Positions 1 through 64,000 of a DNA stretch of 64,000 nucleotides are shown piece by piece; within the stretch, counting starts at the first letter, position 1; each line of letters opens with the position of its first letter. The position numbers and the translations under genes are program-made. The DNA comes from Betaproteobacteria bacterium (lineage in GTDB: Bacteria > Pseudomonadota > Gammaproteobacteria > Burkholderiales > SG8-41), in assembly GCA_032128415.1 (NCBI GenBank), contig JAQBGW010000125.1:15871-79870 (forward strand), written 5' to 3'. Below the pieces are notes generated by a model, which saw only the letters and a list, made by a program, of their open reading frames with translations, was not told the DNA's origin and made no database searches.

Positions 1-1
1 C

Positions 2-670
2 GGGCTGGCCTGGCTGCCATGGCCCGGCAGGCACCCGGTGGCGCGTTTATTCCCCGTCTGGTGCAGGGCTTTCGTACGGGCACTCGACGTGGACCTCCGC
101 GTGCATCAGAAAAACCGTCTGCGCCTGCCGCAGCGCTACATACTCATTGCCAATCACCCATCGGCCTTCGAGGACATCGGCATCCCTGCAGTATTTAACG
201 TAGTGTCACTCGCCAAATTGCAGGTGCAGGACTGGTTCATCGCCGGGCGGATCGTCAAGGCGGCCGGCACGTTGTTCGTTGATCGCGATAACCCCGAGTC
301 ACGACAACAGGTCATTCAAACCATGGTGGATGCCGTCAACGCGGGCCGCAACATTGCGCTCTACCCTGAAGGAGGCTGCAAGGGACGACGCTTGTTCAAA
401 GAGTTCAAATCAGGCGCCTTCGATGTTTCGATCCGAACGGGGGTTCCGATACTACCGGTCTTCCTGCATTACGAGGCGCAGGACGATTTCGAGTGGCAGC
501 CCCCCTACACGCTGCCGGACAAGCTCCGGCACATGATGATCGCGGCCAACAACCGCGCCAACTACTATGTGCACGACCCGCTGGACCCCAAGGATTACGC
601 CGATAAATACGCCATGAAAGCAGCGGCCTATGCACTGTACGTCCGCTGGAACGCCCAATACCTGGATTGA
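2..670 (+). CDS. Lysophospholipid acyltransferase family (PlsC-like), 5' end probably outside the window
   Basis: NHPSAFED (NHx4D) catalytic motif, FVDR and YPEGG motifs. The frame is open back to the window edge. Confidence 0.85.
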   Translation, partial: GLAWLPWPGRHPVARLFPVWCRAFVRALDVDLRVHQKNRLRLPQRYILIANHPSAFEDIGIPAVFNVVSLAKLQVQDWFIAGRIVKAAGTLFVDRDNPESRQQVIQTMVDAVNAGRNIALYPEGGCKGRRLFKEFKSGAFDVSIRTGVPILPVFLHYEAQDDFEWQPPYTLPDKLRHMMIAANNRANYYVHDPLDPKDYADKYAMKAAAYALYVRWNAQYLD

Positions 671-672
671 CC

Positions 673-696
673 CTGGGGCCTGTTAACAGGCCCTGG
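673..696. repeat. 16-bp perfect palindrome GGCCTGTTAACAGGCC flanked by CTGG direct repeats, between convergent genes
   Basis: Seen directly: 677-692 is self-complementary; CTGG at 673-676 and 693-696. Confidence 0.6.
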
Positions 697-711
697 TCCT
701 GCGATCAGGAC

Positions 712-2178
712 TCAGATTTTTTTAGAAATCGAAATCGCCTTTTTGGCAAACAGCTTTTTCTCTGTCGGATCCTTGATTTCGTCGGAAATCAGAAAATAGA
801 GCTCGGCTTCATCGCGTGCCTTGGCAGCGGCCCGCTTCACCACCACTTTGGCAACGGCGCCGATATGCTGCGAGAGTAATTTCTCGGCACGCGCAATCAT
901 CTCCGCTGTGAATTTCTGGGAGATCGATTGCAGCGCCGCCTGCGACGGCGCATCCGCCAGCGCGGTGCGGCCGGAGATCGGCTGCCCCGATTTTTCTCTT
1001 GCAGTGAATTTCCTGATGAACGCAGCACGGGTCTGCTCATCATCAATCTCCTCGCCGACCGTCTTGCACAGTATTTCCATCGTCGAACTGGATTTTGCGG
1101 CTCTGCGAATGACCACCGGCGCAATAGGGCCGATGTGTTTCATCAGTTCGGCTTCAACTTTTTTTAACATCTCCCGGTCAAGCGCCATGCCGGTCAATCC
1201 CGGCATTGAGGTGATGATCGGGGTCGATGTTGACGACTGCGTATTCGTCACCAGCACGGTAGGCGCGCTGCCGACAGGCACCGTACGCTCGTCTGCGACA
1301 GACGGCCCCGCACCACCGATCAATACGCGACGAAACTCTGCAACGCTTTGCGGCCGCTCTTCTTCGTTAGGCTTCAGCGCCCAGTCTATGGCCGCCAGCA
1401 TTTCCTGTCCGTAGATTTCCGAATTGCCCTTTTCAACGGCCGACGGCATTTCGTCATGCCGCACGCGCGCAGCAGCTTCAACCGGTTTGCTGCCGGTCAC
1501 CATCCAGTACAACACGCCGCCAAATGCATAAAGATCGCTCCACGGTCCCTGTTTGCCGTGGGCATGATACTGCTCGAGCGGGGCGTAACCGGGAGACACC
1601 ACCGCAGTCAGTTCCTGATTGCCGCCCTTCAGTTCGCGTGCGGAACCAAAATCGAGCAGCACCGGACTTCCGTCACTGCGCATGAAAATATTCGCCGGTT
1701 TGATATCACGATGCAGAAATCCGGCCCCGTGGATAACTTCCAGCCCGTCGAGCAGCGGTGCGGCGAGACCGAGCAACCCGCCTCGCGCCAGTGGCCGGCG
1801 CATTGCAATCCAGTCCGGTAACGGCTGGCCTTCGACAAACTCCATCACCATGTAACCAGTGTGATTCGCCTCGAAAAAACGCATTACACGGACGATATGG
1901 GGATGACGGAATGAGGCCAGCGTTTTCGCCTCATCCATGAAACGCTGCAGCCCCCACTGAAACGAGTCCTTGACCGAATCCGATTTGGGCTCGATGGTGT
2001 TGTCGGCGTTTCGCGCCGCAAAATCTCCCGGCAGATATTCCTTGAGCGCGACTTTGAGATTCAGGTTGGCGTCGGTTGCAAGATAGGTCAGGCCAAAGCC
2101 ACCAGTTCCCAGCACCGACTCAATCCGGTACTCGAGCAGCGAAAAACCACTGGGCAGCGCGTTGGTGATTTCGGGCAT
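712..2178 (-). CDS. Hanks-type Ser/Thr protein kinase with duplicated C-terminal helical domain
   Basis: GTGGFG, ALKE, HRDIKPANI, DFG, PGYAPLE motifs. Two similar C-terminal units (HIGPIAPVVIRRAA / HIGAVAKVVVKRAA). No TM segment evident. Confidence 0.92.
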   Translation of the reverse strand: MPEITNALPSGFSLLEYRIESVLGTGGFGLTYLATDANLNLKVALKEYLPGDFAARNADNTIEPKSDSVKDSFQWGLQRFMDEAKTLASFRHPHIVRVMRFFEANHTGYMVMEFVEGQPLPDWIAMRRPLARGGLLGLAAPLLDGLEVIHGAGFLHRDIKPANIFMRSDGSPVLLDFGSARELKGGNQELTAVVSPGYAPLEQYHAHGKQGPWSDLYAFGGVLYWMVTGSKPVEAAARVRHDEMPSAVEKGNSEIYGQEMLAAIDWALKPNEEERPQSVAEFRRVLIGGAGPSVADERTVPVGSAPTVLVTNTQSSTSTPIITSMPGLTGMALDREMLKKVEAELMKHIGPIAPVVIRRAAKSSSTMEILCKTVGEEIDDEQTRAAFIRKFTAREKSGQPISGRTALADAPSQAALQSISQKFTAEMIARAEKLLSQHIGAVAKVVVKRAAAKARDEAELYFLISDEIKDPTEKKLFAKKAISISKKI

Positions 2179-2194
2179 GATTGCTTGGCGTCGC

Positions 2195-3064
2195 CTACTT
2201 CTCGATCAGCTCGATCGCCTTCTCCAGGCTGCGCCGCATGCGGTTGAATGATTTGGCCAGCAACGACACCTCGTCGCCACCATTCTCTTCAAATTCGGGG
2301 ATATCCATGTTGCCCGTGCTGACCTCGTTCGCCGCCTCGGACATACGGGTAATCGGCCGCACGATCAACAGACTCATCATCACGTTGAGGATAATAAACA
2401 GCGTCACAAACACGCCGCTGAGCGACGCCATAAAGGTGTAAAACGCGCGGTTTGCGTTCTTGATCGGCAGCGCCATCGGCACCGAAACAATCTGGGCGCC
2501 AACCACTTCATTGTGTTTCCAGCCATAACCGTTGTTAGGCCCGTAAATTTTCACCATTGCCGGCGGCGATTGAGCGGCTGAGGTATGGCACGCGAGACAG
2601 GCCTTGTTCTTGATCTGGAACGGCCGGGCGAGGTACAGCGATGCCCCAGTCGGCGTGTCGCGTATGCCGCTGATCTCGCCACGGTCAGGATCGGAGCGGA
2701 ATGCATTCACAATATCGGTCTCCCACTCCACCGCCTTGTTACGCGGGTTGGTGGGATTGAGCGTTGCTTCCTTGTATGAGTAGTCCGCGTATTTCTTGTG
2801 CAGCGCGTTCATGATCTCGGTCGCCGAATAGGCCGGTACGCCTTGCGGGTGGAATACCTTCTCGTTAAAGGGGAGCAAGGGTCGAATCTGGTTAACAGTG
2901 TAAGAACGCATCGACAGTGCCGCTTCCATCATCACCCCGGCACTGCGCAGCACTTCATCGCGCGCGTTTTTTTGCAGCAGATCGTGCGAGATGTAGCCGG
3001 TGACGCCCAGCCCCAGCGCAAACACCACCAACAACACCAGGTTGAATTTAAGCCGCAGTCCCAT
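2195..3064 (-). CDS. Membrane sensor: TM - periplasmic c-type heme domain (DUF3365/Tll0287-like) - TM - HAMP, no output domain
   Basis: N-terminal TM (MGLRLKFNLVLLVVFALGLG), EATLNPTNPRN and CLACH (CxxCH) motifs, second TM, then HAMP (RPITRMSEAANEVSTGN...DEVSLLAKSFNRM) running to the C-terminus. Start moved to the ATG at 3064. Confidence 0.85.
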   Translation of the reverse strand: MGLRLKFNLVLLVVFALGLGVTGYISHDLLQKNARDEVLRSAGVMMEAALSMRSYTVNQIRPLLPFNEKVFHPQGVPAYSATEIMNALHKKYADYSYKEATLNPTNPRNKAVEWETDIVNAFRSDPDRGEISGIRDTPTGASLYLARPFQIKNKACLACHTSAAQSPPAMVKIYGPNNGYGWKHNEVVGAQIVSVPMALPIKNANRAFYTFMASLSGVFVTLFIILNVMMSLLIVRPITRMSEAANEVSTGNMDIPEFEENGGDEVSLLAKSFNRMRRSLEKAIELIEK

Positions 3065-3208
3065 GATCGCACCCCTTTGGCAATAGTCGCGCAGTATAAC
3101 CTGCACTCGATATCACTAAATAATATTTATCAATCAATGACTTACATTCGAATCACTCAAGGTCGCGGTTGACGACAATGTGGTGTTGGCTGAACTGTCG
3201 TTGCCGCG

Positions 3209-4669
3209 CTACGGTCGCGGCGGCGGCGCACGTCGTTGTTGAGACTGCAGGCGCCGCAAATCGGCGAACTCATCCAAAGAAATTCTCCGGTCACCATCAC
3301 GATCAACGCGACCGAAGTCGCGCGCGATGAACGGAAAACGTCCCTCGACCTCGGCCGCCGACAAATAACCGTCGCCATCGCGATCAGCATCGCGGAATTC
3401 TCCACTCACGCGTTCTCGCGCACGATCCAACCCGGAATTTCTTGCATCGGGACGCGGCGGACGTTCACTCTGGTCAGCACCGGGGCCGAATTCGCGCGAC
3501 GGCCGCTGATCCATGGGGGCGCGCCGTGGAGGTTGCGGCGCTGGGGTGAGTTGTGGTGCCGGCGCGGCAATCGCCGCGGGCGGCGGCTCCGGACGACGCT
3601 TATACCAACCCAGCGCAATGACAGCGGCAAAAAGAACCGCTGCACCCCAGCCCACTCGTCGCCAGTCGGATCCATGATCGTTGGTCAAACGCGATGGGCG
3701 TACCGGCGATGTCGGCCGTGACGCCATCGTCGCCGTGGCCGCAGCACGCGTTGCAGGTTCCGGGGCAACAGCCGCAGTTTTGGACAACAGCGCGGCCTGC
3801 GCTTCAAATGCCGCCTTCCATTCCGCAATACTTTGCGGACGCTGCTCCGCTTTCAGCATCATGGCCCACTCGATTGCACGCAACAGCGGCTCGCTGTAAC
3901 GGTTGCGAGCCGCAGCAAGAACCTCCGCCACGGCATCGTTTTGCAGACGGCTCACGGCGTCCGGTGGATTTTTGTCGGTGACTACGCGGAACAGCACACC
4001 ACCCATGGCGTAAATATCAGTCCACGGCCCCTGCTTGCCGTCGCCTGCATATTGTTCAAGCGGTGCATAACCGGGCGTCAGCACGGCGGTTAACGTGCGG
4101 GTAGCGCCGCCGGTATTGCGCGCCGCGCCGAAATCAAGCAGCACCGGTGTGCCATTCGCGCGCATGAATATATTGCTAGGCTTGATGTCGCGATGCAGAA
4201 ATTTTTCGGTATGCACTGCCGCCAGTCCATCGAGCAACGGCAGCACTATGCGTTTGAGCTCCGCCTCATCCGGCTGCGGCGTGCGCTTGAGCAACTGGCT
4301 CAGCGACTCGCCGTCCTCATAATCCATCACCATGTAACCGGTACCGTTCGCCACGAAGTAGCGGTTCACACGCACGATATGCGGATGACTGAAACGCGCC
4401 AACGTCCGCGCTTCGCGGATAAAACTGTCCAGCCCCCACTGGTAATCGTGCTGGTGGTCAGTAGAAACCGGCACCACGCTACCGTCGAGCGCACGCACTG
4501 CCAGATCGCCGGGCAGATATTCCTTGATGGCAACCTGCTTCTCGAGATTGGTGTCCCAGCCGAGATAGGTCATGCCGAAACCACCGACGCCCAGCACTGC
4601 TTTCAATTGATATTCGTTGAGCGTCGAGTTCAGCTCCAGCGCATTGCGATAAACAGGGGACTCGCTCAT
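3209..4669 (-). CDS. Hanks-type Ser/Thr protein kinase with TM segment and C-terminal EF-hand pair
   Basis: GVGGFG, AIKE, HRDIKPSNI, DFG, TPGYAPLE motifs. TM segment VGWGAAVLFAAVIALGWY, Pro-rich linker, EF-hand loops DRDGDGYLSAAE and DRDGDRRISLDE. Confidence 0.9.
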   Translation of the reverse strand: MSESPVYRNALELNSTLNEYQLKAVLGVGGFGMTYLGWDTNLEKQVAIKEYLPGDLAVRALDGSVVPVSTDHQHDYQWGLDSFIREARTLARFSHPHIVRVNRYFVANGTGYMVMDYEDGESLSQLLKRTPQPDEAELKRIVLPLLDGLAAVHTEKFLHRDIKPSNIFMRANGTPVLLDFGAARNTGGATRTLTAVLTPGYAPLEQYAGDGKQGPWTDIYAMGGVLFRVVTDKNPPDAVSRLQNDAVAEVLAAARNRYSEPLLRAIEWAMMLKAEQRPQSIAEWKAAFEAQAALLSKTAAVAPEPATRAAATATMASRPTSPVRPSRLTNDHGSDWRRVGWGAAVLFAAVIALGWYKRRPEPPPAAIAAPAPQLTPAPQPPRRAPMDQRPSREFGPGADQSERPPRPDARNSGLDRARERVSGEFRDADRDGDGYLSAAEVEGRFPFIARDFGRVDRDGDRRISLDEFADLRRLQSQQRRAPPPRP

Positions 4670-4700
4670 GGCTGATGTCGCTCAGGGCACCGCTGACGCT

Positions 4701-5360
4701 TCAGGCGACGGGTTCGCCCGCCAGCGCCTGCTGCATCGCCTGCAGCAACACCTCAGCCTCCTGCGCGCCGGATAAGCCGATGCTGCGGTTGAAAATAAAA
4801 AATGGCACGCCATTAACGCCCGCCTGCCGGGCTTCCTCGTCGGCGCTGCGGATCACGTCGGCGCCCCCTGCACTGTTGAGGTAATTGAGTACGTCTTCAC
4901 GCGGCAAACCGGCCTGCGCTGCATAATCAGCCAGCACGGCGTTGTCGGTGAGGTTCGCGCCTTCAATGAAGTAGGCACGGAACAGCGCCTCGGCTACGGC
5001 GTCCTGTTTACCCAGTTCACCCGCGTGATGCAGCAGGCGATGCGCATTGACCGTGTTCGGCTGCACGGTGATTTTATCGAATGCCATGTCGAGGCCGACG
5101 CTCTTGCCGACCATTGCCACGCGATCGTATTTCGCGTTACCCACGGGTCCGAACTTACGCATGATGTAGTCAGCCCGCGAAATGCCGGAAACCGGCAGAT
5201 CTGGATTCAACTGAAATGGCAGCCAGCGCACGGCCGGCGGTGCTGCATCGGGGTACAGTTTGGCGAACTGTTGCAGCGCGGCTTCAAGCCGGCGCTTGCC
5301 GATGTAGCACCAGGGTCAAACTACGTCAGAAACAATATCGATAGCCAGTTGCTTGCTCAT
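4701..5360 (-). CDS. FrnE/DsbA-family oxidoreductase, probable selenoprotein (UPWC active site, in-frame TGA at 5318-5316)
   Basis: From ATG 5360 (AAGG RBS upstream) it reads MSKQLAIDIVSDVV*PWCYIGKRRLEAAL and continues in frame into the listed ORF (WLPFQLNP...GVNGVPFF...GAQE). The TGA replaces the first Cys of CPWC. Confidence 0.85.
5275..5296 (-). promoter_or_regulatory. Candidate bacterial SECIS hairpin 3' of the in-frame UGA
   Basis: mRNA AGCG-C-CGGCU-[UGA]-AGCCG-CGCU. The apical loop starts 29 nt after the UGA codon and has G at loop position 2. Confidence 0.6.
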
Positions 5361-5380
5361 GGCACAGCCTTTCAGATGAG

Positions 5381-5408
5381 AAAAATAACATAACCTATTG
5401 TTTTTATT
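5381..5408. promoter_or_regulatory. AT-rich 28-bp intergenic motif containing an IHF-consensus-like site, near-identical to 50312-50339
   Basis: AAAAATAACATAACCTATTGTTTTTATT matches the second copy at 27/28 positions. The reverse complement contains AAACAATAGGTTA (IHF consensus WATCAANNNNTTR, 1 mismatch). Confidence 0.5.
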
Positions 5409-5415
5409 GTACTTT

Positions 5416-6789
5416 TTATACGCGTAACGGCGTAAGGTCTACTTTACCCGAAAACATTGCCGGCACGATACGCAGCGCGGCAGCGCATTGCTGCGGCGCC
5501 CATCCGCCGTAGGCGCAGTTACGGCGGAACTTGTCTTCAATTTCGGCACGCGACAGTGGCTCCTGCGCACCACCGCGAATATGCGGTTGGCGTTCTTCAA
5601 ATACCCGCCCGTCTTTCAGCGTCATGCGCACGTGTCCAGTGTAGGCCTTGGGATAAGGATTGTTGGGATCAACCACATATTTCACCTTCGCCGCCAGCGC
5701 GAGGATGCGCGGATCGCGCACGGTCTCCTCGGTGAATGCCGCAAGACCCGCTCCGCCGGTGATGAACGCCACCGCAATATTGAACGGCGCGCTGAATTTG
5801 GCGGCATAGGCATTCGCCGGTTTGTGTTTGGACGGCAGCGGATCCCACAGCCGGTGCACATAACCTTCGGCGGTTTCGCACAGCACATCAGCGACGTCTT
5901 CCGCCGCAAAACCCTGCTTCGCCAGGCGCAGGGCGCAATCCGCATACGGCTGGTTCATGGTGCCTGTGGCATACGGCTTGAAGGTGATGCGCGACAAATA
6001 CCAGTCTTTGCCGAAGTCGCGCGTCAATACATCGTAGTTGCCCTCAGTCGCGTGTGCAAAACCGTTGAACAATCCATGCGTACCTTCAAATACGGTGCGC
6101 GGACCGAGAAAACCCTGCGCGCCCAGACGCGCTGCCTGAATGCCAACATGCGCTGCCCAGCCCGCATGCAGTCGCTTGGTCCACGCACCTTCCGCAAGAT
6201 ATTCAATGATGCCACCGGTCATGCTGCCGGCAATGCCCAGCGCATCCACCGTTTGCTGACGGTTGAGCTGCAACGTGCGCGATACCGCCAGCGTCGCCGC
6301 CATTGCACCGAGTACGCCGGTTGGGTGAAATCCGGATTTGTGGATAGCCTTGGGTATCACCATAGACAGACGGCACAATGTTTCCACGCCGACTACAAAC
6401 CCCGCCAGCATGTCGCGGCCGTCACAACCAAAGCGTTCTGCTGCGGCAAGCACCGCCGGCGCGATAACCGTACTCGAATGTACCGGGCCGCCCTCGAAGG
6501 TGTCATCGAAATCTTCACCGTGGGTTGCAGTGCCGTTGATGGTCGCCGCGATTTCTGCAGAGAAAGACCGGCTATGGCCTATGGCCGTACACGGCCCACC
6601 GGCATCGACACCGGCAATCACCGCGCGCACATAGTCCGTGCCCCGCGCGGCCACGCACAAACCGATCACATCAATAAACAGTTCTTCAGCACGCTTGCGC
6701 ACCGCCACAGGTATAGCCGCAGCGGTCAATGCCGCAGATTGATCTGCAAGCAGCTCAGCGACAGCCACTTCAGGCGCATTCTCAGTCAT
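5416..6789 (-). CDS. MmgE/PrpD family protein
   Basis: HGEDFDD, HSSTVIAPA, GFHPT, KRLHAG and KFS motifs typical of the PrpD fold. Confidence 0.9.
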   Translation of the reverse strand: MTENAPEVAVAELLADQSAALTAAAIPVAVRKRAEELFIDVIGLCVAARGTDYVRAVIAGVDAGGPCTAIGHSRSFSAEIAATINGTATHGEDFDDTFEGGPVHSSTVIAPAVLAAAERFGCDGRDMLAGFVVGVETLCRLSMVIPKAIHKSGFHPTGVLGAMAATLAVSRTLQLNRQQTVDALGIAGSMTGGIIEYLAEGAWTKRLHAGWAAHVGIQAARLGAQGFLGPRTVFEGTHGLFNGFAHATEGNYDVLTRDFGKDWYLSRITFKPYATGTMNQPYADCALRLAKQGFAAEDVADVLCETAEGYVHRLWDPLPSKHKPANAYAAKFSAPFNIAVAFITGGAGLAAFTEETVRDPRILALAAKVKYVVDPNNPYPKAYTGHVRMTLKDGRVFEERQPHIRGGAQEPLSRAEIEDKFRRNCAYGGWAPQQCAAALRIVPAMFSGKVDLTPLRV

Positions 6790-6872
6790 AGTTCATCCAC
6801 ACAAGAAAAAACGGGGGCTTACACCCCCGTTGTCATACTCCCCGTTTTCAGGCGGAGCACCATGTCATGACA

Positions 6873-7850
6873 TCAACGCACGAGCTTGATACCCGCGTCC
6901 TTCAGGATACCGCGTAGAGTCTGGGTGTACTCATTGACGAACGTGTCTAGTCCCGCACCCGTCAAAAACCCGTCTTCGTAGCGGTTATCCTTGAGGAAGC
7001 CGCTCCACTCCGGGGTCTTGTGCAGCTTGGTCAGCAGATCGACGTAATAGGCTTTCACGTCCGGTGCCATTCCTGGCGGTCCGACAAAACCGCGTGCCTG
7101 CGGCACCTCGGGCACGTTATAGCCCTGCTCGTTGATGGTCGCCACGTCCGGCAAACTCGGAATACGCTTATTCATCAGCGTCGCCAGCACCCGAATTTTT
7201 CCAGCCCTGATCTGCTCCTCGGCTTCCGCCGGCTCCATGATGTACATGTCGACGTGCCCGCCCAGCAACGCAGCAACACGCTCACCACCTGACTTCATCG
7301 AAATGAACTGCCAGCTCGCCCCGCTCGCCTTCATCAGCAGATGACGCAGCGTGTTGTCGCGGCCACTGAGAGAGCCACCCGATTGTTTCAATTTACCCGG
7401 ATTGGCCTTGGCCGCCTCGAAGAATTCCTTCGTGGTCTTGTACGGGGATTCCGTAAGGACGGTCATTACTGCGGGTTCAAGCACGAGACGGGCGATGGGC
7501 GTGAGATCATTCATCGTGACCTTGGCTTTCGCGCGAATCTGCGGATTGACAAACCAGACGCTGGTGAACACGGCAAGCAGGTGCGTCTCGGCTTTTTTCT
7601 CACCGAGATAGGCCATCGCGACCAGGCCGCCACCACCGGTCTTGTTCACTACCTGTATCGTTTGCGGCGCGAGTTTGGTCTTTGCGAGCAACCCCTGCAC
7701 AGCGCGTCCAAATACGTCGTTGCCTGCTCCGGGTCCCGAATGGACCATGAACTCGATCGTACGGTCAGGCGTAAAAGCGTGGACGGGTGCGCCGCCGAGT
7801 ACAGCGGCCGCCATGATTGAACCTGCCAGAATGCTGCGTATGTGTTTCAT
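6873..7850 (-). CDS. tctC: Tripartite tricarboxylate transporter substrate-binding protein
   Basis: Signal peptide, HSGPGAGND, VVNKTGGGG and GGHVD motifs. Adjacent to tctA/tctB. Start at MKHIRS with AGGAG RBS. Confidence 0.9.
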   Translation of the reverse strand: MKHIRSILAGSIMAAAVLGGAPVHAFTPDRTIEFMVHSGPGAGNDVFGRAVQGLLAKTKLAPQTIQVVNKTGGGGLVAMAYLGEKKAETHLLAVFTSVWFVNPQIRAKAKVTMNDLTPIARLVLEPAVMTVLTESPYKTTKEFFEAAKANPGKLKQSGGSLSGRDNTLRHLLMKASGASWQFISMKSGGERVAALLGGHVDMYIMEPAEAEEQIRAGKIRVLATLMNKRIPSLPDVATINEQGYNVPEVPQARGFVGPPGMAPDVKAYYVDLLTKLHKTPEWSGFLKDNRYEDGFLTGAGLDTFVNEYTQTLRGILKDAGIKLVR

Positions 7851-7893
7851 TTGACTCCTCCTTGTTATGGACTGCACAACTCAATACACAATT

Positions 7894-9405
7894 CTATGCT
7901 TCCTGATCAGCCACTTTTGTGCGCCATGACGCGACCTGCCGGAACAGAGGTCCGAGCAATACTGCCGAAGTCATAACCAGTATCACCAGCGCCAGCGGTC
8001 TAGTATAAAGGATAGAGACATCGCCCTGAGACATCATCAGGGATTGCCGCACTGCGTTTTCCATCAGATCACCGAGAACAAGTCCGAGTATCAACGGCGC
8101 GGCTGGATAATCGGTTTTGCGCATCAGAAAGCCTAACAGGCCGAAAAACGCGACAAGCCAGGTGTCGAGCAGGCGCTGGTCCACGCTGTACACCCCGATG
8201 ATGGATACCCCCAGAATGACGGGGTAGAGCACGTAACCCGGCAATTTTAGTATTTGCGCAAACAACGGCACTAGCGGCAAGTTCAGAATCAGCAGCATGA
8301 CATTGCCGATGTACATGCTTGCCACCAGACCCCAGAAAAGCTCCGGATGATCCTGGATCAGCAGTGGCCCCGGCCGCAGTCCCCAGAGTATGAACGCTGC
8401 CAGCAGAATAGCCGTCGTCGCAGAACCCGGAATGCCGAGCGTCATCAGCGGCACCAGTGCCCCGCCGGTCTCTGAATTGTTGGCAGCCTCGGGCGCCGCC
8501 ACACCTTCCACGACGCCAGTGCCGAATTTTTCCGGGTGCTTCGACACGGCCTTCTCAATCCCGTAGGAAACAAATGAAGCTATCGTTGAGCCCGCGCCCG
8601 GAAGCACGCCGACAAAAAAACCGACGATCGATCCGTTCAGAAAAGCAAAACGCGAATCCTTGATGTCCTGCCAGGTGGGCATGAGATTGCGCACGCCCTT
8701 GGGCACCACAAACGCCGCCTGTTTCGAATCGCTGGTCAGGTTTGCAAGCACCTCGCCGATCGCGAACGTGCCGATCGCCACCACTACGAATTGGACACCG
8801 TCGAGCAGTTCGATCTGGTCAAGTGTGTAACGCTCAGTGTCGGTGAACATGTCGATGCCGATCGTCGCGAGCCACAGTCCGACGAACATCGACAGCAGCG
8901 CCTTGAGCATGGATTTCCCGGCAAGCAGCACCACCATCGACAACCCGAACGCCATCAACGCGAAATACTCGGGCGGCCCGAAACGCAGGGCAAATTCGGC
9001 GACGGGCGGCGCAACCAGCATCAGCAGAATAACGCCGACCGTTCCCGCAATGAATGACGAGATTGCGGCAATACCAAGGGCGGGGCCTGCGCGACCGTTT
9101 CTCGCCATTTCGAAACCATCGAGACAGGTGACGACCGAGGCTGATTCTCCCGGCACATTCAGCAAGATGGATGTCGTGGAGCCGCCGTACTTGGCCCCGT
9201 AGTAGATGCCGGACATCATGATGATGCCTGCTGTCGGATTCATCTGCGTTGCAAGGGGCAGTAGCAATGCGATGGTTGCAGAAGGTCCCAGCCCCGGCAG
9301 AATGCCGACCACGGTGCCCAGGAAAACGCCGACAAAACACCACCAGAGGTTTATCGGCACAAGAGCCACGGCGAAGCCGTTCATCAGATTGGAAAGTATT
9401 TCCAT
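7894..9405 (-). CDS. tctA: TTT large permease subunit
   Basis: [29 protein letters not shown] and LGIPGS signatures. True start at MEILSNL. Confidence 0.93.
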
Positions 9406-9413
9406 GGCTCGGC

Positions 9414-9887
9414 CTAAAAACCCCAGGGTCCCGCGGGCAGTTGCACTTGCAGCAGCTTTACGAACAATATCCAGAAACCAGCCGTAGCCCCCAGCCCGAC
9501 GCAAAGCGCCGCGATGAACGAGCGCCGGTAAATCACCATCACCAGAAACAGCACCAGCAACAAGAAGCTGACGACGAAGCCAGCCGGTTCCAGTAGTGCA
9601 ATCGACACCGCGAGTCCGGTCCAGCCCAACAGCACGCGCCGGGTGCCTTTCCAGTTGATTTTCGCCACTGGCTGCTGGCGAAAGACGGCAAAGAGATGCC
9701 GGAGTACGACGACCGTCGCCAGCGCAATGATTGCCGATCCAATCCAAAGCGGGAAAAACCCCGGCCCAGGACCGTCTGGCGTCACATACACCCAGTCACG
9801 TGCCTGCTGCACGATCGACACACCCAGCGCAATCAACAGGCCAGCCGCAACCAACTCGCTCTTGTTCAGCGATTTCCAGAAATTCAT
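9414..9887 (-). CDS. tctB: TTT small permease subunit
   Basis: Four TM segments, GPGPGFFP, C-terminal LPAGPWGF. Start uncertain (9887 or 9938). Confidence 0.85.
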   Translation of the reverse strand: MNFWKSLNKSELVAAGLLIALGVSIVQQARDWVYVTPDGPGPGFFPLWIGSAIIALATVVVLRHLFAVFRQQPVAKINWKGTRRVLLGWTGLAVSIALLEPAGFVVSFLLLVLFLVMVIYRRSFIAALCVGLGATAGFWILFVKLLQVQLPAGPWGF

Positions 9888-10028
9888 TGTGGCTGCGACA
9901 CGCACCGTGTGCCTCTTCTTCCGTGATTTTGTCGCCAAGCCCGGATCAAGCCGAGTTTTAAGCTACACCTGCATTCCATAGCCGGCATGCCCAAAAGCCG
10001 TGCGTAAGAGACCGATTTTTCCGTAGCG

Positions 10029-10424
10029 CTAGACCGGCTTTGGATTTCTCTTGTAACGCCCAACTGGCACGATTTCCGCGGTGGTGCCGCCCGGCGCAAT
10101 GAATTTCACCGGTATCACACCGAGATCACTGACGATGGTGCAGCCGTATTTTTTGATTTCAGCGGCATATTTTTCGACATCATCGACTTCAATGGCGAAA
10201 TGATGGATGCATGGGCCTTCGCCGGATGCTTTGGACTCCGCCGACTGCGTGCCTTCGTCATACTTGATCAACGTAAAATCCAGATCGCCGTCGGTCAGAT
10301 GTCGCGACACATGATCGCGTGTTTTTTTGGTTACGACTTCCTTGAACCCGAAAACATTCTGGTAGAACTCTGTGGTCTTTTCCAGGTCTTCAACCTTTAA
10401 CGCCAAATGCACAATACGGTTCAT
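10029..10424 (-). CDS. VOC/glyoxalase family protein
   Basis: IVHLALKVEDLEKTTEFYQNVFG and IHHFAIEVDD motifs. Confidence 0.85.
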   Translation of the reverse strand: MNRIVHLALKVEDLEKTTEFYQNVFGFKEVVTKKTRDHVSRHLTDGDLDFTLIKYDEGTQSAESKASGEGPCIHHFAIEVDDVEKYAAEIKKYGCTIVSDLGVIPVKFIAPGGTTAEIVPVGRYKRNPKPV

Positions 10425-10454
10425 GGATACTCCCAATTTTATTTTTGCTCTGCG

Positions 10455-11159
10455 TCAGGAATCGATTTCATAACCAGCCGCCAGGAGATTCGGCCGAAAC
10501 TCAGCAGCAGTCAACCGACGCACGAACTCCCGGGCCAGTTCAGGTTGCGCCGCGTGGACGGCGACTCCTGCGGCATAAACGGTTTTGATCTGGAATTCAT
10601 CCGGCAGCGGCGCGACCAGCGTGACGCCTTTGTTGGGCAGAATTTCAGTGTTCTGGGTAATGCCCAGTTCCAGCACACCATTGCTGGCGGCCAGCCAGTT
10701 CATCGCTGCAAAACCATTCGGATAAAACTGCATGCGATCTTCAACCTGCGTGGCCACGCCCAGACGCTCCATCAGCTTCATCACAATCTTGCCGGCTGTC
10801 GCCGTTGCCGGGTCGGGACAGACAATAACCGACGCAGCAAGGATATTGCCGCGTAGCGCCTCACGGGTGCGCACTTCCGGCAGCGGCGTGCCCGCACGCA
10901 CCGCGACTCCGGTGCCGACCTTGCCGATATCGGTCACCGAAGACACGGCAACCATCCCGCCTGACACCAGATCCTGGATCAGTTGCGCACTGAGAATAAT
11001 CACGTCCACCGGCTCGCCGCCAACCATGCGCGCCTTCATGGCGCCTACCGCACCGAAAGCGGCTTCGACGTTGTGCCCGGTTTCGCGGATCAGCTCAGTA
11101 ATCGCCTGCCCGCACACGGCCTGGGCTGCCCCGGCGCTCAGCACGCGCAATATCGCCAT
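10455..11159 (-). CDS. ModA-like substrate-binding-domain protein without signal peptide
   Basis: LRVLSAGA, FGAVGAM, PDPATATAG and TQNTEI motifs of the SBP_bac_11/ModA-like family. GGAG RBS before MAILRV. Confidence 0.75.
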   Translation of the reverse strand: MAILRVLSAGAAQAVCGQAITELIRETGHNVEAAFGAVGAMKARMVGGEPVDVIILSAQLIQDLVSGGMVAVSSVTDIGKVGTGVAVRAGTPLPEVRTREALRGNILAASVIVCPDPATATAGKIVMKLMERLGVATQVEDRMQFYPNGFAAMNWLAASNGVLELGITQNTEILPNKGVTLVAPLPDEFQIKTVYAAGVAVHAAQPELAREFVRRLTAAEFRPNLLAAGYEIDS

Positions 11160-11277
11160 GTCCCTCTCCCCTCCGGAATTGGATAAACGCCCGATGTTAC
11201 CAGCAACACCCGGCGAACTCCTACCCCTGCACTGCTCCGCCTTGCCCGAAAAGCGGGCTAGGCATACTGTCCACGCC

Positions 11278-11601
11278 ATGAAACGCGTTCATAACGCCCG
11301 GCATATGACGGAAGCGCATCTGATCCGGGGATTCCTGCAATCGCACGGCATCGAAACCATCGTCAGAGGGGACTTTCTGACCGGCGGCTGGGGCGAGCTG
11401 CCGGTGGACGTCTGCGCGGTCTGGGTCACTGACGACGCGCGCTTTGCAGAGGCCGACCAACTGGTGCAGGATTTCCTGAAAGGCGCGCTGGCGCGCATCC
11501 ACGGCGGCAATGCCTGGGTATGCACTCATTGCGGCGAACACATCGAGGGGCAGTTCACTGCCTGTTGGCAATGCGGCGCGCAAGGTCCTGTGCCTGCCTG
11601 A
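11278..11601 (+). CDS. DUF2007-type putative signal-transducing protein with C-terminal zinc ribbon
   Basis: EAHLIRGFLQSHGI...GELP and WVCTHCGEHIEGQFTACWQCG (CxxC...CxxC). Confidence 0.8.
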   Translation: MKRVHNARHMTEAHLIRGFLQSHGIETIVRGDFLTGGWGELPVDVCAVWVTDDARFAEADQLVQDFLKGALARIHGGNAWVCTHCGEHIEGQFTACWQCGAQGPVPA

Positions 11602-11713
11602 TCAGATCAATAGAATCAGCGTAATTTTTCAACGGCTTACCGCGCCCGCTACGAGAGTGAATGGGGCAACGTGAGTTATTTTAAAAGTTACACTGACCCT
11701 GTTTATTCCAAAA

Positions 11714-12880
11714 TCAGCTGGCGACTTCGCGCATCACTTTATACAACGCCGCCTTCGCCTCGAAACCGACGCCCGGCACCTGCGGCAAACCGACATACCC
11801 GTTGACCACCGGCGTGCCGTCGGCGAATCCACCGAACGGCTGAAACACATCGGGATAGGATTCGTTGCCGCCCAGCCCGAGGCCGGCGGCAATGTTGAGC
11901 GACATCTGATGCCCGCCGTGCGGAATGCAGCGCCGCGACGACCAGCCGTTTTGCTCCAGCATCTGCAGTGTGCGCAGATATTCCACCAGTCCGTAGGACA
12001 GCGCACAGTCAAACTGCAGCCAGTCACGGTCCGGGCGCATGCCGCCATAGCGGATCAGGTTGCGCGCATCCTGCATGGAAAACAGGTTTTCACCGGTGGC
12101 CATCGGTTTTGAATAATGATTGGCCAGCTCAGCCTGCAACGCGTAATCCAGCGGGTCCCCCGCCTCCTCGTACCAATAAAGACCGTAGGGTTCCAGCGCT
12201 TTGGCATACTCGACCGCAGTTTTCAGATCAAAGCGGCCATTGGCGTCCACCGCCACGCACTCCGCCTTGCCCGTCACCTGAATCACCGCTTCGATGCGCC
12301 GCAGATCGTCGGCCAGCGATACACCGCCGATTTTCATCTTGACCACGGTGTAACCGAGATCCAGATATTTCTGCATCTCGCTGCGCAGTGCGTCGAGATT
12401 CTTGCCGGGGTAGTAATAACCGCCCGCGGCATACACAAATACTTTCTCATCCGCTTTGCCGTTGCGGTAACGATCAGCCAGCAATCGGTATAACGGCTTG
12501 CCCTCGATTTTAGCCACCGCGTCCCACACCGCCATGTCGATGACGCCGACGGCCACTGAACGCTCACCGTGGCCGCCGGGTTTTTCATTGGCCATCGCGC
12601 AGGACCACACCTTGTGCGGATCGAGATTACTGCCGTCGTCACTGACCAGCGTCGCCGGATCGGCCGCCAGCACTCGTGGAATAAAACGCTCAGCCAGCAA
12701 ACCGGCCTGCGCGTAGCGGCCATTGGAATTAAAGCCATAACCGATCACCGGCTTGCCATCACGCTGCACGTCGGTAACGACGGCCACCACGCTCGCTGTC
12801 ATTTTCGAAAAATCGATGTAGGCGTTGCGGATTGCGGAGGCCAGCGGGATGGCTCTGGAGTGTATGGCGGTGATTTTCAT
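11714..12880 (-). CDS. tarD: D-tartrate dehydratase (mandelate racemase subgroup, enolase superfamily)
   Basis: IRNAYIDF, GYGFNSNGRY, NEKPGGHGERSVAVG, KMKIGG, DCALSYG and PHGGH motifs, matching the characterised Bradyrhizobium TarD family as I recall it. Confidence 0.82.
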   Translation of the reverse strand: MKITAIHSRAIPLASAIRNAYIDFSKMTASVVAVVTDVQRDGKPVIGYGFNSNGRYAQAGLLAERFIPRVLAADPATLVSDDGSNLDPHKVWSCAMANEKPGGHGERSVAVGVIDMAVWDAVAKIEGKPLYRLLADRYRNGKADEKVFVYAAGGYYYPGKNLDALRSEMQKYLDLGYTVVKMKIGGVSLADDLRRIEAVIQVTGKAECVAVDANGRFDLKTAVEYAKALEPYGLYWYEEAGDPLDYALQAELANHYSKPMATGENLFSMQDARNLIRYGGMRPDRDWLQFDCALSYGLVEYLRTLQMLEQNGWSSRRCIPHGGHQMSLNIAAGLGLGGNESYPDVFQPFGGFADGTPVVNGYVGLPQVPGVGFEAKAALYKVMREVAS

Positions 12881-12921
12881 AATAAACTTTGTGTTTTAAA
12901 ACAATGAGTTACATTTATTTT

Positions 12922-13695
12922 CTAAAGCTCATTCGCCACTACTGCATTGGGATTATCCGTGGCAATCCGCCCGTCCACCAGATTGACAATACGGTCACAA
13001 CGCGCCGCCAGCCGCGGATCGTGGGTAACGATCAGCAGCGCCGTGCCCCGCTCACGGTTGAAGCGGCGCAGCATTTCAAAAATACTGTCGCTGGTCTGCG
13101 TATCCAGATTACCCGTGGGTTCATCCGCCAGCACCAGTTGCGGCGAGCGCACCAGCGCACGCGCAATCGCCACACGCTGTTGCATGCCGCCCGACAGTTC
13201 CCCCGGTTTCTTGTCGTATGCCTCGTGCAAGCCCACCGCATCCAGCAATGCCGCAGCACGCGCACGCATGTCGATGGCCCCCTGCGCGCGTCCCTGACCC
13301 TTATTTTCAGACTTATTTTCAGACTTACCGCCGAACCGATGACCTATCAATCCCGGCAACATTACATTCTCCAGCGCTGTGAAAGCCGGTAGCAGATGGT
13401 GAAACTGGAATATAAAACCCAGATCCGCGTGTCGAGAATGGGTGCGCTCATCATCATTGAAACCCGTCACATCGCGACCGGCCAGGTGGTAACTGCCGCC
13501 CGAACCGCCTTCGAGCAGGCCGATGATATTGAGCAATGTGCTTTTGCCTGAACCCGAAGGCCCGATCAGCGCTGTGAATTCGCCCGGCTGTATGGTCAGG
13601 TCGATGCCGTGCAGGACTTCTTCGGCATTGGGCAGTCCCGCATTGTAGGTTTTGCGCAATCCCTGCAGATGCACCAATGGTCCACTCGTCGTCAC
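12922..13695 (-). CDS. ABC transporter ATP-binding protein (LolD/MacB-like)
   Basis: GPSGSGKS, LSGGMQQRV, LADEPTGNLD and VTHD motifs. Confidence 0.93.
   Translation of the reverse strand: MTTSGPLVHLQGLRKTYNAGLPNAEEVLHGIDLTIQPGEFTALIGPSGSGKSTLLNIIGLLEGGSGGSYHLAGRDVTGFNDDERTHSRHADLGFIFQFHHLLPAFTALENVMLPGLIGHRFGGKSENKSENKGQGRAQGAIDMRARAAALLDAVGLHEAYDKKPGELSGGMQQRVAIARALVRSPQLVLADEPTGNLDTQTSDSIFEMLRRFNRERGTALLIVTHDPRLAARCDRIVNLVDGRIATDNPNAVVANEL
13300..13327. repeat. In-frame 12-bp tandem duplication (KSENKSENK) inside the ABC ATPase
   Basis: CTTATTTTCAGA x2 plus CTTA. Confidence 0.8.
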
Positions 13696-13701
13696 TGCTC
13701 A

Positions 13702-14928
<1,227 letters not shown>

Positions 14929-14988
14929 GGTTGGGTTGCGTCAATATCCAACGCAGTCATGGCTGGGACAGCCCGATTTCAATTGCGG

Positions 14989-16176
14989 TCATTTCCGATC
15001 CTGTACTCTGGCGCCGGCTTCGACATCACGGTTGAGGATCACGTGCTCACCGGCCTTCAAACCGTCGGCGATCGCCACGCGACCTTGCGTCTGCAGGCCC
15101 GCACGCACCGGCACCTTCACTGCCACGCCATCGCGTTCCACCAGCACCCAGGGCTTGTCGGTCTGTAACTGACGCACGCCATCGGCAGGCAACATCATTG
15201 CCTGCTTCAACAGCGGACCCTGCAAATCAATCGATATGGTCATATCGGATTTGAGCAAGGCCGGCGGTTTGGCCACATCGAAGCGCAGTTCAACAGTGCC
15301 GCGTGCAGCGTCGATGCCTGGCGAGATGTAATTCACCACGGCCTCAAAACGCTCGGCAGGAAACGCATCGGCTGCCGCCGTCGCCACCGCGCCCGTTTTG
15401 ATCAAAGGCAGATTTTTTTCATCAACCTGCACGATCAACCGTACCGGTCCGTCGAGCGCGAGACTCATCATGCGCCGCGCAGCTTGTGCAATGTCGCCGG
15501 GCTCGATCACCCGCTCCAGCACCACTCCCGCCGCGGGCGCGCGGATCTGCGTCTGCGCCAATTTTGCATTGGCCAATGCCAGCGCAGCCTCGGCCTCAGC
15601 CAGAGCGCTCTGCGCCTGTTGCGCTTCAGCACCGGACACCGACTGCGCCCCGGGTTGGGCCCGCGCGCCGGCCAGCTGGCTGCGGGCGACATCGAGTTGC
15701 CGGTCGGCCTCATCGACCCGCGACTGACTGACAAATCCCTGCGCCACCAGATCACGCGCGCGCTTTGCCTCGTGTTCGGCGACCTCCAGATTGGCTGCAG
15801 CCTGTTGCTGCGCAGCCTGTGCCGTCGGCAATGCCAGCGTCTGCACTGATGAAACTCTTGCCTGTGCCCGCGCCACCGCGGCGCGCGCCTGCGCTGCCGC
15901 AGCGGCGAGTTCCCCGCGTTCGAGCTCAACCAGAATCTGATCGGCCACGATGCGCGCACCCTCGCGCACCAGTACTTTTTCGACGCGGGCTGTAATCGTG
16001 GCACCGATATCCACCCGTGCCGGCGGCAGCACACGACCACTGGCGACTACGCTGGTCTGCACATCGGCAGCGGTTACCGTCACCAAATCCACCGCAACGG
16101 GCTTGGTCCGATTGGCGAACAGGATCGCGGCAGCAGCCACGATAACAATTGCGGCAATCAGCAGAATACGGCGCAT
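14989..16176 (-). CDS. Efflux periplasmic adaptor subunit (MacA/HlyD-like)
   Basis: N-terminal anchor MRRILL, lipoyl halves (VLVREGARI; IRAPAAGVV), Ala-rich coiled coil. Confidence 0.88.
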   Translation of the reverse strand: MRRILLIAAIVIVAAAAILFANRTKPVAVDLVTVTAADVQTSVVASGRVLPPARVDIGATITARVEKVLVREGARIVADQILVELERGELAAAAAQARAAVARAQARVSSVQTLALPTAQAAQQQAAANLEVAEHEAKRARDLVAQGFVSQSRVDEADRQLDVARSQLAGARAQPGAQSVSGAEAQQAQSALAEAEAALALANAKLAQTQIRAPAAGVVLERVIEPGDIAQAARRMMSLALDGPVRLIVQVDEKNLPLIKTGAVATAAADAFPAERFEAVVNYISPGIDAARGTVELRFDVAKPPALLKSDMTISIDLQGPLLKQAMMLPADGVRQLQTDKPWVLVERDGVAVKVPVRAGLQTQGRVAIADGLKAGEHVILNRDVEAGARVQDRK

Positions 16177-16220
16177 GCGTGTACCGCGAAAGACATTAAA
16201 ACCACCTGACAAATTAAAAT

Positions 16221-16303
16221 TCCTCTCCCAAATTTCATCCCCTCTCTCCCGTATGCGAGGAGACAAGGGCACACTTGAAGCGAAGCAGGGTTAGGGTGAG
16301 GGA
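16221..16303. repeat. Degenerate REP-like extragenic element (CCCCTCTCTCCC...GAGGAGA...GGGTTAGGGTGAGGG)
   Basis: Pyrimidine tract followed by complementary purine tract, in the divergent intergenic region. Confidence 0.4.
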
Positions 16304-16479
16304 ACGTGAATCGAACATACTGTCACGCGCTTCAGGTGACAAGCATTTGCATGACGAACTCCGGTAGAACCGCTATTTTAAAGGAAACCTTGTGGCTCCC
16401 TGCTTAGAAATCCGGCGCATCAGGCCCAATGTTAAACTTCCAGTCAGTAATCGTATTGGGCAATACCAAGGAGAACGTC

Positions 16480-16686
16480 ATGAAAATATTAGTGATCGCT
16501 GTTCAGGTTGTCCTGCTCGCCGGCTGTGGCGTCGAAGTTGCGACGACAGCCGCCACCAGCGCGGCCATCAAGAAACAGGAAATTGAAGCCGGGAAACAAA
16601 CCAAGGAAATGATGGAGAAGAAAATCGATCAGGCGACCCAGGCCATGCAGCAGCGTGCCGAGCAGCAGGGCAAGGTGGACAAGTAA
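16480..16686 (+). CDS. Small lipoprotein, function unknown
   Basis: AGGAG RBS, lipobox LLAG-C, helical Lys/Gln-rich mature part. Confidence 0.75.
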   Translation: MKILVIAVQVVLLAGCGVEVATTAATSAAIKKQEIEAGKQTKEMMEKKIDQATQAMQQRAEQQGKVDK

Positions 16687-16737
16687 ATCGGGGCGGGCGA
16701 AGACAAGTGTCACTGGGGATTGACCCGTCGCCGATCC

Positions 16738-17919
16738 TCAAATAGCTCCCGCTATTTTCAACGCCTGAATTTCGGCGTTTCCGTAACCCAATCCCAGCAA
16801 TATGGATTCGGTGTGCTCTCCCACCGCCGGCACCGGATCCATGCGCGGCTCGACATCGGTAAATGAAGCTGCAGGCAGCAGCGCGGGGATAACGCCCGCC
16901 GGCGTATCCACTTCACGCCAGCGTTGACGCGCCGCGAGTTGCGGATGATTCCACACCTCGTCCGGCATATTAAGCCGGGCATTGGCGATGTCGGCGGCGT
17001 CGAGTTTGGCGATCACTTCCGCTGCGGTCCACGACGCGAATGTTTTTTCTATCAGCGCAATAACCTCGGCGCGTGCCGCATTGCGCTTGGTATTGTTGTC
17101 GTAGCGTGAATCGTTCGCCAGTTGCGGCTGGCCCAGCACCTGGGCACAGAAGCTCGCCCATTCGCGTTCGTTCTGGATGCCGAACATGACATCGCCATCT
17201 TTCGCACGAAAGCGGCCATAGGGCACGATGGTGGCGTGGTCGGGACCGCTGCGCTGCGGGGTCTTGCCGGAGAAATGCGTGTAATACAGCGGATGCCCCA
17301 TCCACTCGGCCATGGTTTCAAACATGCTCAGGTCGATGCGCGTGCCCTCGCCCGTGCGCTCGCGGTTGTAGAGCGCGCCGAGAATGGCGGCATAGGCATG
17401 CAACCCGGTGCCGATGTCGGTAATGGAAATGCCGACCTTGGCCGGTGACTCCGGCGTACCAGTCAGCGACAGCACCCCCGCTTCGCTCTGCACCAGCAGG
17501 TCGTAAGCTTTCTTTTTCGCGTAAGGACCAGTATCGCCATAACCCGAAATGTCGCATACGATCAGCCGCGGATGTCTGGCGCGCAGCGTATCGGCGCCCA
17601 GGCCCAGGCGCTTGGCTGCGCCCGGCGCGAGGTTCTGGATGAACACGTCGGCGCCGGCGATCAGCTTGCCGAGGATTTCTCCAGCCTTGGGGTGCTTGAC
17701 GTCCAGCGTCAGGCTTTCCTTGGAGCGATTCAGCCAGACGAAGTACGCCGATAGGCCTTTGACGGTCTGGTCGTAGTCACGAGCGAAATCGCCGACTTTC
17801 GGCCGCTCGATCTTGATAACGCGAGCGCCGAGGTCGGCAAGCTGGCGCGAGCAGAACGGCGCGGCAACGGCCTGTTCGAGGGAAACGACGGTGATGCCTG
17901 CCAGCGGGAGTGCGGCCAT
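16738..17919 (-). CDS. Family III (CaiB/BaiF) CoA-transferase, itaconate/C5-dicarboxylate CoA-transferase-like
   Basis: SLEQAVAAPFC, LADLGARVIKIE, NRSKES and KAYDLLVQ motifs. Overlaps the upstream ACAD stop. Confidence 0.88.
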   Translation of the reverse strand: MAALPLAGITVVSLEQAVAAPFCSRQLADLGARVIKIERPKVGDFARDYDQTVKGLSAYFVWLNRSKESLTLDVKHPKAGEILGKLIAGADVFIQNLAPGAAKRLGLGADTLRARHPRLIVCDISGYGDTGPYAKKKAYDLLVQSEAGVLSLTGTPESPAKVGISITDIGTGLHAYAAILGALYNRERTGEGTRIDLSMFETMAEWMGHPLYYTHFSGKTPQRSGPDHATIVPYGRFRAKDGDVMFGIQNEREWASFCAQVLGQPQLANDSRYDNNTKRNAARAEVIALIEKTFASWTAAEVIAKLDAADIANARLNMPDEVWNHPQLAARQRWREVDTPAGVIPALLPAASFTDVEPRMDPVPAVGEHTESILLGLGYGNAEIQALKIAGAI

Positions 17920-19094
17920 CAGAAACTGCGGGGCATACCCAGAATGTGCTCCCCGACATAAGACAGAATCAAGTTGGTCGAGATCGGCGCCACTTGATAC
18001 AGCCGCGTCTCACGGAATTTGCGCTCAATATCGTATTCGGCGGCGAACCCGAAACCGCCGTGGGTCTGCAGGCAGGCGTTGGCCGCCTCCCATGACGCAT
18101 CGGCCGCCAGCAGCTTGGCCATATTGGCTTCGGCGCCGCAGGGCTGGTTGGCATCGAACAGCGCCGCTGCCTTGTAGCGCATCAGGTTCGCCGCTTCGAC
18201 ATTGACGTAGCTGCGCGCAATCGGAAACTGCACGCCCTGGTTCTGGCCGATGGGCCGGTCGAACACCACGCGGTCTTTCGCGTAATTGGTCGCACGCTCG
18301 ACGAACCAGTAACCGTCACCGATGCATTCCGCGGCAATCAGGATGCGCTCGGCGTTGAGGCCGTCGAGGATGTATTTGAAACCGCGCCCTTCCTCGCCGA
18401 TCAGATTTTCGGCAGGAATTTCGAGATTGTCGAAAAACAACTCATTGGTCTCATGGTTGACCATGTTGCGGATCGGTTTGACAGTCATGCCCTTTTTCAG
18501 CGCATCGCGCAGATCGACGATGAAGATCGACATGCCTTCGGATTTTTTCTTGACCTCCGCCAGCGGCGTGGTACGCGCGAGCAGGATCATCAACTCGGAA
18601 TGCTGGACGCGCGAGATCCATACTTTCTGACCGTTGACGACGTAGCAATCGCCCTTCTTGACCGCGACAGTCTTGATTTTAGTGGTATCGGTGCCGGCGC
18701 CAGGTTCGGTGACGCCCATCGACTGCAGCCGCAGTTCGCCGGTAGCGATTTTCGGCAGATATTTTTTCTTTTGCGCTTCAGAACCGTGGCGCAGCAGCGT
18801 GCCCATGTTGTACATCTGGCCGTGGCAGGCGCCGGAATTGCCGCCGGAACGGTTGATTTCTTCCATGATGATCGACGCCTCGGTCAGCGTCAGCCCGGAA
18901 CCGCCGTATTCCTCCGGGATCAGCGCCGACAGCCAGCCGGCCTCGGTCAGTGCGCTGACAAAGGCGTCAGGGTAGCCGCGGGCCTCGTCAATTTGCTGCC
19001 AATAGGCGTTGTCGAACTGGTTACACACGGCACGCACGCCTTCGCGCAGGTCGATATGGCTGTTCTGGTCGGGTATGGACCGCATGGAATTCAC
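17919..19094 (-). CDS. Acyl-CoA dehydrogenase
   Basis: VTEPGAGTDT, NGQKVWIS, LNAERI, HGGFGFAAEY and RLYQVAPISTN motifs. Confidence 0.92.
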   Translation of the reverse strand: MNSMRSIPDQNSHIDLREGVRAVCNQFDNAYWQQIDEARGYPDAFVSALTEAGWLSALIPEEYGGSGLTLTEASIIMEEINRSGGNSGACHGQMYNMGTLLRHGSEAQKKKYLPKIATGELRLQSMGVTEPGAGTDTTKIKTVAVKKGDCYVVNGQKVWISRVQHSELMILLARTTPLAEVKKKSEGMSIFIVDLRDALKKGMTVKPIRNMVNHETNELFFDNLEIPAENLIGEEGRGFKYILDGLNAERILIAAECIGDGYWFVERATNYAKDRVVFDRPIGQNQGVQFPIARSYVNVEAANLMRYKAAALFDANQPCGAEANMAKLLAADASWEAANACLQTHGGFGFAAEYDIERKFRETRLYQVAPISTNLILSYVGEHILGMPRSF

Positions 19095-19209
19095 AGTATG
19101 AAAATTCAGGAGAGGCGCCGATTATAAACGACCCCTCTCAACGGCCATGAAGATTGGAGCGCCCGCCTAAAACGTCTACACTGCCCGTTCCCGCAAGAAA
19201 GGAGTTCCG

Positions 19210-19746
19210 TTGAAAACCGACCAGCAAAGCCGCGCCACCGTGTGGCCGGACCAGATTTTTGAGGTGCTGAAAAACACCGGCGTCACCCAGGTCGCCTATG
19301 TGCCGGATGCCGGTCACGCCAAGCTGATCAACCGCTGCCACGCCGAGAAATCCATGCGCACCGTCGTGCTGACCACCGAGGAAGAAGGTGTCGCGATGAT
19401 GGCCGGTGCGTGGCTGGGGGGAGCCCGCGGCGTACTGTTGTTGCAATCGAGCGGTGTCGGCAACTGCATCAATATGCTGTCGATGTTCCAGGAATGCCGG
19501 TTGCCGCTGCTGATGCTGGTCACCATGCGCGGCGTCTGGGGTGAATTCAACCCGTGGCAGGTGCCGATGGGCGGCAGCACTTCCGCCGCGCTGGAGAATG
19601 CCGGCGTCATCGTGCATACCGTGGATCGCGCAGAAGAGATTCAGGAAACCGTCAATGCCTCCGCGCTCCTGGCTTTTCAGACCTACCGTCCGGTGGCCGT
19701 GCTGATCCAGCAACGCGTCATCGGCTTCAAGAACTGGAGCAAATGA
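19210..19746 (+). CDS. TPP-dependent decarboxylase alpha subunit (sulfopyruvate/phosphonopyruvate decarboxylase, ComD-like)
   Basis: YVPDAG, TTEEEGV, QSSGVGN and MRG..GEFNPWQ motifs. AGGAG RBS before TTG. Confidence 0.85.
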   Translation: MKTDQQSRATVWPDQIFEVLKNTGVTQVAYVPDAGHAKLINRCHAEKSMRTVVLTTEEEGVAMMAGAWLGGARGVLLLQSSGVGNCINMLSMFQECRLPLLMLVTMRGVWGEFNPWQVPMGGSTSAALENAGVIVHTVDRAEEIQETVNASALLAFQTYRPVAVLIQQRVIGFKNWSK

Positions 19747-19749
19747 AGC

Positions 19750-19776
19750 GGTGATTGGGTGATTGGTGATTGGTGA
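19750..19776. repeat. Short tandem repeat (GGTGATT ~3.5 copies) between the decarboxylase subunit genes
   Basis: ggtgattgggtgattggtgattggtga. Confidence 0.6.
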
Positions 19777-19800
19777 AAATTATGACTTTTCGGATATGAC

Positions 19801-20403
19801 ATGACAAACAATCAGAAAAAAACTGCACTCGACCGCCGCACAGTGGTGGCCGCGCTCGTCAAGGATCGCGGGGATGCGCTGGTCGTCACCGGCCTCGGTT
19901 CATCGACCTATGACGCGTATGCTGTCGGTGACCATCCGCTGAATTTCTATTTATGGGGCGGCATGGGTGGCGCAGCCATGGTCGGTCTCGGCCTGGCCCT
20001 GGCACAACCCAAACGCCGCGTGCTGGTCATCACCGGTGACGGCGAAATGCTGATGGGTCTGGGTGCGCTGGCCACCATCGCAGTTGAAGCACCAAAAAAT
20101 CTCGCCATCGCCGTCGTCGACAACGGTCACTATGGTGAAACCGGCATGCAGCGCGCACACACCGGACGCGGCGTCGATATCACCGGCATGGCCAAAGCAG
20201 CGGGATTCCGTTCGGCAACGACCATACGGACAGCGGCCGCACTGAAAATATGGCTGACGACATTTCATCGCAAATCCGGCCCGGTATTCGGTGACATCAA
20301 AGTCGCCGCTGTGCCCGCACCGATGGCGTTACCGGTACGCGATGGTACGGCGATCAAGTATCGTTTTCGTGAAGCCTTGCTTGGTCCAGCAGCATTTAAA
20401 TAA
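19801..20403 (+). CDS. TPP-dependent decarboxylase beta subunit (ComE-like)
   Basis: NFYLWGGMG and TPP motif GDGEMLMG...DNGHYGETGMQ. Confidence 0.85.
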   Translation: MTNNQKKTALDRRTVVAALVKDRGDALVVTGLGSSTYDAYAVGDHPLNFYLWGGMGGAAMVGLGLALAQPKRRVLVITGDGEMLMGLGALATIAVEAPKNLAIAVVDNGHYGETGMQRAHTGRGVDITGMAKAAGFRSATTIRTAAALKIWLTTFHRKSGPVFGDIKVAAVPAPMALPVRDGTAIKYRFREALLGPAAFK

Positions 20404-20417
20404 GTCAATAAAATCAT

Positions 20418-21917
20418 ATGGATACAAACACCGGCACTCTGGCAAAGTATCAAATGTTCATCGGCGGCGAGTGGGTAACCGCTGCCGCCGGTGAATATTT
20501 TCCCAGCGACAATCCTTATACCGGCAAGCCCTGGGCGTCGATTCCCCGCGGCGGCGCGGCTGACGTAGCCCGCGCAGTTGAAGCCGCACACAAAGCACTG
20601 ACCAGCGGCGAATGGCCGAAACTCACGGCTACCAAACGCGGTGCACTGCTGCGCAAGCTGGGTGACCTGATCGCGGACAAATCCAAATACCTCGCCGAGC
20701 TCGAAGTGCGCGACAACGGCAAGCTGTATGCAGAAATGAGTGCGCAGACAGCCTACATGGCGCAGTGGTATTACTACTATGGCGGACTGGCGGACAAGAT
20801 CGAAGGCCATGTCATCCCCAGCGACAAGCCCGACACTTTCAATTACACACGCTACGAACCGGTCGGCGTCGTTGCCTGCATCATTCCCTGGAATTCGCCA
20901 CTGCTGCTGGCGGCGTGGAAACTGGCACCCGCCCTGGCCGCCGGCAACACCGTGGTACTGAAGCCGTCGGAATACACTTCGGCCTCGCTGCTCGAATTCA
21001 TGAAGCTCGTCGAACAGGCGGGATTTCCGCCGGGCGTAGTCAATGTGGTTACCGGCTTCGGCCCCGAGGTTGGCACGCCGTTGGTCGAGCATCCCAAGGT
21101 GGCCAAAATCGCCTTCACCGGCTCGGACGCCACCGGCCAGCGCATCTACGAAGCAGCGGCGAAAGGCCTCAAGCGCGTCAGCATGGAACTCGGCGGCAAG
21201 TCACCCAACATCGTGTTCGAGGATGCGCAACTCGACAACGCCGTCAAAGGCGTGATCTCCGGCATCTTTGCTGCCACCGGCCAGACCTGCATCGCCGGCT
21301 CGCGGCTGCTGGTGCAGCAATCCATCCACGACCAGTTCGTGGAGAAACTGGTGGCCTTCGCCAGGACCGCAAAAATGGGCGACCCCATGAACATGGATAC
21401 CCAGGTCGGCCCGGTCACCAATCCGCCGCAGTTTGAAAAGATATTGAAATACATGGAGATCGCCAAAGGTGAAGGCGCCAAGGCCGTCCTCGGTGGCAGC
21501 AAAGCCGTGCGCCCCGAATGCGGCAACGGCTGGTTCGTCGAACCGACGATCTACACCGGTGTAAAAAACTCGATGCGCATCGCGCAGGAAGAAGTATTCG
21601 GTCCCGTGCTGTCGGTCATTCCATTCAAGGATGAAGAAGAAGCCATCGCCATCGGCAACGATGTGGTGTTCGGACTCGCTGCCGGCGTGTGGACGCAAAA
21701 CATGCGCCGCGCGTTCACCATGGCTGAAAAACTCCAGGCCGGCACAGTGTGGATCAATACCTACCGTGCAGTGTCTTACCTGTCGCCGTTCGGCGGCTAC
21801 AAGCGCTCAGGCATTGGCCGCGAGAGCGGCCAGGAAATGATCAAGGAATATCTGCAGACCAAGAGCGTGTGGATCTCCACCGCCACCGAAGTGCCCAATC
21901 CTTTCGTCATGCGTTGA
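20418..21917 (+). CDS. Aldehyde dehydrogenase
   Basis: IPWNSP, KPSE, FTGS, MELGGKS, GQTCIAGS and EEVFGP motifs. Confidence 0.95.
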   Translation: MDTNTGTLAKYQMFIGGEWVTAAAGEYFPSDNPYTGKPWASIPRGGAADVARAVEAAHKALTSGEWPKLTATKRGALLRKLGDLIADKSKYLAELEVRDNGKLYAEMSAQTAYMAQWYYYYGGLADKIEGHVIPSDKPDTFNYTRYEPVGVVACIIPWNSPLLLAAWKLAPALAAGNTVVLKPSEYTSASLLEFMKLVEQAGFPPGVVNVVTGFGPEVGTPLVEHPKVAKIAFTGSDATGQRIYEAAAKGLKRVSMELGGKSPNIVFEDAQLDNAVKGVISGIFAATGQTCIAGSRLLVQQSIHDQFVEKLVAFARTAKMGDPMNMDTQVGPVTNPPQFEKILKYMEIAKGEGAKAVLGGSKAVRPECGNGWFVEPTIYTGVKNSMRIAQEEVFGPVLSVIPFKDEEEAIAIGNDVVFGLAAGVWTQNMRRAFTMAEKLQAGTVWINTYRAVSYLSPFGGYKRSGIGRESGQEMIKEYLQTKSVWISTATEVPNPFVMR

Positions 21918-21980
21918 GTCGATTCGGGATTAGCGTCACAATCGGACGCACGGCCCATTTTAATTTACAGGAGTGCAGCA

Positions 21981-22433
21981 ATGACGTACGTAGCAGACAG
22001 CAAGCGCCTGACGCTCGCCGGTGCAAAAAAAATGATGGAAACCGCAACGGATATGGCCCGCAAAGCCAATGTAGCCATCTCGGTCGCCATTGCCGATGCC
22101 GGCGGACACATGATTCTTCTGGAACGCATGGACGGCGGGCGCTTTCATACCGTGCATTCCTCAACCACCAAGGCCGCGTGCGCCGCATCGAACAAGCGCC
22201 CCACTACAGCCAAGGGAGCAGCCGGACAGACTCTGGATACCGCACACGCCATCGGCCTGGCCCTGGCGGCCGGCCCGGAACGCTGGACGGCGATGGAAGG
22301 CGGCTATCCGGTGATCATCGACGGCGAATGTATCGGCGGTATCGGCGTCAGCGGTGGCAATTGGGAGTTCGACGACAACACGGCGCGCTCTGCAGTTGAA
22401 GCGATCGGCGCGAGCTGGAAAATCGATAAGTAA
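21981..22433 (+). CDS. GlcG/HbpS family heme-binding protein
   Basis: VAIADAGG, ERMDG, TTKA and GGYPV...GGIGVSG motifs. Confidence 0.88.
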   Translation: MTYVADSKRLTLAGAKKMMETATDMARKANVAISVAIADAGGHMILLERMDGGRFHTVHSSTTKAACAASNKRPTTAKGAAGQTLDTAHAIGLALAAGPERWTAMEGGYPVIIDGECIGGIGVSGGNWEFDDNTARSAVEAIGASWKIDK

Positions 22434-22467
22434 CTACTGAAATATTCACGATGAAGGATGATCAGGA

Positions 22468-23475
22468 ATGGCTGCAACACCGCTGAAGGTTGGCTGTCTG
22501 GGCATGGGCTGGTGGTCGGATGTACTGGCCGACGCCATGCAGCGCTCGGGCAAGTTTGAAATAGTGACTTGTTTCACCCGCTCGGCGGACAAGCGGCGTG
22601 CATTCGCCGCCAAATACGGGTGCGCTGAAGCGCCCAGCTATGAGGCGATGCTGGCCGACCGTTCGGTCGCAGCCATTATCAATACCACCCCCAATAACGT
22701 ACATCTGGAGACCACGCGTGCTGCAGCGCAGGCCGGCAAGCATGTCTTTCTGGATAAACCCATTGCCAACACCGTGAGCGACGCCAAGGCGCTGACCACC
22801 GCCTGCCGCGCTGCCAAAGTGGTGCTCGCGCTGGGTTACCAGCGGCGCAAAGAAAGCCATTTCCGCTGGGTGCGTAAACAGATCGACGACGGCGTATTCG
22901 GCAAAATGGTCAATGCTGAAGCCAACATCAGCCGTGATCGTCTGGGCAAAATAGACCTCAACTCCTGGCGCTACACGGCTGCCGGCATGCCCGGCGGCGT
23001 CATGCTGCAGATCGGCATCCACTACGCCGACGTGCTGACTTATCTGATGGGACCGATACGCAGCGTCAGCGGCAACCTCGCGCAACTGGTGCTGCCCGGT
23101 GACAATCCGGACGTAGCCAGCCTGCTCTTTGAACATGACAACGGCGCACTATCGACGCTGAACGCAAGCTATGCATCGGCCTCGGAGTATTACCAGATGA
23201 ACGTTTATGGCAAGGAAGCCAGCGCCTATTACGATCTGCATCAGGGGCTGCGTTTTCTCAAGCGCGGCGCCACGCGCTCCGAACCGATTACCTGCCCAGT
23301 TAATGACGCCATCGTTGATGAACTGGACGAGTTTGTTGCCGCAGTGCGTGGAGAGTGTCACCCTGAGATGGACGGCGAAAAAAGCACACATTCCCTCGCC
23401 GTGCTGCTGGCCGGCATCAAATCTGCGCGTGAAGGCCGGCGCGTTGAGGTGGCTGAAATCATCGGGGACGAATAA
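22468..23475 (+). CDS. Gfo/Idh/MocA family oxidoreductase
   Basis: GMGWW, TTPNNVH, GKHVFLDKP and QIGIHYAD motifs. Confidence 0.9.
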   Translation: MAATPLKVGCLGMGWWSDVLADAMQRSGKFEIVTCFTRSADKRRAFAAKYGCAEAPSYEAMLADRSVAAIINTTPNNVHLETTRAAAQAGKHVFLDKPIANTVSDAKALTTACRAAKVVLALGYQRRKESHFRWVRKQIDDGVFGKMVNAEANISRDRLGKIDLNSWRYTAAGMPGGVMLQIGIHYADVLTYLMGPIRSVSGNLAQLVLPGDNPDVASLLFEHDNGALSTLNASYASASEYYQMNVYGKEASAYYDLHQGLRFLKRGATRSEPITCPVNDAIVDELDEFVAAVRGECHPEMDGEKSTHSLAVLLAGIKSAREGRRVEVAEIIGDE

Positions 23476-23558
23476 TGCACATCCCGGCAATGCACATCCT
23501 GACAACATGGTTCCACGCAGAATCAAGAGATGCACAACACAACCCAAGGAGGAAAGAG

Positions 23559-24533
23559 ATGAAAATGCAAAATTCATTCATGCAGACAATTTACCGTACG
23601 CTCGCCATCGCAACTACTGCTGCAGCGATGACCATCACACCGGCCGGCGCGGCAGAATTTCCGGAACAACCGGTGGAAATGACCGTGCTCTTCGGCGGTT
23701 CCAGCGCAACCATTGCGCAGGTACTGGCCGATGCCATGGGCAAGCAGCTCGGCGTGGCAGTGGCCGCCGTCAGTCGCACTGGTGCGGGCGGCGCAGTAGG
23801 TTATTCGTATGTCAAATCCACGCCAGCAAACGGCTACAACATTGTGTGGAATTCCAATTCCATCAGCACCGCCCATCACAACGGCAACATGGCCTTTGAC
23901 TACAAGGCTTTCGACCCGGTGGCGCGCGTCGGCATGGAAGTGCCGGCACTGGCTGTTCGCACTGAATCAGGCTGGAAAAACCTGCAGGAATTTGCTGCGG
24001 CGGCCAAGAAACAAAAAATGAAAGTCGGCATTTCCGGGCGCGGCTCGTTCACGCATCTGGCTTCGGCCGCATTGTTCGACAAACTCGGTGTAGAGGTCAT
24101 TTACGTGCCTTACGGCAAGGGCAGCGCTCCAGTCGAGCTGCTTGCCGGTCGTGTCGACGCTGCACTGCAATGGCCTTCTCAGTTCAAGGCGCAGGCTGAT
24201 GCCGGTCAACTGCGCGTCATTGCAGTGACCAGCACCTCGCGCGTGCCGCTCATGCCGGATGTACAGACCGCCAAGGAACAAGGCTTTGACGTGGATGTCG
24301 TCATGTGGCGTGGTATCGCCACCCCCAAGGGCACACCAAAAGATGCCATCGCCAAACTTGAAGACGCTATCAAGAAAGCCGTCACCAGCGCGGAATTCAA
24401 GGAGCGCAGCGCCAAGCTCGGCTTTGAACCCTCGTTCCTGTCGGCCGCAGATTTTGGCAATGTTATTGCTGCGGATGACGCCACTATCTCCAAATTGATG
24501 GGACAGCTCGGGCTTAAGAAAAAGAAAAAATAA
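23559..24533 (+). CDS. tctC: TTT substrate-binding protein
   Basis: Signal peptide, TGAGGAVG, YVPYGKG and WRGIATPKGTP motifs. GGAGG RBS. Coupled to tctB and tctA. Confidence 0.88.
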   Translation: MKMQNSFMQTIYRTLAIATTAAAMTITPAGAAEFPEQPVEMTVLFGGSSATIAQVLADAMGKQLGVAVAAVSRTGAGGAVGYSYVKSTPANGYNIVWNSNSISTAHHNGNMAFDYKAFDPVARVGMEVPALAVRTESGWKNLQEFAAAAKKQKMKVGISGRGSFTHLASAALFDKLGVEVIYVPYGKGSAPVELLAGRVDAALQWPSQFKAQADAGQLRVIAVTSTSRVPLMPDVQTAKEQGFDVDVVMWRGIATPKGTPKDAIAKLEDAIKKAVTSAEFKERSAKLGFEPSFLSAADFGNVIAADDATISKLMGQLGLKKKKK

Positions 24534-25003
24534 TGCGCCTGGACCGCTGGCTGGGGCCCTGCGTTGCGCTGTTGGCCCTGGGCTGGTTGTGGTTGTCTTT
24601 CACCTACATCCCCGCGGCCCGGGTTGAGGGAGAACCCGGGCCGCGGGCATTCCCCATTGTGCTGGGCGCGACACTGCTCGGGCTGGGTGTCCTGATCAGT
24701 ATTGGTGCATGGTGGCGCAGTCCCCGCAAGATGCCTGCCGTCGCTGTTAAAGCCATCTCCAGCCGGGAAGCATTCATAGTCGGCGGCATATTTTCGTTGC
24801 TGATGCTCTACGCGTACGTCATGGAAAATCTGGGATTTCTGATTGCCACGCCGATGGCGATACTGCTTGCCATGAGCGGACTGCTCGGCATGCGCGAATG
24901 GCGCTTCATGCTGATATTCGCCTCCAGTGTCACTGCCGTCTGCTGGGTGTTTTTCGTCAAGCTGCTGGAGGCACCATTACCTCGCGGATTGTGGCTGATG
25001 TGA
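24533..25003 (+). CDS. tctB: TTT small permease subunit
   Basis: EPGPRAFP, four TM segments, C-terminal LPRG. Confidence 0.85.
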   Translation: MRLDRWLGPCVALLALGWLWLSFTYIPAARVEGEPGPRAFPIVLGATLLGLGVLISIGAWWRSPRKMPAVAVKAISSREAFIVGGIFSLLMLYAYVMENLGFLIATPMAILLAMSGLLGMREWRFMLIFASSVTAVCWVFFVKLLEAPLPRGLWLM

Positions 25004-25017
25004 TGCCGGAGCCTTGA

Positions 25018-26490
25018 TTGGACACGCTTGCACAAGCCTTCTCTGCAGCACTGACCCTGCAAGCTATCGGCGCTACCGTACTGGGTACGGTCATCGGGCT
25101 GTTTTTCGGGTCCATCCCCGGTCTGACGTTTTCCATGGCGCTCGCGTTGATGCTGCCTTTTACGTTCAGTATGTCGCAGACTCCGGCACTGGCGTTGCTG
25201 CTGGGAGTTTATGTCGGCGGTATGACCGGCGGTTCGGTATCGGCGATTCTGCTCGGCATCCCCGGCACCCCCTCGGCCGCCGCCACCGTATTCGATGGGC
25301 ATCCCATGGCGCAAAAGGGAGAGGCTGGGGTGGCGCTCGGCGCGGCGGTCATCGCTTCCACTTTCGGTGGCTTGTTCAGTCTGGTGGTCATGATGCTGCT
25401 GCTGGAGCAGGTTGCTGCCGTCGCCATCAAGTTCGGCCCCGCAGAAATTTTTGCTCTTGTATTGTTCGGTCTGTCGACGATCTGCGGCATGGCCGAGCGC
25501 TCGCTGACACGCGGCCTCATTGCCGGTGTGCTGGGATTGATGCTGATGATCATCGGTCTCGACGAACTCGACGGCGTCGCCCGCCTGACTTTCGGCACCG
25601 TGCAGTTGCAGCAAGGCGTGAATCTCCTGGTCGCCATGATCGGCCTGTTTGCCATACCGCAAGTCATCACGACATTTCTCAATCACGGTCGCGTGAAATC
25701 GCTGGAGATTCCATCCGATGTGCGCGCCAGTTTGCCAAGTCTGCGTCAGCTCAAGGAACATTTTTGGCTGATGGTGCGCTGTGCCGGTATCGGCACCGGC
25801 ATCGGCGCGATACCGGGAACCGGCGGACCGATTGCCGCTTTTCTGGCCTATGACCATGCACGTCGCTTCAGCAAGCGCCCCGGAGGATTCGGCAAAGGCG
25901 AACTCGCCGGCGTCATCGCACCCGAGACCGCCAACAACGCGGTAACCGGCGGCACCATGATTCCGTTACTCAGTCTGGGAATTCCGGGGGATCCTGCTAC
26001 CGCAGTCATCCTCGGCGGACTGCTGCTGCATGGACTGCAACCGGGCCCCATGCTGTTCCGCACCCACCTGTCGGCCATCTACGCCCTCTACATCGCCATC
26101 GTGCTGGCCTACGTCGTGATTCTGGTTGTGCAGATCTGGGGGATACGCGTATTCGTGCGCGTACTGCGCGTGCCGCCACACCTGCTGGCGGTGTGCATCA
26201 TTGTGATGTGTGTGCTGGGTTCCTACGCGATCCGCAATTCGATCTTCGACGTCTACCTGATGGGCGTCATGGGTCTGCTGGGTTATTTCCTGCAGCGCAT
26301 TCACATACCCATTGCGCCGGTAGTGCTGGGCCTGGTCCTGGGTGAAACGCTGGAAAATCAGTACCGCACTGCGTTGATTCTCAGCGAAGGCAGCCATGCG
26401 ATATTCATGGATAGCGGAGTGGCGGTGCTGTTCTTCGCCATCACCGCGCTGACGCTGGGCCTCCAGCTCCGATCGTCGCTACGGAAGTAA
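25018..26490 (+). CDS. tctA: TTT large permease subunit
   Basis: IPGLT, GIPGTP, APETANNA, LGIPGD and GLQPGP motifs. Confidence 0.93.
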   Translation: MDTLAQAFSAALTLQAIGATVLGTVIGLFFGSIPGLTFSMALALMLPFTFSMSQTPALALLLGVYVGGMTGGSVSAILLGIPGTPSAAATVFDGHPMAQKGEAGVALGAAVIASTFGGLFSLVVMMLLLEQVAAVAIKFGPAEIFALVLFGLSTICGMAERSLTRGLIAGVLGLMLMIIGLDELDGVARLTFGTVQLQQGVNLLVAMIGLFAIPQVITTFLNHGRVKSLEIPSDVRASLPSLRQLKEHFWLMVRCAGIGTGIGAIPGTGGPIAAFLAYDHARRFSKRPGGFGKGELAGVIAPETANNAVTGGTMIPLLSLGIPGDPATAVILGGLLLHGLQPGPMLFRTHLSAIYALYIAIVLAYVVILVVQIWGIRVFVRVLRVPPHLLAVCIIVMCVLGSYAIRNSIFDVYLMGVMGLLGYFLQRIHIPIAPVVLGLVLGETLENQYRTALILSEGSHAIFMDSGVAVLFFAITALTLGLQLRSSLRK

Positions 26491-26571
26491 ACTACAGCAT
26501 CCGGCGGCCACCCAAACAGCCAGCCGGAATCGCATTGGAGCTCGCGCGCGCTGACACTGATCTGACCCAAT

Positions 26572-26599
26572 AAAAAAGGGCGCCGCAGCGCCCTTTTTT
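26572..26599. terminator. Bidirectional Rho-independent terminator
   Basis: AAAAAAGGGCGC-CGCA-GCGCCCTTTTTT between convergent tctA and GST genes. Confidence 0.88.
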
Positions 26600-26617
26600 G
26601 ATTCCACTGCCTGCCGA

Positions 26618-27238
26618 TCACTCCGGTTTCACAAATCCCGGCGGCAGCGTTTCCTCGAACGAGGGTCGGGTGGCAACCCCCGCCAGCCACTTGGCCAGTT
26701 TCGGTGCGCGGCTGCGCCAATCGTGGGGATGGCGGAAATCCGTGTATTGCATGGCCACGCCCATCACGATATCGGCCAGACCGAATCGATTGCCAAGCAG
26801 AAACTCATTGCCTTCTTTCAGTGTTTTTTCGGCAAGATCAATGGCGCGGGCGATGCGTTTTTCCTCGCGTTCCATTTTTTCCGGCATCTGCTTTTCCGCG
26901 GGACGCCGTGTCTCGAGGATGCGGGCAATGCCGGCGTCGAGTATGCCCTGCCCCAGCGCCTGCCACCATTGCGATTGCCAGTAACCTGCCGGGTCACGCG
27001 GCGTAAACGATTTGCCGTCGGCATGATCCAGATAATGAACGACCAGCGTCGATTCAAACATATAGCTGTCAGTGCCTATTTCCAGCGCCGGCACCTTGGA
27101 CAGTGGATTTTTAATAATCACCGGGCTGTCCTCAACCCAAGGGTCCTCGACAACGAACTCCACCGGCATGGCTTTTTCATGGATCAGCACGCGCGCCTTG
27201 CGTACGTAGGGTGAAGTGGGTGAACCGTAAAGTTTCAT
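26618..27238 (-). CDS. Glutathione S-transferase family protein
   Basis: SPTSPYVRK, NPLSKVPAL, ES and LADI motifs. Confidence 0.9.
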   Translation of the reverse strand: MKLYGSPTSPYVRKARVLIHEKAMPVEFVVEDPWVEDSPVIIKNPLSKVPALEIGTDSYMFESTLVVHYLDHADGKSFTPRDPAGYWQSQWWQALGQGILDAGIARILETRRPAEKQMPEKMEREEKRIARAIDLAEKTLKEGNEFLLGNRFGLADIVMGVAMQYTDFRHPHDWRSRAPKLAKWLAGVATRPSFEETLPPGFVKPE

Positions 27239-27391
27239 GATCAAGCTGCTCCGTCGTGGTTGGGCAAACCGTCATTCTAACAGGCCACCCGCGATGTCCT
27301 GCATTCCGCGCCAGGAATGGCGCTTTATACGACCGATCTGCACTGTTAGACTGCCACCGAATAATCAATACTCACCTCGCATGATTCACAC

Positions 27392-28285
27392 ATGATCATT
27401 GTTACCAAACTGGGCAAAAACCTCGGCGCTCGCATCACCGGCGTCGATCTGTCCAAGCCTCTCGATGACACCACCTTTGACGCAGTCAGCCGGGCATTTT
27501 TTGAGCACGAAGTTGCGGTTTTTCCCGGACAGACCCTGACACCCGCGCAACAGGTCGCCTTCACCAGCCGGTTCGGCACCCTGGAACACCATGTCCGCAA
27601 GGAGGCGCGGCTCTCCGATCATCCGGAGATGTTCATCCTGTCGAATAAACTCGACGCAGAAGGAAAAGCCATCGGTGCGCAGGATGCCGGACGCTTCTGG
27701 CACAGCGATCTTTCATACAAACGCGAACCCAGTCTGTTGTCGGCGCTGTACGCAGTCGAAATTCCGCTCAAAAACGGCAAGCCGCTCGGTGACACGCATT
27801 TCGCCAGCAGCACCGCAGCCTACGCCGCGCTGCCGGACCCCATGAAGCAGAAACTGCAGGGACTGAAGAACATCCATAGTTATCGTGATTACCGGCTCAA
27901 GAATTATGCGGCGCAACAGGATGATATGCAGCGCGGTATTCGCACTGTGCAGGAACACGCGCCGACGCCGGAGCAACTGGCCAGCGTGCCCGACATGGCC
28001 ACACCGGTGGTGCGCACCCATCCCGTCACCGGACGCCGCGGACTCTTTGTCAACGAGGGACACACCTCGCACATGGCCGATATGCCGCACGAAGAAGGCG
28101 ATGCCCTGCTCCGGCAACTCTACGCCCACATCATCCAGCCTGAGTTTGTTTACACCCATCACTGGGCGCCTGGCGATCTGCTGATGTGGGACAACATCGC
28201 CGTACAGCACAAAGCCACGTTCGACTACGACCCGCTGCCACGCCTGCTCTATCGCACAACTGTGCGCGGCCCGACAGTCAACTGA
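27392..28285 (+). CDS. TauD/TfdA family Fe(II)/2-oxoglutarate dioxygenase
   Basis: WHSDLSY (HxD), GDTHF, HPVTGR and WDN..VQH...R motifs. Confidence 0.92.
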   Translation: MIIVTKLGKNLGARITGVDLSKPLDDTTFDAVSRAFFEHEVAVFPGQTLTPAQQVAFTSRFGTLEHHVRKEARLSDHPEMFILSNKLDAEGKAIGAQDAGRFWHSDLSYKREPSLLSALYAVEIPLKNGKPLGDTHFASSTAAYAALPDPMKQKLQGLKNIHSYRDYRLKNYAAQQDDMQRGIRTVQEHAPTPEQLASVPDMATPVVRTHPVTGRRGLFVNEGHTSHMADMPHEEGDALLRQLYAHIIQPEFVYTHHWAPGDLLMWDNIAVQHKATFDYDPLPRLLYRTTVRGPTVN

Positions 28286-28294
28286 GGCGACCCT

Positions 28295-29662
28295 TTGAAA
28301 GAAATCCGCATACTGTCCGCTACAGGCATGCTCGGTTCCGGCTTCCGCGAGGAAACTCTGAAACGGGCGATGACGCTAAGGCCGGATTTTATCGGTGCCG
28401 ATTCTGGTTCCACCGATCCCGGACCGCATCATCTGGGTTCCGGCGAGCCGCAATTCTCGGACGCCGCTTTCAAGCGCGACCTGCGCCTGATGCTGCTCGC
28501 CGGGCGCGCTGCTGGAATCCCGGTACTCGTCGGCTCGGCCTGTACGGCAGGCACTGATGCACAGCTGGAACGGCTGACCGGCATTGCCCGCGACATTGCG
28601 CGCGAAGAAAAATTGAATTTCAAGCTGGCGACCATCGCCTCCGAACAGGACAAAAATTATCTCAAGCGCCGACTGCGCGAGGGCCGCATCAAGCCACTGG
28701 CCAATGCCCCGGTATTCGACGAAGCGGTAATCGACAGGAGCAGCCACATTGTCGGCATGTGCGGCGCCGAACCTTATATCGAAGCACTGCAGAACGGCGC
28801 CGACGTGGTGATCGCCGGTCGCTCCAGCGATACCTCTATTTTTGCCGCAATGCCGATGATGAAAGGCTTTAATCCAGCGACCGTCTGGCACGCCGCCAAG
28901 ATCCTCGAATGCGGCGCGGCCTGTGTGGTACTGCGCAAATATCCGGATTGCATGTTCGCCACCGTCACCGACGAACATTTCACGATCGAGCCGCCAAACC
29001 CGGACTACCGCTGCGATCCGGCCAGCGTCGCGTCGCACAATCTTTACGAAAACTCCACGCCCTACGAACTGGTCGAACCCTCCGGTGTGCTGAATACCGT
29101 CAACGCGCGCTATGAGGCCGTGTCAGACCGAGCGGTGCGCGTCTCCGGCAGCACCTTCCAGAAAACAGCGTGTTATACGGTCAAGCTCGAAGGCGCGGAA
29201 CTCGCTGGCTACCAGAGCATCATCATCGGCTCCGTGCGCGATCCAATCATCCTGCGCCAGTTCGACAGCTGGCTGGAAGGCCTGCTCAAAGCCGCGCGCG
29301 ACCGCATCCGCGCGGTCATGGGTGACAGTATCGACAGCCAGTACCGGCTCGACGTGCGGCAATTCGGCCGCAATGCGGCGATGGGCGCACTCGAACCCGA
29401 AACCGCCATCGGTCATGAGGTCGGCATATTGTTTCAAGTGACTGCCCCCACGCAGAAGCTGGCCACCACGCTGGCCAAATCCGTGGGCCATATCGCCGTG
29501 CATTACCCGGTGCCGGAGTGGACCGGACTGATCACTTCCATTGCTTTCCCCTACTCGCCCGCTGAAATCGACAAAGGCGCCACTTACCGCTTCAACATGA
29601 ATCACGTGCTCGAACCGGATAACCCGCTGGAAATGTTCCGCATCGACTACGAAAAGGTATAG
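28295..29662 (+). CDS. AtuA-like (DUF1446) protein
   Basis: GMLGSG, DSGSTDPGP, IAGRSSD, HAAKILECG and HNLYEN motifs. Followed by a DUF4387 partner. Confidence 0.8.
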   Translation: MKEIRILSATGMLGSGFREETLKRAMTLRPDFIGADSGSTDPGPHHLGSGEPQFSDAAFKRDLRLMLLAGRAAGIPVLVGSACTAGTDAQLERLTGIARDIAREEKLNFKLATIASEQDKNYLKRRLREGRIKPLANAPVFDEAVIDRSSHIVGMCGAEPYIEALQNGADVVIAGRSSDTSIFAAMPMMKGFNPATVWHAAKILECGAACVVLRKYPDCMFATVTDEHFTIEPPNPDYRCDPASVASHNLYENSTPYELVEPSGVLNTVNARYEAVSDRAVRVSGSTFQKTACYTVKLEGAELAGYQSIIIGSVRDPIILRQFDSWLEGLLKAARDRIRAVMGDSIDSQYRLDVRQFGRNAAMGALEPETAIGHEVGILFQVTAPTQKLATTLAKSVGHIAVHYPVPEWTGLITSIAFPYSPAEIDKGATYRFNMNHVLEPDNPLEMFRIDYEKV

Positions 29663-29928
29663 AGCGCCTAACAGAATGAAACACACGATGCGCTGTCACG
29701 ATTTTTGCTCAGGGAAAGGAACACGCCGCAGTGCATATCGCGAATATGCACAAGGCGGGTGACGCAGCCATGAGCAAAAATTCGTGCCAGCCCGAAGGGT
29801 TACGGCTAAAATCGGCGCTGACTTTGTCGACCGGCTTGGCCTTATTCGCGATAAGGCCTGCGCCGTTCTTCGCGTCATCGCCGATTTTCGCGCGTAACGC
29901 ACGCGTGTTTCATTCTGTTAGGCGCTCT
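29661..29928. mobile_element. Non-autonomous MITE-like element, ~267 bp, 27-bp terminal inverted repeats
   Basis: AGAGCGCCTAACAGAATGAAACACACG (29661-29687) versus its inverted copy at 29902-29928 (1 mismatch). TA/TAG is duplicated at the ends. No transposase. Interior forms two branched hairpin arms. Confidence 0.75.
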
Positions 29929-29934
29929 TAGACG

Positions 29935-30243
29935 ATGATGAAACTCTGGCAAGTTACCAAACTGATCCGCAGCAAGAACTCGGGACCGTTTGAGCTGACA
30001 TTCGATGTGATATTCAAGGATCGCGCCACATACGAAAAGGTGCGCGACGCCAAAATCATCAACGCCGCCTGGTTCGCCAAAACCTACCGGCTCAAACCCG
30101 AAGTGGTCACCATCATCGATTACGATGCTGCGACGGCGATCAAGATCACCATTCCACGCCCTGTAATTTCCGGAGATATCACCGATGGTGATGTATTTGG
30201 CGGTCAGCAGTACGGCCCGCTGGTGGATCTGGAAGTGCCGTAA
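29935..30243 (+). CDS. DUF4387 family protein
   Basis: IRSKNSGPFELTFD, AIKITIPR and DVFGGQQYGPL motifs. Confidence 0.85.
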   Translation: MMKLWQVTKLIRSKNSGPFELTFDVIFKDRATYEKVRDAKIINAAWFAKTYRLKPEVVTIIDYDAATAIKITIPRPVISGDITDGDVFGGQQYGPLVDLEVP

Positions 30244-30325
30244 AGGCCGGCGTCAGACGCGCCGGCTCGTCACCCCGGTGACGCACGAACAAGCGAAAAA
30301 CCGCTGACCTGGGTGCGACAGCCGC

Positions 30326-31516
30326 TCAGCCGGTAGTCAGCGGCAGCCGCTTCACCACCTTTACCCGCTGCACGGTGTCACCCGCCAGGTGGGTCCAGAC
30401 CATCGCGTCGCGCACCAGTTTATCGACACGCGCATTCATCATGCAGCCTTCGGGACCGTGGATGTCCATGTTGGCCCGTGTCACGCGCTGCACCACTTCC
30501 TGCGAATAATTCATCACCAGCACGTTGTTACCGAGATCCGGCATCTTGCGGTCGCGTTCCCAGGCAGTGCGCAGCACGAATGAGCGCAGCGCTTCGGTGA
30601 GCATGTACATCTCGTTCAACTTCAGTTGCACCAGTTGGTGGTCGATGACCAGTTTTCCGGCACGCTTATGGTTGCGCGCGAAGTGCATGGCGATGCCGAC
30701 CGCGTCATCACAAATGCCCAACGCATTGGCGGCCAGCTCGATGTCGCCGAATTCGGATTTGTCAGTGGCGCGCGCCTTGACGCCGCCGTTGACCTCGCCC
30801 ACCACGTTGGCATGCGGCACCCGCGCATTTTCAAATATCAGCTCGCCGTTCTGGTAAAAACGCCAGCCGCGCTTGTTGAATACCTTGCCGATGCGGAATC
30901 CCGGCGTGTCCTTCGGGATCATGAACATCGTGCTGCCCTCGCGGAGGTTCGCGTCGGGATTGGTGCGGGCATCGACAAAAAACAACTTGGCCACGCTGCC
31001 GTTGGCAATGAACATCTTGGTGCCGTTGAGTATCCAATCATCACCCTGGCGCTCGGCGCGCAGTTTCCAGCCGGACTTGGGATCGTTTTCCGGCGGCATG
31101 CGGTTGTCGGAACCGGCATTGGCTTCCGTGCCACCTTTGCCCAGCACAAACATGTCGTCCGCAATAAACGGCTTGAGGAAGCGCTCCTTCTGGTCTTTGG
31201 TGCAGGATGCCGCGATCAGGTGACTCCACTTCCAGCACTGGCTGAAGGTCTTGGATACCGAACTGTCGCCGCGTGCGAGTTCCGCCATCACCACCGCCTG
31301 CGTCACAAAATCCGCTTCGTGTCCGCCCCACTCACGCGGCACCGCCAGCGTGCGAAATCCGAGCTTTGATCCCTTCTTGATGATCTCCCAGTCAAACGTA
31401 TCCTTGGGATCGGCGATCTGGTCACGCGCCAGCGACAGCGGGCGAATTTCCTCTTCCGCAAATTTCCGGGCTTCCATCTGCCAGCCGCGCTGCTCTTCGT
31501 TCAACGAATAATCCAT
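30326..31516 (-). CDS. Acyl-CoA dehydrogenase family protein (atypical C-terminal active-site motif)
   Basis: TEANAGSD, LNGTKMFIANG and KLVRDA motifs. C-terminal motif reads THLAGDT. Confidence 0.85.
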   Translation of the reverse strand: MDYSLNEEQRGWQMEARKFAEEEIRPLSLARDQIADPKDTFDWEIIKKGSKLGFRTLAVPREWGGHEADFVTQAVVMAELARGDSSVSKTFSQCWKWSHLIAASCTKDQKERFLKPFIADDMFVLGKGGTEANAGSDNRMPPENDPKSGWKLRAERQGDDWILNGTKMFIANGSVAKLFFVDARTNPDANLREGSTMFMIPKDTPGFRIGKVFNKRGWRFYQNGELIFENARVPHANVVGEVNGGVKARATDKSEFGDIELAANALGICDDAVGIAMHFARNHKRAGKLVIDHQLVQLKLNEMYMLTEALRSFVLRTAWERDRKMPDLGNNVLVMNYSQEVVQRVTRANMDIHGPEGCMMNARVDKLVRDAMVWTHLAGDTVQRVKVVKRLPLTTG

Positions 31517-31554
31517 TGCTATCCCTAGACTAAAATATAAATAAATTCAAAGGG

Positions 31555-32793
31555 TTATGATTTTCTGCTAAATCCGGCCACAGCCTCTGCCACCACCAGC
31601 GGCGAGGCCAGATTGCAATCGACCGAATGGCGCAGCACCAGCGTGTCGTGCACATATTTTTGCAGCGGCATGTCGCGCATGACGCCCATCGCACCAAAAC
31701 ACTCCGCGGCTTCCAGTGTCGCCCGATGCAGTGCTTCTGCGGTAAAGGTGCGCGCTATCACCGGCCACGGCAGATCATTGATACTGCGATTGCCGATGGC
31801 GGCAGGATGATCCGCCACCCAGGCCGCCTTCCAGGTCAGGCCGCGTGCAGCTTCAAGTTGAATGGCGACATCCGCGAGTTTCATGCCGATCGCCTGATGC
31901 TCGACGATGTGGCGTCCGCCCTGCCAGCGCATTTTGGCGTAATCCACCGCAGCTTCATACGCCGCGCGCGCCACACCAATATTGATTGCCGCCATCTGTA
32001 CGGCGTGGCGTCCGCCCAGACTGGCGTGCATCCGGTGGGCCGCCTCAGCGACGAGCACATCCGCTTCCGCAGCCCGGCAATTTTTCAGTGTCACCGCAGC
32101 AACAGCGCCGTGATGCCAGCGCGCGAGTTCGTTACCAGAGGCGAAGGCCGGCAAGGGCTCATCGATGCTCAAACCCTGCGCATCGCGTGCCAGCAACAGT
32201 GTCACTGTGCCAAGGGAGCCGGAAATTTTGGCCCGCGCTATAAACAATCCTGCCACCGATGCATTCGACACGAACGGTGCGCTACCGTTGACCACCCAGC
32301 CTTTGCCGTCGCGTACAGCAGTCAGCATCGGCGTGCCCGGCGCCGTTGCGTCCACCGGCTGCGCCTGGTAATAGCTCCAGCCGCGTTCGGCATCGTCATC
32401 TCGCGCGACCAGCGCCACATGAAAACGGTCATCACTCTCGAACTTCGGCAGCCAGTGCTGGCGCTGAGTCACGCTCATTGCGCCATACACTTCGCGCACC
32501 AGCAGTGCTGTCTCACCCAGCACCACCGCCAGATCCACATCGCCCACCGCGATTTCTTCGAGCAGCATGCAAGTGGTCAGCAAATCCGCGCCGGCGCCGC
32601 CCGCCTCTTCGGGCAGCCCCAAGGTACGCAGCCCCATCTGCGATGCCTGATCGAGCAAACCGGTCATCAGCGGTTTTTCGAACGGCTCCAGTCGGGCGGG
32701 ATCGGTAGCGGCGGGTTTGACTTCGCGAGTCACGAAATCGCGCACAGCGTCGCGGATTTCAATTTGTTCAGGTGTGAGTTCCAAGTCATACAT
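31555..32793 (-). CDS. Divergent acyl-CoA dehydrogenase family protein
   Basis: PEEAGGAG, YAKMRWQGG..I.EHQAI and FGAMGVMRD motifs. TEP-G-SD FAD motif is degenerate. Confidence 0.8.
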   Translation of the reverse strand: MYDLELTPEQIEIRDAVRDFVTREVKPAATDPARLEPFEKPLMTGLLDQASQMGLRTLGLPEEAGGAGADLLTTCMLLEEIAVGDVDLAVVLGETALLVREVYGAMSVTQRQHWLPKFESDDRFHVALVARDDDAERGWSYYQAQPVDATAPGTPMLTAVRDGKGWVVNGSAPFVSNASVAGLFIARAKISGSLGTVTLLLARDAQGLSIDEPLPAFASGNELARWHHGAVAAVTLKNCRAAEADVLVAEAAHRMHASLGGRHAVQMAAINIGVARAAYEAAVDYAKMRWQGGRHIVEHQAIGMKLADVAIQLEAARGLTWKAAWVADHPAAIGNRSINDLPWPVIARTFTAEALHRATLEAAECFGAMGVMRDMPLQKYVHDTLVLRHSVDCNLASPLVVAEAVAGFSRKS

Positions 32794-32936
32794 GATGCGA
32801 TTTTTCCTTGCTTAGAGAGCCGTTGACCATATGGAGGCGGCGCCGGCTACGCGCTCGCAGGATGATGCCGAAATCATCATTGCAGGGCAACCCGCAATTG
32901 CATCTTTACCACTATACGGACGCCACATCCAGCGAC

Positions 32937-33731
32937 TCAAATCAACCCTCGCGCTATCCCACCATCCACCAAAATGGACTGACAGGTCACATAGCTGGTC
33001 TTGTGCGACGCCAGAAATACGACCATCGGCGCAATCTCCTCCGGCTGAGCGAAGCGCCCCAACGGTATTTCACGCGCAAACTCGTGGATGATTTCGTCCG
33101 GCGGTACGCCACGCTCCTGAGAAAGCTTGTCGATACGTGTAGTCCACAAATCGGTCATCGTGCGCCCCGGCGACACCGAGTTGACGCGTATGTTAAACGG
33201 CTGGAATTCCACGCCCAGCGTTTTCACCAGCGCGATCAGCCCGGCTTTGTGCACATTTGATACCAGTTGCTGCGGATACGGCATGCGCGGCCCTGCCGCG
33301 CCGAGTATGACAATACGTCCACCGGTCGCCGACTTTTTCAACAGTTCCAGCGCCGCGCGTATCACTCGCACCGTGCTCATCACATTGAATTCGTAATTGG
33401 CGTACCACGCCCCATCATCAAGTTCGCTGAACAACGCGCGCTGGCTGCCGCCAACAGCAGATACCAGAATGTCGACCTTCCCGGCTTCCCGTTCCAACCA
33501 TATCTTCAGTTTTTCGACGTCTGCTGCACGCGTCACATCGGCCGCAAACCAGCGCACTGCACGGCCCGTAGATTGCTTCAACCGCCCCGCCGCCTGCTCC
33601 AGTTTTTCTGGATTACGTGAACAGATCAGCACATCCGTTCCTTCTTCGAGCAGGGCTTTCGCGCTCTCGTAGCCTATACCCCCACTGGCGCCTACGACCA
33701 GTGCAATCTCACCTTTGATCCCCAGATCCAT
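32937..33731 (-). CDS. SDR family oxidoreductase
   Basis: GASGGIG, SNVHKAG (Tyr of YxxxK absent), NSVSPG, PLGRF and VDGG motifs. Confidence 0.9.
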   Translation of the reverse strand: MDLGIKGEIALVVGASGGIGYESAKALLEEGTDVLICSRNPEKLEQAAGRLKQSTGRAVRWFAADVTRAADVEKLKIWLEREAGKVDILVSAVGGSQRALFSELDDGAWYANYEFNVMSTVRVIRAALELLKKSATGGRIVILGAAGPRMPYPQQLVSNVHKAGLIALVKTLGVEFQPFNIRVNSVSPGRTMTDLWTTRIDKLSQERGVPPDEIIHEFAREIPLGRFAQPEEIAPMVVFLASHKTSYVTCQSILVDGGIARGLI

Positions 33732-33773
33732 CAATCCATTCCCATACTGAATATAAAATCATAATTGCCAAAT

Positions 33774-33805
33774 AAAAACGCGCCCGCCTATACAGGCGGG
33801 CGCGT
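33774..33805 (-). terminator. Rho-independent terminator after the Bug receptor gene
   Basis: ACGCGCCCGCCT-ATAC-AGGCGGGCGCGT with an A-run on the left (U-tract on the minus strand). Confidence 0.8.
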
Positions 33806-33819
33806 CAATCCAGCAAACA

Positions 33820-34788
33820 TTAATTATTACGGGCGCCGCTTAACTTGACGACTCTCTCATACTTGTCGTAATCCGACTTGATACGCACGGCAAACTCCGC
33901 CGGGGTCATGTGCATCGGATCCAGTGTCAGCTTAGTCAATTTCTGCGCGACCTGCTTATCAGCCAATGCCACCTTGAGATCCGCATTCAACTTGTTGATG
34001 ATTGCGGTCGGTACACCTGCCGGAGCAAACGAGCCCACCCAGGCCGTAAACTCATAGCCGGGCACAAACTCAGCGATTGCCGGCACATCCGGGAACTGCG
34101 TTACACGCGTGTCTGAGCTGACACCAATCGGCCGGACGCGATTGGCCTGCAAATGCGGCATCAGTGAACCGATCGTCGCCAGTTGCGCCTGTGTCTCACC
34201 GGATGCAAGGGCTACGGCGGAAGGACCGCCGCCTTTGTATGGCACGTGGATCATTTTGATCTGAGCCATTTCCGCCATCAACGCCATCGACAGATGCACG
34301 AAACTGCCATTACCCGCCGAACCATAAACAATCTCACCGGACCGTTTTTTTGCCAGAGCAATGAACTCCTTGCCGGTTTTTATCGGCAGCGACGGATGCA
34401 CAACCAGCATGCCTACCTGCCTCGCCAGCGGCGTAATCCCGATAAAATCTTTCAATACATCATAAGGAAGTTTTTTGTAGAGATGCGCATTGGCCACATG
34501 GGTTGTCGACTGCACCATGATGGTGTAACCATCCTTGGGTCCCTGAGCGACGATATCCGATCCGATCGTGCCCGCAGCGCCGCCACGATTATCGATAATG
34601 AATTGCTGACCGGTAATCTCGGTCATTTTCTGAAACACGATACGTCCGGTTACGTCGTTCGACCCGCCCGGCGGGAACACAATCACCACGCGCACCGGTC
34701 TGGTCGGATAATCCTGTGCAACGGCCATTAGCGGCGCCACTATCAACCCAGCCAGCGCAAGCAATGCCAGTTTCGTTGCTGATTTCAT
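33820..34788 (-). CDS. Bug/TctC family solute receptor (orphan)
   Basis: YPTRPVRV, PPGGSND, DNRGGAAG and HVPYKGG motifs. Signal peptide, AGGAG RBS. Confidence 0.92.
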   Translation of the reverse strand: MKSATKLALLALAGLIVAPLMAVAQDYPTRPVRVVIVFPPGGSNDVTGRIVFQKMTEITGQQFIIDNRGGAAGTIGSDIVAQGPKDGYTIMVQSTTHVANAHLYKKLPYDVLKDFIGITPLARQVGMLVVHPSLPIKTGKEFIALAKKRSGEIVYGSAGNGSFVHLSMALMAEMAQIKMIHVPYKGGGPSAVALASGETQAQLATIGSLMPHLQANRVRPIGVSSDTRVTQFPDVPAIAEFVPGYEFTAWVGSFAPAGVPTAIINKLNADLKVALADKQVAQKLTKLTLDPMHMTPAEFAVRIKSDYDKYERVVKLSGARNN

Positions 34789-34966
34789 AAAACTTCTCCT
34801 CAGAGTTATAGGAACCAATTCGAGGCCTTATTATGGGTGATAACCCGGCGCCCGGGCAACCGAGATTTCCCCCAGCGGGGAGCACACGATAAAATAATTG
34901 CTTCTGTTCAATTATCTCACTGTGGTGTCATACGATGCGGCACCGCACTATTATCCGGAGAACTGC

Positions 34967-36184
34967 ATGGCATTACCCTTGGAAGGCGTCACCGTATTAG
35001 ACCTGTCCACTGTCATGGCCGGCCCCTACTGCACCATGGTATTGGGCGACATGGGCGCTTCGGTCATCAAGGTTGAAAATTTCCCCGAAGGCGACGGTTC
35101 GCGGCGTTTTGAACCCAAAATCAACGATGAGTCCTATTGTTTTGCCGTGCTCAATCGCAACAAGAAAAGCATCGGCGTCAACATGAAGGATCCGCGCGGC
35201 AAGGAAATTGTCATGAAGCTCGCCGCAAAAGCCGACATCATCACCGAAAACTTCCGTCCCGGTGTGGTCAAAAAACTGGGCATCGACTACCAGACCATCA
35301 GCGCCTTCAACCCCGGCGTCATCTATGCATCCATGTCGGGCTTTGGCCAGACCGGTCCTTATGGTCACAAAGGCGGCTTCGACATCGTCGCACAGGGTAT
35401 GTCGGGCATCATGATGATGACCGGCTATCCCGGAGGCCGGCCCGCAAAAGTCGGCATCGCCATGAACGACATCTCCAGCGGCGTCACCGCGCTCTACGCA
35501 ATACTGGGCGCCTACATCGGCAAATTGAAAAGCGGCAAAGGCCAGTACGTCGAAACCTCGCTGCTCGAAGCCGGTCTCGCCTGGACCCACTGGGAATCCG
35601 GTGCCTATTTCGGCGGCGGTGAAGAACCGACGGCCACCGGTACGCGACACCGCCGCTCGACACCTTACCAGGCCTACAAGACGCAGGACGGCTACGTTAC
35701 TGTCGGCGCCAACAACAACAAGCTATGGGCCAATTTTTGCAACATCACCTGCAACAAACCGGAATGGCTAACCGATCCACGCTTCAAGGATCTGCCTTCG
35801 CGCCTGAAAAACATCGAAATCCTGGAACTGGAAATTGAAAAAGTGTTTGCCACGCAACCGACAGCACACTGGGTCACCAAACTCGACGAGGCCGCGGTTC
35901 CCGGCGGACCGGTCTACACCTATGCACAATCCCTCGCCGACCCGCATATCAAGGCACGCAACATGGTCATCGAAATCGACCATCCGAAAATCGGTCGCAT
36001 GAAATCGCTCGGCCTGCCGGTCAAATCCAGTGGCGAGCTGACTGCCATTCGCCAGCCGGCGCCATGGCTCGGCCAGCACACCGAGGAAACCGTGCGCAGC
36101 CTTGATTACAGGGACGCGGACATTGTCACCTTGTTCGCCGAAGGCGTGCTCTACGACAAGTACCGCGCCACGCAACCCGCATGA
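34967..36184 (+). CDS. Family III CoA-transferase (CaiB/BaiF)
   Basis: MAGPYC, NRNKKS, ENFRPG, SGFGQTGP and GFDIVAQ motifs. GGAG RBS. Confidence 0.92.
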   Translation: MALPLEGVTVLDLSTVMAGPYCTMVLGDMGASVIKVENFPEGDGSRRFEPKINDESYCFAVLNRNKKSIGVNMKDPRGKEIVMKLAAKADIITENFRPGVVKKLGIDYQTISAFNPGVIYASMSGFGQTGPYGHKGGFDIVAQGMSGIMMMTGYPGGRPAKVGIAMNDISSGVTALYAILGAYIGKLKSGKGQYVETSLLEAGLAWTHWESGAYFGGGEEPTATGTRHRRSTPYQAYKTQDGYVTVGANNNKLWANFCNITCNKPEWLTDPRFKDLPSRLKNIEILELEIEKVFATQPTAHWVTKLDEAAVPGGPVYTYAQSLADPHIKARNMVIEIDHPKIGRMKSLGLPVKSSGELTAIRQPAPWLGQHTEETVRSLDYRDADIVTLFAEGVLYDKYRATQPA

Positions 36185-36242
36185 GGAAGTCTGGGCCATC
36201 GGTCGGCCTCAAATACACCGACGGCTCAGTTGTCAGCAGACC

Positions 36243-36863
36243 CTAAGCCGACTCCACGGCCAGTGCTTTTTTCACTGCCGGCCGCTCCGCCATGCGTTTG
36301 TGGTGATCCTGGACTTTCGGGAAGCGCGCGATATCCAAACTGTCGCCCTCCAGCCATCCGGCAACAGTAAACAGGTAAGGATCGCAGATGCTGTAATCCT
36401 TGCCCATCACCCACGGCCCGGCAAACATTTCCTGCTCGATCAGTTCAAAACACGCGCCTACTGTTTCGGGCACCTTGCGCTGCATGTCCTTGATCGCGAT
36501 AGGATCGTCCGCCCAGCGTTTGCCACGCCGCCTGTGCGCGTGGGCCACATGAACCGTTGAACACAAATAGCTGTTGAAGGCTTGAACACGGGCGAAAGCA
36601 AAGGGATCGCCCAACGGCGCAAGCTGCGCCTGCGGATAACTCTGTGCGAGGTACGCCAGTATTGCCGGCGTTTCGGTCAGGATGCCGCGATCCGTGATCA
36701 GCGCCGGCACCCGTCCTTTTGGATTGATCGCCAGGTAATCCGGTTTGTTCTGGTCGTGATTGCTGAAATCGAGTCGCACGGCTTCGTGCTGCACACCTAT
36801 CTCTTCCAGCGTAATGTGCGACGCCAACGCGCAGGTATTCAAGGCATAAAAAAGTTTCAGCAT
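36243..36863 (-). CDS. Glutathione S-transferase (beta-class-like)
   Basis: TCALASHI, INPKGRVPAL, TETPAI and STVH motifs. Confidence 0.92.
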   Translation of the reverse strand: MLKLFYALNTCALASHITLEEIGVQHEAVRLDFSNHDQNKPDYLAINPKGRVPALITDRGILTETPAILAYLAQSYPQAQLAPLGDPFAFARVQAFNSYLCSTVHVAHAHRRRGKRWADDPIAIKDMQRKVPETVGACFELIEQEMFAGPWVMGKDYSICDPYLFTVAGWLEGDSLDIARFPKVQDHHKRMAERPAVKKALAVESA

Positions 36864-36900
36864 GTAATGTTCCTTTGCAGCAAGATCATCAAACCGTTCT

Positions 36901-37605
36901 TCATGGCATCTTGGTCACATCCAAAATTGTCGCTTGTGCCCTCGGCATATCCTTGAGTATGTCGGATCTATCGTCCATGACGCCTTCCAGCACGCATTGA
37001 CTTTTGCCGCGAGTGATCGTCAGGCTGCCGGTGATCTTGCCGTCCATCCCGCAGAAGCGTTCGCGGTCGACGTTGCGAAACAGGAACTTGACGGCACGTC
37101 GTCCGTAGTCGATCAGGAACGCGCCCTTGTCCTCATTCAGTGTAACCACCGTTACGCCGGCAGTATCTTTCCACTGGCTGTAGGCATCGTCGCGAACGAT
37201 GTGTACTGAACAGGTGCGTGGTTTCCATTTCGAATAATACGCAAAACTCCTCACGCGCCCGCCGATCAATTCGACGGCTATCCGCGCCTGCCGGTCCTCG
37301 GTACCAAGTTGGCAGAACAATTTTTCCAATCTGCCCCGCCTCCCCCGCCGTGCTACGGATTTCGGTTTAACTTTGTCCGTTTTGATGCCCAGATGATGCC
37401 TGCGGTAGTACTCAACCACCCTGTCCTGCGCTTTGCGCAAGGCTTCAGCTTCGCGTTTGGTGCGCACGGCGGCGGCCTGCTTCTGGGCCAGCACAGCCTT
37501 GGCTGGGACCTGCGGCGACGCCACCGGTAATTTTGCCGATGCCACACCGCTGATGCAGCACAACAACACTGAAGCAATCAGATGCTGCAAATTATGAGTC
37601 ATCAT
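36901..37605 (-). CDS. Hypothetical exported protein with four Cys in the C-terminal domain
   Basis: Signal-peptide-like N-terminus (…ASA), fills the gap between two minus-strand genes. No family recognised. Confidence 0.6.
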   Translation of the reverse strand: MMTHNLQHLIASVLLCCISGVASAKLPVASPQVPAKAVLAQKQAAAVRTKREAEALRKAQDRVVEYYRRHHLGIKTDKVKPKSVARRGRRGRLEKLFCQLGTEDRQARIAVELIGGRVRSFAYYSKWKPRTCSVHIVRDDAYSQWKDTAGVTVVTLNEDKGAFLIDYGRRAVKFLFRNVDRERFCGMDGKITGSLTITRGKSQCVLEGVMDDRSDILKDMPRAQATILDVTKMP

Positions 37606-37662
37606 GCGTTGCCGATAGTCGCCTGCGCCGCAACGGCTTCCCTTTTCAAATGATTTTCAATA

Positions 37663-37712
37663 AAAACCGGCGCAGCTCCCGCCCCGGAGGACGGACGCGC
37701 TGCGCCGGTTTT
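37663..37712. terminator. Inverted repeat, probable terminator after the Bug receptor gene
   Basis: AAAACCGGCGCAGC...GCTGCGCCGGTTTT. Confidence 0.7.
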
Positions 37713-37731
37713 CAAGGATTGCAGACGCTTG

Positions 37732-38715
37732 TTAGTGCGCTACGGCACCAACGTCTTTAACCACTTTCGCCCAGCGATCGTGCTCTGACTGCCAGAACTT
37801 GCGGAAATCCTCAGGCGATTTACTGACAATCGCTGCCGAGCTCGCCGTCCCGAGCATCTTGATCACTCTAGCGTCTTTCATTGTCGCGACAATCGCCGGG
37901 AACAACCGGTCAACCACGGCGCGCGGCGTACCTTTGGGCACATAAACGCCTTGCCACGACCCGACAACGTGATCAGGAAATCCAACTTCCGTCATCGTCG
38001 GCGCATCCGGTACAGCGCTCAACCGCTGCGGTGCGACCACTGCCAGCACGCGCAACCGACCCAGCCGTATGTACGGCAGCAATGATGCAGAGGTCAGCAT
38101 CGTCATCGGCACTTCACCCGTGGAAGCAGCCAGAGATGCACCGCTGGCACCACCCTTGTACGGCACCATCACGATCTTTATACCAGCCTGCTGTTGGAAC
38201 AATTCAAACGCCAGTCGCGAATTACTGCCCGCGCCGGAAGCCGAAAAATCCAGTGCTCCCGGACGGGCTTTGGCAAATGCGATTAATTCCTTGACCGACT
38301 TCACCGGCAGCGACGGATGAACCACCATCATGCCCGGCACATCGACGACCTGGGTAATGCCGATCAGTGTAGCAAGTGGCTTTACCCGGAATTTCGGGAA
38401 CACCGAGGCATTGATCGCCATCGTGCCGATATTGCCCAGCAGTATCGTATAGCCATCGGGCGCCGAATCAGCGGCTACCTCAACGCCAACGTAGCCCGAC
38501 GCACCGGTCCGGTTGTCGATGACCACCTGTTGACCGATTTCTTTGCCCAGCTTGTCTTGAATGATGCGGCCGACAAAATCCGAAGCGCCACCGGGCGCGA
38601 ATGGAACGATCATCCGCACCGGCCGCTCAGGATAGCTGGCAGCCTGCGCCATGCCCATGAATGCCGAAACTGCAACCGCCGCAGCGGTAAAAATGAATCG
38701 TGGTATTCGTTGCAT
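37732..38715 (-). CDS. Bug/TctC family solute receptor
   Basis: YPERPVRM, APGGASD, DNRTGASG and VPYKGG motifs. AGGAG RBS. Confidence 0.92.
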   Translation of the reverse strand: MQRIPRFIFTAAAVAVSAFMGMAQAASYPERPVRMIVPFAPGGASDFVGRIIQDKLGKEIGQQVVIDNRTGASGYVGVEVAADSAPDGYTILLGNIGTMAINASVFPKFRVKPLATLIGITQVVDVPGMMVVHPSLPVKSVKELIAFAKARPGALDFSASGAGSNSRLAFELFQQQAGIKIVMVPYKGGASGASLAASTGEVPMTMLTSASLLPYIRLGRLRVLAVVAPQRLSAVPDAPTMTEVGFPDHVVGSWQGVYVPKGTPRAVVDRLFPAIVATMKDARVIKMLGTASSAAIVSKSPEDFRKFWQSEHDRWAKVVKDVGAVAH

Positions 38716-38882
38716 AGTAGCATTTCTCCTCTTATTGATTTTCACCCCGCACCCTCCGGAGCAGCGAATAAATCCAGCCTGTGCATCAACTCCAGAGATA
38801 TGACCCGAATCGCACCGGAGTGTTTCACCGCATCTTGCGTGCAGTTTGGCTACCTCCGAGTTTACCGCGTATTGTCAGCACA

Positions 38883-39938
38883 TCAAAGAGCCGCCACAAC
38901 AGCGTCTCCCATGCTCGCAGTACCAGATTTTCCGCCCAGATCGCCCGTTAAATGTTTTGCTTCGGCAATCACCTTGTCCATCGCCGCGTCAATCAGCGCC
39001 GCAGCCGCTGTCGCCTTGGGATCATTGCGTGTGCGGCCCAGCCATTCAAACAGCATCTTGCCCGACATGATCATCGCATAGGGATTAGCAATATTTTTCC
39101 CGGCAATATCAGGAGCCGAGCCGTGCGTCGCCTGTGCCATCGCCTGTTTTTCGCCAACCACCAGTCCCGGCGCAAGGCCCAGGCCACCGACCAGCCCTGC
39201 ACCCAGATCAGTCACAATGTCGCCAAACTGATTGGTAGTGACCACCACATCGTACTGCTGCGGCTTCATCACGGCTTTCATCGCAAAACCATCGATCAGC
39301 ACTTCTTCAAATTCGACGTCGGGATATTGCGCTGCCATTTTTCGGCATTCCTGCGCAAACATGCCGCATACCAGCCGGTACACCGGCTCCTTGTGCAGCG
39401 CCGTGACCTTCTTGCGCTGGCGTGTGCGCGCGATCTCAAAAGCCTCCCGGGCAACCCGGCTTGCACCCTTGCGTGTCACCACGCGCATGCCGATGGCGAT
39501 ATCGTCGTTCGGTTGGAATTCTCCGCTACCGGCGAACACCACGCTGCTCGACTGCATGCCTTCAGTCGTCTCGCGCAGGAATATGATGTCCACGTTCTTG
39601 TGCAACGACGGCAGATTGGGATACGACTTCACCGGCTTCACGTTGGCGTACAACTCGAATTTCTTGCGCAGCGGCGGATTGATCCAGGTCGGGTCGTTGC
39701 GTGGATAAACGTTGTGGCCGATCGGCCCCTGCACCCAGCCATCAACGTGCTGGAGTGCATCAACCGTGAGCTGCGGCATGGTGTGGCCGTGAGTTTCATG
39801 GCCGCGCCTGCCGATCGGCAACGGCTGCCATTCGATCTGCAGTCCGGTTTTTGCGGCGGCAGCCTTCATTACCTTGACGCATTCGGGCACCACTTCCAGC
39901 CCGATATCGTCGCCTTCGAGTATTCCCAGTTTGTACAC
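38883..39938 (-). CDS. Isocitrate/isopropylmalate/tartrate dehydrogenase family protein
   Basis: EGDDIG.EV, LRKKFELYANVKP, NQFGDIVTD and HGSAPDIAGKNIANP motifs. GTG start with GAGGAG RBS. Confidence 0.9.
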   Translation of the reverse strand: MYKLGILEGDDIGLEVVPECVKVMKAAAAKTGLQIEWQPLPIGRRGHETHGHTMPQLTVDALQHVDGWVQGPIGHNVYPRNDPTWINPPLRKKFELYANVKPVKSYPNLPSLHKNVDIIFLRETTEGMQSSSVVFAGSGEFQPNDDIAIGMRVVTRKGASRVAREAFEIARTRQRKKVTALHKEPVYRLVCGMFAQECRKMAAQYPDVEFEEVLIDGFAMKAVMKPQQYDVVVTTNQFGDIVTDLGAGLVGGLGLAPGLVVGEKQAMAQATHGSAPDIAGKNIANPYAMIMSGKMLFEWLGRTRNDPKATAAAALIDAAMDKVIAEAKHLTGDLGGKSGTASMGDAVVAAL

Positions 39939-39957
39939 TTCTGCTCCTCTAACGATG

Positions 39958-41115
39958 TTATTTGCCGCTCTGCAGCGCTTCATCCAGCAGTGGATAAGCA
40001 CTGGTTGAGCTGGGTGTACCCAGCACCGGCACTGCCCGTAGCCACCCCGGTCCGAGTTGCTTGATGGAGGTCACCCCCATCAATCCCATCGCGGTGCGCA
40101 CTTCGATTTCCATCAATTCCAGCATGCGCGCCACACCCGCTTCCCCGCCGGCTGTCAGCGCCCAGCCCAGCAGCTTGCCGACGCCGACGGCACGTGCACC
40201 CAGGCACAGCGCCTTGACCACGTCGGTGCCGCGCAAAATGCCACCATCGACGACGATCTCGGCACGGTTACCTACTGCCTTGACGACTTCCGGCAGCACT
40301 TCGATGCTGCCTTGCGCGTGATCGAGCTGCCGTCCGCCGTGATTGGACACGTAAACCACATCCGCACCGTGCTCAACAGCCAGCACAGCGTCTTCCGCAG
40401 TGGCAATGCCCTTGGCGATCAGCGGCAAGCCGACGCGTTTTTTCATCCACACCAGATCTTTCCAGTTGAGACTCGCTTGATAAGACTGATCGCCAAAACC
40501 TTCACGCACCGGCAATCCGCTGACCAGATCGCGGTCGCGACGTCCGTAATAGTTGCGATCCACCGTCACGCACAGCGCACCGTACCCGGCCGCCTTCACC
40601 CGGTCGAGCACGCCTTCAATCCAATGGCGATCACCGCGCACGTAGAGCTGGAATATCAACGGTTGCTTGACCGCGGCCTGTGCCGCCTCGAGACTGGGCT
40701 TGGCCGCAGTAGCGATAAAGGCCGTGGTACCGCGTGCAACAGCAGCGCGCGCCACCGCCGGTCCGCCTTCGGCATGCACCTTGCCGAGGAACCCGCCCAC
40801 CGGCGCCGGAAACACCGGGAATGCCATGGCCTGCCCCAACAGCGAGGTGCGCAGATCAATCTCACGCACATCAACCAGCACGCGCTGGCGCAAAGCGAGC
40901 GCATCGAGACCGGCGCGATTGCGCCGCAAAGTCATTTCGGAATCGGCACCGCCGACCAGATGATCCCAGACGGTCGGCGGCAACTTGCGCCACGCCGCCA
41001 GCGCAATCTGCTGCAGCGTGTCGAACTGCGGCTCGCGCTGTTTGGGACCGACCTTGACCGACCGCAATTTGGCAGTGGCCGGGGTTTTACGTGATTTCCT
41101 CTCGCTTACAGCCAT
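39958..41115 (-). CDS. FMN-dependent alpha-hydroxy acid oxidase/dehydrogenase
   Basis: FQLY, VTVD, SNHGGRQLD and DGGILRGTD motifs. Confidence 0.92.
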   Translation of the reverse strand: MAVSERKSRKTPATAKLRSVKVGPKQREPQFDTLQQIALAAWRKLPPTVWDHLVGGADSEMTLRRNRAGLDALALRQRVLVDVREIDLRTSLLGQAMAFPVFPAPVGGFLGKVHAEGGPAVARAAVARGTTAFIATAAKPSLEAAQAAVKQPLIFQLYVRGDRHWIEGVLDRVKAAGYGALCVTVDRNYYGRRDRDLVSGLPVREGFGDQSYQASLNWKDLVWMKKRVGLPLIAKGIATAEDAVLAVEHGADVVYVSNHGGRQLDHAQGSIEVLPEVVKAVGNRAEIVVDGGILRGTDVVKALCLGARAVGVGKLLGWALTAGGEAGVARMLELMEIEVRTAMGLMGVTSIKQLGPGWLRAVPVLGTPSSTSAYPLLDEALQSGK

Positions 41116-41204
41116 CTCAGATTCTACTTGCCAAGGTTGCGTGCCTAAACGGATAAATGATCATTATTTGTTTAAAAACAATTAGTTAATAAATATGCAA
41201 AAAA

Positions 41205-42101
41205 TCACCGGTCCAGCAGAAAGCGTTTTTCCCAGGCCTCCACTTCACCCAGTCCCAGCACCTCGTTGTATTCCTGCAGTGACAACATCCTGCTGCGCAC
41301 GGCTTTGGTATTGCCCTCACGCTTGAGTACGTCGAAGGCTTCGCGCATGGCATAACCGGCGATCGCACGGCCCAATCCGGGAAAAATGGCAATGCGAAAT
41401 CCGAGTTTCTCAATCTCCGGCACCGTTAATTCACCGAGCTTGCCGCCCCCATCAATATTAACCAGACATGGGGCGCCAGATTCAGCGGTTACCCGTTGCA
41501 AGTCTTCGAGTATGGTTGCGCTGTTCTTCAATTCTACGAATACCACATCGGCACCGGCCTTGCGATAGGCTTGAGCACGGCGGATCGCCTCATCAAGTCC
41601 CAGCCCACCCGCAGCATCGGTACGCGCAATGATGATGAAATCCGGATCGCGGCGCGCGGCGACAGCTGCCTCAATTTTGCCGACATGCTCCGCCATGGCC
41701 ACCACCGGCCGCGATCCCGGCAGATGCCCGCAGCGCTTGGGCGCCACCTGGTCTTCAATATGAATGGCGGCGACTCCGGCACTCTCGAATTCGCGCACGG
41801 TATTGCGCACGTTCACCGCGTTGCCGTACCCGGTATCGGCATCGCAGATCAACGGGATGTCGACGCACGCGGCTGCGCGATGGGCATGCGCGGCAAACAA
41901 AGTCAGATCCACCAGACCAACGTCCGGCTGCCCGAGTAACGATGCAGACACGCCGTTGCCAGTCATATAGACCGCGTCAAAGCCTGCCTGCTCCACCAGG
42001 CGCGCGCCGTAGGCATCGTAGATGCCGGGGGCGACGATCATGCCGCCTTCGGTCAGACGTTGCCGAAGTTGCCGCCGTGCCGTCAGCTTTTTTTCGTTCA
42101 T
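41205..42101 (-). CDS. Isocitrate lyase/PEP mutase family lyase (PrpB/dimethylmalate lyase-like)
   Basis: DADTGYG, HIEDQVAPKRCGH and IIARTDA motifs. Confidence 0.9.
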   Translation of the reverse strand: MNEKKLTARRQLRQRLTEGGMIVAPGIYDAYGARLVEQAGFDAVYMTGNGVSASLLGQPDVGLVDLTLFAAHAHRAAACVDIPLICDADTGYGNAVNVRNTVREFESAGVAAIHIEDQVAPKRCGHLPGSRPVVAMAEHVGKIEAAVAARRDPDFIIIARTDAAGGLGLDEAIRRAQAYRKAGADVVFVELKNSATILEDLQRVTAESGAPCLVNIDGGGKLGELTVPEIEKLGFRIAIFPGLGRAIAGYAMREAFDVLKREGNTKAVRSRMLSLQEYNEVLGLGEVEAWEKRFLLDR

Positions 42102-42102
42102 G

Positions 42103-43233
42103 TCACGCTGCTTTTTTAATCTCGAACTTGTATTTCGCCAGCTTTGCATCATCCAGCGTGACCCCCAGCCCCGGCCCGCCGGGCAGCGCGATGCTGCCTT
42201 TGCTCAAATCCAGTTTTTGCGTCACCACATCGTCCTTGGTTTTCAGCGGGCCCACGCATTCGAGACCGTCGATGACATTCAAAGATGTCGCCGCCATCAT
42301 GATTTCCGCCATGGTGTTCACTCCCAGGCCGAAACCGTGACCCACCACGCAGCGGATGCCCGCTCCTTCCGCCGTGGCAATCATGCGCCGCGCGTTGAGA
42401 AATCCACCTTGCTTCATGACTTTGACTTTAACGATATCCGCGGCATTCAGGCGAATGATATTAATCAGGCTGGCATGATCCAGCACGGATTCATCGGCCA
42501 TGATCGGCACACCCACGGCATTGGCGGCCTTGCGCACCCGCGCCATGCCGGCAATATCGTCGGCCGGCACCGGCTGCTCGAACAACTGCAGATTGTATGG
42601 CGCCATCAATTTTGCCAACTCGATGGACGTATCGGCGTCATAACCGGCGTTGGCATCAATGCGGATATTGAATTCAGGACCAACGGCTTCGCGCACGGCT
42701 TTCACCCGATCACGATCGGCCTTGATGTCACCACCCACCTTGATTTTGCAGGAACGAAAACCCTGCTTCTGCCAGGTCAGCGTTTCCTTGGCTGCGTCGT
42801 CCGGCGACTGGATGCCGATCCAGGCATTGAACATGAGGCGATCTTTCATCGCACCGCCGAGATAAGTGTGTACCGGCATACCGGCCACCCGTGCCGACAA
42901 GTCTACGCAGGCCATCTCGATCGTTGCTTTTGCATCCAGAAAATCCGTCGCGATCGATTCGAGCTTCGCCATGACGCGATGCACATTGGTCGGATCCATG
43001 CCCATGACTGCCGGGGCGAGTTTCGACTGAATCATGGTCAGGGATTCCTCGATGCCTTCCTTCGAATACCCCGGCGTCGGGTCGATGTTGCCGTAGCCTA
43101 TGGCGCCGCCGGTGGCAGTGATGCGCACGATGGCGCTTTTCACCACGGATTTCGACAAATAGGCGTTTTTGAACTCCATCACCAGCGGCATCGCTACGCC
43201 AAACACTTCGATGCGTTCAATCTTGAGATTCAT
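42103..43233 (-). CDS. Muconate lactonizing enzyme-like enolase superfamily protein
   Basis: KIKVG, RIDAN, FEQP, ADES and KVMKQGG motifs. Confidence 0.88.
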   Translation of the reverse strand: MNLKIERIEVFGVAMPLVMEFKNAYLSKSVVKSAIVRITATGGAIGYGNIDPTPGYSKEGIEESLTMIQSKLAPAVMGMDPTNVHRVMAKLESIATDFLDAKATIEMACVDLSARVAGMPVHTYLGGAMKDRLMFNAWIGIQSPDDAAKETLTWQKQGFRSCKIKVGGDIKADRDRVKAVREAVGPEFNIRIDANAGYDADTSIELAKLMAPYNLQLFEQPVPADDIAGMARVRKAANAVGVPIMADESVLDHASLINIIRLNAADIVKVKVMKQGGFLNARRMIATAEGAGIRCVVGHGFGLGVNTMAEIMMAATSLNVIDGLECVGPLKTKDDVVTQKLDLSKGSIALPGGPGLGVTLDDAKLAKYKFEIKKAA

Positions 43234-43748
43234 GATGCCTGCCCTCTCAGATTCCAATCAGGATATTTTTGCAGGAACGGAATCAGCCCGCCCGCTTCCA
43301 GTAGTGCCTGCACCGCAGCTGGCAACGGCGGCACAGCGTGAGTAATATGACGCGCGGCCACTACAACGCGACCCGCGATCAAGTCGATCTCAATGACATC
43401 TCCACCAGCAATTCCCGCGATGTCACACTCGATCACCGGCATGCCGTTGTTGATTGCGTTGCGGAAAAATTGCCGCCCGAACGACGGCGCAACTATGGCC
43501 GCGACGCCCATCTGATGCATCACATGCACCGCCTGTTCACGTGAAGAATTAATACCGAAATTTTTTCCCGCAACAATGACATCGCCCTTTTTGAAACTCT
43601 GCGCAAAATCCGGCGCCAGTTGCTCGAACGCATGCTGCGCCATGTACGCCGTGTCTTTGCCTGGAAGGTATTTGGTAGAACAGTGGATATCGGTGCTGAT
43701 TTCATCGCCCAGTACCCGGGCACTGCCTTTGATGATTTTCATAGCCAT
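43230..43748 (-). CDS. LeuD/DmdB-like aconitase-family hydratase small subunit
   Basis: ISTD, NFGINSSRE and FGRQFFRNAINNG motifs. Confidence 0.88.
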   Translation of the reverse strand: MAMKIIKGSARVLGDEISTDIHCSTKYLPGKDTAYMAQHAFEQLAPDFAQSFKKGDVIVAGKNFGINSSREQAVHVMHQMGVAAIVAPSFGRQFFRNAINNGMPVIECDIAGIAGGDVIEIDLIAGRVVVAARHITHAVPPLPAAVQALLEAGGLIPFLQKYPDWNLRGQAS

Positions 43749-43750
43749 TC

Positions 43751-45046
43751 CTAAGCTGCCGCACGCCAGTCGCCGCCGGCGACCGTCCGCGCATCGGTCA
43801 CGCATCCCGTCAGTGCTGACGCCGCCACCGTCGCTGCTGAAGCGATCCAGATTTCCGAACTCGGATTACCGAGCCGTCCCTTGAAATTGCGATTGGCACT
43901 GGAAATCACCACCTGCTTGTCGCCGGCAATGTAATGACCGGTGATATTGACGCAGGTGCCGCAACCTGCCGCCTCGACTGAAGCGCCAGCCGCAGTCAGG
44001 ATTTCAAAAAGGCCTTCGCGCATCGCCGCGAGATATATCGCCCGCGATGCCGGCGTGACGATCATGCGCACGCCCTTGGCGAGTTTTTTGCCTTTGAGGA
44101 TCGCCGCCGCCTGGCGGATATCGTCGAGCCTGCCATTGGTGCAGGTGCCGATCAGCGCGACCTGGATTTTCTGCCCCGCCATTTCCGGCACACCCACCAC
44201 ATCGTCGATCAGATGTTTGCGTGCGATCTGCGGCGTCAGATTAGCCACATCAATGACGATGTGCTGGGCGTATTGGGCATCTGCATCAGCCTTGACCGGT
44301 TTCGGCGCTGCCGCGCCATGCGCCTTCAGCCAGGCGGTGGTTTTTTCATCAGCTTCAAGCAACGCCGCCTTGGCACCCAGCTCTGCAGCATGATTCGCCA
44401 GCGTCATGCGATCATCGATACCCATCGCGGCCACGCCGTCGCCGCAATATTCCAGTGCCCGGTAATTCGCACCCTCGGCGCCGAGTTTGCCCAGCATGGT
44501 CAGCGTCACGTCCTTGGCCCATACACCAGGTTGCAGCGTGCCCTTGAGCTCAATAAGGATAGTTTCCGGTACGCGGAACCACAACTTGCCGGTCAGCATC
44601 ACTGCCGACACGTCGGTGCCTTCAACACCAGTGCCGAATACATTGAACGCGCCATATGTGGTGGAGTGGGTATCGGTGCCGACGACGAGATCACCGCAGG
44701 TGAAATGACCGCCTTCGGGCAGCACCTGATGACAGATACCGTCGCCGACGTCATACAGCGGCGTGCCGTGTTTTTCTGCGAATTCGCGCATGGCAACATG
44801 GGTATTCGCCGCTTCCCTATTCGGCGGCGGCGAATAGTGGTCAAGCACCAGCGCGGTACGTTTGACATGCGGCAGCGTAAATCCCGGCTTGCCCGCACCC
44901 AGTTTCTCAATCATTTTCAGCGCATTGCCGGCGCGCGCATCGTGAATCATCGAAAAATCGACACTGGCGACGACGATTTCACCGGCATTGGCCGGCTTGC
45001 CATGCGCATGTTGGCCGAGAATTTTCTCGGCAATGGTGTGGCCCAT
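43751..45046 (-). CDS. LeuC/DmdA-like aconitase-family hydratase large subunit (4Fe-4S)
   Basis: TIAEKIL, GICHQ, TDTHST, IGTCTNGR, GCGTC and NRNFKGR motifs. Confidence 0.9.
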   Translation of the reverse strand: MGHTIAEKILGQHAHGKPANAGEIVVASVDFSMIHDARAGNALKMIEKLGAGKPGFTLPHVKRTALVLDHYSPPPNREAANTHVAMREFAEKHGTPLYDVGDGICHQVLPEGGHFTCGDLVVGTDTHSTTYGAFNVFGTGVEGTDVSAVMLTGKLWFRVPETILIELKGTLQPGVWAKDVTLTMLGKLGAEGANYRALEYCGDGVAAMGIDDRMTLANHAAELGAKAALLEADEKTTAWLKAHGAAAPKPVKADADAQYAQHIVIDVANLTPQIARKHLIDDVVGVPEMAGQKIQVALIGTCTNGRLDDIRQAAAILKGKKLAKGVRMIVTPASRAIYLAAMREGLFEILTAAGASVEAAGCGTCVNITGHYIAGDKQVVISSANRNFKGRLGNPSSEIWIASAATVAASALTGCVTDARTVAGGDWRAAA

Positions 45047-45176
45047 CGGAAATTGCCCTCCAGAAATTTGCCGCAGACAGCATTTGCGGCCAGACCGTAA
45101 CTTTAGCCCATGCACGCCCAGCCAGGCCGGATTGGTTCACGATATGAGCGGAACTCAGGCCGGATTTATAATTAAA

Positions 45177-46706
45177 TCAATAGCTTGTTGGCCAGTTCGC
45201 GAGCCGGTGCTGCCCCACGCCGTTGCTCAGCCGCAACGACTGGATATCGAGCATTTCCTTGAGATATTCCCGCGTCTCGCGCGGGTCGAGTACTTCCTTC
45301 ACGCCGAACACCGCACCCATGTCGTAGGCCGTTGCGTTGCTGGTCATGTCCTCGAGCAGTTTGCCGAATCGCGCCGGATCATCTTCTTCGGCAATGCCGT
45401 GTACCACGGTCACTGCTGTCCGCGGATTCATGAAACTCACCTCCGCGGTCCACCACGCGGCGATTTCGTCGGCGATGCCAGCGCCGCCCATGTTGATGTA
45501 TCCCCGGCCGTAGCTCTTGCGCAGGATGATGCTGATCCTCGGCACCGTGACCTGCAGCAGCGCATTCATCCAGTTGATCACCTTGCCGATGACGCCGCGC
45601 TTCTCCGCCTCCGGCCCGATCAAAAAGCCTGGCTGGTCCTGCAGGAATATCAGCGGCACGTTGTACGAATCGCACAGCACGATGAAGTCCGCCGCCTTAC
45701 TGCACGCATCGGCGTCCATCGCGCCGCCCTTGAACAGCGGGTTGTTGGCAATGATGCCGACCGGACGGCCGTCGATCCTGGCCAGAGCCGTGGTGATGCT
45801 GCGTCCGTAGCGTTCCTTGATCTCGAAAAAACTTTCAAGATCGACAATGGCGCGGATCACCTTGCGCATGTCATAGACCTGCGCTGCCGATTCGGGTATC
45901 AGGTCCAGTATGTTCTTGACCGGCTCGTCGGAACCTTCCGGCACCGCAGCGACCGGCGGCGGCAGGCGATTATTCGTCGGCAAGTAGCCGAGAAACCGCT
46001 TGATCGCATCCAGTGCCTGCTGATCGGTATCAACGATCAAATCGGCAAAGCCGGAGTGTTCCGCCAGCACCTGCCAGCCGCCCAGTTCCTCGGCGCTGAC
46101 TTCACGCCCCAGCGCCATCGACACCACACGGGGACTTGCCACCGCCATCACCGCGCCTTTGCGCATCACGCAGAAATCCGAGCAGCACGCATGCCACGCT
46201 GCAGAACCAAACGCATTACCGAGCACTGCAGCCGCCCATGGCGCCTCCCGCGTGCGCAGGAAACGGTTGCCCTCAACATTCATGCCCATGCCCTCGCCCA
46301 TGATGTCGGGCATGCGCACGCCGGTGGATTCGCCGAGAAACACCACCGGAAAACCGCGCCGGGTGCCGGTGTCCTTGATGTGCGCCATCTTGCGATTATT
46401 GGTATAGCTCGATGACGACGCCTTGACGGTGAAGTCGTAGCCGACCACGCCCACGCGCCTGCCTTCGAGTTTCCCGAATCCAGTAACTTTGCCGTCGGCC
46501 GGTGTGGATTCACGCATCCCAGGGATGTACGACACCCCGAACAAACCGGCTTCGCGGAACGTCCCCGGATCCAGCAGATAAGCGATACGCTCGCGGGCAT
46601 TCAGAATGCCGGCTTGCGTGCGTTTCCCCAGCTTCTCCGGCCCGCCCATGGCCTTTGCCTGGGCGGCACGTTCTGCGTGTTCACTGATTTCGCGTTCAAA
46701 TTTCAT
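45177..46706 (-). CDS. Acyl-CoA carboxyltransferase/decarboxylase (PCC-beta-like)
   Basis: NARERI, PADGKVTG, ELGG..V, DQPGFLIG and RKSYG motifs. Confidence 0.88.
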   Translation of the reverse strand: MKFEREISEHAERAAQAKAMGGPEKLGKRTQAGILNARERIAYLLDPGTFREAGLFGVSYIPGMRESTPADGKVTGFGKLEGRRVGVVGYDFTVKASSSSYTNNRKMAHIKDTGTRRGFPVVFLGESTGVRMPDIMGEGMGMNVEGNRFLRTREAPWAAAVLGNAFGSAAWHACCSDFCVMRKGAVMAVASPRVVSMALGREVSAEELGGWQVLAEHSGFADLIVDTDQQALDAIKRFLGYLPTNNRLPPPVAAVPEGSDEPVKNILDLIPESAAQVYDMRKVIRAIVDLESFFEIKERYGRSITTALARIDGRPVGIIANNPLFKGGAMDADACSKAADFIVLCDSYNVPLIFLQDQPGFLIGPEAEKRGVIGKVINWMNALLQVTVPRISIILRKSYGRGYINMGGAGIADEIAAWWTAEVSFMNPRTAVTVVHGIAEEDDPARFGKLLEDMTSNATAYDMGAVFGVKEVLDPRETREYLKEMLDIQSLRLSNGVGQHRLANWPTSY

Positions 46707-46968
46707 TTCTGATCCCCGGCAGGCAGATTCTGGTCTTGTCTACGATGGCGCCATCCAGGCCGCGCGGTAAAGTGATGTCTGCCACAGTATGAATTCCTTT
46801 TATCTGATAATCAGCACATTGTGGCCATGACCGGCAACCGAATCTGCCATCTGGATGACAATTGACCAACGGCTGCAGAGTTAGTATTCGGCTGTCTGAA
46901 TGCCAGGCAGCCAAAGCAGAATCATTGCCGCAACGCACAACACGACGCCTATCGACGACGGACTGAAC

Positions 46969-48018
46969 ATGGAAAAATTGCGAGTATGGGCATGTGGTTG
47001 CTGCCATGTGCACAGCGATTTGCGTCATGGCCGCCGCAGCCTGGCCGAGGCCATCGAGCAAAGCGAGCATGGCGGCACCGAAGGCGGCGATCCTTTCGAC
47101 TGGGATCTGATGCTGAACCTGGGCGACCTTTCAGGCACCCAGGGCCCACCGACGGACGCCGACGGCCCTCCAGTCGTCGAACAGATGAATGCGGGTCGCC
47201 AGCATCGCCCGGAGCAGATCTATTGCCTGCTGGGCAACCACGATGCCAGCGGTCCTCACGAAGAATCCCAGTGGTGGTTCAGGAAATGGATTGATCCGCT
47301 GGGATTGAATCCCGAATTTTCCGGAATTCATGCGGAACGCAGACCGTATCCAATAACCGGCACCTGGGAACGCTATTCGTTTGTTGCCGGCAATGTGTTG
47401 TTTCTGATGCTCGGAGACCGCAACGACGGCGGACCGCCCAAGGGACGGGGTGAGCACGGCGGTTATCCCGCGGGTGCAATCACGTCGGACACGTTTGACT
47501 GGTGGCGGGAGATGGTGGAGTCCAACCAGGACAAGATCATCGTCACCTGCGCGCATCACATGCTGCGCGACACCACCACGGCGACGGGACGCTGGGAGGG
47601 CGTGAACGGCAACTATCATCATCCTTACGAAGACGCCGAAGGCGCATCCTATCTCTACTGGGTCGGCGATGATGCCGACACCAGCGCATTTCACGACTAT
47701 TTCGCGAAACATCCGCGCGCGATCGATCTCTGGCTGGGCAGCCATACGCACGCACACCCGGACGACCGGTTCGGCAGAAAAGAAATGGTCGCGCAGCACT
47801 GGGGCATCACGTTTGCAAACGTGGGCGCAATGACCCGCTATCACGGACGCGAAAACCGCCGCTGGTGGCCGAGCAGCCGTTTACTGGATTTTGAACACGG
47901 CAGTCGTGAAGCCGCCTTCCGCTGTTACCTGCATACCAGCCACTATGCCCGGCAGGGCTGGTATGCACCGGCAACCAAAACGATTGCCCTCAGACATGCG
48001 TTCCAGGGGATGAGCTAG
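46969..48018 (+). CDS. Calcineurin-like metallophosphoesterase family protein (atypical motif I)
   Basis: GCCHV, LGDL, GNHD, AHH and GSHTH motifs in the expected order. Confidence 0.75.
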   Translation: MEKLRVWACGCCHVHSDLRHGRRSLAEAIEQSEHGGTEGGDPFDWDLMLNLGDLSGTQGPPTDADGPPVVEQMNAGRQHRPEQIYCLLGNHDASGPHEESQWWFRKWIDPLGLNPEFSGIHAERRPYPITGTWERYSFVAGNVLFLMLGDRNDGGPPKGRGEHGGYPAGAITSDTFDWWREMVESNQDKIIVTCAHHMLRDTTTATGRWEGVNGNYHHPYEDAEGASYLYWVGDDADTSAFHDYFAKHPRAIDLWLGSHTHAHPDDRFGRKEMVAQHWGITFANVGAMTRYHGRENRRWWPSSRLLDFEHGSREAAFRCYLHTSHYARQGWYAPATKTIALRHAFQGMS

Positions 48019-48178
48019 TTCGCGCGAATATTCTCTTGCCGGACAACACGCACGACAGCCTTGATGTCCCTCTCCAGCAGCGTCTTGAGCTCGACCGGCG
48101 GCACGGGGTTAGAATGAATAATCCCCGCGTCAAAAAACCGAACGCGCCTCACATCGCCGCAACGCACGACCAGACGCC

Positions 48179-48847
48179 ATGCCAACCACAGATTTTCTGG
48201 GCCAGCTTCCTGCGATTCACCGGGACGCCCTGCTCGCCCGTGCAACGCGGGTACGCTTGCGCAAGGGCGAGTTCATTTTCCGCACCGGCGATTCCGGAGA
48301 TGCCGTGTTCATATTACTTGCCGGCCGCGTGAAAACCTACAAGATCGCGCCGAACGGCAAGGAAGTCATCCTGTGGTTCAATTTTCCAGGCGAAATGTTC
48401 GGGTTCGTGGAAACGCCGCACGACATGGGACGCATGGTCAACATCCAGACCTGCGAAAACACGGAAATCGCCAGGATATCCGGTGCACATTTTCGTGAAT
48501 TGATTTCAACGTACACCGAGATTTCGCAGCTCTGCGTCCGTGTCGTGGCCTCCCGGCTGGGCATGCTGGCCAACCGCCTCGTCTATCTGATGAATGACAA
48601 TGCCGAGGCGCGCATCGCCAAGTTTCTGCTCGATCTGGCAGCCCGGTATCACGATCCAAACAGCAACGCCGAGCATCCGCTAGACCTCACCCATCAGGAA
48701 ATTGCGAATATCTCCGGAGTACAACGCCAGACCGTCACCCGTATTCTGGGGAAATTTTCCAAACGGGGGGCGTTGACGATGCGCTACCGGAACATCAGTA
48801 TCCGCGACCATGAATTGCTGGCGCGTTATGCCGCACGGCATCCGTAA
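48179..48847 (+). CDS. Crp/Fnr family transcriptional regulator
   Basis: cNMP-binding fold (GEMFG) and HTH LTHQEIANISGVQRQTVTR. Confidence 0.9.
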   Translation: MPTTDFLGQLPAIHRDALLARATRVRLRKGEFIFRTGDSGDAVFILLAGRVKTYKIAPNGKEVILWFNFPGEMFGFVETPHDMGRMVNIQTCENTEIARISGAHFRELISTYTEISQLCVRVVASRLGMLANRLVYLMNDNAEARIAKFLLDLAARYHDPNSNAEHPLDLTHQEIANISGVQRQTVTRILGKFSKRGALTMRYRNISIRDHELLARYAARHP

Positions 48848-48891
48848 AGCGGCAGAATGACTCAGCGGATTCGTATATCATCCCGCTCCTC

Positions 48892-50313
48892 ATGACCGCC
48901 AAAACACTGCAATTGACCGCCGAAGTCGCCCGGTTTGTCACCGCCACCAAAGCCGCACGCATACCGCGTGAGGTCATGCATCTCGGCAAACGCTCCATCC
49001 TTGACGGTCTCGGGCTCGCACTGGCGGGCAATGCCGCCGAATCCGGCCACATCGTGCGCGCCTATCTCAGGACGCTGGGTGTGCCGCTCGACAAGGGCGT
49101 AACCGTGATCGGCACTGCACTGAAAGTACCGCCGCGCTTCGCTGCATTTGCAAATGGCATCGCCATCCACGCCGACGATTACGACGACACGCAGCTCGCC
49201 GTTGCCAAGGATCGCGTGTATGGTTTGCTGACGCATCCGACCGCCCCCGTACTGCCCGCCGTGCTGGCGATCGCCGAGCGTGACAACCGTTCCGGTCTCG
49301 ATTTGCTCGTGGCCTACCAGATTGCCGTCGAAGTCGAAACCAAGCTCGCTGAAGCCATTAATCCGCGGCATTACGCCGACGGATTCCATTCGACCGCGAC
49401 TTTCGGCGCCATCGGTGCCGCCGCCGGTGCTGCGCGTCTGCTCAGGCTCGATGCAGCGCAAACGGCGCAGGCGTTGAGCTTGGGCGCCAGTCAAGCCGCG
49501 GGTCTGCGCGAAAACTTCGGCACCATGACCAAACCCTTTCATCCGGGACGTGCCGCCGAATCGGGCATCGTCGCTGCGGAACTGGTCAAACTGGGCTGGA
49601 CGGCAGCGCCGGACGCACTCGAGGCCAAACGCGGATTCTTCAACGCGGCCGGCGGCGGTTTTGACGTCGCCGCGATTCACGGCAAACTCGGCAAGCCATG
49701 GACCTTCGCCATGCCCGGCGTTTCGATCAAGCCGCATCCCAGCGGCTCACTGACCCACCCCGGCATGGGCGTGATGCTGGAACTGATACTCAAACACGAC
49801 ATTCGCCCGGCGCAGGTGGTGAAAGTCAAAGTCGGCACCAATCGCCACATGCCCAATACGCTAATCCATCGCCGGCCGAAAAATGAACTGCAGGCGAAAT
49901 TCAGCATGGAATTCTGCATGGCCATCCTGCTGCTGGAGCGCAAGGCGGGGCTCGCCCAATTCACCAACGCCGTGGTCCGGCGCGCCGATATGCAACGCAT
50001 AATCGACAAAATCGATTTCGGCGTACATCCCGAGGCCGAAGCCGCTGGTTATGAGAAAATGACCACCATCATCGATATTGAGCTCGCCGACGGTCGTCGG
50101 ATCGGTGGTCGTGCTGATTTCGGAAAAGGCAGTCCGGTAAATCCCATGAGCGATGCGGAAGTGGCCACAAAATTTCGCGAATGCGCGGTGTGGGGCGGAC
50201 TATCGAATATCGGTGCCGAGCGCATCATCGAATGTGTGTTCAGTATCGAAAAACTGCCACGCGTGCGTGAACTGACGCGTTTGCTCGCCGTTAAAAAGCG
50301 GCGTAAATCATAA
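48892..50313 (+). CDS. MmgE/PrpD family protein
   Basis: HADDYDD, HPTAPV, GFHST, NFGTMTKPFHPG and KFS motifs. Confidence 0.9.
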   Translation: MTAKTLQLTAEVARFVTATKAARIPREVMHLGKRSILDGLGLALAGNAAESGHIVRAYLRTLGVPLDKGVTVIGTALKVPPRFAAFANGIAIHADDYDDTQLAVAKDRVYGLLTHPTAPVLPAVLAIAERDNRSGLDLLVAYQIAVEVETKLAEAINPRHYADGFHSTATFGAIGAAAGAARLLRLDAAQTAQALSLGASQAAGLRENFGTMTKPFHPGRAAESGIVAAELVKLGWTAAPDALEAKRGFFNAAGGGFDVAAIHGKLGKPWTFAMPGVSIKPHPSGSLTHPGMGVMLELILKHDIRPAQVVKVKVGTNRHMPNTLIHRRPKNELQAKFSMEFCMAILLLERKAGLAQFTNAVVRRADMQRIIDKIDFGVHPEAEAAGYEKMTTIIDIELADGRRIGGRADFGKGSPVNPMSDAEVATKFRECAVWGGLSNIGAERIIECVFSIEKLPRVRELTRLLAVKKRRKS

Positions 50314-50339
50314 AAATAACATAACCCATTGTTTTTATT
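50312..50339. promoter_or_regulatory. Second copy of the 28-bp AT-rich IHF-like motif
   Basis: AAAAATAACATAACCCATTGTTTTTATT. Confidence 0.5.
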
Positions 50340-50348
50340 ATTAAATTT

Positions 50349-51368
50349 ATGAACTCGCTCCCTCGCATCGGCTTCATGCTCGGCGATGTTACTGGCATCG
50401 GTCCCGAAATCGCAGCCAAGCTGTTGGCGTCCAGCAAGATCGCCTCCCAGGCCGAAGTCGTCATCATCGGCGACCGACGGGTACTCAAACTCGGCATGCG
50501 CAATGCCGCCGTCAAAGTGCCGCACACGGTCTATGGTCGAATCGACGAGGTGCAATTTCCCCGTAACGATTTTCCAATGATCGACCTCGGCAACGTCGAT
50601 CCCGCGCAGTACCCGCAAGGCACATCGTCAGATGAGTCCGGCAAGCTCTGCGGCGACACGCTGAAGTTCATGATTGACTTGGCACTCGCTGGGAAACTCG
50701 ACGGCATCTGCTTTGCGCCCCTGAACAAGGGGGCGATGAACCGCGGCGGCTGGAAATTCAACGACGAGCACCAGATGTTCGCCAAGCTCACGGATCACAA
50801 GGGCTTTTTCGGCGAAATGAATGTCATTGAGCAATTCAGCACCTTCCGCGTGACATCGCATGTTGCGCTGCGCGAGGCAGTCAACCTGGTTACGCCAGAG
50901 CGCATCAGCGCCGCGGTTAATCTCGCCAATAATTCGCTGCGCGCCGCAGGCTGCGCCCACCCGCGTATCGGCGTCGCTGCGCTCAATCCGCACAACGGCG
51001 AGAATGGTCTGTTCGGCGACGAGGAAATCCGCATCATCCGTCCGACCGTAGACAAGCTGCGCGCCGAGGGAATCGACTGTCAGGGGCCCATCTCCTCCGA
51101 CGTGATATTCCTGAAAGCGTTGAAGAAAGAATTCGACGGCGTGGTGATGATGTACCACGACCAGGGCCAGATCGCGACCAAGCTGCTGGGTTTCAACAAA
51201 GGCGTCACTGTCACGGCTGGCCTGAAAACGGTATTCACCACGCCTGCGCATGGCACTGCCTACGACATCGTCGGCCAAGGCAAGGCTGACCCCGGCGCTA
51301 TGGAACACGCCTTCATGCTGGCAGCGAAACTGGCTGCCGGTCGAAAATCACAAAAGGCCGCCGCCTGA
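50349..51368 (+). CDS. pdxA: PdxA family dehydrogenase (probably catabolic, PdxA2-like)
   Basis: GDVTGIGPE, APLNK, TSHV, LNPHNGE, MYHDQG and PAHGTAYDI motifs. Confidence 0.85.
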   Translation: MNSLPRIGFMLGDVTGIGPEIAAKLLASSKIASQAEVVIIGDRRVLKLGMRNAAVKVPHTVYGRIDEVQFPRNDFPMIDLGNVDPAQYPQGTSSDESGKLCGDTLKFMIDLALAGKLDGICFAPLNKGAMNRGGWKFNDEHQMFAKLTDHKGFFGEMNVIEQFSTFRVTSHVALREAVNLVTPERISAAVNLANNSLRAAGCAHPRIGVAALNPHNGENGLFGDEEIRIIRPTVDKLRAEGIDCQGPISSDVIFLKALKKEFDGVVMMYHDQGQIATKLLGFNKGVTVTAGLKTVFTTPAHGTAYDIVGQGKADPGAMEHAFMLAAKLAAGRKSQKAAA

Positions 51369-51420
51369 TCAATATTCTCCCGTCTATAACACGCAATAAT
51401 AATTAATAAAGGATCTGAAC

Positions 51421-52392
51421 ATGAAAACTACCTTGTTCCGTTTGTTCACCGGCGCAATACTGGTCGCTGTCGGATCGTCCGGCATAGCCGCTGATTGGCA
51501 GCCGACCAAACCCATCCGCATGCTGGTGGGCTTCGCGCCCGGCGGCGGCACCGATACCACGGCCCGCGCGATGGCAACCAAACTCGGTGAACGGCTGGGT
51601 CAGCAAATCATCGTCGACAACCGCCCCGGTGCCGCCGGCAACATCGCCACTGAAATCACTGCCAAGGCACCGCCTGATGGCTACACGATACTGATGGGCA
51701 CCATAGCCGCTCTGGCCATCAATCCGTCGCTGTACAAAAAAATGTCGTTTAATCCGTTGACGGACGTGCTGCCGGTCTCGCGTGCCGTGGATTCGACCAA
51801 CATCCTGGTCGTGCACCCATCGGTGCCTGCCAAGAGCGTCAAGGAACTAATTACGATTGCCAAGATCAAGCCGTTGAATGGCGGCTCATCGGGCGTCGGC
51901 GGCGCCCCGCATCTCGCACTTGAATTATTCAACCTGCAGGCGCATACCAAGATCGTCCACATCCCCTACAAAGGCGGTGGCCCCGCGATAGTTGACCTGA
52001 TTGCCGGCAACATCGATCTCAGTTTCGCGACCGCGGCGAGTTCGGTCAACTTCATCAAGTCCGGACGCCTTCGTGCGCTCGCGGTTACTACTGCCAAGCG
52101 CTCCGACCTGGTGCCGGAACTGCCGACAATCTCCGAAGCCGGCTTGCCGGGTTTCGAGGCCAACAACTGGTACGGGATCCTCGTCCCCGCGAAAACACCG
52201 CGTTCGGTCATCGACCGCCTGAACAAGGAAATCATCGCGGTGCTGAACACGCCTGCTGTCAAGGCGTTCCTGTTCAAACAGGGCCTCGACATAGCACCCA
52301 GCACACCCGAAGCCTTCGCCGCCTACATCCGCTCCGAAACAGCGCAGTGGGAAAAAGTCATCAAGGCAGCCAAGCTGTATCACACCAATTGA
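51421..52392 (+). CDS. Bug/TctC family solute receptor
   Basis: APGGGTD, DNRPGAAG, HIPYKGG and NWYG motifs. Confidence 0.92.
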   Translation: MKTTLFRLFTGAILVAVGSSGIAADWQPTKPIRMLVGFAPGGGTDTTARAMATKLGERLGQQIIVDNRPGAAGNIATEITAKAPPDGYTILMGTIAALAINPSLYKKMSFNPLTDVLPVSRAVDSTNILVVHPSVPAKSVKELITIAKIKPLNGGSSGVGGAPHLALELFNLQAHTKIVHIPYKGGGPAIVDLIAGNIDLSFATAASSVNFIKSGRLRALAVTTAKRSDLVPELPTISEAGLPGFEANNWYGILVPAKTPRSVIDRLNKEIIAVLNTPAVKAFLFKQGLDIAPSTPEAFAAYIRSETAQWEKVIKAAKLYHTN

Positions 52393-52432
52393 TGGTTAAA
52401 AGCGCTGCCGCACAGAAATACTCAGCAAATTA

Positions 52433-52534
52433 GGTGTGAGTCGTCGCCGGCTTTCTGCCGGCCGACGACGCCACCGGGTTGATCTCGCGCGCATCAACCG
52501 GCCATGGATGACTTTCACGCCGGAAACCCATGGC
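52433..52534. other. Three consecutive hairpins between convergent Bug genes
   Basis: GTCGTCG-CCGGC/GCCGG-C-CGACGAC; GGTTGAT/ATCAACC; GCCATGG/CCATGGC. Confidence 0.5.
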
Positions 52535-52610
52535 TAAGTACCATCAAGACCGAAACAGGGAACTGCCTCATCAATTCCTCTATTTTTAAATCAAAACCAA
52601 CCCCGCACGA

Positions 52611-53597
52611 TTACTGCGGCGAGATGCCTGCGACATCCATCGCTTTCTTGTAACGCGCAATTTCCTTCGGCAGCAAATCGGCGATCTGCGCCGGGGTTTG
52701 CGGCCACGGCTCCACACCTTGCGTGTCGAGAAACTTCTTCGCGTCGGCGCTCGCCAGCACCTTGGTTACTGCTGCGTTGATCTGTCCGACAATCGCGGCC
52801 GATGTGCCCGCCGGTGCAAACAGCCCCCACCACAGGTGATACTCATAGCCCGGTGCACCGGACTGCGCGATCGACGGCACACCCGGAAACATCGGCGACG
52901 GCGTCAGGCTGCTCAGGCCGATGATGCGCACCCGCTTCGCATTAATCATCGGCAGCAATGCTGACTGGCTCGAGACCACTAATTCAATCTCCCCTGAAGC
53001 CAGCGCCGTCACCGCCGGTGCGATGCCTTTGTATGGGACATGCACGAGCTTGATACCCGCGGCGGCGGCAAATAATGCGCCAGAGAAATGGTTGTTACCC
53101 CCCGTGCCGGAAGATGCGTAATTGAGCTTGCCAGGGTTCTTTTTCGCCAGCGCGATAAGCTCCTTTACCGATCGGACCGGAAGCGAAGGGTGTACCGCAA
53201 GCAGCATCGGCGCACGGGCAAATGTCGCGATCGGAATAATGGCTTTCGCCGGATCGAACGGCAGCTTCTTGCGTACTGCCGCAGTAGCCGGATATGACGA
53301 AGTTGTGGAAAGCAGCGTATAGCCGTCGGCAGCAGCCTTGCTGACAATTTCAGCGCCGATCATGCCACTTGCCCCGGGACGATTGTCGACCAGCACGTTT
53401 TTACCCCACATGTCGCCAAGACGTTTCGCTAGCCCGCGCGCGATGACATCGGTAGAACCACCGGCGCTGTACGGCACGACAACCTGGACGTTTTTCGTCG
53501 GATACCCCTGCGCTGCCGCATGCGACACCAAACCGCCACATGCCACAACGAGCAGTACCGCAGCAATCAGCTCTGAATACAACAATTCCTTTTTCAT
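52611..53597 (-). CDS. Bug/TctC family solute receptor
   Basis: SAGGSTD, DNRPGASG and HVPYKG motifs. GAGGAGG RBS before MKKELL. Confidence 0.92.
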   Translation of the reverse strand: MKKELLYSELIAAVLLVVACGGLVSHAAAQGYPTKNVQVVVPYSAGGSTDVIARGLAKRLGDMWGKNVLVDNRPGASGMIGAEIVSKAAADGYTLLSTTSSYPATAAVRKKLPFDPAKAIIPIATFARAPMLLAVHPSLPVRSVKELIALAKKNPGKLNYASSGTGGNNHFSGALFAAAAGIKLVHVPYKGIAPAVTALASGEIELVVSSQSALLPMINAKRVRIIGLSSLTPSPMFPGVPSIAQSGAPGYEYHLWWGLFAPAGTSAAIVGQINAAVTKVLASADAKKFLDTQGVEPWPQTPAQIADLLPKEIARYKKAMDVAGISPQ

Positions 53598-53708
53598 ATT
53601 GCCTCCTCTTGATGAACAGTCAGGTGAAATAAAATCCCAATCCCGGGTCAAACCAATAGCCCCAGTAGATAATTAATGTTCGTTCCGCACCACCACATAC
53701 TTCATCAA

Positions 53709-53734
53709 CCCTCTCCCTCTCCCTCTCCCTCTCC
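53709..53734. repeat. Hexanucleotide tandem repeat (CCCTCT)x4 in a divergent intergenic region
   Basis: ccctctccctctccctctccctctcc. Confidence 0.7.
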
Positions 53735-53997
53735 TTTAGTGCGCAGAGAGTGCTGCAAATACAATTTGTCAGTGTTTCCTTTCTGAACTTTTGATTTTGC
53801 AGCCAAATAGCCTACATTGAAACAGCATTGCCGGACTATCTACCATTTTATTTTCACATAACAGAATTACGGTGCCCGGCCTTGGTCGGGCACTTCAAAT
53901 CGTTGCGCTGCTTTACAATCCGACTCCGAACCCTCAATTCAGTCAAGAACAATCTGCCAAATATTCAACCTTGTAAAGAATAAAGGAAATCGAAAAA

Positions 53998-55017
53998 ATG
54001 ATCATCGATTGCCACGGCCACTATACAACGGCTCCAAAATCACTCGAAGCTTTCCGCCAGAAGCAGGTGGATGGGCTGAAGGATGCGACACTCAGTCCGG
54101 CAAAAAATTCATTGCAAATCAGCGATGATGAAATCCGTGCAGGGATCGAAGGCGCTCAGCTCAGAATCCAGCGCGAGCGCGGCACTGACATGACAATCTT
54201 CTCCCCACGCGCCGGCGGCATGGGCCACCACATCGGCAATGCCACTACCAGCGAGCTGTGGTCCGACATCTGCAACGAACTGATCCACCGCGTGTGCACA
54301 CTGTATCCAAAAAACTTTGTCGGCGTCTGCCAATTGCCGCAAAGCCCCGGTGTGCGGCCCGACAACTGCATTGCCGAACTGGAGCGCTGCGTCAACGACT
54401 ACGGCTTCATCGGCTGCAACCTGAATCCGGATCCCTCAGGTGGCTACTGGACCGACCCACCACTGACCGACAAGTGGTGGTATCCACTCTACGAAAAACT
54501 GGTCGAACTCGATGTGCCGGCGATGGTGCATGTCAGCGCGTCCTGCAATCCGGCTTTCCATTTCACCGGTGCGCATTATATCAACGGCGACACCACGGCC
54601 TTCATGCAGTTCATCACCGCGGACCTGTTCAAGGATTTCCCGACGCTGCGCTTCGTCATTCCGCACGGCGGCGGCGCAGTGCCCTACCACTGGGGCCGTT
54701 ATCGCGGGCTCGCGCAGGACATGGGCAAACCGCTGCTGAAGGATTTTCTGCTGAACAACGTGTATTTCGACACCTGCGTCTATCATCAGGCCGGCATCGA
54801 CCTGCTGACCAAGGTCATCCCGGCAGACAATATTCTGTTCGCTTCCGAAATCGTCGGCGCGGTGCGCGGCATCGATCCGGAAACGGGGCATTACTACGAT
54901 GACACCAAGCGCTATATCGACAACGTCGATGGTCTCAGCGTGGCGGACAAGGAAAAGATATTCAGCGGCAATGTGCGCAAGGTGTATCCGCGTCTCAAAG
55001 AGTTGGCCGCACGGTAA
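53998..55017 (+). CDS. ligJ: 4-oxalomesaconate hydratase (amidohydrolase family)
   Basis: MIIDCHGHYTT, IFSPRA, LPQSPG, NPDPSGG, PHGGGAVPYHWGR and FASE..GAVRGIDP motifs, characteristic of LigJ/PmdE. Confidence 0.88.
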   Translation: MIIDCHGHYTTAPKSLEAFRQKQVDGLKDATLSPAKNSLQISDDEIRAGIEGAQLRIQRERGTDMTIFSPRAGGMGHHIGNATTSELWSDICNELIHRVCTLYPKNFVGVCQLPQSPGVRPDNCIAELERCVNDYGFIGCNLNPDPSGGYWTDPPLTDKWWYPLYEKLVELDVPAMVHVSASCNPAFHFTGAHYINGDTTAFMQFITADLFKDFPTLRFVIPHGGGAVPYHWGRYRGLAQDMGKPLLKDFLLNNVYFDTCVYHQAGIDLLTKVIPADNILFASEIVGAVRGIDPETGHYYDDTKRYIDNVDGLSVADKEKIFSGNVRKVYPRLKELAAR

Positions 55018-55066
55018 GTAGCAAGATAAAAAAGATAAATATTTAATAAAAAACAATAAGTTATTC

Positions 55067-56329
55067 TCAGGCCGTACCGGCAGCGGGAGCGACGGCAGCA
55101 ACCGGCCGCTGATGACGCGGCAGCCAGAGCGCCAGCGGGATGGCGAGAAAACCGATCGCGGAGGCGACGAGTATGGCCGATGTGTAGTTGCCCGAGTGGT
55201 CGAACAGCGCGCCGCCGATCCAGCCGCCAAGAGCCATGCCGGTACTCCCGCCGATCATCTCGAACGAAAAAATCGAACTCAGTGGCGCCTTGGCGCCGAA
55301 CATCTGCCGGTTGATGATCGGGAATCCGACCATCTCGCCACCGTAGCAGATGCCGAAAAAGACCGCGAAGGCATAGAAGTGCCATACCTCGGTGGCAAAA
55401 AGCAGCAGCAGAATCGACAGGCTCTGGCCGAAGATCGCCCCCGAAAGAATGGTGCGCCCGCCGAAACGTTCGGTGAGCAGCGAAAAACTGAAGCGGCTGA
55501 AAATCGATACGTCGGCGATCGTGCTCAGCACACCCGCCGCCTGCAGGCCCGGTATTCCCTGGTGGGTTGCCATCGAAACGCCGTGCGCAAGAATTACGGC
55601 ATGCCCGGCGCAGCCGAGATGGTGGCATCCCATCAGCAGCCATACCGGCCGGCTGGAGAGCACTGAACGCATGCTGACCGGCGCGCTGGACACCTGCTTC
55701 TCATTCGCCGCGTCCTCGGCGCCGTAGGCGGTCAGCCCCATCTCGGCCGGATTCGTCCGTATGAACCAGGAAAAGAACAGAAGAACCACGCCGAAGGCGA
55801 GGCCGAACACCAGGAATGCCGATTCCCAGCCGCGGTTCTCGATCATCCAGCGGAACAGCAGCGCAAAAACCACCGGGCCAAGTCCCAACCCGGCCCAGTA
55901 GATGCCGAGCGCGAGCCCCATTTTTTTATGGAACCAGCGGGTGATGATGACCGGCAGCAGCACCACGAAGGCCGCATTGCCCAGGGCACCAACGAACACG
56001 CCGTAAATCACATAGAGATGCCACAGTTCCTGAATCGTCCCAAGCAGAACCGTGCCCGCAGAAATCATCAGTGACGCGCCAAGCATGAGCGTGCGTGCGC
56101 TGAAGCGGTCGCCGAGCCAGCCGAACACCAGCATCGCGGGCATGCTGCAAAGGAACGCGAGTGAATAGGCAAGGCCGATGTCGCCGCGCTTCCAGCTGAA
56201 TTTCTCGACCAGCGGATCGACCAGCACGGCGAATGACGCTGAATCGGCGCGGCTGACGACACCCAAAACACACGCCGCCGCGAGAATGATCCAGGCGTGA
56301 TGTACCCCGTATTTCCGGAGGAAAGTCAT
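55067..56329 (-). CDS. MFS transporter
   Basis: 12 hydrophobic segments and GWLGDRFSAR motif A. Confidence 0.88.
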   Translation of the reverse strand: MTFLRKYGVHHAWIILAAACVLGVVSRADSASFAVLVDPLVEKFSWKRGDIGLAYSLAFLCSMPAMLVFGWLGDRFSARTLMLGASLMISAGTVLLGTIQELWHLYVIYGVFVGALGNAAFVVLLPVIITRWFHKKMGLALGIYWAGLGLGPVVFALLFRWMIENRGWESAFLVFGLAFGVVLLFFSWFIRTNPAEMGLTAYGAEDAANEKQVSSAPVSMRSVLSSRPVWLLMGCHHLGCAGHAVILAHGVSMATHQGIPGLQAAGVLSTIADVSIFSRFSFSLLTERFGGRTILSGAIFGQSLSILLLLFATEVWHFYAFAVFFGICYGGEMVGFPIINRQMFGAKAPLSSIFSFEMIGGSTGMALGGWIGGALFDHSGNYTSAILVASAIGFLAIPLALWLPRHQRPVAAVAPAAGTA

Positions 56330-56409
56330 GAGCGGAATGTTCTTCGCAAAAGAAGTCAGGCAGTCACGAGACGCATTATATAAATAAGTATTTGTTTTTA
56401 AACGCTATT

Positions 56410-57537
56410 TTATTCCGGTGCCAGCCCCGGCACCGGGCGCCGCCGCTCGAGGTGGAAACGCACCAACGCTGCCAGCCGGTACATGCCATGCACGAACTTG
56501 CCATAGGGCATGGTGAGGAACAACGCGAGCACAAAGCCGAGATGCACCGCAAGCAGCGTGCCCATTGCCGCGGCTTCGCGGAAGGCGAGCAACAGCAAAC
56601 CCGTCAGGCTGATCATGAACAGCAGCACCAGAAAGCCCGCATCCATGCCGGCCTGTTCCGGCACCTTGAATTCGGGATCGCGCTGATGTTTGATCCAGAG
56701 CAGTCCCGCAGGCCCGATCAGCAGACCCAGTCCGCCGACGGTGCCCAGCAATACCGGCAGGCTCCAGAACGGATACGGCGCCGGTTGTTTCAATACATAG
56801 TGATAGAACGTTGCCACGCTGGTGGCCGCGAAGCACAGCATGAAACCGTAGAACGTCAGGTGGTGACAGGTCTTGCGCGAAAATGACTTCTGCTCGGTCG
56901 GGTATGTGCAGCCTTCGTTCTCTCCGCCGCCGTCCAGGTACTTCAGCGTCAACGCGTCCACGGTCGCCTCGCCCAGCGGTTTCGGCTTGAAGAAATCGGC
57001 CAGATCTTCGCCCATGTACGGCCAGAAGCGCAGGAATCCCATCAGCAGCGCAATGGCTACGAACACCGACACCACGCCGAACACGCCCGCCATCAGGTTG
57101 TGCGGCATCAGCGCATAGAACGAGCCTTGCGCGTCGCTGTGCGCTGTAAAAAAAGCCGTCGGATTGGTCAGCGCGCCGGCCAGCAGGAACAGCAGGCCGA
57201 TGCTGAAGGCGGTGATCAGGCTGACCGCCACGCCGTTTTGCTCATAGAGCGCACCGAGGAAACCGGGCCAAGCGTATTTGCGGTAAGTCTGACCACGTAC
57301 CTTGGCCATCAGCTTGGGAAAATTCACCTGGAATTCATGCGGCGGCGCAAACTGGCAGGCATAGAGACACGAGCCGCAGTTGTGGCACAGGTTACCGAGG
57401 TAATGGATATCGTTCTCGGTGAATTCGAGACGGCGCGCCAGTGCCGGAAACACCGCACAGTAGCCTTCGCAGTAACGGCAGGCATTGCACACGCGCAGTA
57501 CGCGCTGTGCATCCTCGATCAGTTCATCGAGAGACAT
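56410..57537 (-). CDS. tcuB: Tricarballylate utilization 4Fe-4S membrane protein
   Basis: CNACRYCEGYCAVFP, CHNCGSCLYACQFAPPHEF, HHLTFYGF and PYGKFVH motifs. Confidence 0.92.
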   Translation of the reverse strand: MSLDELIEDAQRVLRVCNACRYCEGYCAVFPALARRLEFTENDIHYLGNLCHNCGSCLYACQFAPPHEFQVNFPKLMAKVRGQTYRKYAWPGFLGALYEQNGVAVSLITAFSIGLLFLLAGALTNPTAFFTAHSDAQGSFYALMPHNLMAGVFGVVSVFVAIALLMGFLRFWPYMGEDLADFFKPKPLGEATVDALTLKYLDGGGENEGCTYPTEQKSFSRKTCHHLTFYGFMLCFAATSVATFYHYVLKQPAPYPFWSLPVLLGTVGGLGLLIGPAGLLWIKHQRDPEFKVPEQAGMDAGFLVLLFMISLTGLLLLAFREAAAMGTLLAVHLGFVLALFLTMPYGKFVHGMYRLAALVRFHLERRRPVPGLAPE

Positions 57538-57547
57538 GGGTTGGTCT

Positions 57548-58945
57548 TCAGCCGCGAACATAATGTGCCGCCGCCTCCCCCGCGATGCGCCCGAACGTAG
57601 TGCCGATGGACATACCAATGCCCGCCAGGTAGCCCTTGCCCAATACGTTGCCTGCCATGATTTCCCCTGCTGCGAAAATGTTTTTGCACACCGTATCGTC
57701 CTGCAGAACCATCCGTGACCGGTCATCCACGGTCACCCCCAGATAAGTAAAGGTGATGCCGGGCCGCAACGGATAACCGAAATACGGCGGTGTATCGAGT
57801 TTCAACGCCCAATGTGTTTTCGGCGGCGTGAGTCCTTCAGTGACGCAATCGTCCTGGATGGTGTGATCGAATGTGCCGGGGCGCACAGCCGCGTTGAATT
57901 CGGCAACAGTCTTTTCCAGTGCATCCGGATCAATTTCCATCTTGGTCGCCAATTCGCGCAGTGTATTGGCACGGATCGGCGGATACACCGGTGGCATGAA
58001 CTTGCCCATGGCCTTGGCATCGACGATGGAATAGCCGATCTGATCCGGCTGCCCCGCCACCAGTCGGCCCCAGATCGCATAACGCTTGGGCCAGAAATCT
58101 TCGCCCTCGTCATAGAAGCGCTGCGCATGTTTGTTGACCACGATACCCAGTGAGACCGCATCGACGCGGGTGATGATGCCGCCGTCGTATTTCGGCGAAC
58201 GCGCGTCGATGGCCACGCAATGGCCCTGCGTCGCGTCACTGACGGTTTTCGCACCCTTGGCGATCAGCACTTTCAGTATGTCGCCGCGGTTGTACGGCGT
58301 GCCGCGCACCAGGAAGTTCTTGGCCGCGGGGCCCCACGCCTCTTCCAGCCATTCGAGGTTCGCCTGGAAGCCGCCACAGGCAATGACCACGGCCTTGGCG
58401 CGCACCCGGTACTCGGCGCCTTGATACGTAAAGGCGGCCGACTTGAAAGTATCACCCTCGATTTCGATGTCGCTGACCTTGGCTTCGTAGTGGATGTCTA
58501 TGCCCAGCCGTTCCGCCGAGTGGTAATAGGCGTTGACCAGCGCCTTGCCACCGCCCAGGAAAAACGCATTGGTGCGTGACAGGTGCAGCGTGCCGCCCAG
58601 CGGCGGCTGAAAACGCACACCGTGTTTGTACATCCACGGCCGGCACGACGACGTATGTTTGAGGGTCAGGCGTGCAAGATGCTCATCGGTCAGACCGCCG
58701 GTGACTTTCAGCAGATCCTGCCAGTATTCCTCTTCGGAATAAGCGCCGGTCAAAATGTCCTGCGGTTCTTCGTGCATGCAGCGCAGATTGCGGGTGTGCC
58801 GGCTGTTGCCGCCGCGAAATGGTTTCGGTGCGCCTTCCAGCAACAACACGCTGCAGCCCGCTTCGCGCGCCATCAGCGCCGCGCACAACGCTGCGTTGCC
58901 GCCGCCAACTACCAATATGTCCCAGGTTTTTTCAGTGTCGATCAT
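57548..58945 (-). CDS. tcuA: FAD-dependent tricarballylate dehydrogenase
   Basis: GGGNAALCAA, GGNSRHTRN, RTNAFFLGGGK, GEDFWPKRYAIWG and AGEIMAGN motifs. Adjacent to tcuB. Confidence 0.92.
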   Translation of the reverse strand: MIDTEKTWDILVVGGGNAALCAALMAREAGCSVLLLEGAPKPFRGGNSRHTRNLRCMHEEPQDILTGAYSEEEYWQDLLKVTGGLTDEHLARLTLKHTSSCRPWMYKHGVRFQPPLGGTLHLSRTNAFFLGGGKALVNAYYHSAERLGIDIHYEAKVSDIEIEGDTFKSAAFTYQGAEYRVRAKAVVIACGGFQANLEWLEEAWGPAAKNFLVRGTPYNRGDILKVLIAKGAKTVSDATQGHCVAIDARSPKYDGGIITRVDAVSLGIVVNKHAQRFYDEGEDFWPKRYAIWGRLVAGQPDQIGYSIVDAKAMGKFMPPVYPPIRANTLRELATKMEIDPDALEKTVAEFNAAVRPGTFDHTIQDDCVTEGLTPPKTHWALKLDTPPYFGYPLRPGITFTYLGVTVDDRSRMVLQDDTVCKNIFAAGEIMAGNVLGKGYLAGIGMSIGTTFGRIAGEAAAHYVRG

Positions 58946-59009
58946 GATGGCGCATACAAAATGTGGGCGGATTATACGGGTCGCCGTTGCGCAATCCAAC
59001 GATCAGGAT

Positions 59010-59885
59010 TCACATCGTGAACAATTCATCGATAGTCAATCGCCGCGGGATTAATCCCTGCTGGTGCGTGTACTGAATAATCAACTCAAGAGTTGGCCGC
59101 AGCACATCTACACCGGAGCGGATGGCGGCGCGACCCGGCATGTCCGCTGGTACCGCCGCAGTGCTGGCGTCGAGCAGGCGCAGAACTTCCGTACCCACCC
59201 AGGGTTGCTCACGCGCAATGCGCTGATGCATCACCATCATATGGTTGAGCGGCAGCACGCCATACCGCTTGCACCACTGCGCCAGCGCCGCCTGCGGATC
59301 GGGGATCAGGGATTTCAGCTGCGTGCCGTCTATATCCTTGGCCGACACCACGCCGGCAGCGAGTTCGCCGTCGCGTAACATGCCGAGCAGCGTTTTACCC
59401 TGTGGCGCCCGTGTTACGTTCGCTGGCTCGACACATTCCGGCACATGCGGGTCTTCAAAAGTCACCCAGTTCACGCGATTAAGATCAACGCCGTGATCGT
59501 TGGCCAGAATCCCGCGTACCCAGGTCACCGTGGTCACTGAATGCGCGCGAATGCCGACGCGGCGGCCGTGCAGATCGACGGGCTTCAGTTCGCCGCGAGT
59601 CCCGTTATAGGCAATGCAGGGATGCGGCGGTATCGCCATGACCACGGTCGGCAGCAGGATCAGCGGTTTGCCGTAGGCCAGTGCCTGCAGATAAGTCACA
59701 ATCGCCAGTTCGGCGACATCGAATTCGCCGCGGATCACCGCCTTGAATGCGTTCTGCGGCAGCTTCACATCCGCGTAGTCAAAAGCCAGGCGCGGCGAAG
59801 GCACGGCACCAGATTTAAGCGCCGCAGTATTGGGATACTCGCCCAGCAAGGAGCGGATGCGCAGGGAATCAGTCATGGATGTCAT
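59010..59885 (-). CDS. 4,5-dihydroxyphthalate decarboxylase-like / periplasmic-binding-fold protein
   Basis: EFDVAELA, RVGIRAHSVTTVTWVRGIL and PLNHMMV motifs. Confidence 0.72.
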   Translation of the reverse strand: MTSMTDSLRIRSLLGEYPNTAALKSGAVPSPRLAFDYADVKLPQNAFKAVIRGEFDVAELAIVTYLQALAYGKPLILLPTVVMAIPPHPCIAYNGTRGELKPVDLHGRRVGIRAHSVTTVTWVRGILANDHGVDLNRVNWVTFEDPHVPECVEPANVTRAPQGKTLLGMLRDGELAAGVVSAKDIDGTQLKSLIPDPQAALAQWCKRYGVLPLNHMMVMHQRIAREQPWVGTEVLRLLDASTAAVPADMPGRAAIRSGVDVLRPTLELIIQYTHQQGLIPRRLTIDELFTM

Positions 59886-60000
59886 GAACTATGCTTGTCC
59901 GGATTGGTCATTGATCACCGACAGTCGCAAATATGCCTCGTCATCCTATAGTCAGGGTTTGACGTTAGACTGATGATGCACGATACCAGAGGAACCGCCC

Positions 60001-60984
60001 ATGTCTCACCGTCCTAACATGCTTTGGACCCTTGTCCTGCTTGCCATGCTGCCCGGCGTTGCTGCGCCCGTGCTTGCCGACGACGACTATCCGACCCGCC
60101 CCGTGCGCATCATTGTCGGCTTCCCGCCGGGTGGCGCCACCGATCTGGTGGCGCGAGTCATCGGCCCCAAACTCGGCGAGTCGCTGAAGCAGCAAGTAGT
60201 GATCGACAACCGCGCCGGTGCCAACGGCACGATAGGCGCCAAGCTCACGGCCAACGCCACGCCCGACGGCTACAACCTGCACCTCGCCACGCTGGGCGCG
60301 ATGGTGATCAGCCCGATCATCACCAGAGTACCCTACAAACCGCTGAAGGATTTCGCGACCATCACCATGGCTGTCCAGTTGCAGAACATGTTCATCACCC
60401 ATCCGACCCTCGCTGCAAAAACCCTCCCCGAACTGATCACACTTGCCAAAAAGAAACCGGGAGCGCTGAACTACGCGTCATCGGGACTGGGCAGCCCCGG
60501 CCATCTCGCCGGCGAATTGTTCAAGTCAATGACGAAAACCGACATGATGCACATTCCGTACAAAGGCGGCGGCCCCGCGCTGACTGATTTACTGGCCGGA
60601 CACGTACCGATATTTATCAGCGTCATTTCGACGGGCGTGCCACACGTAAAATCCGGCAGGGTCGTGGCACTTGCGGTCACCGGCGCCAAGCGTTCCCCAG
60701 CGCTACCCGACGTGCCAACGGTCGCCGAAACGCCGGGATTGAAGGGTTACGAGGCCAGCAATTGGTACGGCATGGTGGCGCCCGACGGCACACCCAAACC
60801 AATTCTCGAGCGCCTGCACAAGGAACTGACCGGCGTGCTGACTTCTGCTGTGGTCCGGGACACCCTGCTCTTGCGCGGCATCGAAACCACGGTGTCGACA
60901 CCGGAAGAATTCACCGCCTACATCAAATCGGAAACGGTCAAGTGGGGCAAGGTGATCCGCGCCGCGAACCTGCGGGCCAACTGA
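60001..60984 (+). CDS. Bug/TctC family solute receptor
   Basis: YPTRPVRI, PPGGATD, DNRAGANG and HIPYKGG motifs. Confidence 0.92.
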   Translation: MSHRPNMLWTLVLLAMLPGVAAPVLADDDYPTRPVRIIVGFPPGGATDLVARVIGPKLGESLKQQVVIDNRAGANGTIGAKLTANATPDGYNLHLATLGAMVISPIITRVPYKPLKDFATITMAVQLQNMFITHPTLAAKTLPELITLAKKKPGALNYASSGLGSPGHLAGELFKSMTKTDMMHIPYKGGGPALTDLLAGHVPIFISVISTGVPHVKSGRVVALAVTGAKRSPALPDVPTVAETPGLKGYEASNWYGMVAPDGTPKPILERLHKELTGVLTSAVVRDTLLLRGIETTVSTPEEFTAYIKSETVKWGKVIRAANLRAN

Positions 60985-61035
60985 CCATCGTCCGGTCCGG
61001 GCTGCGTTGACGGGCCGGCAACCCTTACTTTGCCG

Positions 61036-62274
61036 TCATGAATGCCGCTCCCGAGATCCGGTAGCGCGCAGCCACAGCACCAATCCGCCGGCCATCGCCA
61101 GGATCGTCAGCGCAAAGTAGAAGCGCAGCCCCAGCACCGGTCCGATCAGGCCAGCGGCGAAAGGCGCAACGCCCATCGCAAAGAACTGGAACGCCGTCGA
61201 GTATGAAATCGCCCGCGCATCGGTGCCGGCCGGCGCGTGGATGCGGATCAGTTGCACGATCGCCGTCGGCATAGCCGCCGCAGTCAGCCCGAATACCGCG
61301 CGGGTGATGGCCAATTGCAGTGGCGTTTCGATGACCAGCAGCGGCAAATGGGTTACGACGGTCGCGACCGAGGCAAAGACCAGCACTTTCGCCGGCCCGA
61401 TGCGGTCGATGACCCACCCCCACAGCGGCAATGCGATCACGGTGCCCGCCGCCATCGCCATCGCCACTGCGCCGACCCAGAACGCCTCTTCTGCGGTGTC
61501 GGCACCCTGTGCCTCGAGCAACTGCAGCACGAATATCGTGATCACCGTCACGCCGCCGAACCACATGATCATGAACAGGAAGTTGAGCAGGTAGAGCAGC
61601 CCGATCCGCGGCACTGCGAGCATGTCGCGCAGGCCGCCGATCCAGCGCGTGCGCCAGGGGCCTGCCGCCAGTTGCTTGACTTCGCCTGCGAACAGGGCCA
61701 CCAGCGTGCCACCGCCGAGCATCAGGGCCGCGCTGACCCAGAACAGCCGGTGCTGCGGTTCGAGCAGTGCGATCAGCATCGCGCCGAGCGCGGGGCCCAG
61801 CGTCTGGCCGACCAGTCCTCCGGTCTGCGCCAGCGCGACGACGCTGCCGATGCGCCGGGGCGGGGTATTGGCCACCAGCAGCGATATTCCCGCCGGCGTG
61901 AAGCCGTTGAACACGGCGACCAGCATCAGCAGCGCGGCAAAGCTCAGCGGCGACCCGGCCAGCGGCATCAGCAGCATCGCGACGCCGATGCCCAGCATCG
62001 CGCGCAGCACCATCAGCTTGCGTCCGTAATGGTCGGCGATGCTGCCCCAGACCGGACTCACGGCGAAGCTGATCAGGTAGAACACCATCAGCATGTAGCC
62101 GATCCAGGTCTCGAGGTTCTCGCGCACCCCGAGCCCGCGCACCATCAACGGCACGAACGGCCACGCCAGATTGAAGCCCAGCCCGCACAGCAGGTTGGCA
62201 AGCGGCAGTACGCGGCGATTGCTGCGCCAGTACGGATACCGGGTCGACTCGTCGTCGGTAGTGTTGATGCTCAT
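61036..62274 (-). CDS. MFS transporter (MdtG-like)
   Basis: WGSIADHYGRKLMVLRA motif and 12 TM segments. Confidence 0.88.
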   Translation of the reverse strand: MSINTTDDESTRYPYWRSNRRVLPLANLLCGLGFNLAWPFVPLMVRGLGVRENLETWIGYMLMVFYLISFAVSPVWGSIADHYGRKLMVLRAMLGIGVAMLLMPLAGSPLSFAALLMLVAVFNGFTPAGISLLVANTPPRRIGSVVALAQTGGLVGQTLGPALGAMLIALLEPQHRLFWVSAALMLGGGTLVALFAGEVKQLAAGPWRTRWIGGLRDMLAVPRIGLLYLLNFLFMIMWFGGVTVITIFVLQLLEAQGADTAEEAFWVGAVAMAMAAGTVIALPLWGWVIDRIGPAKVLVFASVATVVTHLPLLVIETPLQLAITRAVFGLTAAAMPTAIVQLIRIHAPAGTDARAISYSTAFQFFAMGVAPFAAGLIGPVLGLRFYFALTILAMAGGLVLWLRATGSRERHS

Positions 62275-62337
62275 GAAGACTGCGGATGGCGGGCCATACG
62301 ACCCGATTGTTTAATGAAAAAGACCGGCGACGCAGTC

Positions 62338-63222
62338 TCAGTCGCGGAAAAACGTACTGAGTTCGTCGTAGACCTCGTCCGGCACCTGCTCAGCCGGATA
62401 ATGCCCGCAGGGCAGCGGCTTGATGTGCTGGATGTCGGCGCAGTACTGCGGCCACGCCTTGAACGGATCGTAGAACTTGTTGGTGTGACTTTTTTCGCCC
62501 CAGTAAATCGCCGCCGGGCATTTGATCTTGCGGCCGGCGTCGAAATCGGCGGTATCCATTTCCATGTCCACGGTCACGCCGGCGCGGTAGTCTTCGCACA
62601 CGCCGTGGATGTTCTCCGGCGTGCACACACGCGCGTATTCCTTCAGCGTCTCTTCCGAGAAGCCGCCCTTGCCGATGCCCATCTTGGTCAGTTTATTGAG
62701 GATGTAATAGTCTTCGTTGCCCGCGATCAGCTTTTCCGGAATGTCGTAGGGCTGCGCCATGAAAAACCAGTGGTATGAATTAACGGCCCATTGCCAGGTG
62801 GCATGCGTCAGCACGTGGTGCGTCGGCAGGATGTCAAAGGTTGCGAGCTTTTTGACCTTGTCGGCATGATCCAGCGCCATGCGATAGGCTGCGCGCCCGC
62901 CGCGGTCATGCCCCGCCACGCAGAACCTGTCGAAACCCAGGTGCTGCATGACTTCGACGTTGTCCTGCGCCATGCGGCGGAAGGAATAGTTGCTGTGGTC
63001 TTCCTTGCCGCGCGGTTTGCTGCTGTCACCATAACCGCGCAGATCGGTGACGACCACAGTGAAATCCCTGGCTAACCGGGGTGCCACCAGATGCCAATGC
63101 ACATGCGTCAGCGGATTGCCGTGAATCAGCAGTATCGGCGGCCCGTTGCCACCGTAACGCAAATTTATTTTGACCTCAGGATCGCTGGTCTGGATTTGGG
63201 TGAGTTTGAATCCTTCAAACAC
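62338..63222 (-). CDS. Fluoroacetate/haloacetate dehalogenase-like alpha/beta hydrolase
   Basis: HGNP, DLRGYGDS, GHDRGGR, YHWFF, CEDYRA and GHY motifs. GTG start with AGGAG RBS. Confidence 0.82.
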   Translation of the reverse strand: MFEGFKLTQIQTSDPEVKINLRYGGNGPPILLIHGNPLTHVHWHLVAPRLARDFTVVVTDLRGYGDSSKPRGKEDHSNYSFRRMAQDNVEVMQHLGFDRFCVAGHDRGGRAAYRMALDHADKVKKLATFDILPTHHVLTHATWQWAVNSYHWFFMAQPYDIPEKLIAGNEDYYILNKLTKMGIGKGGFSEETLKEYARVCTPENIHGVCEDYRAGVTVDMEMDTADFDAGRKIKCPAAIYWGEKSHTNKFYDPFKAWPQYCADIQHIKPLPCGHYPAEQVPDEVYDELSTFFRD

Positions 63223-63489
63223 GGTGTAACTCCTAAAAAAATTCAGGGTGCGATGCTAACGCACTGCGACTGTCGTTGTACGCGAGACAGCCGTCATATG
63301 GACAAACCTCGAAGCACCAGCCTGCGCGTGCTCCGCTCAACTGGCAATCCCGCGTGTCACGCGTGCTAACATCGCGACCTTGCTGCCGCCACGTGCAGCA
63401 CCATGCCTGCAGCTTGAGAAAGCCATGCTGCGCAAAACAATATATTAATTAAATCAATAAGTTAGTTAACTTTTCAGAAAGATCGCCTC

Positions 63490-64000
63490 ATGTTCAATCC
63501 ATTCAAGCCGCTGGAACATATTCACGCCGAAGTCTTCACCTCCATGCCCGGCAAGTTCCGCAAAAAAAGTCGCAGTGCATGGTCTGATCCGAATCGGCAG
63601 AACTCCGAAGTTGAATGTTTTCTGGAAGCGCCGGCTTTTGATCGCGACGGCAATCTGTTTGTGTGTGACATCCCGTTCGGCCGCGTTTTCCGCATTACCC
63701 CCAAGGGCGACTGGGATCTGATTATCAAGTACGACAGCTGGCCCAACGGCATGAAATTTCACAAGGATGGCCGGTTGTTCATTTGCGATTACAAGGAAGG
63801 CCTGCTCACGCTCGATGTCAAGACCGGCAAAATGGAAAACGTGCTGCGCACGGCCTATAGCGAGAGCTTCAAAGGCCTTAATGATCTGCACTTTGCATCG
63901 AACGGTGATCTCTACTTTACCGATCAAGGCCAGACTGGCATCGCCGATCCAACCGGCCGCGTCTTTCGCCTGAAAGCCAATGGTGAGTTGCGCCGCCTGG
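63490..64000 (+). CDS. SMP-30/gluconolactonase/LRE family protein (3'-truncated by window, absent from ORF track)
   Basis: Open frame from ATG 63490: FLEAPAFDRDGNL, WPNGM, FKGLNDL and YFTDQGQTG. Confidence 0.85.
   Translation, partial: MFNPFKPLEHIHAEVFTSMPGKFRKKSRSAWSDPNRQNSEVECFLEAPAFDRDGNLFVCDIPFGRVFRITPKGDWDLIIKYDSWPNGMKFHKDGRLFICDYKEGLLTLDVKTGKMENVLRTAYSESFKGLNDLHFASNGDLYFTDQGQTGIADPTGRVFRLKANGELRRL

Follow-up and report, generated by a model that had tools for sequence, protein, structure and literature searches.

Does the minus-strand frame considered here, which is interrupted by a TGA at the place of a catalytic cysteine, represent a broken oxidoreductase gene, or is the TGA read as selenocysteine (Sec)? 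The frame lies in a window of 64,000 nucleotides, the whole stretch of DNA that was analysed. In the mechanical list of open reading frames the gene begins at GTG 5231, and the 176-aa product has lost the redox motif. When the frame is read instead from ATG 5360 it contains 219 sense codons, with the TGA at 5318-5316 (codon 15) as its sole interruption, in the context ...IDIVSDVV-TGA-PWCYIGKRRLE.... The N-terminal peptide of the read-through frame is MSKQLAIDIVSDVV-U-PWC and the C-terminus is ...QQALAGEPVA; U15 and C18 form the sole redox pair of the protein, C18 being its only cysteine. A Shine-Dalgarno-like sequence precedes the ATG, and most of the orthologues listed have an ATG at the equivalent codon with a GGAG-like site before it, as judged by eye. 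A sequence-only reading of this DNA had claimed that the ORF track starts at 5231 and so loses a thioredoxin motif, that the frame from ATG 5360, with its ribosome-binding site, carries no further lesion, and that the lone stop falls exactly on the first Cys of a CPWC motif. All three observations were borne out, the last by the alignment of the TGA with Cys in homologues. The features discussed in this work are collected in Table 1.

Table 1. Location of the features described in the text. Positions without a prefix are those of the window; C followed by a number designates a contig of the same genome.
Feature	Location	Strand	Remarks
Predicted FrnE-type DsbA-like selenoprotein CDS	4701..5360	minus	ATG 5360-5358, stop TGA 4703-4701
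TGA codon 15, putatively read as selenocysteine	5316..5318	minus	replaces first Cys of CPWC
Shine-Dalgarno-like AAAGG	5368..5372	minus	7 nt 5' of ATG 5360; judged by eye
Outer stem, 5' arm CAUCGG	5299..5304	minus	begins 11 nt 3' of the UGA
Outer stem, 3' arm CCGAUG	5246..5251	minus	Pro37-Asp38 codons
Helix A	5275..5296	minus	AGCGC 5296-5292 with GCGCU 5279-5275; hairpin of the sequence-only reading
Helix B	5256..5270	minus	window CAGUU-CGCCA-AACUG; most of genus CAGUUC-GCN-GAACUG
Ser/Thr-kinase-like gene, 486 aa	3209-4669	minus	31 nt after the stop of the FrnE-type gene
selA	C124:38778-39881		same strand as selB and tRNA-Sec
selB (wing domain)	C124:36850-36978		
tRNA-Sec (tca)	C124:34239-34329		
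Further gene with in-frame TGA	C74:10862-11266	minus	
Further gene with in-frame TGA	C74:11466-11810	minus	
Further gene with in-frame TGA	C6:11466-11843	plus	
Further gene with in-frame TGA	C21:25291-25656	minus	
Further gene with in-frame TGA	C148:22303-22551	plus	
Further gene with in-frame TGA	C76:55526-55735	plus	
Further gene with in-frame TGA	C149:4-540	minus	
Molybdopterin-domain matches (8)	C142, C170, C160, C32, C4, C132, C125:8739-10406, C136		

The read-through protein matched the Pfam DSBA profile (PF01323) with an E-value of 1.9e-38, residues 7-210 of 219 covering profile positions 2-191 of 191. The closest solved relative was FrnE of Deinococcus radiodurans (DR_0659; PDB 5cp1 and 5cnw, with a further structure in 5e59), matched at E 9.7e-39 over residues 2-215. 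U-P-W-C at residues 15-18 of the window protein aligns with the CPWC of drFrnE and with that of 96 Cys-form homologues. The two proteins are alike in having the active site near the N-terminus. They differ at its first position, where drFrnE has Cys and the window protein would have Sec, and also at the C-terminus, where drFrnE has a CxxxxC tail (residues 239-244) whereas the window protein stops at residue 219 without one. According to the sections of the review PMC8945050 on which we draw, FrnE is a cytoplasmic disulfide reductase/isomerase required for cadmium and diamide tolerance, the CxxxxC tail regenerates the active site of drFrnE, and the FrnE proteins of S. roseofulvus and D. maricopensis lack the C-terminal tail, as the window protein does. 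Because some members go without it, the tail does not appear to be a strict requirement of FrnE proteins. An active site at residue 15 leaves no space for a cleaved leader, and the FrnE-type protein is predicted to be cytoplasmic. The Rcas_1661 family of thioredoxin-like (seleno)lipoproteins (NF041057) was also considered and rejected; the protein scored 20.8 bits against a cut-off of 190, over residues 135-211 alone, and is not a member.

The distribution of the TGA among orthologues was then central to the question. TGA occupies the identical column in 33 distinct orthologues and is replaced by TGC or TGT in 96 distinct Cys forms, and the sequence is conserved on both sides of this column, with IDIVSDVV kept before it and PWC[FY]IGKR after it. 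In a first draw of 40 relatives, the genomes with TGA in this column were 20 from the same genus plus G030, which belongs to another family. These TGA forms share the ATG and the placement of the ribosome-binding site. One further copy is interrupted by the end of its contig, and the more distant homologues read SDVVCPWC. Sampling of the genus itself (40 genomes, including the own genome) gave a match in 36 and TGA in all 36 rows, the position of the TGA being confirmed in 23 of these and one more row being cut at residue 16 by a contig end; completeness is 69-93% in the four genomes that gave no match. From an even sample of the order, comprising 401 genomes with a match in 108 at E <= 1e-40, the active-site TGA was recovered in 15 published genomes belonging to two families and five genera, ten of them from the own family (four genera) and five from one other family. 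This count omits a sixteenth genome, G241, which is unpublished. Rows of the order sample below about 58% identity were Cys forms or had no in-frame stop, save the row of G183 with one TAG. Some apparent TGA forms were discarded: the single TGA of G402, G217, G258 and G083 is the terminal stop of a Cys form, and G244 proved to be a Cys form as well. Among 80 named public loci there were five with TGA, 74 with TGC or TGT and one that was cut; three of the five duplicate genomes that already carry a G handle here, and the remaining two are L049 and L050. The names of the loci place the Sec lineage among uncultured Burkholderiales/Betaproteobacteria.

A maximum-likelihood tree of the 129 distinct proteins, inferred with the active-site residue masked, separated the 33 Sec forms from the 96 Cys forms (SH-aLRT 98), with one change of state between the two sides of the branch. 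Since diversity is far greater on the Cys side, the parsimonious interpretation of this unrooted tree would be a single switch from Cys to Sec among the proteins sampled. The Sec form L050, which is 60% identical to the window protein, is found on a 3.3-kb contig in a bin labelled Hyphomicrobiales. That label is alphaproteobacterial, yet the sequence sits inside an otherwise betaproteobacterial Sec clade, and this could result from mis-binning or from horizontal transfer.

The machinery for selenocysteine, selA, selB, selD and tRNA-Sec(tca), was found in full in the own genome. SelA was recognised with 525 bits and the tRNA-Sec, with anticodon tca, with 75.9 bits; SelB was represented by its wing domain, and selD is divided between contigs C149 and C166 and itself carries a TGA, reading GGGUGCK. 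We noted that selA, selB and the tRNA-Sec gene are grouped on one strand of C124 (34239-39881), the contig numbered beside that of the window. SelA accompanied the TGA form in 17 of the 20 same-genus genomes, the three misses being genomes 74-84% complete. It was also present in G030, the out-of-genus TGA genome, and in only three of 16 out-of-genus genomes overall.

Seven further genes of the own genome have one in-frame TGA each at a canonical redox position. Four belong to the AhpC/TSA family, namely two peroxiredoxins with TxxU and two Prx-like proteins with UxxC; two AhpD/CMD-like genes of the CMD/AhpD family read CxxU, and the last is SelD with GGGUGCK. These genes were found by family searches, and a genome screen based on GC3 and redox motifs missed the FrnE-type gene itself. 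As predicted from these motifs, the genome would hold at least eight candidate Sec genes, all of them for thiol oxidoreductases or SelD, and on this count it is a putatively selenoprotein-rich Burkholderiales genome. FdhA is usually the commonest bacterial selenoprotein. Here, an in-frame stop was absent from all eight molybdopterin-oxidoreductase matches of the own genome and from all of its formate-dehydrogenase-like matches, and the Sec trait seems to persist in the absence of any FdhA with Sec.

We next consider the RNA 3' of the UGA. In the Sec forms the gene-wide minimum of synonymous variability is located just 3' of the TGA. Synonymous entropy among 23 distinct Sec forms was 0.34 in codons 16-40 versus 0.85 in codons 47-215 (rank 5 of 137 blocks). 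No such dip was seen in 78 Cys forms (1.36 in codons 16-40 and 1.33 in codons 16-29, versus 1.33 in the rest), which as a set are more diverged than the Sec forms and therefore make an imperfect control. An outer stem with perfect pairing at the same offset occurs in 32 of the 33 Sec forms versus four of the 96 Cys forms. These counts, like the others given here for the RNA element, are inflated because the Sec forms are one clade and share nucleotides partly through kinship, and P values are overstated for the same reason. In L161 this stem has undergone a compensatory change from C-G to U-A. Within its 3' arm, codon 37 is CCC in 23 of 23 sequences and codon 38 is GAT in 21 of 21, compared with 29% and 40%, respectively, elsewhere in the gene. 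Both are minor codons, and the bases that are fixed are those that the pairing of the outer stem needs.

The interior of the outer stem is more variable, consisting of two hairpins in the genus and of one long irregular hairpin beyond it. Helix A is the GC-rich hairpin in which the sequence-only reading had seen an apical loop 29 nt downstream with G at loop position 2, and all of these features are present: the loop starts 29 nt after the UGA, its second base is G, and in the window an inner GGCU/AGCC stem carries a UGA loop (5286-5284). The lower five base pairs of helix A are retained in 22 of the 23 sequences of the alignment (A1). Conservation does not extend to the inner stem, with pair 34-40 present in five of 22; this stem is limited to the window and a few relatives, and most members of the genus have a 12-nt loop on helix A. 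The wobble base in the loop of helix B varies freely, and in L049 this helix reads CUGCUU-GCC-AAGCAG, with three pairs altered on both sides and different amino acids encoded. At about 50 nt from the UGA, helix B is beyond the published spacing of 16-37 nt. In L037 helices A and B are both broken. A single-sequence fold of the hairpin region gave z = -0.71, with 49 of 200 shuffles folding equally well, and an Rfam scan of positions 4600-5500 with E up to 10 returned chance-level matches to unrelated families and no Rfam family.

Constraints for bacterial SECIS (bSECIS) elements were taken from PMC13188914 (legend to Fig. 2): a loop of 3-9 nt, a stem of 4-16 bp, a spacing of 16-37 nt, G in the first two loop positions, and a minimum free energy <= -7.5 kcal/mol. 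We implemented them without bulges, and this version may be stricter than bSECISearch. The hairpin of the window falls within these limits, with a UGA loop of 3 nt, G at position 2, a spacing of 29 nt and a constrained energy of -15.9 kcal/mol. The same is true of 120 of 300 shuffles and 45 of the 96 Cys forms, and of only ten of the 33 Sec orthologues. Because the pass rate of shuffles and Cys forms is no lower than that of Sec forms, the geometric fit carries no weight. The claim that this hairpin fits the bacterial SECIS model stands as far as the constraints go, but such a fit has no discriminating power, and orthologues do not conserve the apical portion of the hairpin. Like the consensus bSECIS of the E. 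coli fdhF type, the conserved element lies within the coding region straight after the UGA. It differs from the consensus in being larger, with an outer stem that starts at 11 nt and encloses about 45 nt, and in the 12-nt helix A loop of most genus members, which exceeds the limit of 3-9 nt. We read the entire domain closed by the outer stem as the probable functional element, and the SECIS architecture is possibly non-canonical. A functional RNA structure is supported, independently of the geometric fit, by the synonymous constraint, by the outer stem typical of Sec forms, by the fixed minor codons and by the compensatory changes. In such an architecture the domain would be shut by the invariant stem, and its interior would have been remodelled in the genus to a three-way junction with two hairpins.

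These results bear on whether the UGA is read through with an amino acid other than selenocysteine, that is, with Trp or Cys by a near-cognate tRNA, or with Cys carried on tRNA-Sec when selenium is scarce. Insertion of Cys at Sec codons is possible under selenium limitation, the hairpin geometry is non-discriminating as described above, and our analysis consists of sequence data. However, the codon falls exactly on the catalytic Cys, SelA is found together with the TGA form, seven other genes of the own genome have TGA at a canonical Sec position, and the RNA-level constraint after the TGA is specific to the TGA clade. We consider such non-Sec read-through improbable.

A second possibility is that the TGA is a nonsense mutation, leaving a pseudogene or a truncated gene that yields at most the motif-less product of 176 aa from GTG 5231. 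This is how the gene is treated both in the ORF list, with its start at 5231, and in public records. Almost all of the 120 public protein matches listed are 153-200 aa long; the one exception, at 217 aa, is the Cys form P0115. The truncated records that we examined, four in number, begin with MRWLPF... or MGKRKLE..., downstream of the motif. In the NCBI-sourced records P0005, P0011 and P0015, which begin with MGKRKLE..., the start has been placed at the Ile codon that directly follows PWC[FY], and the redox motif is entirely lost. The region before the TGA argues against a nonsense mutation. In codons 7-14 (IDIVSDVV) the amino acids are invariant or nearly so and the third positions vary: codon 8 is GAC in 16 sequences and GAT in seven, codon 14 is GTT in 16 and GTC in seven, and codon 10 is represented by four codons. 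That IDIVSDVV is kept while synonymous variation accumulates points to purifying selection on the frame before the TGA, and the 14 codons upstream of the TGA are conserved as protein. The same TGA is found in 33 distinct orthologues of two families, the upstream codons, which differ by synonymous changes only, are conserved together with the ATG and the ribosome-binding site, the frame has no further lesion, and the Sec machinery is present. The pseudogene explanation is strongly disfavoured, and we hold it to be very improbable.

Contigs from four sequencing runs in two studies span the TGA (X4 and X6, from the second study; X3, from another sample; and X19, an RNA library, about 91% alike), and among the differences listed, a set that leaves aside nine less-supported ones, none falls on 5316-5318. 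An error of sequencing or assembly that conceals a true TGC or TGT, which the fragmented, metagenome-type assembly of the source genome (3.05 Mb in 186 contigs) might invite, can be dismissed as next to impossible against these contigs and against the TGA in independent assemblies of 33 distinct orthologues. The contribution of X19, a metatranscriptomic library, is one 306-nt contig that covers 5043-5342 including the TGA; this places the sequence in an RNA library and does not demonstrate that it is transcribed, and the contig derives from a relative.

We also observed that assemblies tend to end at this stretch. Of the contigs L036, L048 and L050, two start with the final TGA base and the third starts 4 nt before it. 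In run X4 the summed contig depth was about 75 over 5282-5343 versus 10-15 beside it, with many loose ends between 5275 and 5321. Breaks at the stretch of the TGA and the putative SECIS (5275-5343) fit with conservation among co-occurring strains, which branches assembly graphs.

The reading that we prefer is that the FrnE-type gene is a genuine selenoprotein gene with selenocysteine at codon 15, and from the sequence data we judge this to be very probably correct. Our data show the reading frame and its family, the pairing of Sec with Cys forms, the Sec machinery, further candidate Sec-decoded genes and the RNA-level constraint after the UGA. The sequence-only reading had proposed a 219-aa Sec enzyme that standard pipelines would truncate, and the machinery, the pairing and the truncated public relatives agree with this proposal. 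The product would be a cytoplasmic thiol-disulfide oxidoreductase of 219 residues, FrnE-type with a DsbA fold, in which decoding of the UGA by the organism's own SelA/SelB/SelD/tRNA-Sec system would create a U-P-W-C redox centre with a selenenylsulfide replacing the disulfide. In such motifs it is the first Cys that attacks, and a Sec in its position would raise reactivity. We infer that SelB-GTP-Sec-tRNA-Sec would be recruited by mRNA structure in the coding region just 3' of the UGA. The recruiting structure would be the domain of about 60 nt that is closed by the outer stem and, in the genus, contains hairpins A and B (Table 1). By analogy with D. radiodurans FrnE, the protein may reduce or isomerise disulfides in the cytoplasm when the cell is under oxidative or thiol stress. 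Perhaps Sec is inserted via a non-canonical SECIS domain of about 60 nt, not via the one small hairpin of the consensus model, and, at the same time, the lineage is unusual in that the Sec trait is kept for thiol oxidoreductases only; this joint proposal may be right, and we advance it tentatively, with rather more doubt than confidence.

How new is such a protein? We take COG2761 to be the FrnE group. A 'DsbA-like protein' of COG2761 with UxxC, represented by nine sequences, was introduced as a new family of selenoproteins by the Sargasso Sea study (PMC1088965), DsbA-like UxxC selenoproteins were reported from Anaeromyxobacter, Desulfovibrio and Desulfotomaculum genomes (PMC1794560), and a 2026 review includes 'DsbA-like protein form 1, PF01323, UxxC' (PMC13188914), as stated in the parts of these papers on which we draw. 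The earlier statement that UxxC DsbA-like selenoproteins had already been reported is accurate, the type having been catalogued since 2005, and the novelty of the present gene is limited for that reason. Compared by description with the published parts, these proteins share with ours PF01323 and a UxxC motif, with Sec where the first Cys would otherwise stand. Unlike the genomes named there, the source of the window member is an uncultured Burkholderiales lineage. In the portions of the main texts of PMC1088965, PMC1794560 and PMC13188914 on which we draw, no betaproteobacterial member is named, and the supplements may list some.

The neighbourhood of the gene was compared across loci as well. 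The Ser/Thr-kinase-like gene that follows the FrnE-type gene may be co-transcribed with it. Its position had been taken as a hint of a redox link, and this suggestion is not borne out: among 23 Sec-form loci the kinase adjoins the gene in 12, which all belong to one genus, and among 78 Cys-form loci it does so in none; the adjacency is local synteny only. A PrpD/MmgE gene is found upstream in 19 of the 23 Sec loci, again in the same genus only. The kinase protein has a Pro/Ala-rich linker and, near its C-terminus, two acidic DxDxDG-like stretches, DRDGDGYLSAAE and DRDGDRRISLDE, which resemble EF-hand calcium loops.

The FrnE-type Sec gene is ordinary in kind and does not represent a new kind of system. 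Its value lies partly in annotation. Close relatives listed in public collections are stored without the redox motif, and therefore the function is lost from catalogues built on those calls. The locus also provides a clean and densely sampled switch from Cys to Sec, in which the 33 Sec forms make up one clade nested within a background of 96 Cys forms. This set is good material for asking what Sec gives to an enzyme with a DsbA fold, and which RNA features SelB requires outside E. coli.
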